Positions 1 through 64,000 of a DNA stretch of 64,000 nucleotides are shown in pieces. The translations under genes were made by a program, and so were the position numbers. The stretch's first letter is position 1. Each line of letters begins with the position of its first letter. Source of the stretch: Candidatus Latescibacterota bacterium. Its GTDB lineage: Bacteria > Latescibacterota > UBA2968 > SICM01. The notes under the pieces are model-generated. The model saw nothing but the letters and a program-made list of their open reading frames with translations. It ran no database searches and had not been told where the DNA came from. The stretch is taken from NCBI GenBank assembly GCA_965217865.1, contig CBDCJO010000002.1, positions 2,848,001-2,912,000 of the forward strand. Direction: 5' to 3'.

Positions 1-761
1 CTTTGAACCTTAGCGTTGAAAACGATCTTTTCCGCGGAGTCCATATCGGCATCGGTGTCAACATAAACGTGACAGACCCCGTCATAATGCTTGATCACCG
101 GGATCAGGGAGCTCTCCATGACCAGCTTGATCAGGGGCTTTCCCCCTCGCGGAACGATCAGGTCGATCAAGCCTTCCGCACGAAGCAACTCCGTGACCGC
201 CGCCCGGTCAGTCGTTTCGATAACGGAAATGGCCCCGTCCGGAACCCCCGATGCCTTTGCAGCCTGATTTAACATGCGTCCGATGCAAATATTCGTGTGG
301 ATGGCCTCCGATCCTCCCCGAAGGATCACCGCGTTCCCTGATTTAAGACAGAGCCCCCCCGCATCCGCCGTGACGTTCGGACGAGACTCGTAGATGATTC
401 CTACCACCCCCAGCGGAACTCGCATCTTTCCGACAAGCATTCCGTTAGGGCGGCGCTCCAACCCATCGAACCGACCCACGGGATCCGCCTGCGAAGCGAT
501 CTCCCTGAGGCCGGTCGACATTCCCGTGATGGTCCGATCGGTGACCGTCAATCGATCGAGAGACGCCGGGGTCAATTTGCCCCGGTTGGCTTCCAGGTCT
601 TTTCGATTCTCCGACCGGAGGAGGTCCGCCTCCGACTCCAGAATATCTGCCATTCGTCGAAGGGAATCGTCCTTGATCTGACCGCTGAGATTCGCCAGGC
701 TCCGAGCAGCCTCCCGCGCCTTGCGGGCAGTTTCCAATACGTATTTTTTGACATCGTCCAT
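1..761 (-). CDS. proA: Gamma-glutamyl phosphate reductase (runs off window edge)
   Basis: Manual translation from ATG 761: MDDVKKYVLETARKAREAA...RPNGMLVGKMRVPLGVVGIIYESRPNVTADAGGLCLKSGNAVILRGGSEA...DLIVPRGGESLI...HYDGVCHVYVD; follows proB. Confidence 0.95.
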   Translation of the reverse strand, partial: MDDVKKYVLETARKAREAARSLANLSGQIKDDSLRRMADILESEADLLRSENRKDLEANRGKLTPASLDRLTVTDRTITGMSTGLREIASQADPVGRFDGLERRPNGMLVGKMRVPLGVVGIIYESRPNVTADAGGLCLKSGNAVILRGGSEAIHTNICIGRMLNQAAKASGVPDGAISVIETTDRAAVTELLRAEGLIDLIVPRGGKPLIKLVMESSLIPVIKHYDGVCHVYVDTDADMDSAEKIVFNAKVQ

Positions 762-893
762 TTTCTATTCCCGATCTAAAAATGCAATATGGAAGTGGGA
801 TTTTTTATAGTTTCGGCATGCAATCTCGGTCGCGTAAATCGGATAGTTTGGTTCTGCACTCTTCGCTTTTTAATTTACATTACAATTTCCCGT

Positions 894-2033
894 TTAGAAT
901 GACAATACCACCATATCATCTCGGTGAATCACCTCATCATCCCCGGGACGACCAAGGGTGGACGCAATCTGGGATGATTTCAGGCCACGGATTTTTTGTA
1001 CCTCGTCGGAGGTGTAGCGGGTCACCCCCCGGGCAACCGTACCCGGTCCGTGTTGCACGTCGATGATCTCCCCGATGTCGAAAGTGCCGGCCACCTCGAC
1101 GATGCCAGAGGGCAAGAGGCTTTTACCCCCGCTCTCGATCGCCTTCGCAGCCCCATCATCCACGACGACGGAACCTTTTTGAACCGGGGCGAACGCGATC
1201 CAGCGCTTCCGGTCCTTCAGTCGGCCTGGCCGGGACTTAAAGAGCGTCCCCACCTCCTTCCCATCGAGAAGGTCCAAGAGTCCCGCTGACTCACCGTCGG
1301 CAATGATCATCATTCCCCCGCTTGTCGTCACGATCTCGGCGGCTCGAAGCTTCGTCCGCATCCCCCCCACCCCTATATCGCTGCCGGCCCCGCCTGCGCA
1401 TTCAAGCAGTTCGGGTGTGATCCGGTCTACAACCGGGATCAATCGGGCGTGTTCATCCAATCGGGGATCGCCGGAGTATAGACCGTCAACGTCAGAGAAG
1501 AGGACCAGCAGGTCCGCGTTGATCAGGTTGGCCACATAGGCCGACAGCGTGTCGTTATCGCCGACCCGAATATCCAGGATTTCGTCAACAGCGACGCTGT
1601 CGTTCTCGTTGACGATCGGCACAACCTTGAACCGGAAAAGGGCTTCCAGGGTGTTCCGTGCATTGACATACCGGTTCCTATCCCTCAAATCGTCTGCCGT
1701 CAGAAGGATCTGCCCAACGGTTGATCCTTGCCGTCTGAAGGCGAGTTTGTAGGCGTTCATCAGAAGACTCTGCCCCACGGCCGCGGCGGCCTGAAGCTCC
1801 GGGATGGCCCGGGGGCGCTCCGACAGTCCGAGTTTCCTCATCCCCGCACCGATAGCACCTGAGGATACCAGGGCGACTTCCAGCCCCCTTTCCCTGAGGG
1901 CGGTCACATCATCGGCGATCCGCTCAATATGTTCCGCGCTGAGCGCGTCTTCTCCGACCGTGACCACCCGGGTCCCAACCTTTACCACCACCCGCTTGAT
2001 CTTTTTGAAGAGCGCTTTTCGTTCCGACATCAA
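894..2033 (-). CDS. proB: Glutamate 5-kinase with PUA domain
   Basis: VVVKVGT, LVSSGA, AAVGQ, VPIVNEND, GDNDTLSA, GGMRTKL, C-terminal PUA (GKSLLPSGI, VIHRDDMV). Confidence 0.97.
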   Translation of the reverse strand: MMSERKALFKKIKRVVVKVGTRVVTVGEDALSAEHIERIADDVTALRERGLEVALVSSGAIGAGMRKLGLSERPRAIPELQAAAAVGQSLLMNAYKLAFRRQGSTVGQILLTADDLRDRNRYVNARNTLEALFRFKVVPIVNENDSVAVDEILDIRVGDNDTLSAYVANLINADLLVLFSDVDGLYSGDPRLDEHARLIPVVDRITPELLECAGGAGSDIGVGGMRTKLRAAEIVTTSGGMMIIADGESAGLLDLLDGKEVGTLFKSRPGRLKDRKRWIAFAPVQKGSVVVDDGAAKAIESGGKSLLPSGIVEVAGTFDIGEIIDVQHGPGTVARGVTRYTSDEVQKIRGLKSSQIASTLGRPGDDEVIHRDDMVVLSF

Positions 2034-2091
2034 CTGTCCTTTGTGATCAATGGCACGAAGTCTGGATTTGCATTTCCATCTTGCATTTCCC

Positions 2092-3108
2092 TTAAAAATG
2101 CTTCCCTTCCAGCTTCACATAGGCCTCCAGCCCCTTCATCAACTCCTCGAACTGATCCGGAACGAGCGATTGTGGGCCGTCTGAAAAAGCTTTTTCCGGG
2201 TCGGGATGGACCTCAATCATCAAACCGTCCGCCCCTGAAGCCACCGCCGCCTTCGCCATCATCGGCACGAATCTGCTGATGCCCACGCCGTGCGAAGGAT
2301 CCGCGATCACCGGAAGATGGGTGGTGCTCTTGAGAACCGGGATGGCCGAGACGTCGAAGGTGTTTCGGGTATACTTTTCGAATGTCCGGATGCCGCGCTC
2401 GCAGAGAATCACATCCTTATTCCCCTCTGACGCGATGTACTCCGCAGACATCAACAGCTCCTCTATCGTAGCCATCATGCCGCGCTTAAGCAGGACCGGC
2501 TTTCCCACCTGCCCGACCTCCTTCAGAATAGGGAAGTTTTGCATGTTGCGCGCCCCGATCTGGAGAACGTCCGCATAGTTTAGAACCAGGTCGATGTCGC
2601 GGGGGTTCATCACCTCGGTGACCACGGGCATCCCGGTCTCTTCCCGCGCTTCAGACAACAATTTAAGACCCTCTTCCGCGAGTCCCTGGAAGCTGTAGGG
2701 TGAAGTCCTGGGTTTGAACGCACCGCCTCGCAGGAGATGGGCTCCCGCCCGCTTGACGGCGCGTGCAGTCTCCAAAATCTGTTCTCGCGACTCGACAGAG
2801 CACGGCCCCGCGATCATCACGAATCTTTCCCCCCCCAACAGGACCCCGCCCACCTCCACGACCGTCTTCTCGAGCTTCACCTCGGTTCCGACGAGCTTGA
2901 AGGGCTGGAGAATGGGGGTGACCCGTTCTACGCCCGGGGAGGACTCGAGGGCCTCAAGTTGAGACTTGCCGCGCTCATCTCCGACAGCGGCGACAACCGT
3001 GCGTTCCACGCCGTAGATGGGATGGGGATCGTAGCCGAACCCACGGATGCGGTCCATGACGTGATCCACCTGGTCCTGCGTTGCCCCTCGCTCCATGGTG
3101 ATGATCAT
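2092..3108 (-). CDS. aroF: DAHP synthase, type I-beta, with N-terminal regulatory domain
   Basis: [50 protein letters not shown]. Confidence 0.95.
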
Positions 3109-3120
3109 AAAATCTCCTGT

Positions 3121-3918
3121 CTATGCCACACCCGATAGATCCGGCATCGTCCGAACAAGCACACCTTTTTTTGTCAGATATTCTTTGACCTCAGGAATGC
3201 TGTATTCCTGATAATGGAAGATGGATGCGGCCAGGGCGGCGCTCGCTTTGCCCTCTTGGAGGACCTGGTAAATATGGTCGGGGCCGCCGCATCCCCCGGA
3301 AGCCACGATCGGGACATCCACCCGGTCGGCAACGGCTCGTGTCAGTGCGATGTCGTAGCCGTCCTTGGTGCCGTCCGCATCGATGCTGTTCATCACAAGT
3401 TCGCCGACCCCCCGGTCCACGAGCTCCGCCGCCCATTCCAGGGCATCTCGACCCACAGGAGTCCGCCCCCCGTCGATAACCACCTCCCACCAGGTTCGTT
3501 CCGCATCTCCCTCCTTGCGACGGATTGCATCGATCGATCCCACCACAGCCTGAACTCCGAAGCTCTGCGCACCCTGATTGATGATGTCGGGGTTCCTGAC
3601 CGCAGCTGAATTGATCGAGACCTTTTCCGCACCCCCCTCTACGATCGCGCGAATGTCCCCGAAGTCCCGCACGCCCCCTCCGACGGTAAACGGAATGAAC
3701 ACCTCTTCAGATACCCGGCGGACGAGATCCCCAACGATCTGTCGTTTCTCCGCAGAGGCTGTAATATCATAGAACACCAGCTCGTCCGCCCCTTCTTTGT
3801 CATAGCGTCTTGCCAATTCAATCGGATCCCCGGCATCCCGGTCCGCGGAGAATTTCACACCCCGTACATTTCTTCCGTTCTTGACATCAAGACACGGAAT
3901 GATTCGCTTAGCAAGCAT
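3121..3918 (-). CDS. hisF: Imidazole glycerol phosphate synthase cyclase subunit
   Basis: MLAKRIIPCLDV, GADELVFYDITAS, PFTVGGG, SIDADGTKDGYD, ASGGCG, ALAASIFH. Confidence 0.97.
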   Translation of the reverse strand: MLAKRIIPCLDVKNGRNVRGVKFSADRDAGDPIELARRYDKEGADELVFYDITASAEKRQIVGDLVRRVSEEVFIPFTVGGGVRDFGDIRAIVEGGAEKVSINSAAVRNPDIINQGAQSFGVQAVVGSIDAIRRKEGDAERTWWEVVIDGGRTPVGRDALEWAAELVDRGVGELVMNSIDADGTKDGYDIALTRAVADRVDVPIVASGGCGGPDHIYQVLQEGKASAALAASIFHYQEYSIPEVKEYLTKKGVLVRTMPDLSGVA

Positions 3919-4114
3919 CGGAAACCTGTGTCAATAGGGCTCAAGGGCGAGACGGGCTTCTGCGCTGAGGGGCGAAAAAAGGAACGGGGGTCGGGGAGGG
4001 GGAAATCATAACCATCCTGGGTTTAAAAAATATACCTCTATTGTCTTAAACGATCAAGCCAAAAAGACTTTCTCCACACCGGAATATCAGATTTTGGGAG
4101 AAATCCGAATAGCC

Positions 4115-4450
4115 TCAAAGCTTACTGGCGTGCACGGCAATCCAGATACAGGGGGGATCCACGCTGGTTCGGGAAACGCGGTGTCGCTCATGGGCGGAGA
4201 TGAACGTGTGATCCCCGGCCTGGAGGTGGATGGATCTCGCGTCTTCATAGTCGATCGTTGCCTCCCCCTGCAGGAGGGCGACCCATTCATCCTGCTCCTG
4301 GTCGTACCAAACCCCATCGGGGGTGGTCTGACCGCTCGAAACGATCCGTTCGATCTGAAGCCCCCTCCTGTCGGGTATCAGGGCCTCGAACAGCTCCCGG
4401 GAAGGAAGGGGGGAAGGGAGATCAAAAAGGTTGATGTTCCGTTCTGGCAT
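4115..4450 (-). CDS. Cupin-domain protein
   Basis: IERIVSSGQTTPDGVWYDQEQDEWVALLQGEA...HERHRVSRTS...CIWIAVH pattern of a widespread small cupin family. Confidence 0.85.
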   Translation of the reverse strand: MPERNINLFDLPSPLPSRELFEALIPDRRGLQIERIVSSGQTTPDGVWYDQEQDEWVALLQGEATIDYEDARSIHLQAGDHTFISAHERHRVSRTSVDPPCIWIAVHASKL

Positions 4451-4470
4451 ATTTTAAAGAGTGAAGCCAC

Positions 4471-4656
4471 GTCGAGCCACCGCCTCCGGCGCGGCTCGAC
4501 CTTGGCCCTTCGCGGGCGGGGCATCAAACCCCGCCCTTGACCAAAGGGGAACACATCCCCTTTGGAAACCCCAGGCTTAGGGAGCTTCGCGCCCCCTAAG
4601 AACCCCCGCGAGCAGTGTCGATTCCTCCCCGCGCAAAGCGCGGGGTATCCTCGACA
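4471..4656. repeat. Cluster of five GC-rich hairpins; the last resembles an IS200/IS605 subterminal hairpin
   Basis: Inverted repeats GTCGAGCC/GGCTCGAC (4471-4500), GGGCGGGG/CCCCGCCC (4514-4536), CCAAAGGGGA/TCCCCTTTGG (4541-4565), CTTAGGG/CCCTAAG (4577-4600), TGTCGA..CCCCGCGC AAA GCGCGGGG..TCGACA (4616-4656). Confidence 0.55.
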
Positions 4657-4699
4657 GAAAAACCATGCATGAAAATACGGGGGATCATAACTTGGAACT

Positions 4700-4911
4700 T
4701 TTTTCAGGGTTTTCGCCCCCCACGTGATGGCGTACTGATTGATGTCTTTTTGGATGGCCTCGATGGCTGCCTTTTTAACAGCCTCTGGGGCCGGAAAATC
4801 CGGGTACCCCTGGGCGAGATTGACCCCTCCGTGGATCAGGGACAGCCGTGTCATCTCCCGGATGACGGATTCCGTAAAATAGCCCGTGCGGTAAGAGGTT
4901 CTGGGTTTCAT
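4700..4911 (-). pseudogene. 5' fragment of class I/II PLP-dependent aminotransferase
   Basis: FTESVIREMTRL...VNLAQGYPDFPAP...INQYAITWGA, then similarity ends near 4700; no PLP-lysine domain. Confidence 0.8.
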
Positions 4912-4929
4912 AGCCGGCCGCGAATCGAA

Positions 4930-5469
4930 TCAGACGACGGATTCTTGGTCGATACGTCCCTGAAGGTTTCGAAGTTGATCGATGTCCTGTCTCAGCCGAA
5001 GGGCCATCATCTGAGTAACCCGGAGGACGATTTTGAAACCAAGACGGGGATCGGTCTCTACGAGCTCCATCAAGTCCGGCTTAAAAAAACCCAAAAGCTC
5101 GGTCGGCTCGGCAGCGACAATCGAGGTAGATCGGTGGGATTCGTTCAAAATGGCGAACTCCCCAAGCAGATCGCCGGTCTTGAGCTGCCCAACCTTCTGA
5201 AATATGTCCTTCCCCATCGGTCGGACGACATCCACGCTGCCCGTTTTAACGATGTACATTCCGGATCTCGGGGCTCTTGCACGGATGATGATTTCACCTT
5301 CCCCAAATTTCCTCCGGTGGACGATTCTTTCCACCTTTTTGAGCTCGGACGCCGTTAGCGTCTCGAACACCGGAAGGCCTTTCAAAATAGAAACGACCGT
5401 CTCTTTGGCCGTTTTATTTTGCGAAACGATACTGCTCCACTCCGGGTCGATGTATGGCTCCTCTGGCAA
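4930..5469 (-). CDS. Cyclic nucleotide-binding domain protein
   Basis: LKGLPVFETLT, GMYIVKTGSVDV, GDLLGEFAIL...RSTSIVA cNMP-binding signature; no HTH seen. Confidence 0.85.
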   Translation of the reverse strand: MPEEPYIDPEWSSIVSQNKTAKETVVSILKGLPVFETLTASELKKVERIVHRRKFGEGEIIIRARAPRSGMYIVKTGSVDVVRPMGKDIFQKVGQLKTGDLLGEFAILNESHRSTSIVAAEPTELLGFFKPDLMELVETDPRLGFKIVLRVTQMMALRLRQDIDQLRNLQGRIDQESVV

Positions 5470-5541
5470 AGTGCCGGATCCTTTTGTATTAGGCGGTTAG
5501 TCGTAAGAACAGTGGAGTGCCTGCCCGCCTGGTAAAAGTAA

Positions 5542-6018
5542 TTATTGGATAATATATTTGGTGAAATAGATCTCCACCACGTGTCCCCCAAGCCATTTGT
5601 TGAGTTCCTCTCGAATGGCTCTCTTAACATCATCTCGGGCGGGAGCCCGAAGTTGCTCCAGGTTCCTCGGGGCAAGGGCCCTGGTGACGCTGTCCTGGAC
5701 CCGTGCCGTGTTTTCCATAGCCTTTCGTTTCGTCGATGGGGAATCCACCCCCAGTTGTACTGCGATTTGAACAAGATGCCCGAGCTGGTCCCCCGCTGGA
5801 GTGACCGTCACCGCTTCAATCCCTTTAACGATCAGAGTCCGGGGCTTCCGGACCTCTTCAACCGTCATCTCTTCCTGGGTTTCCTCAACAGCCCCAACAT
5901 CGGGTTTCGGGATCGCTTTATCCAGGGAGGTAATAAACGATACCGTTCTGCATCGCCAGAATGAGCATGATAAGAGGAAAATACTTGAAAGGGCTGGTAC
6001 TCTCTTCGGCCACGTCAT
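5542..6018 (-). CDS. fliL: Flagellar basal body-associated protein FliL
   Basis: N-terminal hydrophobic segment; ARVQDSVTRAL...VKRAIREELNKWL...VVEIYFTKYIIQ FliL C-terminus; start set at MTWPK. Confidence 0.8.
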   Translation of the reverse strand: MTWPKRVPALSSIFLLSCSFWRCRTVSFITSLDKAIPKPDVGAVEETQEEMTVEEVRKPRTLIVKGIEAVTVTPAGDQLGHLVQIAVQLGVDSPSTKRKAMENTARVQDSVTRALAPRNLEQLRAPARDDVKRAIREELNKWLGGHVVEIYFTKYIIQ

Positions 6019-6025
6019 CCCCCGT

Positions 6026-6862
6026 TCACCACCTCTGTCCGGTGGCGTGAAACTTCTCCAATTGTTTCCGGTAGTGACCTGACTCGGGGTCCAGAGCAAT
6101 CGCTCGCCGGATAAGAGCCACGGCACGATTCCGGTTCCCCTTCAGGTAGTAAATCTCCGCCAGCGTGTCCAGATAAATAGGCTCATCAGGCCCAAGCTGC
6201 AATGACCTGTTCGACAGATCCAAAGCCTCATTCAGCAGGATTCTCTGTTGAGCGTACATCCAGGCCAGATTGTTCATCGTCCCCGTATCCCAGGGATTGA
6301 GTTCCAGCGCTTTTTTATAAGCCGCCTCCGCCTTTTCATAGCTTCGACGCTCGTAATAGATCGTACCCAACTCCGCGTGAACCCGCCAGAGATTTTGATT
6401 CGCCTCAAGGCCGGCCTCGAAGGCATGAATGGCCTCTTGTTGAAGTCCAAGGAACCTGTAAATCCTCCCTGCCTCGAGAATCGTCTCGACATCTCCATAG
6501 GAACGGGATAGCAGCCCATCCAGCGTTTCTACAGCAAGTCCCACATTTCCGACAGCCGCATACCCTCGCGACAACCCCATCAACGCTTCGATATATTCGG
6601 GAGCCAGTTCGTGGGCCCGTTCCAGGTAGCCGATGGCCGTTTCATGTCCACCCAAACTCAGATTTGCCAGGCCGGCCCTCGTCAAAAGGTAGGGGTCGTC
6701 TGGGCTGATCTCCACGGCCTCTTCATAAAGGGATACGGCATCCTGAAATCTCCCTGCCTCTGCGAAGCCCGAGGCCGATTCCAAAAGCCGGTAAGCCTCT
6801 CGGTTCTGGCATCCGACAATTGCCAGGATTATGACAAGGACTGTAGCAGGATTCTGTTTCAC
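6026..6862 (-). CDS. TPR-repeat lipoprotein
   Basis: Lipobox-like IVGC; repeated TPRs (AYKKALELNP, NNLAWMYA, YLDTLAEIYY). Confidence 0.85.
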   Translation of the reverse strand: MKQNPATVLVIILAIVGCQNREAYRLLESASGFAEAGRFQDAVSLYEEAVEISPDDPYLLTRAGLANLSLGGHETAIGYLERAHELAPEYIEALMGLSRGYAAVGNVGLAVETLDGLLSRSYGDVETILEAGRIYRFLGLQQEAIHAFEAGLEANQNLWRVHAELGTIYYERRSYEKAEAAYKKALELNPWDTGTMNNLAWMYAQQRILLNEALDLSNRSLQLGPDEPIYLDTLAEIYYLKGNRNRAVALIRRAIALDPESGHYRKQLEKFHATGQRW

Positions 6863-7094
6863 GTGGGTGCCTCTGATTCAGGGTTTTTCAATCCGCATTC
6901 CACAATCTACATTCCGCGTGTGCCGTCATTCCCGCGACCGTAACGCTCCAGTACTCCCCTTTGGCCAGTATTTAGGATTTAATTTCCGATTGCAATTTCC
7001 TGACTCCTCAAACTTTAATCTTTGCGCTTTCTGCTCTGTCGTTTTTGAGTATAGATTAGCCCAAGACCTTTGTCAAGCGGTATTTAAAGCCGGA

Positions 7095-7123
7095 TTGACA
7101 TAAAGGATGGATTTCAGTATGTT
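7095..7123 (+). promoter_or_regulatory. Sigma70-type promoter
   Basis: TTGACA-N17-TATGTT upstream of the M14 gene. Confidence 0.6.
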
Positions 7124-7174
7124 ATTCTTCGCTCCTGCCGTTTCCGTTTGCCCATCCTGGACTTTTTTAAGTTT

Positions 7175-7909
7175 ATGTCCTTGAGAAACTACGGTGAAAT
7201 CGTATGTCGGGCGGAATCTCGGAAAAGGCCCTATTTAAACGCCCAGGCGATCGGAGAGGTGGATGGCTATCCCATTATCTGTGTCTCGCTTTCCACCGAT
7301 CACCGGCTCCCGACGGTGCTCATCATCGGGGGCACCCACGGGGACGAACCGGCTGGAGTGGAAGCCGCGCTCGGTTTTATCGATTGTGACATCGGAAGGT
7401 GGCTCGACGAACTCCGCTTTGAAGTCATCCCCTGTTTAAACCCATATGGTTATGTCCACAAAACAAGGCAAAACCGGGAAGGGATCGATGTCAATTGGGC
7501 TTATCGAAAAACGGATGTCCCCGAGATCGGGATCTTTCGTCGTCTAATCAACCATCGTCGGTTCGAGGCGGTAATCGATCTCCACGAGGATTGGGAAAGT
7601 CCGGGATTTTACCTCTACGAGTTGCGCAGGGGGGGAGAGCAATTGGGTGTCGAGCTTGTCCGACGCGTCTCATCAGTCTGTCCGATAAATACGGCCCCCA
7701 GCATCGAGGGCGCACCCGCGGAAGCCGGGATCGTCAAGCCGGATATCGAGTCGGAGGTTGCCAAGCGTGGAGAAGGGATCCCCATCGCCTTGTTCAAGAG
7801 GCATACCGACCACCTGCTGACCTCCGAGACCCCCACTTGCCTGGCCCTTGACACCCGGGTAAAAGCCCACCTCATCACCCTGGACACTGTGATCGAAGCA
7901 CACGCGTAA
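7175..7909 (+). CDS. M14-family metallocarboxypeptidase (AstE/AspA-like)
   Basis: GGTHGDEPAG, PCLNPYGY, RQNREGIDVN, IDLHEDWE zinc-binding motifs. Confidence 0.85.
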   Translation: MSLRNYGEIVCRAESRKRPYLNAQAIGEVDGYPIICVSLSTDHRLPTVLIIGGTHGDEPAGVEAALGFIDCDIGRWLDELRFEVIPCLNPYGYVHKTRQNREGIDVNWAYRKTDVPEIGIFRRLINHRRFEAVIDLHEDWESPGFYLYELRRGGEQLGVELVRRVSSVCPINTAPSIEGAPAEAGIVKPDIESEVAKRGEGIPIALFKRHTDHLLTSETPTCLALDTRVKAHLITLDTVIEAHA

Positions 7910-7992
7910 AGAAAGGAGGTTGTCGAAGTAAGCCGAAACAGCCAAGATTTCTTCTTTAACTTAGAACCTGGAACTTCCTTTGAGGTGATTCC

Positions 7993-8184
7993 ATGCCGAT
8001 CGTTACAGTTAATTGGTTACAGAAGTCCTGCAGAACGCCTGACGTCAAGCGGAAGGTCGCAGATGCGATTATCGATGCCATGTCAGGGGTGGAAGAAGCC
8101 GAGGTTTCGCCCGATCGGGTCTCCGTGAAATTCTCAATCATCGACAACGATCAGCCCGACGAGGGCTATCGCGTAAAGTCTTAG
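7993..8184 (+). CDS. 4-oxalocrotonate tautomerase-family protein
   Basis: 63 aa, N-terminal Pro (MPIVTV), KRKVADAIIDAM...PDRVSV; GAGG RBS. Confidence 0.7.
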   Translation: MPIVTVNWLQKSCRTPDVKRKVADAIIDAMSGVEEAEVSPDRVSVKFSIIDNDQPDEGYRVKS

Positions 8185-8197
8185 GGCCAGGAAAACC

Positions 8198-9715
8198 ATG
8201 TCTCGTACCCCGGTTCAAGCATACGATGAACTGATCCGTCGCATCAAGGCGATTAATCTTCTTCGAAATTGTGAGGGCGTCTTAGGCTGGGATCAGCAGA
8301 CTTACATGCCTCCCAAGGCATCGGCTTACCGTGCGGACCAGCTCGCTTTGCTATCCGGCCTGATCCATGAGCGATTTACCGATCCTGAGATCGGGGACCT
8401 GATCGGCGAGGTGGAAGTCAGCAAATTGGTCACTGATCCGGAATCTGTCCCGGCCGTCAACGTCCGGGAGCTGCGCCGGAGCTTTGACCGTGCGAATCGT
8501 CTGTCCAAGTCGCTGGTGGAGGAGCTGGCGCGTATCTGCTCCCTTTCCAGGGATGAGTGGGTTGAAGCGCGAAAGGCCTCCGATTTCCCCAGGTTCCTAC
8601 CCTGGCTGGAGAAGGTCCTGGCCCTTAAGCGGCAAGAAGCCGCGGCCTACGACGACTCCGTTCACCCCTACGACGCCCTCCTCGAAGACTACGAGCCGGG
8701 CGAGACGACCGCTCACCTGAGGGGGGTCTTCAAAGACCTGCGTGAAGAACTGGTGGTCCTTGTCGATGCCATCGTGGGATCCCGGAAACATCCTGACACC
8801 TCGATCCTGGGCCGGGATTACCCCATCGATCGCCAGGAGGTCCTCGGCAAGGCGGTCGCATCGGCTATCGGTTTCGACTTCGAAGCCGGACGTCTGGATG
8901 TCACGGTGCATCCCTTCTGCGCCGGACTCGGCCCTTTCGACACACGGCTTACCACACGATACGACGCAAGGGAATTCAACCAGGCCCTCTACGGGGTATT
9001 GCACGAGGCCGGACACGGCCTATACGATCAAGGCTTGGACGAGGAGCACCACGGGACCCCGATGGGCGAATCGGTGTCACTCGGAATTCACGAGTCCCAA
9101 TCCCGGATGTGGGAGAACTTCGTAGGCCGCAGCCGGTCCTTTTGGGAGCACTTCTTCCCCGTTGCACGTTCCCTCTTCCACGAGTCCCTGTCCGGGGTCT
9201 CCCTAGACGACCTTCACTTTGCGTGCAACGACGTGCGCCCCTCCTTCATCCGGGTCGAGGCCGACGAAGTTACTTACAACCTTCACATCCTCCTCCGATT
9301 CGAACTGGAGCACGACCTCCTCACCGGGGATCTGCCCGCCCCCGACCTGCCCGGTGCCTGGAACGAGCGATTCAGGACTTTTTTTGATCTCACCCCCCCT
9401 GACGATGCCCGCGGTTGCCTCCAGGATACCCACTGGAGCTTCGGGGGGATCGGATATTTCCCCACCTACAGCCTGGGCAACCTCTACGCCGCTCAGTTTT
9501 TCGACCAGGCGGAAAAGGACCTGGGTAACCTGGATGAAGCGTTTGCCAGGGGAGAGTTCGTGGTCCTGAGGGACTGGCTTCGGGAACATATATACGTTCA
9601 GGGGATGCGGTTCCGGGCGGAGGATCTGGCCAAACGGGTCACAGGGAGACCCCTGAGCCATATGCCCCTGATCAATCACCTCAGGACAAAGTTTGAGGCG
9701 CTTTACGGAATCTAA
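8198..9715 (+). CDS. Carboxypeptidase, peptidase M32 family
   Basis: WDQQTYMP, HPFC, HEAGHGLYDQG, HESQSR, IRVEADEVTYNLH, GYFPTYSLG. Confidence 0.96.
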   Translation: MSRTPVQAYDELIRRIKAINLLRNCEGVLGWDQQTYMPPKASAYRADQLALLSGLIHERFTDPEIGDLIGEVEVSKLVTDPESVPAVNVRELRRSFDRANRLSKSLVEELARICSLSRDEWVEARKASDFPRFLPWLEKVLALKRQEAAAYDDSVHPYDALLEDYEPGETTAHLRGVFKDLREELVVLVDAIVGSRKHPDTSILGRDYPIDRQEVLGKAVASAIGFDFEAGRLDVTVHPFCAGLGPFDTRLTTRYDAREFNQALYGVLHEAGHGLYDQGLDEEHHGTPMGESVSLGIHESQSRMWENFVGRSRSFWEHFFPVARSLFHESLSGVSLDDLHFACNDVRPSFIRVEADEVTYNLHILLRFELEHDLLTGDLPAPDLPGAWNERFRTFFDLTPPDDARGCLQDTHWSFGGIGYFPTYSLGNLYAAQFFDQAEKDLGNLDEAFARGEFVVLRDWLREHIYVQGMRFRAEDLAKRVTGRPLSHMPLINHLRTKFEALYGI

Positions 9716-9751
9716 CGCCGAGGCGCGGGAAATGCCTTGTGGCTATAATGC

Positions 9752-10705
9752 TCAGTCCGGTGGGCAAAGGATATCTGGAGGCGGGCAGGATACGGTCATC
9801 TCCTTCCCGGTGCCGGGATGGAAGAATCGAACTTCGTGAGCGTGTAGATAATACCCCCCGTCGCCGGGCAGGGGTACAGGATTCGGATCGACCGGGATGA
9901 CGGGTTTTCCACCCGTCCCATAGATCGGATCCCCAACCAGAGGTAAACCTGCATACACCAGGTGAATCCGGATCTGGTGGGACCGCCCGGTTGGGATGAC
10001 GACTTCAAGAATCGCGTTCCCGTGTTCATGATCTCGGTAAAGCAGCCTGCACTCCGTCCGGGCATATTTCCCGCGGGGCGTCACCCCGTAGAGGGTTCCG
10101 AGGATGGGATAAGGAACCCGGCCGATCGGCGCTTCGATCACAAACTCTGGGGGCATCCGGGTCCCCCGCGCCAGGGCTCGGTAGGTTTTTCGAATACCCC
10201 TATCCCGGATGTCGGCGCAGAGTCTTCGACGGGCCCTCTGTGACCGCCCAAGGAGCATCACCCCGGAAGTCCCCCGTCCAAGCCTGTGGATCGGTGCCGG
10301 AGGCGGATCGCCTCCGTATCTCCGGCTCATCATCGCAAGCAGCGTGTTTTCCAGGAAATTGCCTCCGGGCAAAACCGGAAGTCCTGCGGGTTTTGCCAGG
10401 GCAAGGATGTCATCATCCTCGTGGAGGATTTGGATATCGCGAGGGACATCATCCTCTTTCCAAGGCGGCCGTTCGTAGGATAGTTGTTGACCCGTCTGGA
10501 GAAGGGTATCCGCACCCACCGGTTTCCCGTCGAGATGGATGAGACCTTCCTCGATCCGCTGCCCCCATTCCTCCTGCGAAGAGTGGGGATACCTGCTGAC
10601 ATAAAAATCCAACACGCCTTGCCGCGCGTCCTCGGGTGCGATGCGGTTGGTGTAGGTCCAACCCCGATTGAGACAACCTGGGGACCTGTTTTTCGAATGT
10701 TCCAT
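9752..10705 (-). CDS. RluA-family RNA pseudouridine synthase
   Basis: KPAGLPVLP, HRLGRGTSG, TGRSHQIRIH, PLVGDPIYG, LHAHEVRFFHP; start uncertain. Confidence 0.9.
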   Translation of the reverse strand: MEHSKNRSPGCLNRGWTYTNRIAPEDARQGVLDFYVSRYPHSSQEEWGQRIEEGLIHLDGKPVGADTLLQTGQQLSYERPPWKEDDVPRDIQILHEDDDILALAKPAGLPVLPGGNFLENTLLAMMSRRYGGDPPPAPIHRLGRGTSGVMLLGRSQRARRRLCADIRDRGIRKTYRALARGTRMPPEFVIEAPIGRVPYPILGTLYGVTPRGKYARTECRLLYRDHEHGNAILEVVIPTGRSHQIRIHLVYAGLPLVGDPIYGTGGKPVIPVDPNPVPLPGDGGYYLHAHEVRFFHPGTGKEMTVSCPPPDILCPPD

Positions 10706-10724
10706 CAGCCCGGAGGAGGAATCC

Positions 10725-11627
10725 ATGAAGACACTCTTGACAGGAGCCAGTGGCCTCATCGGTTCTGCGCTGGCTTCAGACCTATCCAACCGCGGACACG
10801 ACGTGGTCCGGCTCGTGCGGTCGGAACCGGAAGCGGAAGCCCTTCTATGGGACCCGGAGGAGGCTGGGACCCTCGAATCGTCGGGACTCGAAGGACTGGA
10901 TTGGGCGGTGCATCTTGCTGGAGAGAACATTGCTTCAAAAAGATGGAGCGAAGAGCAAAAGGACAGGATCCGGGACAGTCGGGTCAATGGGACCCGACTC
11001 CTCTCCGAAACCCTTGCCCGGCTCACAAATCCGCCTCAGGTGCTGATATCCGCGTCCGCGATCGGCTATTACGGAGACCGCGGTGAAGAGATCATGAACG
11101 AGGAAAGCGAATCAGGCTCTGGATTTCTCTCCGAAGTCAGCCGCGAATGGGAGTCTGCAGCTGAACCGGCGGCACGGCAAGGAATTCGGGTCGTCAACCT
11201 TCGATTTGGGGTGGTGCTCAGCCCGTCCGGAGGGGCGCTTGCAAAGATGCTGTTTCCCTTCCGCATGGGCCTCGGTGGCGTGATCGGAGACGGGGGACAG
11301 TACATGAGCTGGATCTCACTCGATGACGCGGTGGGATCGATTTGCCACGCCCTGGCCGAACCCACAATCAAGGGCCCCGTCAATGGGGTATCCCCGAACC
11401 CGGTCACAAACCGGGAGTACACCAAGACACTGGGCAGGGTCCTGTCGCGGCCGACCCTGTTTCCAATGCCCGCCTTTGCCGCGCGTCTGGCCTTCGGTGA
11501 AATGGCCGACGCCCTGCTTCTGGCCAGTACGCGGGTGGACCCCGCCCGCTTGAGGGAGACAGGTTATGAATTCCGCCATCCGGTGCTCGAACCCGCGCTC
11601 AGACATCTCCTGGAAAAGGAAGATTGA
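10725..11627 (+). CDS. TIGR01777/YfcH-family NAD-dependent epimerase
   Basis: TGASGLIG, HLAGENIA, SASAIGYYG, LRFGVVLSPSGGAL, GDGGQYMSWI. Confidence 0.92.
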   Translation: MKTLLTGASGLIGSALASDLSNRGHDVVRLVRSEPEAEALLWDPEEAGTLESSGLEGLDWAVHLAGENIASKRWSEEQKDRIRDSRVNGTRLLSETLARLTNPPQVLISASAIGYYGDRGEEIMNEESESGSGFLSEVSREWESAAEPAARQGIRVVNLRFGVVLSPSGGALAKMLFPFRMGLGGVIGDGGQYMSWISLDDAVGSICHALAEPTIKGPVNGVSPNPVTNREYTKTLGRVLSRPTLFPMPAFAARLAFGEMADALLLASTRVDPARLRETGYEFRHPVLEPALRHLLEKED

Positions 11628-11655
11628 CCCACCAAACCAATAAGGTTCTCAACTT

Positions 11656-12846
11656 TCAATCTTTTACCGGTGTCTGACCATCGGCCCCCGCCCCCTGTTC
11701 CTCCGTGTCCCGATCCGAGTCGATCTCGATCCGTTTCTGGTCCGCCAGTTGAAGGGTCGTCTGGATAAGCCATCGCGCATTCGCACGCCGGCGCAGCTTC
11801 GACCTCTCGAAAAGTTTTTTAGCCCTCTCGAATAGTTCCGGGTCCGGGAGGGCGTGTTTTTTTCGCCCCGTGAGCACATTTTGAATAGTTGAGAAATATG
11901 GGCTCGGATGTGTCTCACGGATCCGGGTCCACTTCTCATAGTCATACGACTTGAGGGAAAACGCCGAAGGGTCATATGTGAACTTTATCCCGAGAGACTT
12001 CACTTTAGGCCCCTCTCCGGAGTCAACCAGATCAGCCCTCACAATCTGTCCGAGAAGGGAAACCTTCATCGGGAGGTCGGTTCGAAACATGTCAGCACCG
12101 TAGATTGAGGACCGAGTGGGATAGAGGGTCAACCGGATCCCGACGTGACGGATAGCCGCGATGGGATCTTCCGGGGAAGCCTCACAGTCTTCCGCAAGGT
12201 AGTCGATTAGTTCATCATCCGCCGCGATCCTGACCCCACTCGCGCTAAAATCGATCAGATTGACCCATTTTCCGGACTCCGGTCGGATATAGCGCGCCCT
12301 CAGGGTAATATGCTCCGAAGCGATATGGAAGACTTCCGCGATCATTTCGTGGTAACCGGGAGGGAGCCCGGTTGAAGAGGAATACCCCATAAGAACCACT
12401 TCTCCGGCCTTCAGGGCATCGGGATCTCCCAGCTCCGGGTGCATCTTGGGTGGCTTTCGGATATAAACCGACTTCTCATCCTCCCGATCGCTCTCCAGTC
12501 CCAGGATCTTGGTACGGCCGAGTACCATCGGGACCACCCGATAACCTCGTAAATCCATGTGGGGTTTTGTGACGTGGATGATTTGATCCGGTATTGGAAT
12601 CTGACGCATCGTCTCCCTGAACAATTCCAGGAGTTTTTGCGGGTCCTCTCCGGAGGGAATGGGCGAGGAAGGGATCTTCGTCCTCGGGGGGTTGGGGCCG
12701 GAATCCGGATAAACCAGGTCCGTCCGCGTTATGAAGAGCTCGAACTGTGCCGGGAGTTGGGTCGGTAGGGCGCTGGATTGAATATCGTGGAGGAACCGCG
12801 CGGAAGCACGGCGCTCAGCTTGGGGGGCTGAGTTTTGGTCGGACAT
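11656..12846 (-). CDS. Hypothetical protein with PilZ-like motifs
   Basis: 396-aa ORF; ERRASAR (RxxxR), DFSASG (DxSxxG), GQIVR...LGIKF. Confidence 0.55.
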   Translation of the reverse strand: MSDQNSAPQAERRASARFLHDIQSSALPTQLPAQFELFITRTDLVYPDSGPNPPRTKIPSSPIPSGEDPQKLLELFRETMRQIPIPDQIIHVTKPHMDLRGYRVVPMVLGRTKILGLESDREDEKSVYIRKPPKMHPELGDPDALKAGEVVLMGYSSSTGLPPGYHEMIAEVFHIASEHITLRARYIRPESGKWVNLIDFSASGVRIAADDELIDYLAEDCEASPEDPIAAIRHVGIRLTLYPTRSSIYGADMFRTDLPMKVSLLGQIVRADLVDSGEGPKVKSLGIKFTYDPSAFSLKSYDYEKWTRIRETHPSPYFSTIQNVLTGRKKHALPDPELFERAKKLFERSKLRRRANARWLIQTTLQLADQKRIEIDSDRDTEEQGAGADGQTPVKD

Positions 12847-12923
12847 AAACCGGATGGAGTGGGCGAGAGTCTACGCGGTTTTTCGGTCACACAGGAACAG
12901 GACCGAACGCTTGATTGGCTCGA

Positions 12924-13295
12924 TTATCGGGAGTTCCGCAGACTGTCGGTCGGAAGCACCCTCGGCTGATCTTGACCCTTTGAGAGGTACCACATCCGCC
13001 GCTGCACGACATCAACATCCTGGCGCAGCGATTGGATATGCGCGTGGAGGCTATCCAGGCGCGTGAGGATTCGGGTGGCGTCGGCGGATGAGGATCCGAA
13101 TTGGGCGACCGGCCCCCCTTTGGATAAGGAATAATTCCAAAGACAGACCACAAGCGCGCAGGCAGCCAGGATGAATGCAACACTGGAGGCTGAGCGGTTC
13201 CCCTCGGTCCGGCGCGCATACGCATTCCCGACCATGAAAATCAGGATCACCAGTGCGAATAAAAAGTTTGCAGTGTTCAGCAATGGGACTCTCAA
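12924..13295 (-). CDS. Small membrane protein, hypothetical
   Basis: Two hydrophobic segments then a coiled-coil-like tail; overlaps the xdhC stop. Confidence 0.55.
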   Translation of the reverse strand: MRVPLLNTANFLFALVILIFMVGNAYARRTEGNRSASSVAFILAACALVVCLWNYSLSKGGPVAQFGSSSADATRILTRLDSLHAHIQSLRQDVDVVQRRMWYLSKGQDQPRVLPTDSLRNSR

Positions 13296-14401
13296 GCGGA
13301 ATTTTTTCTGAGTGCCTTTGTTTCCACATGAAGAGGTTTCCCCCGGGAACGCCGCACGGCGATGAGTTCGGCCACCACACTGACGGCGATCTCCTCGGGA
13401 TTGTCGGCCCCGATATCGAGTCCGATCGGGGCGTGGACCTCATCGAGACGGGAACGGGGGATTCCCTTGGCCTCGAGTTGCCTCCACATCAGAGCGATCT
13501 TCCTACGGCTGCCGATCATACCGATATATTTCGCATTCGTGCGGACAGCCTGTTCGATGACAGGTTTGTCGTGCTGGTGGCCCCGTGTCACCGCCACAAG
13601 GTAGGATTGCTCGTCGATGTCAAGGTGTTCGAAGCAGTGCTCCAGATCCAGAACGTGGGTTTCGTCCGCCTCCGGAAATCGTTCCTGGTTCGCGAACATG
13701 GGCCGGTCGTCTACGACCGCGATCTGAAAGCCTGAAGCCTTGGCGATCCTGGCGATTTGGAGGGACACGTGACCGCCACCGAAGAGATACAGACGGGGTG
13801 CGGGAACGATCGACTCGAGGAAAATGCGGTGGTCTTCCCGGCCCTCGGGTTTCTCAATCGTAACCGTCAGAACTTTCAGGAGGTTTTCGTCGATTTCGTC
13901 CCCAATCTCTTCCCTCACACGAAGATCAAGTACCGGATTCCCGAGCGTGCCATGGATGGTCCCGTCCTTCCGGACAAGGAGCTTCGAGGCAAAGTCATTT
14001 GGCTCGTCCGAGACCAGGGTGGCCAGGATCGCAGACGCATCTTTTCGCCTCAGGTCAATGATCTCCTCGAGGGTCGATTTTGACCCTTCGGCGGTGATGG
14101 GCTCGGTGAAGATTTCGACATTCCCCCCACAGTTCAGCCCGTCCTCCCCCGCGTGTTTCTCAGTAAGGATGAAATGTTGCAGGCTGGAAACACCGGATTC
14201 GATCACATGCCTACCCTCTGCCCAGACATCCGCTTCGAGGCATCCGCCTCCGACGGTCCCGACGATCTTGTTGTCGGGTTTCACCAGCATTTTGGCCTTC
14301 TTGCTCATCGGAAGGGATCCCTTGCTCGACACGATTGTCGACAGGGCCGCACGTTCTCCGCGTTCGATGATCTTAAGGGCTTCTTTGAATATGTCCTGCA
14401 C
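13292..14401 (-). CDS. XdhC/CoxI-family molybdoenzyme maturation factor
   Basis: GTVGGGCLEA, CGGNVEIF, LFGGGHVS, VVDDR, TRGHQHD, YIGMIGSRRK, APIGLDIGA.PEEIAVS. Confidence 0.93.
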   Translation of the reverse strand: MQDIFKEALKIIERGERAALSTIVSSKGSLPMSKKAKMLVKPDNKIVGTVGGGCLEADVWAEGRHVIESGVSSLQHFILTEKHAGEDGLNCGGNVEIFTEPITAEGSKSTLEEIIDLRRKDASAILATLVSDEPNDFASKLLVRKDGTIHGTLGNPVLDLRVREEIGDEIDENLLKVLTVTIEKPEGREDHRIFLESIVPAPRLYLFGGGHVSLQIARIAKASGFQIAVVDDRPMFANQERFPEADETHVLDLEHCFEHLDIDEQSYLVAVTRGHQHDKPVIEQAVRTNAKYIGMIGSRRKIALMWRQLEAKGIPRSRLDEVHAPIGLDIGADNPEEIAVSVVAELIAVRRSRGKPLHVETKALRKNSA

Positions 14402-14483
14402 GTATCACCCCTCACATTTTTCGAATCGACTGTCATCCTTATGGAGCAAACTGACCCAAGCCCAGGAGCCTCATACCCCAGAT

Positions 14484-15632
14484 CTAAATCCAGATCGAGC
14501 GGAGGGTCTTGGCCAGTTGGACGAGGCTCTGCAGGTTGTGTGCCGGCAGGAAATAGTCGAGGTATGGCAGGGCGGTCTTCATACCCAGACAGAGAGGCTG
14601 ATACCCCGGACTTCCAAGTAGCGGGTTGAGCCAGATCGTTTTGTACGCTCGACGTCGAAGCCTTTCCATCTCGCGTTGCATCAAGTCCGCGTCCCCTCGG
14701 TCCCACCCGTCGCTCACGATCACGACAACGGTATTGCTCCTGAGCATCTCTCTGCTGAACTTGTCATTGAATTCACAAATGCTCTTTCCGATGTCCGTAC
14801 CACCGGCCCAATCCTCCACGGACCGTGCGACCTCGGCCAGAGATGCCTCCACACTCCGGGTCTGAAGGAGGCGGGATATAATCGTTAGATGGGTGCTGAA
14901 AACGGCGACCTCTACTTGCTTCAACTCCCGCTTGAGGCCGTATATAAACTGAATGAGAAACTTGCTGTAGCAGTCCATCGATCCGCTGACGTCGCATATC
15001 AACATCAACCGGGTCTTCTTAATCTTTTTTCGTTTGTTGGCGATTTCGATCCCGTCTCTTCCGAAGATGATATTTCTCCGCCAGGTTTTTCGAAAATCAA
15101 TCTCCCGACCCCTTCGGGAAGGGGTCCTCCTGCGGCTTATTTTGGTGGAGATGATGTCCACGATGTGAGCGATGATTCTTCTCGCCTCCTCAATCTCCTT
15201 GTCGGTGAGTGAAGCCAAATCTTTTTGGGCCAGCACCTCTTCGGGGCTATACCAGATCGCCTCAGCCTCCCCATCTTCCTCCCCCTCATCATCCGACCAG
15301 TCGAGAAGATCCACCTGCCTCTCCTTCGAATGGGTCGCAAATTCCTCTTCACCGCAGAGATTCTCCGCTTCGGAGGGGTACGGTTTGAGCTCGTCCAAGG
15401 GTGATTCCCAATACGAACGGAAGACCGCGTCAAAAGTCTCCAGATCCTCCTGCCGTGAGATCAGGTTCGTACGAGCCGAGTGATAAAAATCCCTCCGGTC
15501 GCTGATCGGGACATAGTCGAAACTCCGGCATAGGTCGATCAGGTTTCCGGCGGGAACCTCCACTCCCGCCCTTCTGAGAAAACGGGAGAATGAGACCACC
15601 CTTCCGAGGGTTGAACGGTCAGTTCGAGGCAT
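14484..15632 (-). CDS. coxE: CoxE-like VWA-domain protein
   Basis: CDVSGSMDCYS, WAGGTDIG, VSDGWDRGD, IWLNPL. Confidence 0.88.
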   Translation of the reverse strand: MPRTDRSTLGRVVSFSRFLRRAGVEVPAGNLIDLCRSFDYVPISDRRDFYHSARTNLISRQEDLETFDAVFRSYWESPLDELKPYPSEAENLCGEEEFATHSKERQVDLLDWSDDEGEEDGEAEAIWYSPEEVLAQKDLASLTDKEIEEARRIIAHIVDIISTKISRRRTPSRRGREIDFRKTWRRNIIFGRDGIEIANKRKKIKKTRLMLICDVSGSMDCYSKFLIQFIYGLKRELKQVEVAVFSTHLTIISRLLQTRSVEASLAEVARSVEDWAGGTDIGKSICEFNDKFSREMLRSNTVVVIVSDGWDRGDADLMQREMERLRRRAYKTIWLNPLLGSPGYQPLCLGMKTALPYLDYFLPAHNLQSLVQLAKTLRSIWI

Positions 15633-15633
15633 A

Positions 15634-16578
15634 TCAAGAGCTCCCCGTCCGGAGAATCCGGTCGTCCGGTTCCCGCTTTGAAGCACGATCCTTCAGGACT
15701 TTGGCCTTCTCGATCAGTTCCGAGATACCATCATCTTGAACCCTCTGGATGTCCTCGCGGTATTTAAAAATGCAGCCGATTGTCGCGTCGACGTTCCCGT
15801 TGTCTAGCTCTTCGACACCCAGCGTCATCAAAGCCATGGCCCAGTCGATGGTTTCTGCAATCCCCGGCCTTTTGTAGAAGTCCCGCGTCCGGGCGACCTG
15901 CATGAACCCGCAAACCTGCCCGGCGAGGTTGTCTTTGATCCCCCGGACCTTGGCCTTGACGATTTCCAATTCCTTTTCGAAATTTGGATAGTCGATCCAG
16001 AGATAAAGGCAGCGGCGTTTGAGGGCGTCGTGGATCTCCCGCGTTCGGTTGGAGGTCAGGACGACGTAGGGACGGTGCTTCGCCTTGATCGTACCGATCT
16101 CTGGAATCGTGATCTGGAAATCCGAAAGGACCTCCAAGAGGAACGCCTCGAACTCTTCGTCGGAACGGTCCACCTCATCGATCAACAGGACCGGCGGACG
16201 CTTGGAGTTCCCCTGAATAGCGTCCAGGAGGGGTCGTTTGAGGAGAAACTCCTCGCTGAAGATATTCCTTCCGATCTCCTCCTTCGAATGTCCCCTCGCC
16301 TCTTCGAGGCGGACCTCCAGCATTTGCTTGGGATAGTTCCACTCGTAAAGCGATGTATTTGCGTCGAGTCCCTCGTAACACTGAAGGCGAATCAGGCGAG
16401 TTTTAAGAATTTCGGCCATCACCTTGGCCACTTCGGTTTTACCTACCCCCGACTCACCTTCGAGGAAAACAGGCTTATTCAGGGAGCCGGCTAAAAAGAC
16501 GGTTGTGGCCAGCGCTCGGTCCGTGACATAGTCTTTAGTCGCGAAAGCCCTCTCGATTTCGTCGATGCTCTTGAGCAT
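15634..16578 (-). CDS. coxD: CoxD-like MoxR AAA+ ATPase
   Basis: GESGVGKT, RLQCYEGLD, YEWNY, LLIDEVDRSDEEFEAFLLE, TSNRTREIHDALKRRC. Confidence 0.9.
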   Translation of the reverse strand: MLKSIDEIERAFATKDYVTDRALATTVFLAGSLNKPVFLEGESGVGKTEVAKVMAEILKTRLIRLQCYEGLDANTSLYEWNYPKQMLEVRLEEARGHSKEEIGRNIFSEEFLLKRPLLDAIQGNSKRPPVLLIDEVDRSDEEFEAFLLEVLSDFQITIPEIGTIKAKHRPYVVLTSNRTREIHDALKRRCLYLWIDYPNFEKELEIVKAKVRGIKDNLAGQVCGFMQVARTRDFYKRPGIAETIDWAMALMTLGVEELDNGNVDATIGCIFKYREDIQRVQDDGISELIEKAKVLKDRASKREPDDRILRTGSS

Positions 16579-16747
16579 GTGAGCTCTCTATCTATTTCAT
16601 TAAAAAAGGGTTAGGGGCCGGATTCCGACATTAAAAAAAGACTTTCTCATATGCCCTGGGAGTCGAATATTGAATATACTGAAATACACAAAAAGAGTCA
16701 AGGTTGGAGGACTGGCCGCAAGTTCCTCCGCGGTTCACCCTTCCTTA

Positions 16748-16776
16748 TTGACTTGCCCCATCACATTTGGTATATA
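16748..16776 (+). promoter_or_regulatory. Sigma70-type promoter
   Basis: TTGACT-N17-TATATA with extended -10 TG, upstream of the cupin gene. Confidence 0.55.
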
Positions 16777-16829
16777 AGAATCCGTCTTCGTCAATCTCCA
16801 ATTTTCAGCGACCCTCAAAGGAAAGCATC

Positions 16830-17476
16830 ATGGGTTTTCCGATTTACGACTTCAGAAAAGATATTCGAAATGTACTCGTCACCCCCCAGATCCGTGCCCG
16901 ATTTCTCAGGATGGAACCCGGACAGGTCGCCAACCTCCACTCCCACGACCTGGGGGTAGAGGTGTTTCTAATCCTTGAAGAAAAGCCGAGTTCGAAATAG
17001 ACGGTGAAACCGAAGTGATCGGACCCGGCCAGATGTGCGTTGCCCTGGCCAATCAAATGCACATCGTGAGCGTCGTAGGGGATCGTCCGATGACCATGTA
17101 TCTCTCGGTGACCCCACATATTCAACCGACACACACAGGACGAACCCCCGAAGGGGATCGGCTCCCCCTCAAGTTCTCACCGTCAAGGTCTTACGACGAA
17201 AAACCCGATCCCGATATTCCCCCGGAAAAGTTGGTCCACCGACAGGTAGAAGCGGCCCGGGAGGTTGCGAAAGCCGCTCGAACCAGCTCCAGGATCCACC
17301 TGGCGGTGAGAGACAAACTTAAAGCCGCGTTCGTAGATGGAGACAGAGACATCCTCCACGAGGTTCGTGGAGAAATCTGGGGGGCGATTTTTGAGACCTT
17401 CGAGAGGGTCAACGAACTGGCTTCAACCTGGAATCAGCTTGCTGCAAGAACAGTAGAGACGGAGCAGGTAAGGTAG
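16830..17476 (+). pseudogene. Cupin-domain protein with a frameshift near 16980
   Basis: MGFPIYD...HSHDLGVEVFLILE continues in another frame as KAEFEIDGETEVIGPGQMCVALANQMH; one base missing in GAAGAAAAG. Confidence 0.8.
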
Positions 17477-18369
17477 TCTTCTGAATCCCATCGATTCCGT
17501 ATACCAGGATCATGGATGAAAGAACAATACCACCCGTTAGACTCGGAGTCATCGGATGCGGAGCGATCGCCCAGATTCAACATCTGCCGAACCTCGCCTC
17601 CCTTCGGGAGGAGTTTGAAGTGGTCACGGTCTGCGACCGTTCACCTGCTCTGGCCGAATATGTCGCCAACACCTTTCACGTTCCGAATTTTACCACCGAC
17701 TACAACGACCTTTTGGCATCCGATCTCGATGCCCTCCTCCTCTGCCACACCGACCCAAAGACCACGGTTGCCGTTGGCGCCTTCGAAGCGGGGAAGCACG
17801 TCTTTATGGAAAAACCGATGTGCTACTCCATCCAGGATGCGGATGCCATTATCGCCGCCGCTCGAAAATCCGGGAAGGTCGGCCTGGTCGGATATGTGAA
17901 AGTCTACGATCCCGCGTTCGAACTCGCAAAACGGGAAGCCGACGAAATGGACGATATCCGTTTCGTCCAGATTAACCACCTGCATCCCAACAACAAGCTC
18001 CATCTTTCCCAATATCGGATCAAACGGTTCGACGACCTCCCCCCCAGGGAATCAGTCGAGGGAAAGGGAGAAAAGAGAAAATCTCTCCAGGCCATCGGGG
18101 ACGTGCCCAGCCACGTGGAGCAGGCTTTTTTTACCGTTTCAGGCAGCATGATCCACGACCTCTACGGCCTGCGCATCCTGCTCGGGGAACCCAAGGCCGT
18201 GATCAGCACTGAGATTTGGAATGACGGCCGGGCGATCAACACCGTTCTAGACCCTATACAAGCGTGAATTTTTCTTGGTTTTAGTAGAAAAAAGTTGAAA
18301 TGCCCCAGTTTTCAGGCCTATAGTTGTAGTGTGAAAGACAAAAAGAGGCCATCAAAAGGGGCATTTCAG

Positions 18370-20112
18370 ATGAGAGAATACAGGAAGATTCTTCGGAACA
18401 GGGAAGCACGAATTGTCCGTCGTTTGCGTCGGAAGCAGTGGTGCAGTCAGGTCAAGCCTATGATGTCTGGGGGAAACATCCACTACGAGATAAGTGGGAA
18501 GGCCGAGGCGATCACGTGTGGGGGGATCGGCGCGTTTCACCACCTGGTCCGCAGGGTTGGGCTGGTGAAAGAGATTGACCGTCATCTTCATCTTTTGAAA
18601 GTGCATTTGCCCTGTCACGAATCAGACCACGTTCTGAACATCGCCTACAATGCGCTGGTTGGTGGTCAACGCCTTGAAGACATTGAGCTGCGCCGGCAGG
18701 ATGCCACGTTCCTGAACGCTTTGGGCGCTCAGCGTCTCCCGGATCCGACCACAGCAGGCGACTTTACACGTCGTTTCCGGCCATCGGATATCGAGACGTT
18801 GATGGATTGCATCAACCGGGTGCGCACCCGGATCTGGAAAAAGCGCGCCAGGGGCGAACTCAAAGAAGCCCTCATCGACATCGACGGCACCCTGGCCACC
18901 ACCCTCGGAGAACGCAAGCAGGGCATGGCCCTGTCATACAACGGTATCTGGGGATACCATCCTCTCGTGGTCTCTCTGGCGAACACCAGGGAGGTGTTGT
19001 TTCGGTGATTATATACTTGATAAAGTCATGATAGTGATGAAGGCTCTGTCTACTCAAACAATCTGTTGGCAGTCCCCATGCCGACAAATATAGAAACAGG
19101 ACATCAAAAATCAGGTAAAGAAATCGCTCGAATCGGACGATCTCCGGCCAAGGGACGGGGCATTCTGCGAGACTTTCGCAAAAAACTCAACATTTTTGGA
19201 TAAAGCAAATAGCCTTTGTCAAGTATATAATTCCCGTTGTTTCTTGTGAATCGACCCGGCCATGTGCCCAGCCACGACGGTGCCGTAAAGTGGATCGATC
19301 GCGCCATCGCGCTGGTCGCCCCTTTCGCCAAACGCATCTGCCTGCGCGGAGACACCGGCTTCTCACTCACCCGGCACTTCGATCGTTGGTCGGAAAAGGT
19401 CGACTTCGTCTTCGGCATGGATGCTTACCGGGGATTGGTCAAGATCGCCAAATCCCTGTCACAGAGCGATTGGGAGCCCTTTGAACGACAACCCAAATAC
19501 CAGGTCAAGACCTCCCAGAGACAGAAACGCGAGAACGTGAAAGCCCGGATCATCCGGGAGCGCGGCTTCAAAAACATCCGACTTGCCAGTGAACGTGTTG
19601 CCGGGGTTTCGTATCGTCCTGCTCGATGCAGGAAGACCTGTCGACTCGTGATCCTCGAAAAGAACCTGAGCGTCGAACGCGGCGAAAACGCCCTGTTCGA
19701 TGACAAGCGCTGTTTCTTCTACATTACCACCCGAAAAGATCTTACGGCCGCGGAAATCGTGAGGCTGGCCAATCGACGGTGCGATCAGGAAAACGTGATT
19801 GAACAACTCAAGAACGGGGTCAACGCCATGCGGATGCCCGTCGACAACCTGATGAGCAACTGGGCTTACATGGTCATGACCGCCCTGGCGTGGAACCTCA
19901 AAGCCTGGTTCGCGTTGATGATCCGAAAGCGTGAGCGTCGCGATCAACTTCTGAGAATGGAGTTTCGCGCCTTCCTCCAGAATCTGATCTGGATCCCTTG
20001 CCAGATCGTGACCCGGGGAAGACAGATCATCTATCGTGTCTTGGGCTACAACCGGTGGATGACTGACTTCTTCCCGGCCTGGAACAGAATCAGATGGCTC
20101 AAACCGGCCTGA
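18370..20112 (+). pseudogene. IS1380 transposase interrupted by a MITE
   Basis: HESDHVLNIAYN, IDIDGT, WGYHPLVVSLANT | LVNRPG, LRGDTGF, RCDQENVIEQLKNG, NWAYM; excising 19004-19243 restores EVLFLVNRPG. Confidence 0.9.
19004..19235. mobile_element. 232-bp MITE with IS1595-family (ISNwi1-like) ends
   Basis: 8-bp target duplication GTTGTTTC (18996-19003, 19236-43); TIRs GGTGATTATATACTTGATAAAG / CTTTGTCAAGTATATAATTCCC; no transposase. Confidence 0.88.
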
Positions 20113-20749
20113 CTGCCATGTCAGCACCTGTCGTCGTAACATCACAGGGACAAGTCCGTCCACCCCGGCTAAAACACGTCCGCAAACTCAGTTAATTAGA
20201 CAATCGCATGCCGAAACAATCACAAAAACAGCCCAGACATCATCTCCACCAAGTCACAAGTCTGAAATGCTCCGAAATCTTGTATAACACACCGCTCAAC
20301 AAGCCTATTCGCTTATTTTAGGGCTAGAGTACCCGACTGGGACGCGCTGTGTCGCGACCTGGGTCGATCTCCCAAAACTGTGGGACTTTAAAGAAACACT
20401 GGAAGTCTACGGAGACGACAAGAGGGTCATCCTCTCTTATCCGACAGGCTTTGCCAGAGGAATCCCTACAGACATAACCGTCCAGGAAATTGACGGAAGC
20501 GGACGATCCTTCCGGAAAGAACCGGCCGTATCGTGGGACGGCGCCTTCACGCAGGAACTCCGGCATTTTCACGAATGCATCGTCCGGGGAACGCCCCCGA
20601 GGACTCCGGTAGACGATGCCCGAAGCGATATCAGCTTAATCATAGAAATCATCATGGCTTATCAAAGACGAAATCAATCGTAACGTCCTTCATCCTGAAA
20701 ATTAGAAATGGAAGGGATTGGGATGTTTAAAAGAAAAAAGGAGGAACCC

Positions 20750-21526
20750 ATGATCACAAACTCAATTCGACTGACAGAAGATCAACTTGAGACATATCAA
20801 CGTGACGGTTATCTGATCGTCGAGGATCTTGTTTCCTCTGAGGAGGCCGAAGCCCTCCGGAACAGGGTCAGGGAGTATACCCACGGAGACCGGCCGACCG
20901 ATCATCTTCAGGTCGAGATAGAACCGAAAATTCGCCGCGGAGAGCTCGAAGTCGATCACCCCGGGGATGGTATTCGCAAGCTGGGCGGGCTTGTAACGCA
21001 CGACGACCTGTTCCGCAAGCTGGGACTGGAGGGTAATATCGTCGATATCATGGAACAGATTCTGGGGCAGGATCTCAAACTCTTCCGAAACGCCCTGATG
21101 GTGAAGCCCCCCGAGGTCGGCTCCCAGAAAGGCATGCACCAGGACTCCCCCTACTGGCCGATCGAACCGATGGCACTCTGCACGTGCTGGTATGCGATTG
21201 ACGAAGCCACGGTAGAAAACGGATGTATGGGCATCATCCCCGGATGGCATAAGAAAGGACACCTTCCCCACAAGCACGTCACGGACGACTTCGTTGTAGA
21301 CGAAGAGCATTACGACATGAAAGATATGGTCATGGCGCCGCTTCGCCCGGGAAGTGGCCTCTTCTTCCATTCGTTGATGCCCCATTATACCGCTCCAAAC
21401 CGCTCGAAGAACTGGCGGCGAGCCATCGCACTGGCCTACATGTCCGCGAAATCCCGTTATACGAAGGAGGGGGATAAGCCGGAATTCTTCCAGGTAAGAG
21501 GGAAGTCCTATCCTGGATGCGTATGA
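20750..21526 (+). CDS. Phytanoyl-CoA dioxygenase (PhyH) family protein
   Basis: YQRDGYLIVE, HQDSPYWP, WYAIDEATVENGCM, FFHSLMPHYTAPNRS. Confidence 0.92.
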   Translation: MITNSIRLTEDQLETYQRDGYLIVEDLVSSEEAEALRNRVREYTHGDRPTDHLQVEIEPKIRRGELEVDHPGDGIRKLGGLVTHDDLFRKLGLEGNIVDIMEQILGQDLKLFRNALMVKPPEVGSQKGMHQDSPYWPIEPMALCTCWYAIDEATVENGCMGIIPGWHKKGHLPHKHVTDDFVVDEEHYDMKDMVMAPLRPGSGLFFHSLMPHYTAPNRSKNWRRAIALAYMSAKSRYTKEGDKPEFFQVRGKSYPGCV

Positions 21527-21663
21527 ATCCCCGGGTTCTGAATCAATCCGGGATCAACACGAATAGATCTTCTACGGTGGATAGAATAGAACTTGGATTG
21601 TCCTGACCTCCCTCGCTGATCCCCCTTTCAAAAAACCCAACCCCCCTCAATCCCAGGAAAGGA

Positions 21664-22725
21664 ATGACCATGCCAAAAGTCTCTCCGTCCTTTCACGGAT
21701 GGGCCTCCTTGTTGATCCTCTCACTCGTCAGTGCCCCCCTTGCCCTCGCCCAGGGCGAGATGCCGAGCGGAAATCCCGGTATCATCCCACCCGGGGCCAC
21801 ACTGGATACCCTTTTCACAGGGGGATTGGTCCTCACCGAAGGCGTGGCCGCCGGGCACGATGGGATGATCTACTTCAGTGACATCACATTTACATTTATG
21901 GCGGGGGAAAAAGGTGTGGAGGCGGGCCATATCTGGAGATATAACCCGGCTACCGGAGAGGCCGGCGTATTCCGCTCTCCGAGTGGAATGTCAAACGGGA
22001 TTAAATTCGACGCCAAGGGAAGAATGATCGTGGCCGAAGGCGCGGATTTCGGGGGACGCCGTGTTACCAGAACGGATATGGAGACGGGCAAGAGCTATAT
22101 CATCGCAGGTTTCTACGACGGCCGTCGGTTTAACGCCCCGAACGATATCACCATCGACGAAAAGGGACGGATCTACTTTAGCGATCCCCGATACCTCGGA
22201 CACGAACCGCTCGACCAACCCGTGAAGGCCGTCTACCGAATCGATCCCGACGGATCGATCCATCGCATCATCACGGACGCGGGAAAGCCGAATGGAGTGG
22301 CTGTTTCACCGGACCAGAAAACCCTCTACGTCGTGTGCCACGACAATGGAGCCACCGGCTCCGATCGACTTTCCGAAGGAGCCCAAACCTACAGTGGCCG
22401 GATGGCCCTGTTGGCTTACGACCTTGCTCCGGACGGTACAGCGAAATTCAGGGAAACCCTTGTCGACTACGCTCCCGAAGACGGACCCGATGGGCTTGTC
22501 GTAGACGAAGATGGGAATCTCTACGTGGCCGAACGCAGTAAGAAACGTCCGGGGATCGCCGTCCGTTCACCAAAGGGAAAAGAGCTCGCGTTCATCCAGA
22601 CCGAGATCCCGACCAATGTCGGATTCGGCCGCGGCGAAGAAAGCAAAACCCTCTACATCACAGCGGGTAAAAGCCTTTACCGTATCAAGCTGCTGAAGAA
22701 GGGCTACCACCTGCCGCCGGAGTAA
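21664..22725 (+). CDS. SMP-30/gluconolactonase family protein
   Basis: Signal peptide; TEGV, SNGI, FNAPND, IYFSDP, KPNGVAVSPD, GPDGLVVDEDGNLYVA. Confidence 0.92.
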   Translation: MTMPKVSPSFHGWASLLILSLVSAPLALAQGEMPSGNPGIIPPGATLDTLFTGGLVLTEGVAAGHDGMIYFSDITFTFMAGEKGVEAGHIWRYNPATGEAGVFRSPSGMSNGIKFDAKGRMIVAEGADFGGRRVTRTDMETGKSYIIAGFYDGRRFNAPNDITIDEKGRIYFSDPRYLGHEPLDQPVKAVYRIDPDGSIHRIITDAGKPNGVAVSPDQKTLYVVCHDNGATGSDRLSEGAQTYSGRMALLAYDLAPDGTAKFRETLVDYAPEDGPDGLVVDEDGNLYVAERSKKRPGIAVRSPKGKELAFIQTEIPTNVGFGRGEESKTLYITAGKSLYRIKLLKKGYHLPPE

Positions 22726-22865
22726 GGAATTTTCAGTCTTAAATCCTCAATCTTAAACCAGTAGTGTCCGGTTAAGGTTTCGGTGGTTCTTTGTAACCAT
22801 CTGAGTGAAACCTACTTGCGGGAATATTTGTCTGTTTTCGATTTCAATTCGTTCCTACGCCTTCA

Positions 22866-24575
22866 ATGACTTTAGTCGACTGGTTGTTGGTCATCGTGAT
22901 CAACGGAGGTATCGTCCTCTACGGGCTCACCGTTTTCAAGGGAAAACGAGAGAGCTTCGATTGGTACCTGGCCGCAAAATCCATGCCCTGGTGGGCCGTG
23001 GGCTTGTCAGCCTTCGGAACCGCGGTGGACAGCGGAGATTATGTTGGGATCGTCGGTGGGTCATACAAGCTCGGGTTGTCCCAGCTCTCTCAGTGGTGGC
23101 TTGGAATCGCAGTCGGGTGGTTCGTTCTGGCTTTCTTCGTGATCGTTCCGATGTACCGATCCGGAGTGTTCACAAACGCGGAATGGTTGGAATTTCGCTT
23201 CGGACCATCGGTCCGCATCCTGGCTGTCCTGATCAATATTCAATCCCGCACCAATGTGTTGGGTAATATCTTTTTTTCCCTTTTTCTGGTCCTCAACATT
23301 GTCGGTGGGCTCGACGCAGCCAGGAGCTGGCCCATCGTTGTGGGCATAGCCTTTACAGCGATCCTGTACATTGTCAGAGGCGGGTTGAAGGCGGGGGTCT
23401 TTACAGACGCGATGCAGAGCATCGCCATGATCGTGGCCTCATTCGTGCTCTGGGGAATTGTCTGGGCAAACACTGGCGGTTGGGAGGGCTTGAGTCAAAA
23501 GCTTGCGGCCGTGGATCAGGAGCTCCCGGGAACGCTTCTGCACGTTGGCGGATATTCACCCCGCGATGGCGTTTCTCCTATCGTGGTCGTACTCAGCTTT
23601 ATCGTCGTGTTGACAACCTATGTGTTGATCAATCAGTATGAAGCCATTCGTTTCCTGGGTGCGCGGTCCGAATGGGATTTCAAAATGGCTGCGCTTGTGG
23701 CAAGTGCGGCCACGGCGATATGCCTCTGGTTCAACGTCAGTATGGGGCCCCTCTCAAGGGCGGACTTTCCCGGTCTGGAAACGATCGATCAAGCCTACCC
23801 CCTGATGGTCAAGAAGTACCTGCCTCCCGGCCTCACCGGTTTGGTCATTGCCGGCCTGTTGGCGGGGGGATATTCAACGTTCGACTCGATCGGAATCGGA
23901 ATCTCCAGCCTTTTTGTTCGGGACATCTACGCTCGTTTCATCGTGAAACACGGGACGGATGCCCACTATACCCGAGTGGGCAGGATCTCAGTGCCGTTCA
24001 TCATCGCCCTCGGTTTCGCCTACGTGCCCTTTATTCAAAAAGGAATGCTCCTGTTTTACCTGCGGTTGGCGGGAGCCATCGCCGTTCCCCTGATGACCGT
24101 GATCCTCATGGGGGTTTTTACAAGGGTGCATCGAGGGGCGGGGATCGTCGGGCTCCTGGTGGGACTGACTTACGGGGCATCCGCGATCCTTGGAGATTTC
24201 AACGGTTGGGACCTGCCCACCTGGTACACGAATACCTGGTGGGCCTACCTCTGGAACCTTGTCCTGCCTGCGGGGAGCATGTTGATCTTTTCGAAGCTGC
24301 TGGACGTCTTTCGGGGACCTGTTCAGGAGGAAGAATTAAAGGGTTTGATTTATGCCCGACATGAGATCACGGGAGATATTAGGAAACTGATGTCTGGACG
24401 TTTAAAGGTGTTGGAAGGAACCTGGTTGCAGAAAACCCTTCGGGAAGCCCCGGTGAGGCCTGAGTATCCCTTCAAGGTGCCGGAGACCGGTCTCCCGTGG
24501 TTTCAAAAACCCGGCTTGTGGGTCTTCGTCTATCTGGTCGTGGTCTGCTATCTCCTCTTCGGGCTTCTCTGGTAG
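22866..24575 (+). CDS. Sodium:solute symporter
   Basis: Many TM segments; KSMPWWAVGLS, EWLEFRFG, GGLKAGVFTD. Confidence 0.9.
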   Translation: MTLVDWLLVIVINGGIVLYGLTVFKGKRESFDWYLAAKSMPWWAVGLSAFGTAVDSGDYVGIVGGSYKLGLSQLSQWWLGIAVGWFVLAFFVIVPMYRSGVFTNAEWLEFRFGPSVRILAVLINIQSRTNVLGNIFFSLFLVLNIVGGLDAARSWPIVVGIAFTAILYIVRGGLKAGVFTDAMQSIAMIVASFVLWGIVWANTGGWEGLSQKLAAVDQELPGTLLHVGGYSPRDGVSPIVVVLSFIVVLTTYVLINQYEAIRFLGARSEWDFKMAALVASAATAICLWFNVSMGPLSRADFPGLETIDQAYPLMVKKYLPPGLTGLVIAGLLAGGYSTFDSIGIGISSLFVRDIYARFIVKHGTDAHYTRVGRISVPFIIALGFAYVPFIQKGMLLFYLRLAGAIAVPLMTVILMGVFTRVHRGAGIVGLLVGLTYGASAILGDFNGWDLPTWYTNTWWAYLWNLVLPAGSMLIFSKLLDVFRGPVQEEELKGLIYARHEITGDIRKLMSGRLKVLEGTWLQKTLREAPVRPEYPFKVPETGLPWFQKPGLWVFVYLVVVCYLLFGLLW

Positions 24576-24693
24576 CTTGTTCCGGATTAGCGCGGCCGGG
24601 AACACTGCAACTCATCAAGGATAGCTTTCACCATCGAAGGATCGGACTGCTAACCGCCTTTTTGATACGGGTCACCCCCCGACTTTTTGAGCT

Positions 24694-24891
24694 ATGGAAA
24701 ACTCAGAAGACACCAGAAGAACGCACCAGTTCGAAAGAATCTACACCCTCCTCCTCTTATGGCTGGTCGCAGGCCTTCTCCTGATCTCCATCCTTTACAC
24801 CTCAGCGCTCTGGTGGGTGAAAGTCCTGATCGCTTCCGTCCTCATCATCATCGGCGCCTTTTTCGCCCGCAGCTATTGGCGTGAGCGATAA
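24694..24891 (+). CDS. Small two-TM hypothetical protein
   Basis: 65 aa with two hydrophobic helices. Confidence 0.5.
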   Translation: MENSEDTRRTHQFERIYTLLLLWLVAGLLLISILYTSALWWVKVLIASVLIIIGAFFARSYWRER

Positions 24892-25097
24892 CCTTTCCGA
24901 CTCGCCTTCCAAAATTCCCCCCCGATCCCTTACGATTCCCCCCCGGAATCCCCACATACGATACCCAGAAAAATCAGAAAACTGAGGTCCAGGTTCAAAA
25001 AACCGATAGGGCGATAGTCATCCCCGCTTTTTTGAGAAACGCCTTACGAGGTTGTTTATCAATCACATAGAAGATCGGATATCGGCATATTTCCAAC

Positions 25098-25113
25098 TGG
25101 CACAGCGATTGCA
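25098..25113 (+). promoter_or_regulatory. Sigma54 (-24/-12) promoter
   Basis: TGGCACAGCGATTGCA = GG-N10-GC, ~50 bp before ATG 25165, next to an NtrC-family system. Confidence 0.75.
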
Positions 25114-25164
25114 AGGGTAAAGACTGGAAGGCGAAACCGAATCAAGAATCCTTTCAGCAGGAGG

Positions 25165-26280
25165 ATGAAAACCATGAAAATCCTACTCGCTCCTTTCGCC
25201 GTTGTGCTGATGTCTTTTTTTGGATGCGGAAAGGGCGTCCTCAATTCCTCACCAGAGGCGGACGGACTTCCCAGCACGATTCGAACCGATACCAGAACGA
25301 TCGCGTTTGAACACCTTGCCGGAGGAGATTCTCATACAGCTTCCCTCGAAGGACCGGCCTTGTTCGTTGCGGGAAATCCATCCGAGATCACCTCCTTCAC
25401 AGGGATGTTAAAAGATCCCGAGCTTGTTCGCCGGATTGGCGACACGGATTTCGATAATAACTGGGTCGTCGCGATCTTTCGCGGAATGGTAAGCACCGGT
25501 GGACACGGGATCCGGGTGAAGGAAATTGAAAAAGAAAATGAAACCCTGAAAGTCGCAGTCGACCTCAGCGACCCCGAACCCGATCAGTTTGTTATTCAAG
25601 TGATATCCTATCCCTTCCATATCATCACGATTCCGAAAAAGGACCTCATCGTAACCGGAGAAACAACCTGGTCTGTCGTTCGAACAAGAGGGACCCCCCT
25701 CGCACCCATCATCGATCCCATCGTTAAAGCCGACGATCCAGATGTGACGATTCTCCTGCCTGGAGGAGATTCAGGTCAAGGTGGGGTAAGAGGGGGATCG
25801 GGTCCTGTTACCGTAGGTGGTAAAGATACTCCTTCGGACCGTGATGGCAACGGAAGGGTTGTTCCAAGAGGCGATTTCCCGGGGGATACCGAACCGGTGG
25901 ATCCTGATAAACCGGATCCCCTGCCCAGGCCGACAGAGCCTGATGACGTTCCAACAGGGGGTACCGAAACCCCCGGGGTGAAAGCGGATATCAGGGGGGC
26001 GATCACAAAAATGACACCATCCGGAGAGGACGGATTGAGCAAGGGTATTGTTGGCGCCGTCTTGATTGAAGGGAAGATCGAGAAAGATACGGGCTTCGAC
26101 AGGGCATTTGTAGAAATTACCAGAGGAACTCTAATCTTAAAAAAAGAAGGTGAAGAATTCCGAAAGGTGTCTTTTGAATCGCTCAAGATCGGACAGGAGA
26201 CGCAAGCCGTCTTCACGGGGCCGGTAAGGGAATCCTATCCCGTGCAGGCCACGGCCCGCGAGTTTATAATATTGAACTGA
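25165..26280 (+). CDS. Lipoprotein: PrcB-C-like domain, Pro/Gly/Asp linker, DUF3221/YobA-like domain
   Basis: Lipobox FFGC; FRGMVSTGGHGIRV...QVISYPFHII; FTGPVRESYPVQATA. Confidence 0.7.
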   Translation: MKTMKILLAPFAVVLMSFFGCGKGVLNSSPEADGLPSTIRTDTRTIAFEHLAGGDSHTASLEGPALFVAGNPSEITSFTGMLKDPELVRRIGDTDFDNNWVVAIFRGMVSTGGHGIRVKEIEKENETLKVAVDLSDPEPDQFVIQVISYPFHIITIPKKDLIVTGETTWSVVRTRGTPLAPIIDPIVKADDPDVTILLPGGDSGQGGVRGGSGPVTVGGKDTPSDRDGNGRVVPRGDFPGDTEPVDPDKPDPLPRPTEPDDVPTGGTETPGVKADIRGAITKMTPSGEDGLSKGIVGAVLIEGKIEKDTGFDRAFVEITRGTLILKKEGEEFRKVSFESLKIGQETQAVFTGPVRESYPVQATAREFIILN

Positions 26281-26559
26281 TCTACTCAGGATCCTCTGTT
26301 TCGAATCGGGTGCGGGAAGGGTGGACCTGAAAGCTGATCGGATCGAACCGCCCCGGAGGCACAATTCTTCGGGGCTTTTTTCCAATATTTGATTTATATT
26401 ATAGTTTATGTGGTGTGGTCGTGAAATCTCCCTGGAATTTCTCATTCTGCTTTAGATCGGCTTCCGCCCGGATGCCTCGGCACAATCCAAAGGGTCCGCC
26501 TACAGCCCAAAATGGTGAAAGAAAAAATCAACGAAAAAAGGAGCCCAGGCGGGGACATC

Positions 26560-28035
26560 ATGCTCAGGAAGGAGGTGAATCCCGAAAGGAAACCTCGCGG
26601 AAGGATCGGGCGAAAGCTTGTCGTGACATTCGTTTTTTTCGTTCTGTTGGTGATCGGCGGTACGGGCTGGGCTTTCCACGACCTCACGCAGCGCAGCCTC
26701 GACCGGCAAATGAGCGAGCGGCTCCTGGCCGTGGCGCGGCTGGTCGCAGGCGGTCTCGACGGCGATCTGGTTCGCCGATTGCGGCCGGGCGATGAGGGAT
26801 TCAGGGTTTACGGGATCCTCACCAACCGGCTCCGAACAGCTAAGGAGGAGGTCGGCGCCCGAAGGATCTACGTTTTCGACCGCCAGGGAAGAAGCCTTTT
26901 GGACACCGAGCAGGGAACTCCCGTCGGACGGGAGTTCGCACGGCTCAGATTTCAAAGAGCGGAGCTTTCTTCGCTGTGGAAGGGTCAAGCGGCCCATTCG
27001 ATCCTGTTTCAAGGTGAGGATGGGGTCTTCTACAAGTCCGGATATGCACCGGTCTTTATCGACGATGAAGTGGTCGCCGGTGTCGGGGTGGACATCGGCG
27101 CTGCTCTCCTTGAGACCATTCAGACGTTTCAGCGATCCATCCTGATCTTCGGCGGGATCAGTGTTGCTTTGACCGTCGTCATTGGGCTGGTCCTCGCTCG
27201 ATCGATTACCCTTCCGATTCACCGTCTGGTCAAGGCTGCCCGGGACATCGGCAGGGGAAATCTGAAGCGGGAGGTGGATACCTCCTCAAGGGATGAGCTG
27301 GGATACCTCGGTGAGTCGATGGAGGAGATGCGTCGAAAGATCCTTGATCGAGACGCGCAGCTCCGGCAGATGCTCGGGGGCGTCGCCCACGAAATTCGGA
27401 ATCCTCTGGGGGGTATCGAAATCTATGCCGGACTGATCGCAGACGATCTCCCAGATGAAGACCCGCGAAAAACTCATATCCGAAAGGTCATCGGTGAAGT
27501 AAAAACCCTCAACCGGATCATCACGGAGTTTCTCGATTTTGCAAGGCCCACCCAACCCCGGCCGGAAGCCGCATCCGTCTCCCGTTTGGCCGAGGAGACC
27601 TCGTTTCTCCTCGGACCTGAGATGGAAACCGTGGGTGTCCGATATGAACAGGTCGTCCCCAGCGACCTCCGGATCAAGGCGGATTCGGAACAGGTAAAGC
27701 GGTCCCTGCTTAACCTGATGAAGAACGGGATTCAGGCGATGCAAGATGGAGGTTCCTTGACCCTTAAGGCTCGGGAGTCCGGTGACCGGGTAGTCATCGA
27801 GGTGAGTGACACCGGTTCCGGGATGACCCCGGAGGTGAGGGGGAGACTCTTCGAACCTTTCTTTACGACAAAGCAAAAAGGAGCGGGCCTGGGACTCGCC
27901 ATGGTACAAAAAATCTCGGAGGAGAACGGGGGGTGGGTAGAGGTGGAGACGGAGGCGGGAAAAGGAACGGTATTTAGATTGACATTACCTCGCGCGGAAG
28001 ATAACAGGGGCCAGACGCCGGGGGCTGGGGATTAG
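26560..28035 (+). CDS. Membrane sensor histidine kinase (HAMP, HisKA, HATPase)
   Basis: Two TMs, HAMP, VAHEIRNPL, NLMKNG, DTGSG, FEPFFTTK, GAGLGL. Confidence 0.93.
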   Translation: MLRKEVNPERKPRGRIGRKLVVTFVFFVLLVIGGTGWAFHDLTQRSLDRQMSERLLAVARLVAGGLDGDLVRRLRPGDEGFRVYGILTNRLRTAKEEVGARRIYVFDRQGRSLLDTEQGTPVGREFARLRFQRAELSSLWKGQAAHSILFQGEDGVFYKSGYAPVFIDDEVVAGVGVDIGAALLETIQTFQRSILIFGGISVALTVVIGLVLARSITLPIHRLVKAARDIGRGNLKREVDTSSRDELGYLGESMEEMRRKILDRDAQLRQMLGGVAHEIRNPLGGIEIYAGLIADDLPDEDPRKTHIRKVIGEVKTLNRIITEFLDFARPTQPRPEAASVSRLAEETSFLLGPEMETVGVRYEQVVPSDLRIKADSEQVKRSLLNLMKNGIQAMQDGGSLTLKARESGDRVVIEVSDTGSGMTPEVRGRLFEPFFTTKQKGAGLGLAMVQKISEENGGWVEVETEAGKGTVFRLTLPRAEDNRGQTPGAGD

Positions 28036-28110
28036 GGTCCCACCAAAATAAGATCGGTGCTGGGGTTCCCCGGACCCCGACCTCTGACCCCTGACATCTG
28101 CTTTTATGAT

Positions 28111-29461
28111 ATGAGTCGAATCCTGATCGTAGAAGACAACGAAACCATGCGGACCGGGATTGCCCTTGTGGTTGAACGAATGGGCCACGAACCCGTGCCG
28201 GTGGCCAGCGGTCCGAAAGGCTGGGTCGGATGCGTGAGGAGGCATTCGACCTCGTCATCACCGACTACCGCATGGCCGAAATGGACGGCCTTGCGGTTTT
28301 GGACGCGGTGAAACAGGACCATCCTGACACGGACGTGATATTGATTACCGCTTATGGAACGGTCGAAATTGCTGTGGCGGCTATGAAAAATGGTGCGGTC
28401 GACTTTGTTTCCAAGCCCTTTTCTCCTGACGAGCTGCGCCTTAAGTTGGCGAAGGTCCTGGAATTCCGAGAGACCCGGCAGGCTCGAGAAAAATTGACCG
28501 ATGAGAACCGTTACCTGCGTGAAGAGATCGAGGGACGGTTCAACTTTGGCGAGATGGTAGGACAGTCCGCGCAGATGAAAGAGGTATTTTCGACGATACA
28601 GAAAGTGGCCGCGAGTGAATCGTCTGTGTTGATATATGGAGAGAGTGGGACCGGCAAAGAACTGGTTGCGAGAGCAATTCACGGCAATAGCCCCCGGCGG
28701 GAAGGACCTTTCGTAAAGGTGAACTGCGGGGCCCTTCCCAGGGAGCTTGTCGAAAGCGAGCTCTTTGGCCACGAAAAAGGAGCTTTCACGGGGGCCGTCC
28801 GTCAAAGAAAAGGGAAGTTTGAGCTTGCGGAAGGAGGCACGATCTTTTTAGACGAAATCGGAGACCTTCCGATCGAGACCCAGGTCAACCTGCTGCGGGT
28901 CCTTCAGGAGAAGACCTTAACGGCCGACGTTCGCGTTGTCGCCGCGACAAACAGACCTTTGAAAGAAATGGTTTCCGAGGGCAACTTCCGGGAGGACCTC
29001 TTTTACAGACTGGAAGTCATCCCGATTCTGCTTTCCCCCCTGCGGGAAAGGAAGGAGGACACGACTTGGTCGCGCACTTCGTGGAGAAGAAATGCAAGGA
29101 GATGAATCGCCCGATAAACCGTATCACACCGGAGGCCATGAAAGCGCTTTCAAATTATGGCTGGCCGGGAAACGTTCGGGAGCTCGAAAACGTGATTGAA
29201 CGGACGATCGTTCTATCGGATGGTGAGGAGATCGATCTGAATGACCTTCCCCTGATGATGGATGCGGATCCCGACAGGAACTCCCACAGGGAGTTGCCTG
29301 GAGGTGAAACCGGGCTGAACAGAACGCTCGATGATTTGGAAAAACAGCTCATAAAGCAGGCCATGGAAAAGTGTGGGGGCGTCAAAGCGAGGGCGGCACA
29401 AACCCTGGGCATCAAGACCAGCGCCCTCTACTACAAGCTCGAAAAATACGGATTGGGATGA
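28111..29461 (+). pseudogene. NtrC-family sigma54 response regulator with frameshifts (~28220, ~29062) and an internal deletion
   Basis: Receiver, [40 protein letters not shown] and Fis HTH spread over three ORFs; RVGG segment absent. Confidence 0.85.
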
Positions 29462-29535
29462 AGCCCTTCACCCCCTTCCCTCCCCAAACTCGGAACCTGA
29501 GCGCGATCTGGTTTTTGGCCGCCCAATCGAAGCTA

Positions 29536-29600
29536 CATCCTGAGCCCTTCGGCAAGCTCAGGATAAACTCCGCGGCGGTTTCAGCCGCGTAGTCGAAGGA
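29536..29600. repeat. REP-like palindromic repeat
   Basis: ATCCTGAGC CCTTCGGCAA GCTCAGGAT plus CGCGGC..GCCGCG and GTCGAAGG. Confidence 0.5.
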
Positions 29601-29651
29601 TCACATCCAGAGCGGAGCGGCGCCCCAGCGCTGCGGAGACGAAGGACAGTT

Positions 29652-30683
29652 ATGAAATCGATCCCAAACAGAATCGCGATCCTCCTCCTCTCTTTCTCCG
29701 TGCTCTACCCTTGGAACGCGATCGCCGACCCTTTGGAAATCTCCAAAACCGAAGCCGACCGCGCCCGGCTTGAATCCGTTCGGGATTCCCTGTTGACACA
29801 ACGGGCATTTCTGGTCGCTCGGGCGGACAGCCTCTCCGTCCGCATCGACAGCCTCAAACGGCGATAAGAAAAAACGGCCGCGTCTGCCGAGCTCCGGAAA
29901 GGACTTCGACGCTCAATCGACTTGGCCGGCAAAATTGAATCCACCGACCTCCGGATTGAGCAAGTTCTGAAACAATTGAGAGATGTCCGGGAAAGCCTCC
30001 GCACATCCTATAGTCATCTTATCGAAGAACTCACACAACGCCTGGAACGAACCCCGAATGACACCCTGATTCGCCAGTTGGGAGCATATCAAAGAGCCAG
30101 GAAGGCGATCGAACGGGACCCTGTTGTGCACGATATTGGGGTTGAATCGGAAATCTTAATTCGTCGGGACGATGGCCCTAGAGAGATCCGCAGGAAAGCG
30201 GAATTGATCGAGGATAGAGCCGCCCGGCTGGCCACCCAGGCCTCAGGCATGGATGATCGTTTGGAAGAGTTGGAAACCGAGCAGCGGCTTCGCACACGAA
30301 TGAGAGATTTCGCGCAGGAGATAGGGCTTTTCGATGAGTACCTCCCCGAGGGACGAGCGCTATCCGCAGCGGAACAAGAGACTGGAGTCACACCATCTTC
30401 TCCCACCGAAGGAGCCGGTCGGGATCAACCCCCGACTTTTGAAGTCGAAAGGTCAGAGGGGGCCACCGGGGGGTTGATCGGTGGGTTGTCATCGGTTGGA
30501 AAAGAAGTCACCCGCCAAGAGAGAACCCTGTCACCGGAGGAATTCGCTTCTGACGACCTCGCGTTGGAAATCCAGCGGCTCCAGGCGCTGCGGAAGGACC
30601 TCCAGGAGCGGGAGCAGCTGCTCCTGGACCGCGCCAAAGCCTTTCAGGAACAACTCCGGCAATTGCTTGAGGAGAAAGATTGA
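29652..30683 (+). pseudogene. Secreted coiled-coil protein with an internal stop (TAA 29865-67)
   Basis: ORFs 29652-29867 and 29922-30683 share a frame; signal peptide. Confidence 0.7.
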
Positions 30684-30978
30684 GGGCCCCTGGCCAGAGC
30701 TACTGGACGATCCTTCTATTCGGATTGATCGGATATCCCCATTCCCTGCAAGGCTGTGGACCTTCGTGCTGTGGTCGGATTGGAATACGATGACAACCCG
30801 TTTGAAAGCTCCTCCAAAAAATAAGAGTCCGGGCTGGTCAACAGGTTCTTCGTGGCAACATCCGGGCATCTCCTTAAACGTCCTGGGGGAGGTCTTCATC
30901 TCGGGTATCAGGGGGGTGTAAAGCGCATATGGCGGGAGGACCCACAAACACAGGGGACCTTCGGGGACGTAGTCATGG
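30680..30978 (+). pseudogene. Frameshifted, truncated N-terminus of a probable outer-membrane beta-barrel protein
   Basis: Signal-like segment, then AVVGLEYDDNPFE and RFFVATSG...LGYQGGVK in shifting frames; cut by the IS110 fragment. Confidence 0.45.
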
Positions 30979-31322
30979 CCACCACCATCCGATCCGGCCC
31001 GCAATCTTTGATGCGTCGCTCCAGATGCTGCCAGAGGGTATGGTCATATCCCGCTCGCGTCACGGGGAATGAGAAGGCCCCGCCTTGCTGAAGTCCGGAG
31101 GGATCGAGCACCGACCCGCTGTGTTTTTCCTTGCCCGGATCGATCCCGAGGACGAAATTCTGGGAGATGGCCTGTCGTTTAAGGTGGAAGATTTTCGACT
31201 TCATCGTATACCTCCAGCGTTGAGGGTTGAGTTTGCTTGCGCTTGCCGAATCTTAAGACACCTTGCCTTGCAAGGGAAGATTCAGCCCCTCAACGCTGTT
31301 TTTTCCTCCTTTACTCAATATA
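30975..31322 (-). mobile_element. IS110-family remnant (left end plus 5' transposase fragment) at an attC site
   Basis: ORF from 31204 with VLGIDPGKEKHSG (DEDD N-terminus); upstream hairpin CAGCGTTGAGGG/CCCTCAACGCTG (31215-31298); abuts AGAAATCGTTAG, the same tail as attC 32812-32902. Confidence 0.75.
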
Positions 31323-31362
31323 GAAATCGTTAGTGGCCATGCTCGAAAATTGAGGGTTATAA

Positions 31363-31842
31363 ATGACTGATGGCACGATTGCGGTAAGGCTGGCCGAAAG
31401 AGGAGACGTGACTTCCTTACTCGATGTCCTGCCTCAAATCAGTAGTCGACGCGATAGCCTCTCCGCAACAACTCTTGGAGTCGAGGAGTCAACGCGGATA
31501 TTCGACCAGATGTGTTCTCACGGTAACGTCCACATCATCGTTGCACAGGAACGCCTCACGGAAACTATCGTAGGTGCACTTACGATAGTGATCGTCCCAA
31601 ATCTCACGTATGGTGGACGTCCTTGGTCCGTGATCGAGAATGTGGTTGTAAGGAGGGAGTGGAGAGGCAAGGGAATCGGCAAGCAGTTAATGGACTTCGC
31701 GGTAGACCTTGCGAAGGACAGGCACTGCTACAAGACGCAACTGCTGAGCGGAGTCAATGACAACCAAGTAGGCTTCTACAGAAGTACGGGCTTCGATGAC
31801 GCAAACAGTCGGGGATTCAAGAGGTATTTTGTTGACCGGTGA
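31363..31842 (+). CDS. GNAT N-acetyltransferase (cassette 1)
   Basis: VPNLTYGGRPWSVIENVVV, WRGKGIGKQLM, CYKTQL, FYRSTGF. Confidence 0.92.
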   Translation: MTDGTIAVRLAERGDVTSLLDVLPQISSRRDSLSATTLGVEESTRIFDQMCSHGNVHIIVAQERLTETIVGALTIVIVPNLTYGGRPWSVIENVVVRREWRGKGIGKQLMDFAVDLAKDRHCYKTQLLSGVNDNQVGFYRSTGFDDANSRGFKRYFVDR

Positions 31843-31870
31843 GCACCGAAAGCAGAAGTGACTGCACAGC

Positions 31871-31965
31871 CACTAACACCGTGCTCACGCTGCGGCGGCT
31901 TCGCAGCCTTGACCCTCCGGGCAACCTGGCTTGTGCCAGGTTCGTGAACACAGAAGCCGTTATGT
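31871..31965 (+). other. attC site 1 (95 bp)
   Basis: R'' CACTAAC, L'' GTGCTCACG, L' CGTGAACAC, R' GTTATGT; internal hairpins. Confidence 0.88.
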
Positions 31966-32101
31966 GTAATGCAAGTTTTGAGGACTATTCGTTTCTGATA
32001 AGGGTGCAAAGGCAAAATTATCATAGCACCATCCTACAGCAGGAACCTATACCGAGTGTTGTGGTTTCAGCATAGGATGCAGACCTGAAGGATGATGAAG
32101 G

Positions 32102-32701
32102 ATGAGACGAAATATGACAGAGGATGTGATCGCAGTCGATGATTTGATTCGCAAAGAGGCAAATGAAATTCTGGAAAGAAGAGGACTTCTAAACATTTTG
32201 AAGAAGTATGGCACTCCCCACCTGACCGGAAGCTATACTCTTTGTCTTATGACTTGGCGGGATCTCGATATTTACCTTGAGAATGAGGAAATTAGTGAGG
32301 AGGATTTCTTCGATCTTGGAGGAAAACTGGCATCTGCTCTTCATCCAGTCAAGATGAGCTTTCGAAATGAGCGGATCGCCCAAACTGACGGTTTACCACA
32401 CGGGTTGTATTGGGGAATCTACTTGGGTAACGAGAGAGAAGGGGCCTGGAAGATTGACATTTGGGCAGTTGATCCAAATCAATGTATCGAAGGAATAGAA
32501 TATTGCAATCGTCTTGCCCAAGAGATAACACCAGAAGCTCGTCTGAAAATTCTTCATATCAAGTCTGACTGCTGGCAAGATCCGGAGTACCGCCGTGCAT
32601 ATTCGAGCCAGGATATCTATCATGCCGTCTTGAAGGAAAATGTCGATAGCATTGAATCATTCAATGAGTATCTCCGAAGAGAGGGAAAGGTGAAGGTCTA
32701 A
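32102..32701 (+). CDS. Pol-beta-fold nucleotidyltransferase-like protein (cassette 2)
   Basis: TGSY...RDLDIY (GS..DxD) and WKIDIW third Asp; lower GC than flanks. Confidence 0.7.
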   Translation: MRRNMTEDVIAVDDLIRKEANEILERRGLLNILKKYGTPHLTGSYTLCLMTWRDLDIYLENEEISEEDFFDLGGKLASALHPVKMSFRNERIAQTDGLPHGLYWGIYLGNEREGAWKIDIWAVDPNQCIEGIEYCNRLAQEITPEARLKILHIKSDCWQDPEYRRAYSSQDIYHAVLKENVDSIESFNEYLRREGKVKV

Positions 32702-32811
32702 CAAGGCGTGAGCGATTGAGAAATCAAGATATTTTTGATGCTTCAAAAACAAAAGTCAGAAAACATATGTCCGCACCTTTTTGGCTGTGCCGAATTCAAA
32801 ACTTGCACAAC

Positions 32812-32902
32812 ACATAACACACATTTCACGGGCTTCGGTCGCGAAGCTCCCTACGCCGCAAACCTGCTTCGCAGGTTCGTGAACTGTGAGAAATCGTTAG
32901 GC
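32812..32902 (+). other. attC site 2 (91 bp)
   Basis: R'' ACATAAC, L'' ACATTTCACG, L' CGTGAACTGT, R' GTTAGGC; shares AACCTG..CAGGTTCGTGAAC with attC 1. Confidence 0.88.
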
Positions 32903-33048
32903 GCAAGGCGTGTCTGAGGGAGCTGTACGACGAAGCATATAAGGGTAAAGCCAAATCCTCGCCCTACTCAGATCTGGAAGGTGGATCTAATCGAGGCCCC
33001 GGTTACGGCGGCACATCCTGCGCCACCGATAGATTACATGGAGAAGAC

Positions 33049-33636
33049 ATGACCGACACTTGGCAGCACCTGACGCCATACCAGGCAACCTGGAAGGACG
33101 AGTTCGAGGCCGAGAAGTCTAAGCTACAGCCCGTCTTCGGCGTGTCCACTTTGGAGATCGAGCATATCGGGAGTACGTCGATTGAGGGCATGCCGTCGAG
33201 GCCGATTATCGACATTGCTGTGATGATCGAGAGCTACAAGGACGCCGATGGTTTCAGCGATGCGCTAATCCAGATTGGCTACGAGCCCCCTCCGCCTCCG
33301 CATGGCAATAGCAGCGGTGGGGAGAGGTACTTCTACATCAAGTGTCACCCTCCCAAGTGTCACTTATCTATCGCGTTTGCTGATCAAGGAGGCTTCTGGC
33401 ACCGTCAGATCGTCTTCCGAGACTATTTGCGGGCGAATGAAGCGGCGCGTAAGGAGTACGCGCGACTGAAGGAGGCACTACTGCACAAGTATCCGTCTGG
33501 CCACGGCGCGCCAGCCACCGGGAAGGGCGAGTACAGCAACGGGAAGACAGAGTTCGTCTACAGGATATTGGAATCGGCTGGATGGCGCGAAGGCCAACTC
33601 TATAGGGATGAAGATCCAGACACGCCCAGCACCTAA
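33049..33636 (+). CDS. GrpB/UPF0157-family protein (cassette 3)
   Basis: IEHIGSTSIEG, PIIDIAV, FRDYLRAN, EYARLK, YSNGKTEFV; stop codon lies within R'' ACCTAAC. Confidence 0.9.
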   Translation: MTDTWQHLTPYQATWKDEFEAEKSKLQPVFGVSTLEIEHIGSTSIEGMPSRPIIDIAVMIESYKDADGFSDALIQIGYEPPPPPHGNSSGGERYFYIKCHPPKCHLSIAFADQGGFWHRQIVFRDYLRANEAARKEYARLKEALLHKYPSGHGAPATGKGEYSNGKTEFVYRILESAGWREGQLYRDEDPDTPST

Positions 33637-33637
33637 C

Positions 33638-34660
33638 ACATATTAAAGGCCCCGGGTCAAGAAAAAAAGACCCCTTCATCACGATTTTCACCGTTTTTTT
33701 GCGACCCTAACGGTCGGGACTTGCAATGAGCCGATCCGAAGAGGTTTAGCGATGTTCGGATCTTTGTCAGTCGCCAGTCTGGCTCGATTTTCACATACCG
33801 GGCTAGATGTGAGCCATCTGCACCAAACACGTATTGGAAATCAAGCGTCTCTCACGGTATTCTGTGGAGCGCCCTGGGAGAGGCTTTTCCTCTCCCTCCA
33901 GAAAATAATCGGTACCCCTTGCGACCCAATCAAGAAGGATGGCTGTTCTCCCCTTTTTGTGAGGGGGAACGCCAGTTAGGTTCGGGTTCATCGCGGGGGC
34001 AGACGGACTGACTGTCTCAGATCCGCTCATCTATGTTCTATATAAGGGGTGAAGGCGGCTTCCCAATCACAGCGGGAGAGCTGGGCTATTGTCCGGACGT
34101 TGCCCTGCCAGTTAGCTGCCGGGTTAACCGCCCCACCCATTATGCTACAAACCGTTTCTCGTCGAATGCCTGGCCACTTTTGAGCATTTGGTAGGCGGCC
34201 ACGCCGAATTTATGAGCGATGACGCTCTTGGCTTTTCCCGGACCGTGTTTGCTCTTGAGTTTCTCGTAGTTTCTATTGATCGGTTCTGACCATCGCTGAG
34301 CCACGAGGATGATTTCCGAGAAGGCCCACTTTAGGTGTGGGTTTCCGATTTTGTTATTCCCGTCCTTTGTCTTCTTCCCAGCGGACTCTCTCTCGACTTT
34401 GATCAGCCGGCTGTAGGAGGAGAAGGCTGAAGCGGATTTGAACCGTTCAACCGTGTGGATTTCATACAGGATGGTCATGGCCAGCATCTCCCCAAGTCCG
34501 GGAACCGTCATCAGGATAGACAGGGCATTGCGATCGTGATGTTTGGCCTGTGCAAGGACTTGCTTCTCGACTTTGTAGATCATTTTGTCCAGGGAGTCAA
34601 CCAGGTCCAGATCGCAGCCCACAGACATACCCAGATCTGGGTCGGCCAGACGTTCGCACG
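33638..34660 (-). mobile_element. IS110/IS1111-like remnant (3' transposase half plus long right non-coding end) at the R'' box of attC 3
   Basis: TVPGLG, RFKSASAFSSY, ESAGK, KIGNPHLKWAF; outward-facing TTGACC near the right end; attC 3 stops right after ACCTAACACA. Confidence 0.8.
33780..34138 (-). ncRNA. Candidate bridge/seek RNA with two target-like loops and one donor-like loop
   Basis: Two modules AACCCG-N3/4-CTAACTGGC...TGATTGGG (34047-34138, 33915-33999) and a third stem-loop (33782-33846) sharing TATGTG with the element end. Confidence 0.6.
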
Positions 34661-34883
34661 TGTCCTTGTGAACTGAAACCTTCAGGTTCCGGTTCAGGGC
34701 GTCCAGAGCGTAATTGACTTGCTCGGCCGCCCTTCCGGCCTCCTCCTGATCGACCTCCTGCCCGCCTTGGGGCTCTCTTTGTGTCGATCCCGATCTGCTA
34801 TCGCGTTCGACCGGCACAGGGCTGGACCCATTCTGGCGCTGAAGCCTCATCTCTCTTGCAGCAATTGCGCCGATTGTATCCAT
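34140..34883 (-). CDS. flaG: In-frame chimera: FlaG N-terminus fused to IS110 transposase C-terminus
   Basis: AAEQVNYALDALNRNLKVSVHKDT is FlaG-like and sits directly after flagellin; from ~34660 it is transposase. Confidence 0.7.
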   Translation of the reverse strand: MDTIGAIAAREMRLQRQNGSSPVPVERDSRSGSTQREPQGGQEVDQEEAGRAAEQVNYALDALNRNLKVSVHKDTCERLADPDLGMSVGCDLDLVDSLDKMIYKVEKQVLAQAKHHDRNALSILMTVPGLGEMLAMTILYEIHTVERFKSASAFSSYSRLIKVERESAGKKTKDGNNKIGNPHLKWAFSEIILVAQRWSEPINRNYEKLKSKHGPGKAKSVIAHKFGVAAYQMLKSGQAFDEKRFVA

Positions 34884-34998
34884 ATCCCATCACCTCTCTT
34901 GGTGGCGCCCTCACGCCTCGATAAAAACTATGGTTGAGGGGTGTGCGGTTCTTTAAATCCGCACACTTACCATTGAACTTACTCGCCGGTGTCCGCGA

Positions 34999-36168
34999 TT
35001 ACCCGAGCAGCGACAAGGCGCTTTGCGGAAGGACGTTCGCCTGAGCCAGCAAGGCCGTGCCCGCCTGGACCAGGATCTGGCTTCTCGTGAATGCCGATAC
35101 CTCGGTCGCTATGTCCGCATCCCGGATGGATGATTCTGACGCCTGAATGTTTTCGATCGTGTTCTCGTTCGACCGCATGTTGAACGAGAGGCGGTTCTGA
35201 AACGCGCCGAGGGAACCCCGCTGGTTGGCCACGGTGGAGATCGCCGTGTCAATCGTCGTGATTGCGCTCTGCGCCCCCGATTGGGTAGAGGCCGAAAGCG
35301 CGCCCAGAGACAGCTGCGTCCCCGACGCGCTCATGTCGTCGATGCTGATGTCGAGGCGGTGGACCGCCCCGTCCCTCGGACCGATCTGGAAGGAGCCTCC
35401 GGTCGCGGACGCGTCGATCTCGATGATGGTGGTGTCCAGGTCCCCGTCTGTATAACCGTTGCTCGCCGGGGAGGTCCGGACGCCCGTCAGCGTAACCTGA
35501 ATTCCCAGCCGGTCGAAGTTCGCGATGATCGTGGTGCCCGTGGCCACCTGGCTGCCGTCGAGGGCAGGCCCCAGATCGATCGTCTGCGACACGGTCCCGT
35601 TGCCCAGGGTCACCAATCCGTCATTATTAACGGTATCTTGAAACGTGTAGGTCCCCGCTGCCGCACTGGAAATCTGCACATTGATCGCACCCGTGTCATT
35701 GGATGTGGTAAGAGCCGTGGACGCGGCTTGGTCGACCGTGTTCCCGAATCCCCTCAAGAGGTTCGTGTTGTTGTAAGAAGTGACATCGGCGATCCGGTCG
35801 ATCTCCGATACGAGCTGGGTAAACTCAGCGTTGATCGAGACCCGGTTGGAGTCCGTCACAGTCGAAGAGGCGGACTGAACCGAAAGCTCCCGCATTCGGA
35901 TCAAGACCGCGTTGATCTCGTTGAGCGAACCCTCAGCGGTCTGGATCAGGTTAGTGGCCTGTTCAGCGTTTTTCACAGCCTGTCGCAGACCGGTGAGTTC
36001 TCCCCTCATCCCTTCGGACACACTCAGACCGGCTGCATCATCGGCCGCCCTGTTGATCCGCAATCCCGACGAAAGCCGCTCTATACGAACTGCCAGATCT
36101 CGGTTGTTGATACCGAGTTGCCGGCGAACGTTGAGAGACGGAATGTTATTTCTAACTCGGAGTGGCAT
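34999..36168 (-). CDS. fliC: Flagellin (sigma28 promoter)
   Basis: ERLSSGLRINRAADDAAGL, QTAEGSLNE, RGSLGAFQNRL, SESSIRDADIA, QANVLPQSALSLLG. Confidence 0.97.
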   Translation of the reverse strand: MPLRVRNNIPSLNVRRQLGINNRDLAVRIERLSSGLRINRAADDAAGLSVSEGMRGELTGLRQAVKNAEQATNLIQTAEGSLNEINAVLIRMRELSVQSASSTVTDSNRVSINAEFTQLVSEIDRIADVTSYNNTNLLRGFGNTVDQAASTALTTSNDTGAINVQISSAAAGTYTFQDTVNNDGLVTLGNGTVSQTIDLGPALDGSQVATGTTIIANFDRLGIQVTLTGVRTSPASNGYTDGDLDTTIIEIDASATGGSFQIGPRDGAVHRLDISIDDMSASGTQLSLGALSASTQSGAQSAITTIDTAISTVANQRGSLGAFQNRLSFNMRSNENTIENIQASESSIRDADIATEVSAFTRSQILVQAGTALLAQANVLPQSALSLLG

Positions 36169-36210
36169 CTGACAACCTCCTTGTCTGCCTCATACCTTTA
36201 TGAGACACTC

Positions 36211-36228
36211 TATGGCATCCTTGCCATA
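36211..36228 (-). promoter_or_regulatory. CsrA/RsmA-type hairpin in flagellin 5' UTR
   Basis: TATGGCA-AGGA-TGCCATA with GGA in the loop, ~30 nt before SD AAGGAGG. Confidence 0.7.
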
Positions 36229-36377
36229 CCGGACGTTGGCGGTGTCCGGTGTTTCGTTCGACTGGTCTTTACAACTAAACAACAAAGGCCGTCTGACCGG
36301 CCTTGATCAGAAATACAATTAGGCCTTCACCTCCTTAGAGACGCTTAATTCCGTGTGGTTTAGCTCTTTGTCCATGG

Positions 36378-36405
36378 ATATCGGCAAAATCCACACGAAT
36401 CTTTA
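36378..36405 (-). promoter_or_regulatory. Sigma28 promoter, fliC-proximal
   Basis: TAAAGATT-N12-GCCGATAT. Confidence 0.7.
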
Positions 36406-36590
36406 ATGCGATCTGCAATGATTCGGAGGCAAAAGCCCTCAAGGGGGCCGGTATGACAGCCTTTTATATAAAAAAACGGCTATTTCGATTTTATTACACT
36501 TTTTCTATACAGGTCCTCTCATATGATACGTGATTGACCCTGTTTGTGCTCAATTTAGCTGCGATGTCCGGATCAAAAGACATCAAAATT

Positions 36591-36755
36591 CAACAATAAC
36601 CCGTTTATATACAATCTATTATCCCTTTCTTCTTGTTCCTGGCGCTCACCCGCCGCCACGCGGGATAGAGGTTGTCAGATGCCACTCTGTTAATGATGCC
36701 GCCTGGATCAGAGAATTATATTAGATTGTATTATATAACTTAGTATTGTTTGGTA
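36591..36755 (-). ncRNA. Candidate sigma28-dependent structured antisense RNA against the flagellin RBS/start
   Basis: Starts just downstream of the 36762-36788 promoter; ends are complementary; interior has GAGTGGCATCTGACAACCTC, the exact reverse complement of the fliC RBS+ATG region. Confidence 0.6.
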
Positions 36756-36761
36756 TAATTC

Positions 36762-36788
36762 ATATCGGCCTGCAAATCTAAACCTTTA
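36762..36788 (-). promoter_or_regulatory. Sigma28 promoter, distal
   Basis: TAAAGGTT-N11-GCCGATAT, near consensus. Confidence 0.8.
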
Positions 36789-36978
36789 CCCTTTTTTCCG
36801 CTCTTTTCCAACCGATTCCGCCAACCTGCATCGACGGACAATCAATGTGTGCGAGCGTACCGGCGAGGTAGGGATGCAATTCAGCCTGGATTGCAGACGT
36901 GAGGACACGTTTTCGATCTTTTGTGCTGAACACTAGATGAATCAGGATGCGGGACAGGGATTGGGGGATGTGAAATTA

Positions 36979-37064
36979 TCGCGGCCTTTCAGGCCGCACG
37001 ACGGTATTGCTTTCCAAGGACCCAGGGCAGCTCGCCTGGGTTGAGGGACAACGCGCCGTTGGCG
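36979..37064. repeat. REP-like palindrome cluster
   Basis: GCGGCCT TTC AGGCCGC; ACCCAGG..CCTGGGT; GCGCC GTT GGCGC. Confidence 0.5.
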
Positions 37065-37235
37065 CTGAAAGAAGGCCCTGACTTTAGCCTCGGCTTCTCG
37101 ATTAGCTCGAAGGCCAATCGCGAAGACAGGGTCCACACGGAGAGCCAAAAAAAACGGAGAAAGAAGGTATCTTCAGTCTCCGTTAAAATGCATGATTCCG
37201 GACGTTCCCAAACTAGTCCTTTAATTTTTAATACG

Positions 37236-38375
37236 TTACTGCAACAAAGAAAGCGCAGTCTGCGGTATCGCGTTGGCCTGCACCAGGACGGCCGTCGCAG
37301 CCTGGGTTAAAATTTGTGCCCTGGTGAACTCCGAGACCTCCTCCGCGACATCTGCGTCTCGAATTGACGACTCGGAAGCTTGGATGTTTTGAATTGCGTT
37401 CTGGGTCGATGCAATCGTAAAGGACATTCTGTTTTGAAGGGCTCCGATATTGCCGCGTTCCCGAGCGATCCTATCGATCGCAACGTCGAGCCCCGATAAT
37501 GCGTTTCGGGCATTCTCCAGAGTTCCGATAGATATCGAGTTCAGGTTCAATTCCGGCCCGCTTGCCCGCATGTCACCAATGTTAAACTGGATCTGGTTAA
37601 AGACGCCTGAGTCCGGCCCCACCTGGAATGTTCCTCCGGTCCCTGCTATGACAACAAGGGTAGTCGCATCCAGATCCCCATCGGTATAGTTATCGTTTAG
37701 ATTCAGGATAATGCCAAGTCGATCGAAGTTGGCGATCGCCGTCGTCCCTGTAGCCACCTGGTTTCCGTCAAGGGCAGTGGCAATGTTGATCGTCTGTGTC
37801 ACCGTCCCGTTGCCCAGCGTAACCTGGCTGTCCGTGCTGCCAGAATCGATAAACGTATACGTCCCGGACTGTGCACCGGAGATGCTCGCGCTGGTCACAC
37901 CCACTGCTGCATTGGAAAGGGAAGTGGACAGCGTGGCGCTTACCGTGTTCCCGAATCCAACCAGGAGGACCGTGTCATTATAAGACGTCACGTTCGCCAG
38001 ACGATCGATTTCGGAGATCAGCTGGTTGTACTCAGCCGTCAGGCCCACCCGGTTGTTATCGTTGATCGTAGATGACGCCGATTGAGCGGCCAATTCTCGC
38101 ATCCGGATCAACATGGCGCTGACCTCGTTCAACGCCCCTTCGGCAACCTGAGTCAGGTTAGTGGCTTGTTCCGCGTTTCTCATCGCCTGAGTCAGGCCGC
38201 CGATCTCGGCCCGCAAGCCTTCGCTTACGGCCAGTCCGGCTGCATCGTCGGCCGACCGATTGATCCGGAGCCCGGTTGCAAGACGCTCGATCCGGGTCGA
38301 AAGCGTCTTGCTGTTCGCAGACAGCGCACGTCTGGCGCTGATCGCAGTGATATTATTGTTGACCCTGAGAGGCAT
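37236..38375 (-). CDS. fliC: Flagellin (sigma54 promoter)
   Basis: ERLATGLRINRSADDAAGL, QVAEGALNE, RGNIGALQNRM, SESSIRDADVA. Confidence 0.97.
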   Translation of the reverse strand: MPLRVNNNITAISARRALSANSKTLSTRIERLATGLRINRSADDAAGLAVSEGLRAEIGGLTQAMRNAEQATNLTQVAEGALNEVSAMLIRMRELAAQSASSTINDNNRVGLTAEYNQLISEIDRLANVTSYNDTVLLVGFGNTVSATLSTSLSNAAVGVTSASISGAQSGTYTFIDSGSTDSQVTLGNGTVTQTINIATALDGNQVATGTTAIANFDRLGIILNLNDNYTDGDLDATTLVVIAGTGGTFQVGPDSGVFNQIQFNIGDMRASGPELNLNSISIGTLENARNALSGLDVAIDRIARERGNIGALQNRMSFTIASTQNAIQNIQASESSIRDADVAEEVSEFTRAQILTQAATAVLVQANAIPQTALSLLQ

Positions 38376-38507
38376 CCTTATCCTCTTTCTGTATGTGGCT
38401 TCTATCTATGCCCAAGAATATGGCTGGCCGATCCGATCTGAGACTTTACTACGGACAGACGCGGTGGCTGCGATATCCCTTCCCTGGCATTTCCGTTCTC
38501 CTCCTTG

Positions 38508-38523
38508 TGCAAAGCCTATGCCA
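38508..38523 (-). promoter_or_regulatory. Sigma54 (-24/-12) promoter of the upstream flagellin
   Basis: TGGCATAGGCTTTGCA = GG-N10-GC. Confidence 0.75.
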
Positions 38524-38728
38524 GATTGGGGACTTCGATAGTTATCGTTCAAAAACACAAAGAGATATGTTCAATAAGGAGATTTTTAGGATGGGGTAAG
38601 TGGGAAGGAAGGTCCGCGATCGGGAAAAAGTTGCCCGAATTGTTGAGGGAATGCTGGAAACGTGAAAACGTGCGGAATAAAATAAGCTGGATTCAGGTGC
38701 GTATAAAAACCGCCGGCCGTTGAAAGGC

Positions 38729-41446
38729 CTATTTTTCAGCCTTCGATAGACGACTCAGTACCGTTTGAAGGATCCCTCCGTTCATATAATAATCGAGCTC
38801 CACAGGTGAATCGATCCTGACGGTGGCTTCAAAAGAAAACGACCGTCCGTCCGAATCCGATACGCGAAGGGAGATGTCCTGGCGGGGCTTGATCGCCCGG
38901 ATTGCGATGTCGAAGGTCTCGTGGCCCGTCAAACCCAAAGACTTCGGGGTTTGACCCTCCTTGAATTGCAGCGGTAACACCCCCACCCCTACCAGATTGC
39001 TCCGGTGAATACGTTCATAGCTCTCAGCAAGAACAGCCCGTACACCCATCAACATCGGTCCTTTTGCCGCCCAGTCTCGGGAACTGCCCGAGCCGTACTC
39101 CTTGCCCGCGATCACAACGAGTGGCGTCCCCTCCGACTGATATCGCATCGCCGCATCGTAAATGCTCATCTCCTCGCCCGAAGGAAAGTGGATCGTAACA
39201 CCCCCTTCTTTTTCAACGAGCAGGTTCTTCAGCCTTATGTTGGCGAAAGTCCCTCTTGTCATTACCCGGTCATTGCCCCTTCTGGACCCGTATGAGTTGA
39301 AATCACGGGGTTCCACACCTTTTTTAATAAGATATAGGCCTGCCGGTCCGTCTGCGGAAATGCTCCCAGCCGGAGAGATGTGATCTGTTGTAACCGAGTC
39401 ACCCAGAACCGCCAGGACACGCGCACCTGAAATATCCGTCAAGGGCTGAGGCGCCGAGGTCAGCGCCTCGAAGAACGGGGGGTTTTGAATGTAGGTCGAC
39501 TCCGGGTTCCATTCATAAAGTTCGCTCCCCGCAACCGGGATGGCGTTCCAGGCGGGATTTCCGTCGAATACATTCCCATAACTCCGAATAAACATATCTG
39601 GTTCGATCGACGTCCCCATCGTTGAGGAGATCTCTTCCTGGGAGGGCCATAAGTCGCGGAGGAAGACAGGCTGTCCGTCCTTTCCGGTTCCAAGGGGTTC
39701 GGTCGAAAGATCGATATCTACGCTGCCGGCAAGGGCATAAGCCACGACAAGGGGCGGCGATGCCAGATAATGGGCTTTGGTCAGCGGATTGATCCTGCCT
39801 TCAAAATTTCTGTTGCCCGATAGGACCGCGGCAGCCACCAGGTTCCCTTCGGTCACCGCCTTGGCCACCGATTCTGGAAGCGGACCGCTGTTGCCGATGC
39901 ACGTTGTGCAGCCGTAGCCCACCACGTTGAATCCAATCTGTTCTAAGGCGCTCAGGGTGCCCGAGGCTTTAAGATATTCGGTGACAACCTTGGAACCAGG
40001 CGCCATGGAGGTCTTCACATAAGGAGGTACGCTAAGGCCCTTCTGCACCGCTTTCTGGGCGAGAAGACCCGCACAGAGCATAACCGAGGGATTGGATGTG
40101 TTCGTGCAGGAGGTGATGGCGGAGATGACGATGGAACCGTGACGAAGGACTGCGCTTTCCCCGTTTTGACGGACTTCCCCCGTACGCTCCAGATCGCTTT
40201 CCGAAAGCCCGTACCCCCGTTCGCTGACAGGAGTCGTGAGGGCACGTCGAAAACTGGACTTTAAATCCGAGAGCTGGACTCTGTCTTGTGGACGTTTAGG
40301 GCCGGCGAGACTCGATACGACATCTGAAAGATCCAGTTCCTGAGTGTCCGTGAATTCGGGATCGGGGCTTTCGTCGGTGCGGAAAAGCCCCTGCTCCTTG
40401 CAGTATCGTTCGACACGCCCGACCTCTTCTCTTGTCCTCCCGGTTCGAAGCAAAAAGTTGGTCGTCTCCTGGTCGACCGGGAAAAAGCCGCAAGTTGCCC
40501 CGTATTCAGGGGCCATATTGGCGATGGTGGCGCGGTCCGGCAGGGTCATCTGGCTGAGTCCAGAACCGAAAAACTCGACGAACTTGTCAACCACACCCTT
40601 CTTACGAAGCATCTGCGTGATCGTCAGGGTGAGGTCCGTGGCGGTCACCCCATCCCGCAATTTCCCGTAGAGCTTGAACCCGACAACCTGAGGAGTGAGG
40701 AAGAAAAGGGGTTGGCCGAGCATAACCGCTTCCGCTTCGATTCCTCCCACACCCCAACCCAGCACGCCCAGCCCGTTGATCATCGTTGTATGAGAGTCCG
40801 TTCCTACAAGCGTGTCTGGAATAACCAGGGCATCCCCGTTTTCTTGACGGACCAGGACAGTCTTCGCCAGGAACTCGAGATTGACCTGGTGGACGATGCC
40901 GGTTGCCGGAGGAATCACACGAAAATTCCTGAAAGCCTTCTGACCCCAACGCAGAAACTCGTACCGCTCCCGGTTACGCTCGAACTCTATCTGGGCGTTA
41001 ATTCGGAGGGCATCGGGAGAGCCGAACCGGTCCACCTGCACCGAATGATCGATCACAAGATCGACTGGAATCAAGGGTTGAATCTGATCCGGGTCTCCCC
41101 CGATCCGTTTCATGGCCGAACGCATGGCCGCGAGATCAACCAGTGAAGGCACCCCGGTGAAGTCCTGGAGTATCACCCGGGCGGGTTTGAAAGGAATCTC
41201 CACCTGGGCGGGTTGCTTCGCGTGCCAATTTGCCAGGTTGAGAACATCCTCTTCGGTCACCTCGTTCCCGTCGCACTCCCGCAGCACCGCCTCCAGGAGA
41301 ACTTTAATCGAATACGGGAGCCTTGAGAGATCCGAGATGCCACCGGCTGCCTGAAGCTTATTCAGGCTATAGATGTAACCCTTCCCGCTTCCCGTGTCGA
41401 ATGCGCTGCGCGCACCGAATCGATTCTTCACTTGTGAGATCGACAT
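38729..41446 (-). CDS. acnA: Aconitate hydratase A
   Basis: [57 protein letters not shown]. Confidence 0.98.
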
Positions 41447-41551
41447 ATGATTCTTCCCGCTCTTGCCAAAAGTTTATGTTAAAATATGAAATTCCTCATA
41501 ACGAGGCAATCCAAAAATTCAATCGACGGATCTACCTGCGTGAGGGTTTTC

Positions 41552-42484
41552 CTAAAGCAACCGGAAGGGAACCGGGACGAACGAGAGGGCGAAGATGGCC
41601 AGGGAGACATAACCGACCATCTTACGGTTTGGATCGATCGGGGGCCCGGGATCGATAAGACGCGGATGTCGGACGCCCAGAAAAAACCGGATGACCATGG
41701 CGAAAAAGATCCAGCCATACCAGCGACTCTCAGCCCAGACCTTGAAAATCGTCTGGCCGGCAGAATGACTCACGAGTCCCAACCACTCGTAGGGGGGACC
41801 CGCCACGGTCAGCAAAATGATCGCCATGGTCGTCGTGTTTGCGATGGCCGCGTGACGCCCTTCTGAAAAAGAATAGATGATATGCCCGCCGTCGAGCTGG
41901 CCGATCGGAAGCAGGTTTAGGACCGTGATGAAAAGCCCCAGCCACCCAGCGAATGCGATCGGGTGCAGAAAAATATCCGTGCCCGGGCCCGGGGTTCCGA
42001 CGATCAGGTCTGCCAGGAACCAGGAGATCAGAGAATCCCCCAGGAAAAGCCCTGCCTCGACGGCCTCGGTCGATTTGATCTCGGAAAGGCTCAAACCCAC
42101 GCATAGGGCGATCACAGCTGCCACGAATCCTGCGATCGGACCCGATGCCCCGATGTCGATCAGCGCGTTCCGGTTGGGAATGGGCGACTTGATCTTGATG
42201 ACGGCACCCATCGTTCCGAACGCGAAGGGGGCGGGAATGAAATAGGGTAGGGATGCCCGCACCCCCCAGTGTTTCGAGGCGAAGTAGTGCCCAAATTCGT
42301 GAATCCCCAGGATCGTCAGGAGGCTGACCGAGAAGAGGAATCCATTTGCTAATGTCGTCGTGCCGATCGTAGCCAGCAACAGAAGAACTTGGATCCATAA
42401 TCGGGAACGAGGTTCTGGCGGCTCGACCTCCTTAAAGGGGGGGGTGAAGGATGACATGTTCTCGTTTAGATTTTTCGGATTCAT
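41552..42484 (-). CDS. Site-2 protease (M50 family)
   Basis: HEFGH, GTMGAVI, IGASGPIAG, NLLPIGQLDGGH. Confidence 0.92.
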   Translation of the reverse strand: MNPKNLNENMSSFTPPFKEVEPPEPRSRLWIQVLLLLATIGTTTLANGFLFSVSLLTILGIHEFGHYFASKHWGVRASLPYFIPAPFAFGTMGAVIKIKSPIPNRNALIDIGASGPIAGFVAAVIALCVGLSLSEIKSTEAVEAGLFLGDSLISWFLADLIVGTPGPGTDIFLHPIAFAGWLGLFITVLNLLPIGQLDGGHIIYSFSEGRHAAIANTTTMAIILLTVAGPPYEWLGLVSHSAGQTIFKVWAESRWYGWIFFAMVIRFFLGVRHPRLIDPGPPIDPNRKMVGYVSLAIFALSFVPVPFRLL

Positions 42485-42517
42485 ATTTCCATTTCATAGG
42501 AAACGGGACCTTGCATC

Positions 42518-43444
42518 CTATCGAAGCCCAAGGCTGATCCGATGCGCGTTTCCCAGACCGAATCGATAAGGCGTAGTCGAATAATCCAACCGAATCCCCC
42601 CTCGACCCAACCCGAAACCGAATGATGCACCCTGCGCATCCCTGCCCGCCTGATAGCCGCCTCGAAGCGCGAGTCGTTCATTCCACACATACTCGATGCC
42701 CGATCGGAAGATCACATCGCCCCCGCGTGGAAAATCGATCTCGGATGCGATAAGCAGATTATCCCTGATGGACGTCAGACGGGTCTGATAGACCAGGCCG
42801 GCCCTGAGGCTTAGCGGAAGCCGGATCGACGATTTTCCAATACCATCCATCGTTCCCAGGTTTCGGAGGGTTGCCCCGAGGATAAGACCCGGAAAAGGTG
42901 ATTTGGCAAGGATGCCCAGGTCGATCGCAGCCCCCGAAGCCCCCTCTGCCTCCAGGACATGGTGCAGGAGCCTGAACCGGAACCCGATATTGACCCCAGC
43001 CGTTCTCTGGGCGTACCCCACCGAGAGATCCAGGTCATAGATGTTGAATGTGCCCAGGGGCTGATTGGAGGGTCCGACCCGTCTTTCGATCCCACCGGCG
43101 GTGCGTACCCCAAACCCCAGACCCACCCCCCGCCTCCCGGTCCCGAACGCCAAACCCAGATACTCCTGCCGAATCCCGGCAAAAAGCTCGCTGTGCGCAA
43201 ACAGGACATCCCGCCCTTTGAGCGTCGCAACCGCCCCAGGATTATCGCTCGAGGCAACCTGATGACCGGTAAGCCCCACAGAGACACCGCCCATTCCCGA
43301 AGAACGCGGCCCAACGGCCTCCTTTAAATGTACCATTCCAATTCCCGGATCCACGGCCTCCGCTCGCACGGGACCGTTCCCCAACACGGCCACCGCAAAT
43401 CCTAGGATAAAAAATGGAACGAAGGTTGTAATAACTCGATTCAT
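42518..43444 (-). CDS. PorV/PorQ-family outer-membrane protein
   Basis: VGPRSSGMGG, DNPGAV, IDLG, LGATLRNLG, ALRGGY, HRISL. Confidence 0.8.
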   Translation of the reverse strand: MNRVITTFVPFFILGFAVAVLGNGPVRAEAVDPGIGMVHLKEAVGPRSSGMGGVSVGLTGHQVASSDNPGAVATLKGRDVLFAHSELFAGIRQEYLGLAFGTGRRGVGLGFGVRTAGGIERRVGPSNQPLGTFNIYDLDLSVGYAQRTAGVNIGFRFRLLHHVLEAEGASGAAIDLGILAKSPFPGLILGATLRNLGTMDGIGKSSIRLPLSLRAGLVYQTRLTSIRDNLLIASEIDFPRGGDVIFRSGIEYVWNERLALRGGYQAGRDAQGASFGFGLGRGGIRLDYSTTPYRFGLGNAHRISLGLR

Positions 43445-43614
43445 CGATGGCCCTGACCGTCTTTAGTGTCCATCGAATTCCATTGCTTTTGGATGCGACG
43501 CGGCCTTAAAAAACGTGATTCGTGATTCGTTAATTATAGATTCGAATTAATGGATGAATTGTCAAAGGGTTCTACTGGTTTTTCCGAGCCACGAGCCTCG
43601 GCTTTTCCCATTTT

Positions 43615-44913
43615 TCATTTTCCATTTCCATCGGGTGTCTTAGGCTTCAGGTAAGTGGTGGAACAAACCTCGCTTTTTCCATACTTTGCCATCGCGGCCA
43701 GAACGTCCTCAGCCGAAACGGATTTGATGCGGTCCGTATAGTTGATCGCCTCGTCAACTAAGGCTATCGCATAGTACCGTCCGAGTGTCGCAGCAACGTT
43801 GGAATTCGTCTCATTTGCGTATGCAAAATCTGAAATCAGCATACGTCTTGCTTTTTCAATTTCTTCAGAGGTGGCCGGCTCACATCCCATTCTTTCGACC
43901 TCTTCGACCACGACCGTCTCGACTTCATCTCGGTTCGCAGGATCGAATTCCGCTTCGATTCCCAGTGTACCAACACTCTCAAAGGACAACACCCACGATC
44001 CGACCGAGGAGGCGATCTTCATCTCCTCAACCACACGGCGGTGAAGCCGGGAACTCTTCCCGCTGCCCAGGATCGTGGAAGCCACCTCCAGGGCGTAGAC
44101 ATCCTCAATTCGAGACCTCCCCTGAGTCGGATATCCGAGAACCCAGTAGCCGAGATTCACATCCTTCTCCACCACCCGTTCCCGGACGGATGACGAATTC
44201 CCCCCGTTGGATAGATCAGGCCTTAACGGTTTTATCTTCGCTTGGTCCTTCCAGTCCCTCGTCACACGCCCTATGGTCTCCGCAACTTGGTTCTCCTCAA
44301 CATCCCCCACCACCACAGCGACGATGTTTCTCGGGCTATAGAAGTCCCGCCGGTAGGTCAGAAGATCCTCCCGGCCAATTCGACAAAGGGATGCCTCATT
44401 TCCCAGGATGGGTCTGCCGTAAGGAAGATCGGGGAAAATGGTGCGGAGAAACTCCTTCGACAGTTTACTGCTGGGGTTATCCTCGCTACGGTGGATCTCC
44501 TCTTTGATAACCTGCCGTTCCCGTTCGATCTCCTCAGGGTCGAAGCGTGAATGGACAGCCGCATCGTAGAGAAGATCAAACGCCGCGACAAAGTGCTCAG
44601 CGGGTACGACCGCATAATACGCGGTATATTCGAAACCCGTAAAGGCGTTGTTATAGCCGCCCATCGCCTTGATGGCCCGATCCATCTCCCCCACCCCTCT
44701 GAGCTCCGTCCCTTTGAAAAACATGTGCTCAAGGAAATGAGAAATTCCGGCGGTCTCCGGGGGTTCACTCGCCGCCCCAACCTTTGCCCACAAATAGACC
44801 GCGGCGATGGGGGTGGCGGTTGTTCGTTTGGCCACGACCGTCAGGCCCCCCGGGAGCACTTCCTCACTGAACGGATATAGAGGGGATTGGTTCCTTCCCG
44901 TCACCACTTTCAT
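43615..44913 (-). CDS. M16-family zinc peptidase
   Basis: GISHFLEHMFFKGT (HxxEH), NAFT, ERERQVIKEE, YGRPILG, SSRL. Confidence 0.93.
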   Translation of the reverse strand: MKVVTGRNQSPLYPFSEEVLPGGLTVVAKRTTATPIAAVYLWAKVGAASEPPETAGISHFLEHMFFKGTELRGVGEMDRAIKAMGGYNNAFTGFEYTAYYAVVPAEHFVAAFDLLYDAAVHSRFDPEEIERERQVIKEEIHRSEDNPSSKLSKEFLRTIFPDLPYGRPILGNEASLCRIGREDLLTYRRDFYSPRNIVAVVVGDVEENQVAETIGRVTRDWKDQAKIKPLRPDLSNGGNSSSVRERVVEKDVNLGYWVLGYPTQGRSRIEDVYALEVASTILGSGKSSRLHRRVVEEMKIASSVGSWVLSFESVGTLGIEAEFDPANRDEVETVVVEEVERMGCEPATSEEIEKARRMLISDFAYANETNSNVAATLGRYYAIALVDEAINYTDRIKSVSAEDVLAAMAKYGKSEVCSTTYLKPKTPDGNGK

Positions 44914-44969
44914 CGCTTCGTCTTATTCATGATTTCCACATATTAGATTCTTTCTTCGATTCCCGGTTC

Positions 44970-45761
44970 TTAGCATAAATCGCGCCCGTGTCCTTCCTCC
45001 AGTATGCCATACAACAGAATTCCCGTTGCGACCGCGACGTTAAGGGATTCTACACCTTTGCTCATCGGGATATGGACGACTTCGTCGAAGAGGCCTTTGG
45101 CCCGGTCTCCCAAACCCGTTGCCTCACTCCCCAGCAACAGCGCGATTTTCCTTTCCGGTCTAACCTGGCTGTAGGCGACGCCCCGCCTCGCATCGGCCGC
45201 CAAGATATAAAACCCGCTTTTCCGCAGCCGACCCAGGGTCTCCACACAATCGGTCTTCTCGACGACAGGAAACCGAAAAATCGCGCCCATGGAAGCCCGT
45301 ACTGTTTTAGGATTGTGCAACTCGACCGATCCTTCGGTTAAAACGGCCCCACCCGCCCCAGCCGCTTCAGCGGTTCGAAGGATCATTCCGGCATTTCCTG
45401 GATCCTGAATCTGATCGAGAAATACCACGGAACCGTCTGATTTCAGGAGGTCGTCCAGTTCCCATCTGCGTTTCCGGACGATCGTCACGACCCCTTGAGG
45501 GGATACCGTCTCGCAAAAAGCCTGCATGGCCCGACGGTCTGTCTCCTGTATCCTGATGCCATCTTCTCGACAGCGGTCGATAAGCTTCCCCAAACGTCCC
45601 GATTTCAGAGACTCCCGGGCAAAAAGGACCTGCTCAACATCGACACCGGAGGACATGGCTTCTTCCAGCATCCGTACGCCTTCGACCAGGAATCTTCCCT
45701 CAGAATCCCGGACCTTCTTCTTCCTGAGAGCTAGGATGCTTTTCGCACCTTTGATGGCCAT
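44970..45761 (-). CDS. TrmH/SpoU-family RNA methyltransferase
   Basis: DQIQDPGNAG, NPKTVRASMGA, GSEATGL, IPM...ESLNVAVA. Confidence 0.93.
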   Translation of the reverse strand: MAIKGAKSILALRKKKVRDSEGRFLVEGVRMLEEAMSSGVDVEQVLFARESLKSGRLGKLIDRCREDGIRIQETDRRAMQAFCETVSPQGVVTIVRKRRWELDDLLKSDGSVVFLDQIQDPGNAGMILRTAEAAGAGGAVLTEGSVELHNPKTVRASMGAIFRFPVVEKTDCVETLGRLRKSGFYILAADARRGVAYSQVRPERKIALLLGSEATGLGDRAKGLFDEVVHIPMSKGVESLNVAVATGILLYGILEEGHGRDLC

Positions 45762-45773
45762 GAAGATGGGGCC

Positions 45774-45917
45774 TCAGATCCCTTTGTCGAGCCTTTCCCG
45801 GATCGACTGGAGCTCGTTCCAGACGCGTTTCTCACGCCGGCTCAAACCTATAAAGTAGCCGAGGAGCACGACCCAGATGACCGTATACGCCGCACAAAGA
45901 TAACCCAAATGATCCAC
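45774..45917 (-). CDS. ccmD: Heme exporter protein CcmD (not in ORF track)
   Basis: 47 aa MDHLGYLCAAYTVIWVVLLGYFIGLSRREKRVWNELQ..., GGAGG RBS, directly after ccmC. Confidence 0.8.
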   Translation of the reverse strand: MDHLGYLCAAYTVIWVVLLGYFIGLSRREKRVWNELQSIRERLDKGI

Positions 45918-45985
45918 GTGAACGCCTCCAATTTACACTTTCCATTTTGCACTTTGCACTGGGCACTTTACATTTTCTTTTATCG

Positions 45986-46672
45986 TTATATTCCCTCCCC
46001 TTCCTGGATCCTGGATTTGATCCCCTCGAGTTCTACCTCGGCCTTGGCAAGGGAAACTCGATGAGCTAGAATCGCAACGAACAAGAATGTAAAGGTCACC
46101 AGGCATACCATAAGCGCTTGAAACATATCCGCCTGTAACCCCCCCCGAAAGACGAGCTGTTTTGGATGCAGGGTTCGCCAGATATTCACCGAATAGTAGA
46201 TCAAGGGCACATCCAGAAATCCCACAATGCCGAGGACCGCTCGGAATTTTGCGCTCTGGGCCTGGTCCCCCCCGTACGATCTCAACATAAGATAGACCAT
46301 GTAAATTAACCAGAGCACAAGCGTCGTCGTGAGCTTGGCATCCCAAACCCACCAGGCATTCCAGATCGGCTTTGCCCAGATCGGTCCGGTCAAAAGGACC
46401 AGACTACAGAACAGCACGCCGACCTCAGCAGCAGCCGAAGCCCAAATATCGAAAGTCCGGTCTTTTTTCCAAAGGTATAGAATACTCGCCACGAACACGA
46501 TGAAAAAACCCAGGAAAGAGACCCAGGCAGACGGAACGTGAAAATAGAATATCTTTTGGGCGAGTTTCTGCTCTTTCTCCACGGATGCGAAGATCAGTGC
46601 AAAATATGGGGAGACAAGCATCCCCGCCAGCGCAATCGCGCCAAGGATGGTGGTCCTGGATCGATCTTTCAC
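45986..46672 (-). CDS. ccmC: Heme exporter protein CcmC
   Basis: FYFHVPSAW, GPIWAKPIWNAWWVWDAKLT (WWD), WRTLHP. Confidence 0.92.
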   Translation of the reverse strand: MKDRSRTTILGAIALAGMLVSPYFALIFASVEKEQKLAQKIFYFHVPSAWVSFLGFFIVFVASILYLWKKDRTFDIWASAAAEVGVLFCSLVLLTGPIWAKPIWNAWWVWDAKLTTTLVLWLIYMVYLMLRSYGGDQAQSAKFRAVLGIVGFLDVPLIYYSVNIWRTLHPKQLVFRGGLQADMFQALMVCLVTFTFLFVAILAHRVSLAKAEVELEGIKSRIQEGEGI

Positions 46673-46755
46673 AAAGACCTCAAAAGAGGGAATCGGGGTT
46701 CGAAGACCTGGGCTATGGGTTGGGTCCCGGGTCCCCGACCTCCGACCCGCCTTCT

Positions 46756-47433
46756 TCAATCTTCCACGACATAATCAAATAAAATTATACACGCCGCGGT
46801 AAAAAGGACGCAGAACGTCACGGCGACCTTGATCCATCCTGCGATTTCCCCCAGGCCTTCGCCGGCCAGAACGGCACCCGTTCCCTCCACAACGGCCAGG
46901 AGAAGCGGTACGAGTATCGGGAAAAGAAGAAGGGGAAGCATCACCTCTCGCATCTTTGTATTTGCCGACATCGCGGCAAACAGGGTACCCACGGCGGAGA
47001 AGCCCAGCGTACCCAGAAGCATCAGCACGATCAGGCGCGGAAGCGAAGGGAGTATCGTAACGTTCATAAAGACTGCGAAGAAGGGAAGGGAGATGATCTC
47101 CACGGCCATCATAAAGGCCGCATTTCCAAGGGCTTTTCCAACGAAAATCGCCCCCCGGTCCGCCGGACACAGCAGGAGGCCAGAAAGACAGCCGTTTTCC
47201 CGCTCGATCGTGAACGACCGCGTCAACCCCAAAAGCCCTGCGAACGTGAAAGTCACCCACAGAATACCGGGAGCGATTTGGCGCATCGCCTCCGAACCGG
47301 GTTCGAAAGTAAAGTTAAAGATCACGATCACGAGCAGCGCGAAAAAAAACATCGAACTGAGGCGTTCCTTGGTCCGCATCTCGACCACAAGGTCCTTCCA
47401 GAGGATCGCCCGTACTTGAGACCAGAACTTCAT
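46756..47433 (-). CDS. ccmB: Heme exporter permease CcmB
   Basis: WKDLVVEMR, PGILW, ERENGCL, LLFPILVPLL. Confidence 0.92.
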   Translation of the reverse strand: MKFWSQVRAILWKDLVVEMRTKERLSSMFFFALLVIVIFNFTFEPGSEAMRQIAPGILWVTFTFAGLLGLTRSFTIERENGCLSGLLLCPADRGAIFVGKALGNAAFMMAVEIISLPFFAVFMNVTILPSLPRLIVLMLLGTLGFSAVGTLFAAMSANTKMREVMLPLLLFPILVPLLLAVVEGTGAVLAGEGLGEIAGWIKVAVTFCVLFTAACIILFDYVVED

Positions 47434-48155
47434 CCGGCGCCACCTGCGTGCTGTTCGTAGATCGAGTTCAACCGCTCTGCGTTGAGTCCTTCGGTTGGTC
47501 CTTGAAAGGCCCACCGGCCCCGAACCAGAAGAGCAGCACGGTCGGCCAGGGGCAACCCGTGACCGATTTCGTGCGTGGTCATCACCACCGTCCTCCCCTC
47601 GCCCTTCAGCTTTTGAAGAAGATGCGACATCATCTTCCGTGCGGAGGGATCCAATCCGGTAAAAGGTTCGTCCAGGAGCATGACCGAAGGATCGTGCATC
47701 ATAGACCTGGCTATCGATAGCCGCTGTTTCATCCCCCTCGAAAACCCCCCTGTCCGGTCGTTCCGCCGTTCCGCGAGGCCAACCTGCTCAAGAGCCGAAT
47801 CCACCCGACCCTTCAAGTCCTTCACCCCGAACATCTTTCCGTAGAATAACAGGTTCTCTGAAGCCGTCAGATCGTCGTAGGTCATCGTCTGGTGAGAGAT
47901 GAGCCCGATCCGGCTCCGGACCTTTTCAGCCTCCTCACGAACGTCCAAGCCCTCAACCCGAACCCACCCTTCGGACGGCCTGATCAGGGTCGCAAGTATG
48001 CCGAGCAGGGTCGACTTCCCCGCCCCGTTGGGGCCGAAGATCATCAGGCAGCTCCCTCGGTCGACCCGCATATCCACTCCGCGGAGCGCCGTGATCTGTC
48101 CAAAGGACTTGGCCACGTCCAGGGCCTCGATGGCGGGGGGACCATCGTCACGCAT
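47430..48155 (-). CDS. ccmA: Heme exporter ATP-binding protein CcmA
   Basis: GPNGAGKS, FSRGMKQR, LLDEPFTGLD; ccm context. Confidence 0.9.
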   Translation of the reverse strand: MRDDGPPAIEALDVAKSFGQITALRGVDMRVDRGSCLMIFGPNGAGKSTLLGILATLIRPSEGWVRVEGLDVREEAEKVRSRIGLISHQTMTYDDLTASENLLFYGKMFGVKDLKGRVDSALEQVGLAERRNDRTGGFSRGMKQRLSIARSMMHDPSVMLLDEPFTGLDPSARKMMSHLLQKLKGEGRTVVMTTHEIGHGLPLADRAALLVRGRWAFQGPTEGLNAERLNSIYEQHAGGAG

Positions 48156-49308
48156 CGTCTTGCCCCTGCTCCTCGGTCAAACGGACAGCCTCTTCCATCA
48201 ACATCGATCTCCGACTCCGGTATGTCGCTTCTTCAATCTGGCCGGCCTCAAATACGTCGTCAAGCAGGGCGATATCATGGACAACTTGTGTTCTCCGGGA
48301 CTCGTCTTCCCTCTTTTCGTTCCCGCCATTTTGTTCCTCCTCCGATGGCTTTTTTCGGGGTCGATACAGGAGGGCTGCCGCCCCTAGAATGAGGGCAAAG
48401 GCCAAAAGGCCCCACTTAAGAAGATCCCTGGGGAGACCCGCCTCCTCGCCGATGGTCCGAAATCCAATTTCCAGGCCTCGAGGTACGTTTTGTGCGATCA
48501 GGTGAAGAAACTGTTGACCCTCGAAATCCACAACACCCTGATTGTCCAGCGAAACGCTCTCCACCGCGATATCGGAGGGATGTATCAGAACGCTCACCAT
48601 CGAAGCATGATAGGGGACCGGCCTCGAAAACCTCCCGTCCGGGGGAATCCTATAACGATACCGGAGGCGGGTCTTTCCCGGCGGAAAAGGCCACTCGCTT
48701 ACAAACCCCCAGGCCGTTGTCCTGGAGGCTGTCTGATCGACCTTCAGATCAGAAAACCCCTCGGGGAGAGGGATCCGAAGGGAAGCACCCCCATCTCCGT
48801 ATAAGGTTCGATTTCCGCCGTTCCGAAGGGCGAGTATCTCCAGTATCTCCATTCCGGAATCGTGTGCATTCGCGAAGATATGGTAGGCCTCGGCCTGAAC
48901 TTGCTCATCCGAAGAAGTGGTATCGTAGACCGCGATCTCAAAAAAATCCCCTTCTTCCTCTCTGTTTCCAGATACCACGTAAGGTACGCCCTGAAACGTT
49001 GTCATAAGGACCATCGAGGCGCTGTCAGCGAGGCCTTCCCCATCAAACCTGAAATTTCCGTCCTCTCCCGTGATCGAAGTCACCTGGAATGCTTCCCCTT
49101 CCAGATGTCGGACAAGGGCCACTTCCTGACCGGCCATAGGGTGGTCCCATGTCCGGTTGACAACCCTTCCGAATATACCGATGTCCTCGGCGGCGCCGGA
49201 GCCAGCCCCTGAGAGAACGAAGTGAGTCGAGGGGGGCTTGTTCTGAAGGGCCTCTGCCGTACCCCGGGATTCGAAAAATAATAATAGAATGACGATGGAA
49301 GATATCAC
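48148..49308 (-). CDS. Membrane-anchored beta-rich protein in the ccm operon (start uncertain)
   Basis: GRVVN...TGEDGNFRF carboxypeptidase-regulatory-like repeat, C-terminal TM, IALLDDVFEAGQIEEATY tail. Confidence 0.65.
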   Translation of the reverse strand: MISSIVILLLFFESRGTAEALQNKPPSTHFVLSGAGSGAAEDIGIFGRVVNRTWDHPMAGQEVALVRHLEGEAFQVTSITGEDGNFRFDGEGLADSASMVLMTTFQGVPYVVSGNREEEGDFFEIAVYDTTSSDEQVQAEAYHIFANAHDSGMEILEILALRNGGNRTLYGDGGASLRIPLPEGFSDLKVDQTASRTTAWGFVSEWPFPPGKTRLRYRYRIPPDGRFSRPVPYHASMVSVLIHPSDIAVESVSLDNQGVVDFEGQQFLHLIAQNVPRGLEIGFRTIGEEAGLPRDLLKWGLLAFALILGAAALLYRPRKKPSEEEQNGGNEKREDESRRTQVVHDIALLDDVFEAGQIEEATYRSRRSMLMEEAVRLTEEQGQDDA

Positions 49309-49384
49309 GGTGAGCAGAGAGGATGAAATTTGAAGAGGTTTTGAACGGTGAACGGAACTCGGCCCCGGTCTGAATCGATGAAGG

Positions 49385-49828
49385 TCACACCCTTTCGATC
49401 TTGGACCCGCACTGCGCGCAGAATCTATCCTTATCCTTGATCCTGGCCCCGCACGATGTGCAAAACACCCCCCCCGCCTGGGCCTTCGGTTGACTTTTTT
49501 TCCGGACCGCGGCGACCTCCCGTTCGATCTCACCCGCGATCCGGCTCCTGCCGTCGCTGCGATCAAGCTCTTTGAGCACGGTGGCAGCACGCTGGGTGTA
49601 GTCCTCCCGCATCCGCTGATAATCCTCGTCCTCCACCTTGCCCATCCGGTGGTCGAAATCCGCCTCCTTGATCGCCGAATAAAGCGAATCCCGGTGCTCC
49701 AACAATACAGCGTGGCGACCCTTCCGCTTGGTCTTTTGGATCTTTTTATCATCCCTTTTAACAAACAGGGGACGGCAGATATAGACCACAGAACCGACCC
49801 CGATCAACAGGCACAGGAAAGAAATCAC
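49385..49828 (-). CDS. CcmI-N-like protein with C-terminal zinc ribbon
   Basis: N-terminal TM, AIKEADFDHRMGKVEDEDY, CTSCG...FCAQCG. Confidence 0.75.
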   Translation of the reverse strand: MISFLCLLIGVGSVVYICRPLFVKRDDKKIQKTKRKGRHAVLLEHRDSLYSAIKEADFDHRMGKVEDEDYQRMREDYTQRAATVLKELDRSDGRSRIAGEIEREVAAVRKKSQPKAQAGGVFCTSCGARIKDKDRFCAQCGSKIERV

Positions 49829-49921
49829 ACGATCCTCTTTTCAAGTCCTTACCAAGTCCTTACTACGGAAAGACAGAGTCAATGATTATCCTGGGTGAAT
49901 TCGTCACGGACTCGTCGCGCC

Positions 49922-50440
49922 CTACACGTCAAGATCTCTCAGATCCCTCTCAACCTTTTTGCGGTAGTCGTCCCTCTCCACCCCTTTAGCGTCCGCATCA
50001 CTTGGGATCGATTCCCGATTCTCATTCCGTTTCGACAAACGGAGAATGACTGCCCGTACAATTCCTCCTCCGACAAGGATCATGAAGAAGGGGACCACCC
50101 AGGCCGTGAGATTAAAACCCTTGGTCGTTGGCGCAGCCAGCACCTGTTCCCCATGCTTCGTGACGAACGACTGGATGATCTCCTCCCCGCTCAACCCTGC
50201 GGAGATCTTTTCATCAATCAGTTGCCTGGCGGGTGTTGCGAACGGACAGTTGGTATGATTGCATGCATCCACGGTCATGTTGCACCCACACCTGCACGAC
50301 AGTTCTCGTGAGACTTCTGAGACGGTCACGGCCCCCGACGGTGGTGATTGGAACAGGACCATCGAAAAAACGAAGAGGAACAGTTTTACCCCTTCCGCCG
50401 AATTGTTGAAAGCCTTTGAAGCCCATCCGGTTTTTTTCAT
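49922..50440 (-). CDS. ccmH: Cytochrome c biogenesis protein CcmH
   Basis: LSCRCGC, FVTKHGEQVLAAP, GFNLTAWVVP. Confidence 0.85.
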   Translation of the reverse strand: MKKTGWASKAFNNSAEGVKLFLFVFSMVLFQSPPSGAVTVSEVSRELSCRCGCNMTVDACNHTNCPFATPARQLIDEKISAGLSGEEIIQSFVTKHGEQVLAAPTTKGFNLTAWVVPFFMILVGGGIVRAVILRLSKRNENRESIPSDADAKGVERDDYRKKVERDLRDLDV

Positions 50441-50456
50441 TTTTCATTTTTCATTT

Positions 50457-52457
50457 TCATATCCGCACTTCGCCCCCTCGCGCCACCCGGGCCGGAACCG
50501 TACTTCGCCTTGCCCCGGAAGGCTTCAAATCGGGAAGCATGACGATAATCGTCCCTAACGTCACGACGATCCCCCCGATCCAAACCCAGGCCACCAGCGG
50601 GTTGACGTGGATGCGGAGGAACGCCACGTCGTCATCCCCTTGCCCTTCGAAAATCATATAAAGATCCTCTTGCAACGTTGAGACGATAGAGACTTCCGTC
50701 ACCCTCTGCTGATCGGACCTTTTGTAATACGTGAGGATTCCGGGTTTCATCGTTCCCAGGAGTTCGCCGTCCCTTTTCACCTCGACCCATGCCCGCCTAT
50801 CGATCGTGCTCTCGTTCTGTTCCCCCGAACTGCCCTTATAGGTAAGGTGGTACCTCCGCAACTGAATCGACTCGCCCGGCTTCAGTTTGGCATCGACCTC
50901 CGCGTTGAAGACACTCCCTGTGAATCCGATGAAGAGAAGAACGATCCCGAAATGGACGACATAACCTCCGTAGCGCCGTTTGTTCCGGAGGGTCAACCCC
51001 TTGATCGCCTGGCCGTAGGATTCGCCGGAAGTACTCATCCGTGCGAGGGCCCCCCGATGAAATTCAGAGACGATGGTCACGGTCACAAAAGAGCAGAGCC
51101 CGAATGAGATCAACGCCGAGACATCCCTGATTCCCCACGCAAGCAGTCCGCCTGCCGTCGCCACACAGAACAGGGCCGGGATCGAGAAGTGCCGGATCAG
51201 ACTCTTTCTCGAAGTATGCCGCCACGCCAGGAGGGGGCCGATTCCCGCGAGCGCCATCAGGACCAGACCGATGGGAACCATAATCTTGTTGAAGTAGGGG
51301 GCGCCTACCGTAACCTTTGAACCGGTGACCGCCTCCGAGATAACGGGGAACATCGTACCCCAGAAAACCGCGAAGGCCGCGCCCAGGAACATCAGGTTGT
51401 TCAAGAGGAACCCGCTTTCCCTCGATATCGGTGATTCAAAAACATTACGACTCTTGAGCATTGCACGGCGACGCCACAAAAGGAACCCCGAAAACAGCAG
51501 GGTGAGGAATACAAACCCGAGAAACAAGGGACCGATCTCCGACTGGGCGAAAGCGTGAACCGATGAGACCACACCGCTTCGGGTAAGGAACGTTCCATAG
51601 ATACACAACGTGTAGGTCAGGATGATCAAGACCATATTCCAGATCTTGAGCATTCCCTTTTTCTCCTGGATCATTACCGAATGCAGGAAAGCCGTGCCCA
51701 CCAACCACGGTATCAACGCGGAATTTTCCACCGGATCCCAACCCCAATACCCCCCCCAACCCAACACGACATACGCCCACTTCCCTCCAAGAAGTTGACC
51801 CGTTCCCAGAAAAAACCACGGGAAAATAGTCCATCGGCGTGTCGCCCGGATCCATCCCTCGTCCATCTCTCCGCTCAGGAGGGCAGCCATCGCAAACGCA
51901 AACGGAACCGAAAATCCCACGTAGCCCAGGTAAAGCATGGGTGGATGAATCGCCATCACGGGATGGATCAGCAACGGATTCAGACCCTGTCCATCCTCTG
52001 GAATAAAATCAAGAGTCTGAAAAGGATTCTCGAAGAAAACGATGACACCCAGGAAAAATACCATCACGGTTGCGAGGATTGCGTGGGAGTAGGAAGAGAG
52101 CGCCCCCCGACGTCTCCGGTTGACACCCGAAATCACCACGCCATAGGCCGACAGAACGAACACCCAGAGAAGCAGGGACCCCTCCATGCCCGACCAGAAC
52201 GCCGCCACCGTATAAGGAAATGATAGGTCCATGCTGGAATGCATGGCCACATAACGAACCTGGAAGTCCTTGATCTGGAAAAGGTAACCAAGGGAAACCG
52301 AAGCCAGGAGAATGAGGACGAACGACGCCGTGATGCCGTTCTCGGCACTCACGATCCATTCGTTCCGCCGCGTCCTCCCTCCGATGGCCCCTGTCACAAC
52401 GGTGTAAATCGCGACCGCAAAAGCCATCATCACCGAAAATGATCCCAGTTCTGCCAT
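50457..52457 (-). CDS. ccmF: Heme lyase CcmF
   Basis: EGSLLLW, GLNPLL, HPPMLYLGYVG, WGGYWGWDPVEN, SVHAFA. Confidence 0.96.
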   Translation of the reverse strand: MAELGSFSVMMAFAVAIYTVVTGAIGGRTRRNEWIVSAENGITASFVLILLASVSLGYLFQIKDFQVRYVAMHSSMDLSFPYTVAAFWSGMEGSLLLWVFVLSAYGVVISGVNRRRRGALSSYSHAILATVMVFFLGVIVFFENPFQTLDFIPEDGQGLNPLLIHPVMAIHPPMLYLGYVGFSVPFAFAMAALLSGEMDEGWIRATRRWTIFPWFFLGTGQLLGGKWAYVVLGWGGYWGWDPVENSALIPWLVGTAFLHSVMIQEKKGMLKIWNMVLIILTYTLCIYGTFLTRSGVVSSVHAFAQSEIGPLFLGFVFLTLLFSGFLLWRRRAMLKSRNVFESPISRESGFLLNNLMFLGAAFAVFWGTMFPVISEAVTGSKVTVGAPYFNKIMVPIGLVLMALAGIGPLLAWRHTSRKSLIRHFSIPALFCVATAGGLLAWGIRDVSALISFGLCSFVTVTIVSEFHRGALARMSTSGESYGQAIKGLTLRNKRRYGGYVVHFGIVLLFIGFTGSVFNAEVDAKLKPGESIQLRRYHLTYKGSSGEQNESTIDRRAWVEVKRDGELLGTMKPGILTYYKRSDQQRVTEVSIVSTLQEDLYMIFEGQGDDDVAFLRIHVNPLVAWVWIGGIVVTLGTIIVMLPDLKPSGARRSTVPARVARGGEVRI

Positions 52458-52460
52458 GCC

Positions 52461-52895
52461 TTATGGTCTCCTCGGGTTCACGGGATGCGATTCCTTTTCC
52501 GATTCGTTATCGGTTAACGGGGCCAGTCGAACGTGAGAAATACCGGACCGTTTTTCCACCGGATGTCGAAGAACGACATCCCGCCCGGTGATATCCACCC
52601 CCCCGAAAAGAACCTCGCGACTATCGATCTCGCCATCTTCTAAGTGAAGATGCTTGAAGGGACCCAGATCTCCCACCCGGACCCCGACCTCCGACGGCTG
52701 ACCGTCATAGGAATACAGACCCACATAGATATGGTACAAACCTTCTGCAGCGGGGGAAAGGATCAGGTCAGGGGTTCGGGTTCCGGGAAGGGCCACCAAG
52801 ACGGAACCTCCATCGATTGTTTCCACGATCCAGCGCCGTGGAGACGGGCTGGTCGCGAGGGCATCGGAGGGAATTCGGCGTGGAAGCTCATCCAT
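52461..52895 (-). CDS. Hypothetical protein
   Basis: Beta-rich ORF (GLYHIYVGLY); start set at MDELP, downstream of the flgM terminator. Confidence 0.55.
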   Translation of the reverse strand: MDELPRRIPSDALATSPSPRRWIVETIDGGSVLVALPGTRTPDLILSPAAEGLYHIYVGLYSYDGQPSEVGVRVGDLGPFKHLHLEDGEIDSREVLFGGVDITGRDVVLRHPVEKRSGISHVRLAPLTDNESEKESHPVNPRRP

Positions 52896-52946
52896 CAGGA
52901 TGGTTCGCCGATGCCGAGTGACTGGAGACAATCCTGGCCTCTGATC

Positions 52947-52976
52947 AAAAAAGAGGGCGGGCAAGAGCCCGCCCTT
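52947..52976 (-). terminator. Intrinsic terminator after flgM
   Basis: AGGGCGGGC TCTT GCCCGCCCT CTTTTTT. Confidence 0.8.
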
Positions 52977-53008
52977 AATAGGCTAAATAGATTCTCTCAG
53001 CTGGAATA

Positions 53009-53323
53009 TTACGTTAGTCCAAAGGACCTGAGAAGGCGGTCGGCGATTGTCGACCGGACCTCAGGCTGATCGTAAAATCCCTCCTGAACCCTTTCGCGGG
53101 CCTGGGCAACCCGGTCGGCGCGTACGTCAGGCGTGTTCTTCGCAACGTCGATCAGGCTCGCTTGCCTTGCCCGGATCTGGGAAACGTCATCCGTTGCATC
53201 AGTGGATCCCGATTCCCCCCCTTCATCCGAGCGGGTGGAACTTCGCTCCGTTTCCCGACGTTCCCCACGTTGAACTTTCCCCAAATCATCGGGTTGACCA
53301 AACGCATCGCCGATTTTCGGCAT
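53009..53323 (-). CDS. flgM: Anti-sigma28 factor FlgM
   Basis: Disordered N-terminus, then PDVRADRVAQARERVQEGFY...IADRLL. Confidence 0.8.
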   Translation of the reverse strand: MPKIGDAFGQPDDLGKVQRGERRETERSSTRSDEGGESGSTDATDDVSQIRARQASLIDVAKNTPDVRADRVAQARERVQEGFYDQPEVRSTIADRLLRSFGLT

Positions 53324-53444
53324 GACCCCTCCGGAAATGCAGGGTTTAACTATAATATCCCGAACCCGTTCTCAGCTTAACGCTTTATAAAAAGATAAAC
53401 AGTTCCGGCTAACAGGTCAAGCGTTTTTGATTGAAGCCTTGTCG

Positions 53445-53473
53445 TTGACAATCCCTTATGGATTTGTTATCCT
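53445..53473 (+). promoter_or_regulatory. Sigma70-type promoter
   Basis: TTGACA-N17-TATCCT. Confidence 0.55.
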
Positions 53474-53522
53474 TGAGAACGAAATACACCCCTAATCGTT
53501 TTTCAATTGGACTTTTCACGAC

Positions 53523-53711
53523 ATGTTATTCCTTTCCCGAGTCCTTCAATTCATCGGAATTCTTGAGGTCGGCTACGGAATCTTCAATGGCGTCATTCAG
53601 GATATCGACACGGGAGAAGGTGGCCTAGCTCTGAATTTGCGGCACGCCATGGTCGGTGGGGCCATCTTCCTTTTTGGATGGATGATCCAGAAGCACTGGA
53701 TAAAACGGTAA
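53523..53711 (+). CDS. Small two-TM membrane protein
   Basis: 62 aa hydrophobic ORF, first after the promoter. Confidence 0.55.
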   Translation: MLFLSRVLQFIGILEVGYGIFNGVIQDIDTGEGGLALNLRHAMVGGAIFLFGWMIQKHWIKR

Positions 53712-53747
53712 GGTTCAGAATCACTCGCCTTTTTTTAAGGATTTTCT

Positions 53748-54788
53748 ATGCCGGTTTTTACACCAGAATATCTGCAAGACATCTCTTCGAGAATCTTCCA
53801 AAGCTTCGGCGCCTCCAAATTCGAAGGCGACTTGGTTGCGGAGCTCCTCGTCGACGCCAACCTGGCAGGCCACGACTCGCACGGCGTCATCCGAATTCAT
53901 CAGTACGTGGGTTTTATCAAGGAAAAAGGGGTTGTCCCCGGCGCCCCCATCCAGATTGAGAAGGAAACCCCGTCTACCGCCGTCATCAACGGAAACTGGG
54001 GGTTCGGTCAAGTTATAGCCACCCGCGCCATGGAAATCGCCATCGAGAAGGCCAGGGAGCACGCGATCAGCACCGTCACGATATACAAAAGCAACCACAT
54101 CGGCCGATTGGGGTCTTACAGTTTGCTTGCCGCACGGATGGATAAGATTGGACTGCTGATGGCCAACGGCCACGGTGGGGCAATCAGCACAGCCCCCTTC
54201 GGTGGGACGGAAAGACGGCTGGGGACCAACCCCATCACAGTGGGTATCCCGTCCGGCGGCGAACCTATCGTCCTGGATATGACCACGAGCGTTGTGGCCG
54301 AGGGAAAAGTGAGGGTTAAGCGCAACAGGGGAGAGCAAACCCCCCCCGGTTGGATAATCGACTCTGAGGGAAACCCGACAACCGACCCGAACGACTACTA
54401 CGGTCCGCCGAAAGGGGCGATCCTGCCGTTTGGTGGAGACGCCAGCCACAAAGGATATGGCCTCTCGGTCATCGTTGATATCCTGAGCGGCGCTTTGAAC
54501 AAGGCCGGTTGCAGCCGGCCAGACACGTCAAAGATCGGCAACGCCGTATTTATCTATGTAATCGATCCGGGGGCGTTCACTTCCCTGGACGGGTTCAAAA
54601 ATCAGGTGGACGACTTCATCGCATTCATCAAATCCTCTTCAAAAGCACCTGGCTTCTCCGGGATCCTCATGCCGGGCGAGATCGAGATTCAAGAAGAGAA
54701 GAAGCGCAGGGCGGAAGGGATCTTTGTCGAGGACCGGACTTGGGAGCAAATTCTGGACATTGCGGTGAACCAGGGCATCGAGGTATGA
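53748..54788 (+). CDS. Ldh_2-family (malate/L-lactate/ureidoglycolate) dehydrogenase
   Basis: ANLAGHDSHGV, NHIGRLG, LGTNPI, LDMTTS, HKGYGLS. Confidence 0.93.
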   Translation: MPVFTPEYLQDISSRIFQSFGASKFEGDLVAELLVDANLAGHDSHGVIRIHQYVGFIKEKGVVPGAPIQIEKETPSTAVINGNWGFGQVIATRAMEIAIEKAREHAISTVTIYKSNHIGRLGSYSLLAARMDKIGLLMANGHGGAISTAPFGGTERRLGTNPITVGIPSGGEPIVLDMTTSVVAEGKVRVKRNRGEQTPPGWIIDSEGNPTTDPNDYYGPPKGAILPFGGDASHKGYGLSVIVDILSGALNKAGCSRPDTSKIGNAVFIYVIDPGAFTSLDGFKNQVDDFIAFIKSSSKAPGFSGILMPGEIEIQEEKKRRAEGIFVEDRTWEQILDIAVNQGIEV

Positions 54789-55444
54789 CCCGAGGTCTTC
54801 TATTCATTGTCCTTCTGGGCAGTTACCTGGGTTACCCCGTAATCACACACGGGGGTCCCACCTCTGACCCCTTGAAAAAAATGAGGGAGCGGTTTGATGG
54901 ACTAAGCACCCTCTCGGCAAATTTCGAGCGAGGATTTCAATGGAACCTTGCAAAAAAGAAACAAACCTTTAAAGGGAAAATGTTCCTCAAGAAACCGAAC
55001 ATGTTCCGTTTCGATACTCGGGACCACGTCGTCTCCACTGACGGCGAATCCGTTTGGAATTTCGTCCTTGCGAACAACCAGGTCGTCATCAACAAATATG
55101 CGGCCCCTCAAAATGATCGAAGTCCCGAGGGTCTGCTTTTCAACCTCCTATTTCAGGAGGGTTATGTCCAGGGTTATACGTCTTTTGATGGGGGGACGGA
55201 AAAGCTGGACGGAAAGACGTGCACCGTCATCGGTCTAACGGCCCTGAAAGAGGAGGCCTATATCTCTTCCATTCGGTTATGGATCGTCAACCATACCGCC
55301 CTCCCTTCCCGAATCGAATATGTTGATTTCAACGAAGATATTACCACCTACCGCCTTTCGAGGTTTAAACTCGACCGAAAGATCCCGGACGAGACATTTC
55401 GGTTCACCCCCCCCGCGGAGGTAGAGGTCGTCGATTTTCGATGA
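54785..55444 (+). CDS. lolA: Outer-membrane lipoprotein carrier LolA
   Basis: LSANF, GKMFLKKPNMFRF, STDGESVW, FRFTPPAEVEVVD. Confidence 0.85.
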   Translation: MTRGLLFIVLLGSYLGYPVITHGGPTSDPLKKMRERFDGLSTLSANFERGFQWNLAKKKQTFKGKMFLKKPNMFRFDTRDHVVSTDGESVWNFVLANNQVVINKYAAPQNDRSPEGLLFNLLFQEGYVQGYTSFDGGTEKLDGKTCTVIGLTALKEEAYISSIRLWIVNHTALPSRIEYVDFNEDITTYRLSRFKLDRKIPDETFRFTPPAEVEVVDFR

Positions 55445-55581
55445 ATAGACAGAACACCAGTAAGATTTACCTTTGATCATTCCAGGTGGATCTATACCCC
55501 TCGATCGGGGGTGAGGTTTAAGACATTTATATTGTCACAAATTCGTTTTTTTTGCATGTTTGAGGATCTTGGAGAAATAAG

Positions 55582-56067
55582 ATGGAACAGTTGTGGGCAC
55601 CCTGGCGAATGCAGTACATTGCCCGCGAGGAGAAAAACGGAGATTGCATCTTCTGTGAAAAGTGGAAGAGCGACTCCGATGGGGAGAACTTGATCCTGTT
55701 TCGCGGAGAGTTTTGCTTTGTGATTATGAACCTTTTCCCTTACAACAACGGCCACCTCATGATCCTACCCATCCGTCACTTCGCAGATGTTGCCGATCTT
55801 TCCGATTCGGAACAAGCAGAGATGTTTTGCTTGATGCAGCGAAACGTTGCCAGCATACGCAAAGTGATGAAACCGCACGGTTTCAACATAGGGTTCAATC
55901 TCGGCCAGGCCGCCGGCGCGGGCATCGCTGACCACCTCCATCTCCACATCGTCCCGAGGTGGACCGGCGATACGAACTTTATGCCTGTCCTGGGCAACAC
56001 CCGCGTGGTCTCCGAGGCCATCGAGGAGACCTACCGGAAGCTAAAGGTTGAAATACGGGATGAATAA
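55582..56067 (+). CDS. HIT-family hydrolase
   Basis: LWAPWRMQY, CIFC, NLFPYNNGHLM, HLHLHIVPRW. Confidence 0.93.
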   Translation: MEQLWAPWRMQYIAREEKNGDCIFCEKWKSDSDGENLILFRGEFCFVIMNLFPYNNGHLMILPIRHFADVADLSDSEQAEMFCLMQRNVASIRKVMKPHGFNIGFNLGQAAGAGIADHLHLHIVPRWTGDTNFMPVLGNTRVVSEAIEETYRKLKVEIRDE

Positions 56068-56166
56068 AGAAGAGGATGACGTGAGGAGGTAAGCGAAGCC
56101 AGGGGTTTTATTCCGCCCAGCGACCGACGATCCATAAACAACGAACCGCTACCTAAGGAGATCCAA

Positions 56167-57280
56167 ATGCCTACCGATTTGCAATCCGATCTGAATTCCT
56201 GCGATGCACGTCTTGTCAATCTGAGAGGGTATCTTTGACCTCGATAAAAGGGATGCCCGAGTCGTCGAATTGACAAAGCAGATGGAACGTCCGGGTTTCT
56301 GGAACGATCAAGCATCCGCCAAGGGTGTGATCGAAGAGGCCAATGGCCATAAACGTTGGACGGAGGCCTGGAAAGACCTTCGAGGACGGCTCGACGACCT
56401 GATTGCTCTTCACGAACTGGCACATGAAGAGGAAGATGCCCCGACCCTTGCCGACATCGAGCGGGACCTCAAGTCCGTTGAGAAAGAAATCTCGGAACTT
56501 GAATTCCGGAACATGCTCGACGATCCGGACGATGAATTGGATGCCATCCTGACCATCCATCCGGGAGCCGGTGGGACCGAGTCCAACGACTGGGCGCAAA
56601 TGTTGATGCGGATGTACACCCGATGGTCCGAGCGGAACGGATATACCGCGGAAGCCCTCGACCTGCTCCCGGGTGATGAGGCCGGGTTAAAGAGCGCAAC
56701 GATCGAGATTAAGGGGAAATACGCATACGGCTACCTCAAGGCCGAGGCCGGAGTGCATCGCCTCGTGCGGATATCCCCCTTCGATGCAAACAGTCGCCGA
56801 CACACTTCCTTCGTCTCCGTCTTCGTCTATCCAGACAAAGAGGGGGACCTGGAGATAGAGATTAAGGATGAGGACATCAAGATCGATACTTACCGAGCTG
56901 GCGGAGCAGGCGGGCAGCACGTCAATAAAACTTCATCCGCCGTTAGGATCACGCATCTTCCCACCGGTATCGTTGCCCAATGCCAGAACGAGCGATCTCA
57001 ACACAAGAACAAGAACACAGCGATGAAGATCCTCAAGGCGCGGCTGTATAAACATCAGAAAGAAGAAGAACAGAAGAAATTGGACGAGTTCGAAAGCACC
57101 AAGAAAAAAATCGAATGGGGGAGCCAAATCCGATCTTACGTCTTCCATCCATACAATATGGTCAAAGACCACAGGACGGATATGGAAGTCGGGAACGTCT
57201 CCGCGGTGATGGACGGCAACATCGATTCTTTCATCAAGGCCTTTTTGAGTCAAAATAGAGGAGACTTCGCGGCGGATTAG
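56167..57280 (+). CDS. prfB: Peptide chain release factor 2 with programmed +1 frameshift
   Basis: ATG 56167 to AGGG-TAT-CTT-TGA-C (56233-39), then the +1 frame with SPF and GGQ motifs. Confidence 0.97.
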
Positions 57281-57383
57281 GATCGATCGGCGGGACGTGA
57301 AACGACGAAATCGGACGTAGATCGGCCGTTTGGTGAAAAACCCGAAAACCTGTTCTGAACGACCGAGTCCGCCGGAGATGTTT

Positions 57384-57421
57384 CGACCCCCTCAACATAA
57401 ACGTGGAGGGGGTCGGTTTTT
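57384..57421 (+). terminator. Intrinsic terminator after prfB
   Basis: CGACCCCCTC...GAGGGGGTCG GTTTTT. Confidence 0.7.
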
Positions 57422-57451
57422 AGGCCTGTTTTTTAAGATTTTGTGAATTTC

Positions 57452-57703
57452 TTATTTGGAGAAGAGGCGATTGGATCCGTCTTTCTTGTCTTTCAGGATA
57501 TCGACAATCAGTTGAACATTTAACATCTCAACGATTTCTTCCTCGGTGAATTGAACCCCAAACGCCTCCTCCAGAGCCAGTACCAAATTCATGTGCCTTA
57601 AAGAATCCCAAGCCTCGATCGTATCTGGAGAAGAATCTTCGCGGATTTCTTCAACCGATAGCCCCATAACCTGGCTTAGAATTTTAAAGACCGTTTGCTT
57701 CAA
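57452..57703 (-). CDS. Acyl carrier protein
   Basis: WDSLRHMNLVLALEEAFGVQF, phosphopantetheine Ser. Confidence 0.9.
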   Translation of the reverse strand: MKQTVFKILSQVMGLSVEEIREDSSPDTIEAWDSLRHMNLVLALEEAFGVQFTEEEIVEMLNVQLIVDILKDKKDGSNRLFSK

Positions 57704-57754
57704 AATATCTCCCGCGAGAGAGAGCGACTTGCGACCCGAATGAGGGTTCTACCC

Positions 57755-59197
57755 ATGACACGCCCCCTCGGACTTCAGGGCCTCTTGACCCTGCGTCCCG
57801 AAAATCGCATCCTGTTTTCCCTTATCGCAGGTCTCCAGGCCATTCTGATCTCCATGCTTCTCCTGAAGGGGGAAACCACCCTCCTCGTGGCAGTCCTTCT
57901 CACGATTTCTGTATCTGCGGTCCTGTTTTCCACGACCGGCAGCCTCTTTGTCTTGGCCTTCTTCACGATTGTTATCCCGAGTGAGATGCTTGAAGAGAAG
58001 TTGCTCCTGCCGCTCAATTTCAAATTTTACGAGGGCCTCTATGCCATCGTTCTCTTCTTTGCAGCCCTGGAATGGGTATATCGAAGGCGTCTTGGATTTC
58101 AGAAAACAGTGCTGGATCGACCCATGCAGGGTTTCCTCATCGCGATACTGGCCTCTGTCTTTATCGGAATCCTCCGGGGTCACCCCCTCTCAGATATCCT
58201 GCCCGATGTGCGCTTTCCCCTGTACTACTCCGTCTTTTTCATCGCAGCCCAGTTTTTCGACCCACGCAGGGTTTCAAACTTTTTGACGCTTCTAATCGCC
58301 GCCACGACCGTAGTGGCCTTCCAGTACCTATTGGCCTTCTTTGCTGGAGTAAACCTGTCCATGGTCGGCACCTACACTCGAATCGTCCGGGCGGAGGGGG
58401 TCATCCTCCCGATCGGCATCCTCTTCCTCCTCAGTCGGACCGTTTTCAATCAATCAACGATCCATCGGGGTGCCCTAACGTTCCTCCTCCTCCCCCTTAT
58501 TATCGCGTTCGTGATCTGTATGAGCCGGGGACTCTGGATTTCTTTCGCAATAGGCTTGGCGAGCCTCTCCATCCTTCTGATCCTGGACCGCCAAAGACCT
58601 CATCGCCGTATCGCCAGGGGGATAAGGTTGGCCGTCGCCTTTCCCCTTTTGATTCTCTTGGCCGTATACGGATTTCAAGCACTCACCGGAGCAGGCCTGG
58701 ACACCTTGGCCTCCTCACGTTTCTCAACCGCAACCCAGTTTGAGGAGGATACGTCCCTCAGTCACCGGGTCCTTTCATACGTCGTCGCCTTGGACCAGAT
58801 CATGGATCATCCCATCATCGGCAACGGTCACGGGGCGACCATTACATATCCGGTTCGCATCTTCGGAAGAATGAATGTCATTACAACGAGCCATATCGAC
58901 AGTCTTTACGTCGTCCTCCTCCACCGCCTTGGCATCGTCGGCCTTTTTCTGTTCGGTTGGCTCGCGGTCCGTGCATTGTTGCGGGCTTACCGCCTGTTCC
59001 AGGTCAGTGAGTCAAACCAGACCCGGATCTTCTGCGCCGGGTTCATCGCGGCCACGGTCCAATCCCTGACCCTCGGCTTGAGTGACGCCACGATGTTCAT
59101 CGGCCGGTTTGTGTTCATCCACGCCATCCTCTTCGCGCTCTTCGCGATCCTCGAACGCAAAGAGCGACTCGGGGGAGTCTCAGATGTGGAATCTTGA
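57755..59197 (+). CDS. O-antigen ligase/Wzy-family membrane protein
   Basis: Many TMs; SRGLWI, HPIIGNGHG, HIDSLYVVLLHRLGIVG. Confidence 0.85.
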   Translation: MTRPLGLQGLLTLRPENRILFSLIAGLQAILISMLLLKGETTLLVAVLLTISVSAVLFSTTGSLFVLAFFTIVIPSEMLEEKLLLPLNFKFYEGLYAIVLFFAALEWVYRRRLGFQKTVLDRPMQGFLIAILASVFIGILRGHPLSDILPDVRFPLYYSVFFIAAQFFDPRRVSNFLTLLIAATTVVAFQYLLAFFAGVNLSMVGTYTRIVRAEGVILPIGILFLLSRTVFNQSTIHRGALTFLLLPLIIAFVICMSRGLWISFAIGLASLSILLILDRQRPHRRIARGIRLAVAFPLLILLAVYGFQALTGAGLDTLASSRFSTATQFEEDTSLSHRVLSYVVALDQIMDHPIIGNGHGATITYPVRIFGRMNVITTSHIDSLYVVLLHRLGIVGLFLFGWLAVRALLRAYRLFQVSESNQTRIFCAGFIAATVQSLTLGLSDATMFIGRFVFIHAILFALFAILERKERLGGVSDVES

Positions 59198-59205
59198 AGG
59201 TTTAT

Positions 59206-60984
59206 TTATAATTTGGAAACGACTTTCTTAAAATGGACGGGCCCTCCGGGACTTTCCTTATCCATATCCCAATAAAATGTCCTGTCCGCTTTCCCGTTTT
59301 CAGGTTCTTTTTCCTCAAAACCCTGCTTTGCAAAGAAAAATTCTGCCTGTCCATTTTTTTTCGTCGCATAAAATTCACCCACTGCCAATTTGCATCCTTT
59401 CCCCCCCGTAAACTTCAAGACCTCTGCCATAAACGTGGCCTCCACCCCACGCCCCAGGACACGGCACGATAGGAGAAAGCTGTCAAAAAGGACAACCCCT
59501 TCCTCATATTTTAAGATGCAAACCCCCACCGTTCCATAATCTCCGAATCGGTCTGCGAGCTTGAGAGTGATAACATCCGAATCCCCTCCCTCAACAAAAC
59601 CTTTAATATCCGCTTCGCTGTATCGTTTTGTGGTGAGGTTGAACTGATTGGTCTTCTGGGTCAGTTGCGCAATTCGGGGGATGGAAAAGTCATCTGCGAT
59701 ACGGATTTCAACAACCATCTCGAGAGAATGATAATATTTTTCAAGGTCTTCTACGCGGCTCTTCAAATCTTTCCGTTGGCCTTCTGCTCTGTACATAGAT
59801 CCTCTCTTCCGATCTTCCGGAGAAACCACAAGAGAATCGAACAATCCGCTGGAAGATAACAGATCCGCGTATGTTCCAGGCGCTTCTTTGGGAAGATGAA
59901 TACACGTGACTTCAGGGATCAGATTTCTTACGAGGTTTATCTCGAACGCACTATCGTCTGAGAATACCATGCTGTCTAAACCGATATTCAAATCGAGAGC
60001 AATCCTGCGAAGATTCGTGGCCTTATCCTCCCAGTTGATTTGTGCCGAAGCGATTTGCTCCCTCTTAAGAACCATATCCGGATGCCTGCGGAAGACATCC
60101 CAAACATCTTCTTCATTGTTTTTGCTGCACAGGGCGAGGATTATACCCCGGTTATACAGGTTCACGGCCTCATTCTGAAATTCACAATACGCAGAACCGG
60201 GGTAGGTCTTCCCCAGTTTGATCTTTTCTGTCCCGTCTTCGCCGATGATACCTCCCCACAATGCATTATCGCAATCAAGAACCAGACATTTCTTGTTTTT
60301 TCCGTTGAGTGCACGGATAAATTTAAAGTTCTCTAGGGCGATCTCCTTCAAGGCCTCCCTTGTGTATGGGGCCCGACCGATGTGCCAATAGCGAAGATCG
60401 AAATATTTCTTTTTTCCCAACCTCATCAGGCATAGATTCAGATTAACAAAATAGGCATTGCCCTGTTCGCTGAGCTTCCGTTTCGCAAAGTTATTCAATT
60501 CCTCCACGATACCGGACTGACCCTGAGGGTCCTGGCTGTCTAAAATCCCTCGAGACGGACTGGAGGGCTGCTCAAACCCGTTCCACAGTAAAGCGGCTTT
60601 TGTCCGCGATCGAATTCCACAAACGACTCCGGATATGAAGTCCTTTACCGTCTCGACTTCCGCCTGAATCTCTTGGGGTTTCAGGGAGGCAAAATTCCGG
60701 GCAATCCGCGGGGACAGCGTGTCCAATTTCACAAAAACAAGGACGATGTCCGCCCCTTCCCCCAATAGGTACTTCCCTTCGCCCACAGCCTCCTGAAAAA
60801 CGTTGTCGTATTCTCCGAATTCAACCTTGGCCTTGAACCCCATTTGAAGTGCAAAATACCGTAAATACGGCTCCATAGGCTCAATCGTGACATTCCGAAG
60901 AATCGATATGCCCAAACCCGGCAAGGAAGATATATCTCGAGTATTCAGGTAATCTTGAATCTGTGAATAGGATATTTCGGACAT
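59206..60984 (-). CDS. FkbH-like HAD-IIIC phosphatase
   Basis: KCLVLDCDNALWGG, CSKNN, INWEDK, QKTNQFNLT, DRFGDYG, LSCRVLGR. Confidence 0.93.
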   Translation of the reverse strand: MSEISYSQIQDYLNTRDISSLPGLGISILRNVTIEPMEPYLRYFALQMGFKAKVEFGEYDNVFQEAVGEGKYLLGEGADIVLVFVKLDTLSPRIARNFASLKPQEIQAEVETVKDFISGVVCGIRSRTKAALLWNGFEQPSSPSRGILDSQDPQGQSGIVEELNNFAKRKLSEQGNAYFVNLNLCLMRLGKKKYFDLRYWHIGRAPYTREALKEIALENFKFIRALNGKNKKCLVLDCDNALWGGIIGEDGTEKIKLGKTYPGSAYCEFQNEAVNLYNRGIILALCSKNNEEDVWDVFRRHPDMVLKREQIASAQINWEDKATNLRRIALDLNIGLDSMVFSDDSAFEINLVRNLIPEVTCIHLPKEAPGTYADLLSSSGLFDSLVVSPEDRKRGSMYRAEGQRKDLKSRVEDLEKYYHSLEMVVEIRIADDFSIPRIAQLTQKTNQFNLTTKRYSEADIKGFVEGGDSDVITLKLADRFGDYGTVGVCILKYEEGVVLFDSFLLSCRVLGRGVEATFMAEVLKFTGGKGCKLAVGEFYATKKNGQAEFFFAKQGFEEKEPENGKADRTFYWDMDKESPGGPVHFKKVVSKL

Positions 60985-61004
60985 CCACGCTCCGAATAAA
61001 GAAT

Positions 61005-62186
61005 CTATCCCATGATCATCCCACCGCATACGCGGAAATTTTGTCCTGTAATAAAACTCGCCTTCTCGCTGAACAAAAACGCGACCGTGGAGGCAACATC
61101 CTCAGGGGTGGCCAACCTTCGCAACGGTGTTTGCATTTTAGCGACCATCTTAACCTTTTCGGGAACGTTCGCAATCAAATCCGTTTGAGTCATTCCAGGG
61201 GAAACACAATTGATCCGAATCCCTTTGGGGCCATATTCCGCGGCCAGCGATTTGGTAAATGTAACCAGAGCCGATTTGACGGTATTGTAAGGCATCCATT
61301 TTACGGGGGGGACATTGTCCGCAGCGATACTCCCGATATTAACGATGGCCCCCCTGGTTTGCTCAACCATACGCGGCAAGGCGGCCTGGCAAAGGTTAAA
61401 AGCACCTTTGATCTGAACGTCGATATGTCTTTGAAATTCATCCCATGAGGTTTCGGAGAAATCCATATTGTTGATCGAAGCCGAGGCATTGTTCACAACA
61501 CCTGTTATCACTTTGAATTCTTTTACGGTTAAATCAACCATCTCCTGCACGGCCGCCCTATCCGCCACATCAGCCTGGAATGGAATGGCCTGACCACCGG
61601 CTTCCTGAATCCCGGCCACAACATTTTTTGCTTGAGTTTCATTCTGATAATAGTTTACAATCACAGGGTACCCGAGGTTTGCAAGTTCCCTGGCAATGGC
61701 CGCCCCGATACCCCTGCTGGCTCCTGAAACTACGATCGCCCCGTATTCAGTCTCTCCCATACTGGAGGCCTTTCCTTTGGGTTTTTGTAATACTTTGACC
61801 TTGGCTTCGCCCTCGATCAGACGGTTCCCATCCTCGTTAAATATAACCGTGTCCAAAACCACGACTCTTTGAGCGGGGGATTTTTGTTTAACCTTTGCCC
61901 ATACGCGAATCTGCTCCCCAATTCCCACGGGCTCCAGGAAACGGATCTGTTGTTCATACCAGAGGGAACCCTCCCCCGGCAATTTGGTCCCGATCATTGT
62001 TGAAATAAAAGATGCTGTCAGCATCCCGTGCACAATACTTTTTTTGCCCGCATACCGACCTCCCATATGAACGGGATTTGTATCTCCGGTAAGGTCGACG
62101 AAAGACGATACATCCTGGGCCGTGATCGTATGGAATATCTCGGCTTCATCGCCGATCTGGATCTCCTCGAATCTGTCCTCGGTCAT
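61005..62186 (-). CDS. MaoC-like dehydratase fused to FabG-like SDR
   Basis: TGDTNPVH, VHGMLTASFIS, LPGEG; then SGASRGIG, NNA, YNTVK. Confidence 0.9.
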   Translation of the reverse strand: MTEDRFEEIQIGDEAEIFHTITAQDVSSFVDLTGDTNPVHMGGRYAGKKSIVHGMLTASFISTMIGTKLPGEGSLWYEQQIRFLEPVGIGEQIRVWAKVKQKSPAQRVVVLDTVIFNEDGNRLIEGEAKVKVLQKPKGKASSMGETEYGAIVVSGASRGIGAAIARELANLGYPVIVNYYQNETQAKNVVAGIQEAGGQAIPFQADVADRAAVQEMVDLTVKEFKVITGVVNNASASINNMDFSETSWDEFQRHIDVQIKGAFNLCQAALPRMVEQTRGAIVNIGSIAADNVPPVKWMPYNTVKSALVTFTKSLAAEYGPKGIRINCVSPGMTQTDLIANVPEKVKMVAKMQTPLRRLATPEDVASTVAFLFSEKASFITGQNFRVCGGMIMG

Positions 62187-62219
62187 ACGGTATGCCGTTT
62201 AAAGTCAGCCATAAAGGCC

Positions 62220-62846
62220 TTACGCGCGATCTTCACCGCGGTCCGGTGTGGAGTCATCTCCTAAGCGACTTCTGGAATACGTTACCCGGGCAGGATTCCC
62301 ACAGTAAGTTGCGCCCTTCTTAAGGGTGCCGCTAACGACGGCCCCGGGCAGGACCAGGACCTCCTTTTGGATCACGGTTCCTTTGTTGATGATGCAACCC
62401 CACAGGACGACCGAATCATTAGCGATCTCGACAGGAGCCCTTTCCGGTGGATATTTTTTGGAAAGGCAACTGTCCCCCAAATTGATGTGGGTGTTGATCT
62501 TCACCGCCATTCCAACCGCACATCGATTCCCGATTTTTACCGTGTCCGTCAAATCGATGATACATGACTTTCCTATAAACACATCATCACCAATCTCAAG
62601 ATTTTTAAAATTTCCTTTCGATTCGTGTAATATAAGATACCGGTGTATCCTTACATTTCTACCGATTGCTGCCCCTCCCATTTTTAGCACGATATCGGGA
62701 AATAAACTGTCACACAAAACCGAAGCCAAACCCTCATCTCCGATCAGAATCCTCAAAACTTTCCACTTAACAAAGTAGAATACATAAAAAATACAGCGAA
62801 TAATTCTACTGCGAGCGCCTGCAATTTTGTTTTTAATATAGGGCAT
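62220..62846 (-). CDS. Hexapeptide-repeat acyltransferase
   Basis: IGRNVRI, IGDDVFIG, IGNRCAVG, GAVV, GNPAR. Confidence 0.85.
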   Translation of the reverse strand: MPYIKNKIAGARSRIIRCIFYVFYFVKWKVLRILIGDEGLASVLCDSLFPDIVLKMGGAAIGRNVRIHRYLILHESKGNFKNLEIGDDVFIGKSCIIDLTDTVKIGNRCAVGMAVKINTHINLGDSCLSKKYPPERAPVEIANDSVVLWGCIINKGTVIQKEVLVLPGAVVSGTLKKGATYCGNPARVTYSRSRLGDDSTPDRGEDRA

Positions 62847-63050
62847 GAGCCTGCTTTTTCTCCTGCATGAATAAGACGATGTTCAGAAGCTTTTCCAGGC
62901 AAGTGCATCAGAAGAAAAAAGGGGATAAATATGCATTGAATTTGGCAACCCCCCCGGAATATACGGATACCGGGATACCCGCGCAACTCGCCAGATCCCG
63001 AAAAAAGGCCACATAGAGATCCTGTTCCGCATCGAACCCAAGGAGGATTT

Positions 63051-64000
63051 GTGATTTCACGTCGAGAAAGGCTCTTCTCATCCCTGGACGCCATTGGCGC
63101 AGACGCTTTTGTGGCAACCGCCCGCCCCAACCAGCTCTACTTGCTGGATCACCCGGATCCCAGCGTCGTCATCTCCCGGCCAAAATGCAGCTTCATCCTC
63201 ATCACGGCCGGAGACACCGTGGTCTTCCCCGGCATCTGGATGTCCAATGCCTGTCGGGACCTTTTGACCCGCTGTGAAGTCGTGACGAACCAGATCGGCG
63301 ACCCCACCCCTGAGGCCCAACTGGCCGAGCGACTCACGCGGATGTCACTCCGAAAAATCGCATTCGATGGTCTGGACCCGGACCTGAAAAGCCTCCTGGA
63401 TCGGGAGCTCGTCGGGACGGAGATTGTCGAAAACGATGTTGCCACCGAAGTTCGCCGGGAAAAAGACTATCAAGACTTGCAGAGGATGCGAGAGGCCGCG
63501 AGGGTATCCGACCTCGGAATGCTGGCCGCCTTCCGGTCGATCCGCCCGGGTGTCACCAACCTGGACGTGACCGCAGAAGGGGTTTCCGCAATGCTTCGGG
63601 CGGGGGCCGAAAGCGCCAGCATGGCCGTCGTAAGCGGTCCGGGCACCTTCTATCTGGACAGTGGGGAGGATCGGAGAAGGGTGATTCAAGAGGGAGAAAT
63701 GATCTTCATCGACATGGGTATATCCGTTCACGGTTATATCGGGGATCAGACACGGGCGGGGATAGTCGGGGAAGGAAATCCTGAACAGAAAGATCTCCTG
63801 GCGACCGTGCAGCAGGCCTACCGAATCGCCAGTCAGGGGTTGAAACCAGGTGCCAGCGCTGCCTCAATCTACCAGTCCGTCGTCGATCTCTATGACCGGA
63901 AGGGTTGGGCGCCTTTTTTCGTCCACCACATCAGCCACGGCCTGGGGCTCGGCGGCGATCTCCCCGGGGTTGCCGCCGGGGTCGAGGAAACGTTGAGGGC
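63051..64000 (+). CDS. Xaa-Pro peptidase, M24 family (runs off window edge)
   Basis: AGGAGG + GTG 63051; manual translation MREAARVSD, IFIDMG, GYIGDQTR, HHISHGLGL. Confidence 0.88.
   Translation, partial: MISRRERLFSSLDAIGADAFVATARPNQLYLLDHPDPSVVISRPKCSFILITAGDTVVFPGIWMSNACRDLLTRCEVVTNQIGDPTPEAQLAERLTRMSLRKIAFDGLDPDLKSLLDRELVGTEIVENDVATEVRREKDYQDLQRMREAARVSDLGMLAAFRSIRPGVTNLDVTAEGVSAMLRAGAESASMAVVSGPGTFYLDSGEDRRRVIQEGEMIFIDMGISVHGYIGDQTRAGIVGEGNPEQKDLLATVQQAYRIASQGLKPGASAASIYQSVVDLYDRKGWAPFFVHHISHGLGLGGDLPGVAAGVEETLR

Follow-up and report, generated by a model that had tools for sequence, protein, structure and literature searches.

The non-coding end of an IS110-family, IS1111-type element in the 6.4-Mb genome of Candidatus Latescibacterota bacterium is predicted to encode a bridge RNA with three loops, whereas bridge RNAs have so far been described as two-loop guides. 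One loop (A) matches insertion sites, another (D) matches the element's own ends, and the third (B) is a conserved paralog of the target loop that, in the reading we slightly favor, would act as a helper pairing with only a few core-adjacent target bases. A first-pass annotation of the window (the whole stretch of 64,000 nt analyzed here, from contig CBDCJO010000002.1, assembly GCA_965217865.1) had proposed a three-loop bridge RNA of the IS110/IS1111 type in which two loops were of the target kind, and as a predicted RNA this proposal is supported (Table 1). From sequence comparison, the three-loop architecture is real and well supported: A covaries with the target (more weakly in a second set of homologs), D covaries with the element ends, and the handshake dinucleotides of A and D match their partner DNA.

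Table 1. Features of the element remnant and its insertion site (window positions)
Feature	Position	Strand	Basis
Surviving right part (nt 614-1636) of the 1636-bp IS110-family, IS1111-type element, subtype 1	33637..34659	-	One difference from intact copy G000:C2:528532-530168
Recombinase C-terminal half (residues about 175-347), fused in frame to upstream flagellar-region ORF (starts 34883)	34140..34659	-	PF02371
Module A, predicted target-binding loop: 5' guide 34120-34111; 34078-34066 comprising 3' guide, core, and handshake dinucleotide	34047..34138	-	Tracks insertion flanks in genome and homologs
Module B, conserved paralog of target loop: 5' strand 33983-33975; 3' strand 33939-33929	33915..33999 (start about)	-	Follows only core-proximal 3-4 nt
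Donor-binding multibranch loop (D), predicted: 5' guide 33910-33901; 3' guide 33836-33826	33820..33914	-	Covariation with element ends in homologs
Small hairpin with TATGTG and 3' arm of predicted helix enclosing B and D	33775..33819	-	Minimum-energy folds; weak covariation, 1 column in 11 loci
Right end: -35-like box, subterminal inverted repeat (33652-33644), terminal bases, TG core (33638-33637)	33637..33660	-	Same in 12/12 copies retaining it; repeat matches left end
Target left half: attC R'' box overlapping cassette stop codon, plus CA core	33629..33638	+	Sequence; attC sites are restored at the corresponding junctions of intact copies
GrpB-family gene cassette whose attC took the insertion	33049..33636	+	PF04229
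Empty attC, same cassette array	31869..31965	+	attC profile
Second empty attC-like site of the cassette array	32812..32902	+	Read from sequence; not among attC-profile matches

The copy in the window is a remnant comprising roughly the right two-thirds of the element, located at the stop codon of the GrpB cassette in a small cassette array, with the left end and the RuvC half deleted. Its recombinase retains PF02371 only and has no DEDD domain, so the copy is non-autonomous; if it could move at all, it would need help from intact copies. The left junction is a real deletion because it is also present in two public runs (X10 and X15), and the identical junction there ruled out an assembly chimera at the flagellar junction.

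Sixteen copies or fragments of the element were found in the genome, nine of them full length, one internally deleted and six truncated. Two of the full-length copies belong to subtype 1, like that in the window, and seven to subtype 2, the subtypes being 94.5% identical. Intact copies (for subtype 2, for example, C2:2534053-2535687) are 1634-1636 bp long and encode a 347-aa IS110 recombinase (P0001), with 89 nt upstream of tnp and about 500 nt of non-coding DNA downstream; this arrangement and a 9-nt inverted repeat lying subterminally inside both ends are features of the IS1111 group. Membership of the IS110 family is indicated by a score of 185 bits on NF033542 (cut-off 140) and by DEDD RuvC-like and Tnp domains, with residues D14, E61, D100, and D103 read from the sequence. 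A TG/CA core is present at both junctions of the 10 two-ended copies, one of which has slipped by 2 nt, and there is no true target duplication. In homologs a -35-like box precedes the right end by 22-26 nt; a box in this position may form part of a junction promoter. No end-to-end circle joint was found among the contigs of 8 runs. Contigs from public RNA runs X1-X4 cover parts of the element at a shallow depth of 2-5 and are unstranded. The genome contains the scaffold pattern of A and B 23 times, a count equal to that of the modules in the element copies, 11 of which carry both modules and one A only. Rfam gave no match in the window, no relative of the element was seen in viral contigs, and one of 60 relatives of the host genome had a match.

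Insertion into the R'' side of attC sites, which the first-pass annotation had put forward, is borne out by sites rebuilt from the two-ended copies. The boxes of an attC are named here from R'' to R'. Five of the 10 rebuilt sites are complete attCs spanning both boxes (-0.21 to -0.31 kcal/mol per nt), and the other five have an R''-like side with no detectable R'. Sequence comparison assigns the R'' side of the site to the 5' strand of A and the spacer side to the 3' strand of A. The 11/12 match to A originally reported for the window junction (33629-33640) was an overcount, since 33639-33640 are the element's own end. The junction consists of 8 nt of target (33629-33636) and the core (33637-33638), the other half of the target having been deleted; because these 8 bases match A, B, and the A of the other subtype equally well (7/8 each), the window junction cannot separate the loops. 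A generic attC finder returned 355 noisy candidates and was discarded in favor of an attC profile, which was built from the five rebuilt sites and is biased toward attCs like those already occupied. None of the guides has a target in the genome at 0 mismatches, and the best genomic sites for B, at 1-2 mismatches, include none recognizable as an attC. Among relatives of non-attC classes (L053-L111, 32-38% identity), sites begin with ACCCC, GCACC, or TCC, and several adjoin the end of another copy, hinting at insertion beside related elements.

Both modules described after the transposase stop are present on the minus strand as quoted. The 506-nt non-coding region folds better than 100 of 100 shuffled sequences (z -4.4). 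That the modules fold as internal loops holds for B, which forms an open internal loop (z -3.3), but only in part for A, whose guide strands partly self-pair in the minimum-energy structure (z -2.1). Averaged over homologs, the unpaired probability is 0.43-0.68 for the guide strands and 0.15-0.27 for the outer stems. These stems are element-specific: an element's own arms outpair those of a same-class relative in 93/94 comparisons for A and 84/92 for B. A helix enclosing B and the donor loop appears in minimum-energy folds, and B is predicted to share one domain with D; tests of this helix gave 5.35 against 4.92 in a crude comparison, a weak difference, and in an anchored one the weak covariation entered in Table 1. 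Module B is present in all 69 + 38 parsed homologs, which were selected for having it, and the third loop persists over a recombinase identity range of 32-69% and in four target classes. It had been allowed that CTAAC might be an invariant scaffold at unrelated sites; this is not so, because in relatives with other targets both modules replace the TAA ending, switching to GGGT, GTGC, or GGA, and CTAAC is thus guide rather than scaffold. Two other roles or registers for B were rejected: pairing inside its own element showed no excess (5.93 vs. 5.85 nt), and register shifts of the B 3' strand did not improve its match to the site.

Loop D is identified as the putative donor loop by its match to the element ends. 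In the element itself, the 5' guide matches the left end at 8/10 bases and the 3' guide the right end at 7/8, followed by 2 nt that match the target flank. Across homologs the 5' guide covaries with the left end (258/396 bases vs. 221 when shuffled, 44 distinct pairs), and the 3' guide equals the right end in 15/18 distinct pairs vs. 1.2 when shuffled. The test of the 3' guide contains some circularity, since the position of the end was itself set by the best match within a short stretch following the -35 box. The hairpin at 33846-33782, to which the donor function had first been assigned, does fold (z -3.2), but the donor guides lie elsewhere; its TATGTG (33797-33792) reads TTTGTG in subtype 2 with the element end unchanged, and the hairpin was rejected as the donor loop. 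Short tandem duplications of the element right end were seen at the right ends of L016, L109, L160, L165, and L185, and the repeat in L016 begins at the donor loop 3' guide, as if the element had recombined with its own guide DNA.

The handshake dinucleotides set A and B apart. In the first homolog set, the handshake equals the left end in 62/65 elements for A and 5/65 for B, the 3' register of B being less certain in non-attC classes. Among 60 distinct attC-type elements, the donor-matching handshake AT is found in 57 A loops and in seven B loops, the remaining B loops carrying AA (30), AG (14), or AC (9); the target-matching dinucleotide TT occurs in none of the 60 B loops. The B of the window element itself belongs to the minority with AT. 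In D, the two bases after the core equal the target flank in 45/49 cases. As described in the part of the IS621 account covered here (PMC13626964), insertion is driven, and excision hindered, by handshake bases that pair once the strands have been exchanged. By analogy, the handshakes of A and D are set in the insertion-favoring way of IS621.

Within the genome, the evidence supports A as the target loop, with insertion sites following its guides. Six of the 28 subtype differences at the right end fall in the A guides and none in the B guides (binomial p 3e-4). Subtype-1 sites (n = 2, one scored in the 2-nt slipped register) match their own A at 10.5/15 and the other A at 6.5, and subtype-2 sites (n = 7) match their own A at 9.6/15 and the other at 7.3, the internally deleted copy being left out of the means. 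Own-A scores exceed those on 22 empty attCs (p 0.019 for subtype 1, 0.014 for subtype 2), whereas B scores of 6.0 and 6.1 compare with 5.6 on the same empty sites (p 0.35 and 0.19), and none of the nine full-length copies lies at a site that fits B better than its own A. Site numbers are small, and well-matched empty attCs, up to 12/15, do exist. The two subtypes, with intact copies of both caught after loop A was retargeted, offer a natural pair for the study of guide reprogramming.

The first homolog set comprised 104 foreign loci, and parsing delimited A, B, D, and the flanks in 69 of them; recombinase identity ranged from 32 to 69% and four main target classes were represented. Ten loci were dropped by name as duplicate, degenerate, or ambiguous, the rest had no downstream DNA or were unparsed, and about 35 had their indices fixed by hand after the flanks had been seen. 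Loop A matched 446/678 flank bases against a within-class null of 295, and B matched 280 against 245. At 48 full sites A was ahead in 43 and B in three, with two ties. At positions that distinguish the two loops, the flank agrees with A in 225 cases, with B in 56, and with neither in 93. Given a mismatch to A, B matched 56/232 bases vs. 60.8 expected, and so added no signal. At core-proximal positions B resembles A more than shared target class would predict (0.79 vs. 0.66 and 0.57 vs. 0.42, p 0.001, the p-values in these sets overstating significance because the homologs are related), and no such sharing was found in the first set at the distal 5' bases.

A second set of 49 further loci, mostly attC-type, was fetched to test candidate B sites, and 38 were parsed. 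It was less one-sided: A matched 179/342 flank bases (null 164, p 0.03) and B 149 (null 131, p 0.008), while at 22 full sites A was ahead in 12 and B in nine, with one tie. On the distal spacer side the loops were level (23 vs. 20). The test conditional on an A mismatch was null again (41/163 vs. 41.2). The expectation that loop sequences co-vary with insertion flanks is therefore upheld for A, with no B signal where A mismatches, and the first-pass claim that two loops share the variable attC sites between them fails: sites follow A, and both conditional tests on B are null. Pooling gave 70 full sites, 67 of which entered a mixture model after three off-register sites were dropped. Its weights were 0.70 for A, 0.034 for B, and 0.27 for neither, and the effective specificity of A was core-proximal. 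An insertion class directed by B itself, as in a dual-target bridge RNA, was not found; any role of B in choosing sites would be small, at about 3% of them.

Our preferred account, which we think a little likelier to be right than wrong, is that B is a helper within a three-loop RNA. The excised circle would form the junction promoter, the RNA would load recombinase dimers, and A and D would together drive insertion at the CA core of the attC R'' box. Loop B appears to retain the scaffold and to track the target at about 4+2+3 core-proximal bases. Variation seems unconstrained at its distal positions and at the second base of its handshake, with one post-exchange handshake pair kept. It would belong to the donor domain in an auxiliary capacity, most likely helping to hold or excise the element in an imperfectly matched site. 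Several observations sit uneasily with this account: the near parity of A and B in the second set, where the total match of B exceeds its null; three sites that fit B better than A (L023, 11 vs. 7 of 14; L128, 9 vs. 7; L158, 10 vs. 8); and the donor-matching handshake of B in the window. Against a role in excision specifically, a loop tuned for excision should show the target-matching TT, which none of the B loops does, and B and D would still give three post-exchange pairs, as in wild-type IS621. Moreover, the covered parts of the IS621 sources state that donor loops alone can support excision (PMC13626964; 10.64898/2026.08.31.748434).

The same observations nourish the main rival to the helper reading, an unlikely but serious one, in which B is a weak second target loop that would account for a few percent of insertions at other core-sharing sites, throttled by its poorer handshake and serving to explore targets. 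The mixture weight of B exceeds its permuted mean of 0.004 and only 2/120 permutations were as high, L104 joins L023, L128, and L158 as a candidate site, the second set is near parity, and B keeps a full target-loop scaffold and, in the window element, a matching handshake. Yet the likelihood gain is 0.8 units only, both conditional tests are null, and none of the full-length copies fits B better than its own A. One site has B ahead by 4 or more where 0.08 were expected (p 0.085), and the B 5' strand fits the R'' pattern in 8/34 cases vs. 26/34 for that of A.

An improbable alternative holds that B is the older target loop, retained as a scaffold for protein binding or as a template, its likeness to A arising from occasional copying and not from pairing with DNA. 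B and D are predicted to lie in one domain like that of an ordinary two-loop RNA, B is degenerate in L009 and L013, and the subtype-2 A is closer to B than the subtype-1 A is. In L158 modules A and B have nearly identical 3' strands, as well as flanking scaffold, which makes copying between modules possible, but their handshakes differ. The likeness of A and B is, however, confined to core-proximal bases, on both strands and in four target classes, a pattern that selection fits better than copying. That A and B are equal, complementary target loops jointly covering variable attC sites, as first proposed, is very improbable and largely refuted by the flank data: they share a scaffold, both switch with target class, and 9/22 second-set sites favor B, but A leads 43:3 in the first set, the mixture weight of B is 0.03, B does no better than on empty attCs in this genome, and its handshake matches in 7/60.

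The helper reading admits a broader form, which we advance tentatively and hold to be possible at best: that the target loop has split in a widespread IS110 lineage, with A reprogrammed fast for insertion and B a seed-only loop whose relaxed handshake would allow excision from imperfect sites, or sampling of new targets, by the same recombinase. If true, the split target loop would give a bridge recombinase a natural means, encoded in RNA, of controlling its direction or specificity; if B is a scaffold only, the three-loop RNA is an architectural variant of a known system. Because the handshake of the third loop differs consistently from that of the working target loop, the arrangement lends itself to a clean test by mutation.

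Comparison with described systems was made from the covered parts of the sources cited. Like IS621 and ISCro4 (PMC11208160; PMC13626964), the element has target and donor loops with two guides each around a 2-nt core, handshake dinucleotides set for insertion, and a DEDD recombinase, which gave weak hits to both the IS621 and ISCro4 structures (E 7e-8); unlike them, it has its RNA downstream of the gene, a multibranched donor loop, and a third, target-type loop. The IS1111-attC group (ISKpn4, ISPst6, ISPa21, and ISPa25; PMC11187229) likewise inserts near the R'' end of attC, and its seekRNAs share the guide region downstream of tnp, the subterminal inverted repeats, and the same order of the two target matches, although one pair of target matches is described for that group and two modules are present here. 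The core here lies directly at R'', whereas the ISKpn4 insertion point is about 5-7 nt further into the spacer (Table 1 of PMC13604230). Transposases within the IS1111-attC group are 46% or more identical (PMC11187229). In the source data of that paper, ISShfr7 and ISShwo5 are about 17% identical to ISKpn4 and ISPst6, and the ISGsu4 cluster is listed far from IS1111 names.

Recombinase motifs, judged by eye, are shared with a cluster of ISGsu4, ISGsu5, ISMahy12, ISShfr7, and ISShwo5, and P0001 is 35% identical to a protein annotated as ISGsu4-family whose locus (L129) by eye also has both modules. The different insertion point and the likeness of the protein to the ISGsu4 cluster keep the element out of the IS1111-attC group, and its lineage appears to have reached attC separately from that group. 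In the literature searched, neither a guide RNA nor a target description was found for the five members of the ISGsu4 cluster. A doubled target loop was likewise not described in the literature searched, which included the covered parts of PMC11208160, PMC11187229, PMC13626964, and PMC13604230 and of the preprints 10.64898/2026.10.21.760802, 10.64898/2026.08.31.748434, 10.64898/2026.08.14.744561, and 10.64898/2026.03.19.712850, with figures, preprint supplements, and subscription papers outside the search.

Several individual copies show features of their own. A further variant (L002:2043-2054; runs X1, X2, X4, and X11) has subtype-2-like letters in the A 5' guide plus one extra change; in X11 it lies on a long contig close to subtype 1, which suggests ongoing retargeting. 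L125 (G000:C2:1604233-1604719) is a 486-bp internally deleted copy that keeps both ends and has no guide RNA; it has a subtype-1 end, yet its attC fits the subtype-2 A on the R'' side, making movement in trans possible. In L112 (G000:C2:370698-372334) and L148 the core lies in a TG repeat and the insertion is displaced by 2 nt, which suggests register slippage. L115 (G000:C2:2463919) breaks off exactly after the B 5' strand, at the B core position, and the junction is real, being also present in runs X10 and X12. Its broken end is a GTTRRRY site on the other strand, and the sequence now flanking it is not an element end and not clearly an attC either; from the sequence, off-target recombination by an integrase and self-targeting by B are both possible.

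The surroundings of the window copy provide further observations. At 34659-34883 the deletion has placed the first part of a flagellar-region ORF in the same reading frame as the recombinase C-terminus, creating a 247-aa hybrid ORF; the upstream ORF has no Pfam match, and from its position after flagellin we take it to be FlaG-like. Beyond it, 34999-38375 holds two divergent flagellin genes, each preceded by the same 20-nt sequence (36160-36179 and 36668-36687). On the other side, at 30975-31332 on the minus strand, lies the left fragment of another repeated element, with an IS110-like N-terminus and occurrences at about eight other places in the genome; it ends at an attC R'-like box heading the same cassette array, and a second attC-associated IS110 family may share this host.

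Follow-up and report, generated by a model that had tools for sequence, protein, structure and literature searches.

The known determinants of flagellin choice are DNA inversion, repressor proteins and trans-acting sRNAs. Fold-back inhibition of IS10 is a case in which a Shine–Dalgarno (SD) sequence is sequestered in cis, and in yeast long undecoded transcript isoforms (LUTIs) initiation at an upstream site yields a silent 5′-extended mRNA, by which the gene is turned off. LUTIs belong to eukaryotes and owe their silence to uORFs and chromatin; at the locus described here, upstream of the flagellin gene fliC1, silencing would instead rest on base pairing alone. The sigma28-dependent sRNAs that act on flagellar mRNAs include, in the available parts of the reports, CjNC1 and CjNC4 of Campylobacter, which act without Hfq (PMC4626219), and UhpU, MotR, FliX and FlgO of E. 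coli, among which MotR stems from a 5′UTR (PMC10578931). FlaX of Vibrio cholerae arises from a flagellin locus and, according to the accessible sections of the source, base-pairs with a flagellin mRNA at several sites, preventing 30S binding and changing the make-up of the filament (PMC11879080). Structures that sequester the SD in cis are described, again in the portions available, for the IS200 tnpA 5′UTR (PMC4513863) and the Borrelia and E. coli rpoS leader (PMC3966842), while in S. aureus icaR a long-range 3′–5′ pairing over the SD forms an RNase III substrate (PMC3868564). In the Salmonella fljBA system, as far as the available text describes it, a product co-expressed with one flagellin blocks the translation of another, this product being the FljA protein under the control of DNA inversion (PMC2652032).

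The fliC1 element resembles each of these systems in part. As with CjNC1/CjNC4 and UhpU/MotR/FliX/FlgO, a sigma28-driven (here predicted) non-coding RNA would act on a flagellar mRNA. Those sRNAs are, in the sections available, short and discrete and work in trans on the leaders of sigma54 genes or inside the fliC coding region, whereas the fliC1 element offers 17–21 nt of pairing to the SD and AUG of its immediate downstream neighbour, which is encoded on the same strand, as one part of a much larger predicted fold-back. It carries its own promoter (as a motif only) and a conserved seed to a flagellar initiation region, both marks of a sigma28-dependent sRNA; a third mark, a terminator or conserved self-contained fold that would define a discrete short transcript, was not found, there being no terminator-like site between the promoters and a 175-nt fold that reaches z below −2 in 2 of 13 genomes. 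Like FlaX, it would provide an RNA from a flagellin locus that pairs with flagellin mRNA; FlaX, in its available description, is processed from a 3′UTR, needs ProQ and targets a different flagellin, whereas the fliC1 element comes with a promoter motif of its own and lies collinear with its target. With IS200 tnpA, rpoS and icaR, in the parts of those sources available, it shares a predicted pairing of one part of the transcript with its own SD that would block initiation, but its inhibitory arm would be confined to a longer isoform, made from a second promoter that the same sigma factor serves, and its fold would span about 490 nt, mirror most of the normal leader and have its apex on the gene’s own promoter. 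Unlike fljBA as it is presented in the available text, the reading proposed here involves neither a protein repressor nor inversion, only base pairing. Our literature search, incomplete in coverage, found no report of the fliC1 element or of a flagellin fold-back isoform.

The window (the whole 64,000-nt stretch analysed) belongs to a lineage that, to our knowledge, has no cultured members. All features of the locus lie on the minus strand (Table 1). A sequence-only reading had placed a near-consensus sigma28 promoter about 75 nt ahead of a segment antisense to the fliC ribosome-binding site, with no convincing ORF after it, and had given fliC a proximal sigma28 promoter of its own. All of this was recovered: the distance from the distal motif to the 20-mer is 75 nt, no minus-strand ORF of at least 50 aa lies between the two promoters, and the proximal motif is present. 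The distal motif was matched in all 14 orthologous loci that reach that far and the proximal motif is kept in 15/15; FliA is encoded in the genome. A sequence scan of this genome found no terminator-like site between the distal and proximal promoters. A leader peptide was also considered and rejected, as no uORF is conserved across the relatives.

Table 1. Positions of the features of the fliC1 locus in the window.
Feature	Position	Strand	Details
fliC1	34999..36168	(-)	regulated gene, 389-aa flagellin
Target region	36160..36183	(-)	fliC1 SD, spacer, AUG, first codons
Further GGA hairpin	36227-36212	(-)	
3′ arm of predicted rod	36284..36358	(-)	first half of short fliC leader; GGA motif 36336-36327; terminator-like hairpin 36304-36285
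Proximal sigma28-type promoter motif	36378..36405	(-)	TAAA-N16-GCCGATAT; predicted start near 36371; apex of predicted rod
5′ arm of predicted central rod	36391..36464	(-)	pieces 36464-36455, 36452-36446, 36438-36425, 36399-36391 (last inside proximal promoter spacer)
~165-nt stem-loop	36591..36755	(-)	possible co-transcriptional holding fold in this species only
A1, anti-start segment	36667..36687	(-)	20 Watson-Crick pairs + one G-U
10-bp-period direct-repeat motif	36736..36757	(-)	just after distal -10 box; putative operator common to other flagellin promoters
Distal sigma28-type promoter motif	36762..36788	(-)	TAAAGGTT-N11-GCCGATAT (TAAAG-...-GCCGATAT); predicted start near 36755
fliC2	37236..38375	(-)	379-aa upstream flagellin, possible read-through source; sigma54-type motif 38523-38509

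At the core of the element is an exact 20-nt inverted pair (36160–36179 and 36668–36687). As the sequence-only reading held, the distal copy is a perfect inverted copy of the fliC start region, and the complement of A1 comprises the SD, the AUG and two codons of fliC1; minus-strand RNA running through 36687–36668 is therefore antisense to fliC1 mRNA. This 20-mer is the sole perfect copy in the 6.4-Mb assembly. When the starts of 4489 long ORFs were compared, fliC1 had the longest exact anti-start match within 1 kb, and matches of 14 nt were reached by only three of these starts. A search against Rfam returned two chance snoRNA matches, both inside the coding region, and no family match within the element, which thus has no sequence homology to a described RNA family there.

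We searched for orthologues in 132 genomes of the class together with metagenome and genome contigs, and examined the 900 nt ahead of each of 60 distinct flagellin starts for an antisense stretch. The anti-start helix was found, about 430–572 nt upstream, in all 15 loci at 66.2% identity or more that had enough upstream DNA, representing 13 genomes (families f1, f3 and f4) and two contigs, and at 0/45 of the other flagellin starts. Two of these 45 came near in energy, but with interrupted duplexes and near-equal reverse-strand controls. On a quick protein tree the carriers fall within one 18-row clade (SH-aLRT 91), four rows of which are contigs too short upstream to contain A1 (L033, L034, L037 and L038).

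Within the carriers, A1 tracks six versions of the SD–AUG spacer, including one with a one-base insertion. In the 14-row alignment (L035, near-identical to G055, was omitted from the 14-row analyses), 97.2% of cells are paired and 12 are changed on both sides, a count that overstates the number of independent events since the sequences are related. None of 500 shuffles paired as highly, and registers slid along the alignment gave 34–53%. Co-variation of the 20-mer with the fliC start, suggested earlier as a check, is thus found among the relatives. Departures from Watson–Crick pairing are mostly G-U (in G054/G055, G060, G059 and G034, and at the end pair of this genome), with one A-C mismatch in G057–G059; this predominance of G-U points to RNA. 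On these comparisons the fliC1 element is real, conserved and strongly co-varying, and they support a putative sigma28-promoted RNA with a core under selection for pairing with the start region, SD and AUG, of the flagellin beside it.

The fliC1 query retrieved no orthologue in G052, G053 and G061, all flagellated f3 genomes; the best match in G061 is a stand-alone flagellin paralog that is split near codon 16 by an insertion-sequence-like element of ~1.4 kb (L070, about 7700–9200). Another arrangement is seen in family f2, in which 8 of the 11 flagellins examined have two sigma28 motifs about 90–150 nt apart, in most cases with a hairpin between them, no antisense segment and little change in SD access. 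Six f2 loci (L005, L017, L058, L062, L065 and L066) have their tandem sigma28 motifs spaced about 100 nt apart on either side of a long near-perfect hairpin, as well as a conserved GGGA-loop hairpin in the leader.

The pairing is also specific, in line with the earlier suggestion that the RNA acts on one flagellin paralog. Against 49 paralog starts in the same 13 genomes, A1 scored −33.7 kcal/mol or weaker, compared with −34.5 to −45.3 kcal/mol against its own gene in the six genomes listed. In this genome the next-best targets are the C1 paralog (−29) and then the sigma54 flagellin (−24 versus −42 kcal/mol for fliC1), the latter agreeing with the partial match described before. Most f3/f4 loci, but not those of f1, carry a second anti-start segment at about −335 to −305, which in G057–G059 pairs better with another paralog (−32 to −36) than with its own gene (−27 to −30). 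The better pairing of this second segment with a distant flagellin paralog, at L055, L056 and L057, where it lies about −335 to −310 from the AUG, is a hint of action in trans.

The sequence-only reading had enclosed the anti-RBS segment in an AU-rich stem-loop of ~165 nt. It does fold as described in this genome (−46.7 kcal/mol, z −3.6, with 0/200 shuffles as stable), but the equivalent 175-nt window, compared in 13 genomes, reaches z below −2 here and in G032 (−2.1) and is weaker than −2 in the other 11. The 3′ arm is not conserved; among the 40 strain differences listed, four fall on paired stem positions, where two pairs persist as G-U and two are broken; and within the full predicted transcript the pairs of the stem have a probability of 0.0. 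We therefore rejected the stem as a conserved structure on account of the 2/13 windows and the unconserved arm. In this species it may serve as a holding fold during transcription.

A larger structure is predicted instead across the whole leader. Segments of the inter-promoter DNA are complementary, arranged in nested order, to the greater part of fliC’s own 5′ leader, and this complementarity is conserved, with nested helices connecting −430..−255 to −170..−75. In this genome the rod helices (36464–36455/36293–36284, 36452–36446/36302–36296, 36438–36425/36334–36321 and 36399–36391/36358–36350) have probabilities of 0.93–0.99. Counting pairs that cross the proximal start in a 250-nt window centred on it, 11 of 14 orthologues had at least 60, a number reached by 1 of the 32 other flagellin promoters that served as controls; G034 (z −0.5), G056 and G057 (19–40 crossing pairs) show a weak rod. 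Folding z-scores of about −2 or lower occurred in 13/14 orthologues versus 17/32 control promoters, and we discarded the z-score across the proximal start as a stand-alone test given that so many controls pass. Since z-scores fail to separate orthologues from controls, we argue the rod from crossing pairs and alignments. Consensus folding was carried out by subgroup because the 5′ arms could not be aligned between families, and yielded one long nested hairpin with changes on both sides at 5/62, 5/29 and 16/127 pairs; folding all 14 sequences together recovered just one 5-pair helix.

In the innermost helices, bases of the proximal-promoter spacer and −10 box pair across small loops with bases just past the start. 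As these promoter bases are absent from the short mRNA and the loops are small, we prefer one continuous RNA, with the caveat that, for every helix lying 5′ of the proximal −35 box, pairing in trans would work just as well. The computed cost of opening the SD–AUG region was 14–29 kcal/mol in the long form versus 4–10 in the short form at 13 of 14 loci, the reduced SD accessibility expected of a leader that sequesters the SD in cis. The exception is G032 (5.4 long versus 6.5 short), where the long form is no more closed because the second anti-start segment pairs with the AUG instead. Of the two options raised earlier, an sRNA or a fold-back leader, the fold-back leader fits better, in that conserved pairing continues across the proximal promoter and on into the fliC leader; the ~165-nt sRNA has an unconserved stem with no terminator after it. 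The earlier reading had the target right and was probably too small in scope. Three GGA motifs in the leader are conserved. The short fliC leader further holds a terminator-like hairpin followed by a U-rich tract (36304–36275, minus strand); every orthologue retains a hairpin with a U/G-rich tail here, which is unfolded in the predicted long form and could be an attenuator or a protein-binding site.

A direct repeat of 10-bp period immediately follows the distal −10 box wherever the sequence extends that far (14/14 loci). Using a matrix trained on 13 of these loci and a score cut-off of at least 15, we recovered 14/14 distal promoters (13 being the training set), 0/15 proximal promoters and 18 of 76 sigma28-like sites at other flagellins of the class, values that AT-richness may inflate. 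Just one of 540 relaxed sites in this genome passed, namely the fliC1 distal promoter itself, and the other flagellin promoters here have weak versions scoring 7.6 or less. Across 168 genomes of the phylum, a strict promoter-plus-repeat pattern retrieved four known carriers and one ordinary f2 flagellin promoter. These distributions tentatively suggest that the fliC1 distal promoter is co-regulated with a subset of other flagellins by the repeat motif. The repeat also stands immediately after the sigma28 −10 box at many flagellin promoters of the class (repeat-bearing loci are L024, L075, L081, L089, L091–L093, L096, L105, L106 and L115), and constitutes an undescribed candidate operator.

Taken as a whole, the conserved complementary element is likely an RNA-only off switch for the fliC1 flagellin. 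On balance we lean towards a model in which the distal sigma28-type promoter drives a ~590-nt 5′-extended fliC1 transcript that locks its own initiation region. When this putative promoter fires, the extended transcript would fold back so that A1 buries the RBS and AUG and turns fliC1 down, while the 5′ arm would also pair with the first half of the normal leader in a rod of at least 60 pairs centred on the proximal promoter. The long isoform would go untranslated and might then be cut by RNase III or terminated by Rho, both of which are present in the genome, and transcription across the proximal promoter could lower the amount of the short, translatable mRNA. Through the repeat motif, the distal promoter might be linked to other flagellin promoters, such that fliC1 would be damped upon their induction. 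This fold would equally keep read-through transcripts of the upstream sigma54 flagellin silent. Counted against the fold-back lock is its ~490-nt loop, which would give ribosomes time only once the SD is made. More tentatively, and with the balance somewhat against it, the arrangement may be a bacterial counterpart of a LUTI: a sigma28 upstream promoter, sharing its operator with alternative flagellins, would produce a self-locked mRNA that both occludes the normal promoter and is untranslatable, which would make a protein-free, inversion-free switch. If the long isoform exists, a gene would be switched off by transcription from further upstream, through a half-kilobase hairpin kept across three families of one class, and the fliC1 leader would serve as a compact and testable bacterial model for repression by isoforms and as a natural template for designing an RNA lock.

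The same pairing might act in trans, with a discrete RNA of ~165–330 nt from the distal promoter, terminated by Rho or cut from the leader, binding the short fliC1 mRNA and blocking its translation. This is the chief alternative, though less likely as the principal role; it can coexist with the cis fold and several features are in its favour: within a 5′ fragment of 165 or 331 nt, opening the 20-mer costs only 5.5 kcal/mol against a duplex of −42, the 5′ half forms a self-contained fold via an internal GGAGG in 6/14 loci, and the second segment of f3/f4 would leave one copy free and, in G057–G059, has a better score against another paralog than against its own gene. E. coli MotR, in the available part of its report, offers a precedent as a sigma28 sRNA derived from a 5′UTR (PMC10578931). 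Weighing on the other side are the missing terminator-like site between the promoters, the unconserved 165-nt fold and an element that, among the loci examined, is always found with its target; nor would this reading explain why pairing across the proximal promoter is conserved. Neither Hfq nor ProQ was found in this 96%-complete assembly, though a pairing of 20 bp may not need them. Even under this alternative, the element would be a well-supported, co-varying regulator. A further account, to which we assign a low probability, makes the fold-back mainly an insulator against translation of fliC1 on read-through from the sigma54 flagellin, with the distal sigma28 motif secondary. In its favour, the end of the upstream flagellin lies only 40–209 nt ahead of the distal −35 box in 13 loci of relatives, in most cases with no T-run, and in f2 flagellins a simple, strong hairpin occupies the equivalent position and no antisense segment is present; but the distal promoter and repeat motifs, needless for that purpose, are kept in 14/14 loci, and in this genome a repeat element intervenes between fliC2 and the distal promoter.

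Two DNA-level explanations appear very improbable. A perfect 20-bp inverted repeat flanking a 488-bp segment with the fliC promoter is the layout of Hin-type switches, as set out in the available part of PMC2652032, and the two 20-mers could thus be recombination arms of an invertible segment for flagellar phase variation. All 14 aligned loci nevertheless have one orientation, the arms of eight relatives carry G-T, A-C or C-A mismatches over 19 aligned columns, and, as RNA, the interior of the segment is self-pairing. In 4/4 runs, where contigs drop rare variants, the arms showed no opposite-strand joint, and in two of them single contigs span both arms. We give just as little credence to the 20-mer being the guide of an RNA-guided DNA-binding protein such as TldR, even though TldR systems use 16-nt guides to repress the fliC of their host and some of them are encoded next to csrA and fliC, according to the accessible sections of PMC10705468. 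No TnpB/Cas12f domain was found in this genome or in 3/5 other carriers, and none adjoins the locus; the match falls on the SD and AUG instead of the promoter and lies mid-transcript without a conserved scaffold or an Rfam family match.

With respect to protein partners of the proposed fold-back leader, searches of this 96%-complete assembly found no FlbT and no TnpB domain, as for Hfq and ProQ above, and control of the FlbT type was rejected on that basis. The sequence-only reading had set the RNA on top of CsrA control. This is plausible for the lineage, csrA being present in 42 of 132 class genomes and 10 of 13 A1 carriers, but csrA was not found in this assembly. Nor did the cluster flgA-flgH-flgI-flgJ-flgN-flgK-flgL-fliW-csrA of G001 have a match in this assembly (G000), which retains fliA and several flagellin genes despite the missing flg-fliW-csrA cluster; its absence is most simply an assembly gap, or else a loss.

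Between fliC2 and the distal promoter lies a non-coding palindromic repeat element (36824–37150), which we label MITE-like; it has 55 blastn matches in this genome and is missing at the same locus in G001 and G002. The ORF after fliC1 (34140–34883, minus strand) has a C-terminal half that is an IS110-family transposase fragment, and its N-terminus looks FlaG-like, so that we presume an insertion into flaG. A short ORF at 30908–31204 (minus strand) resembles what we take to be the start of another IS110-type transposase.
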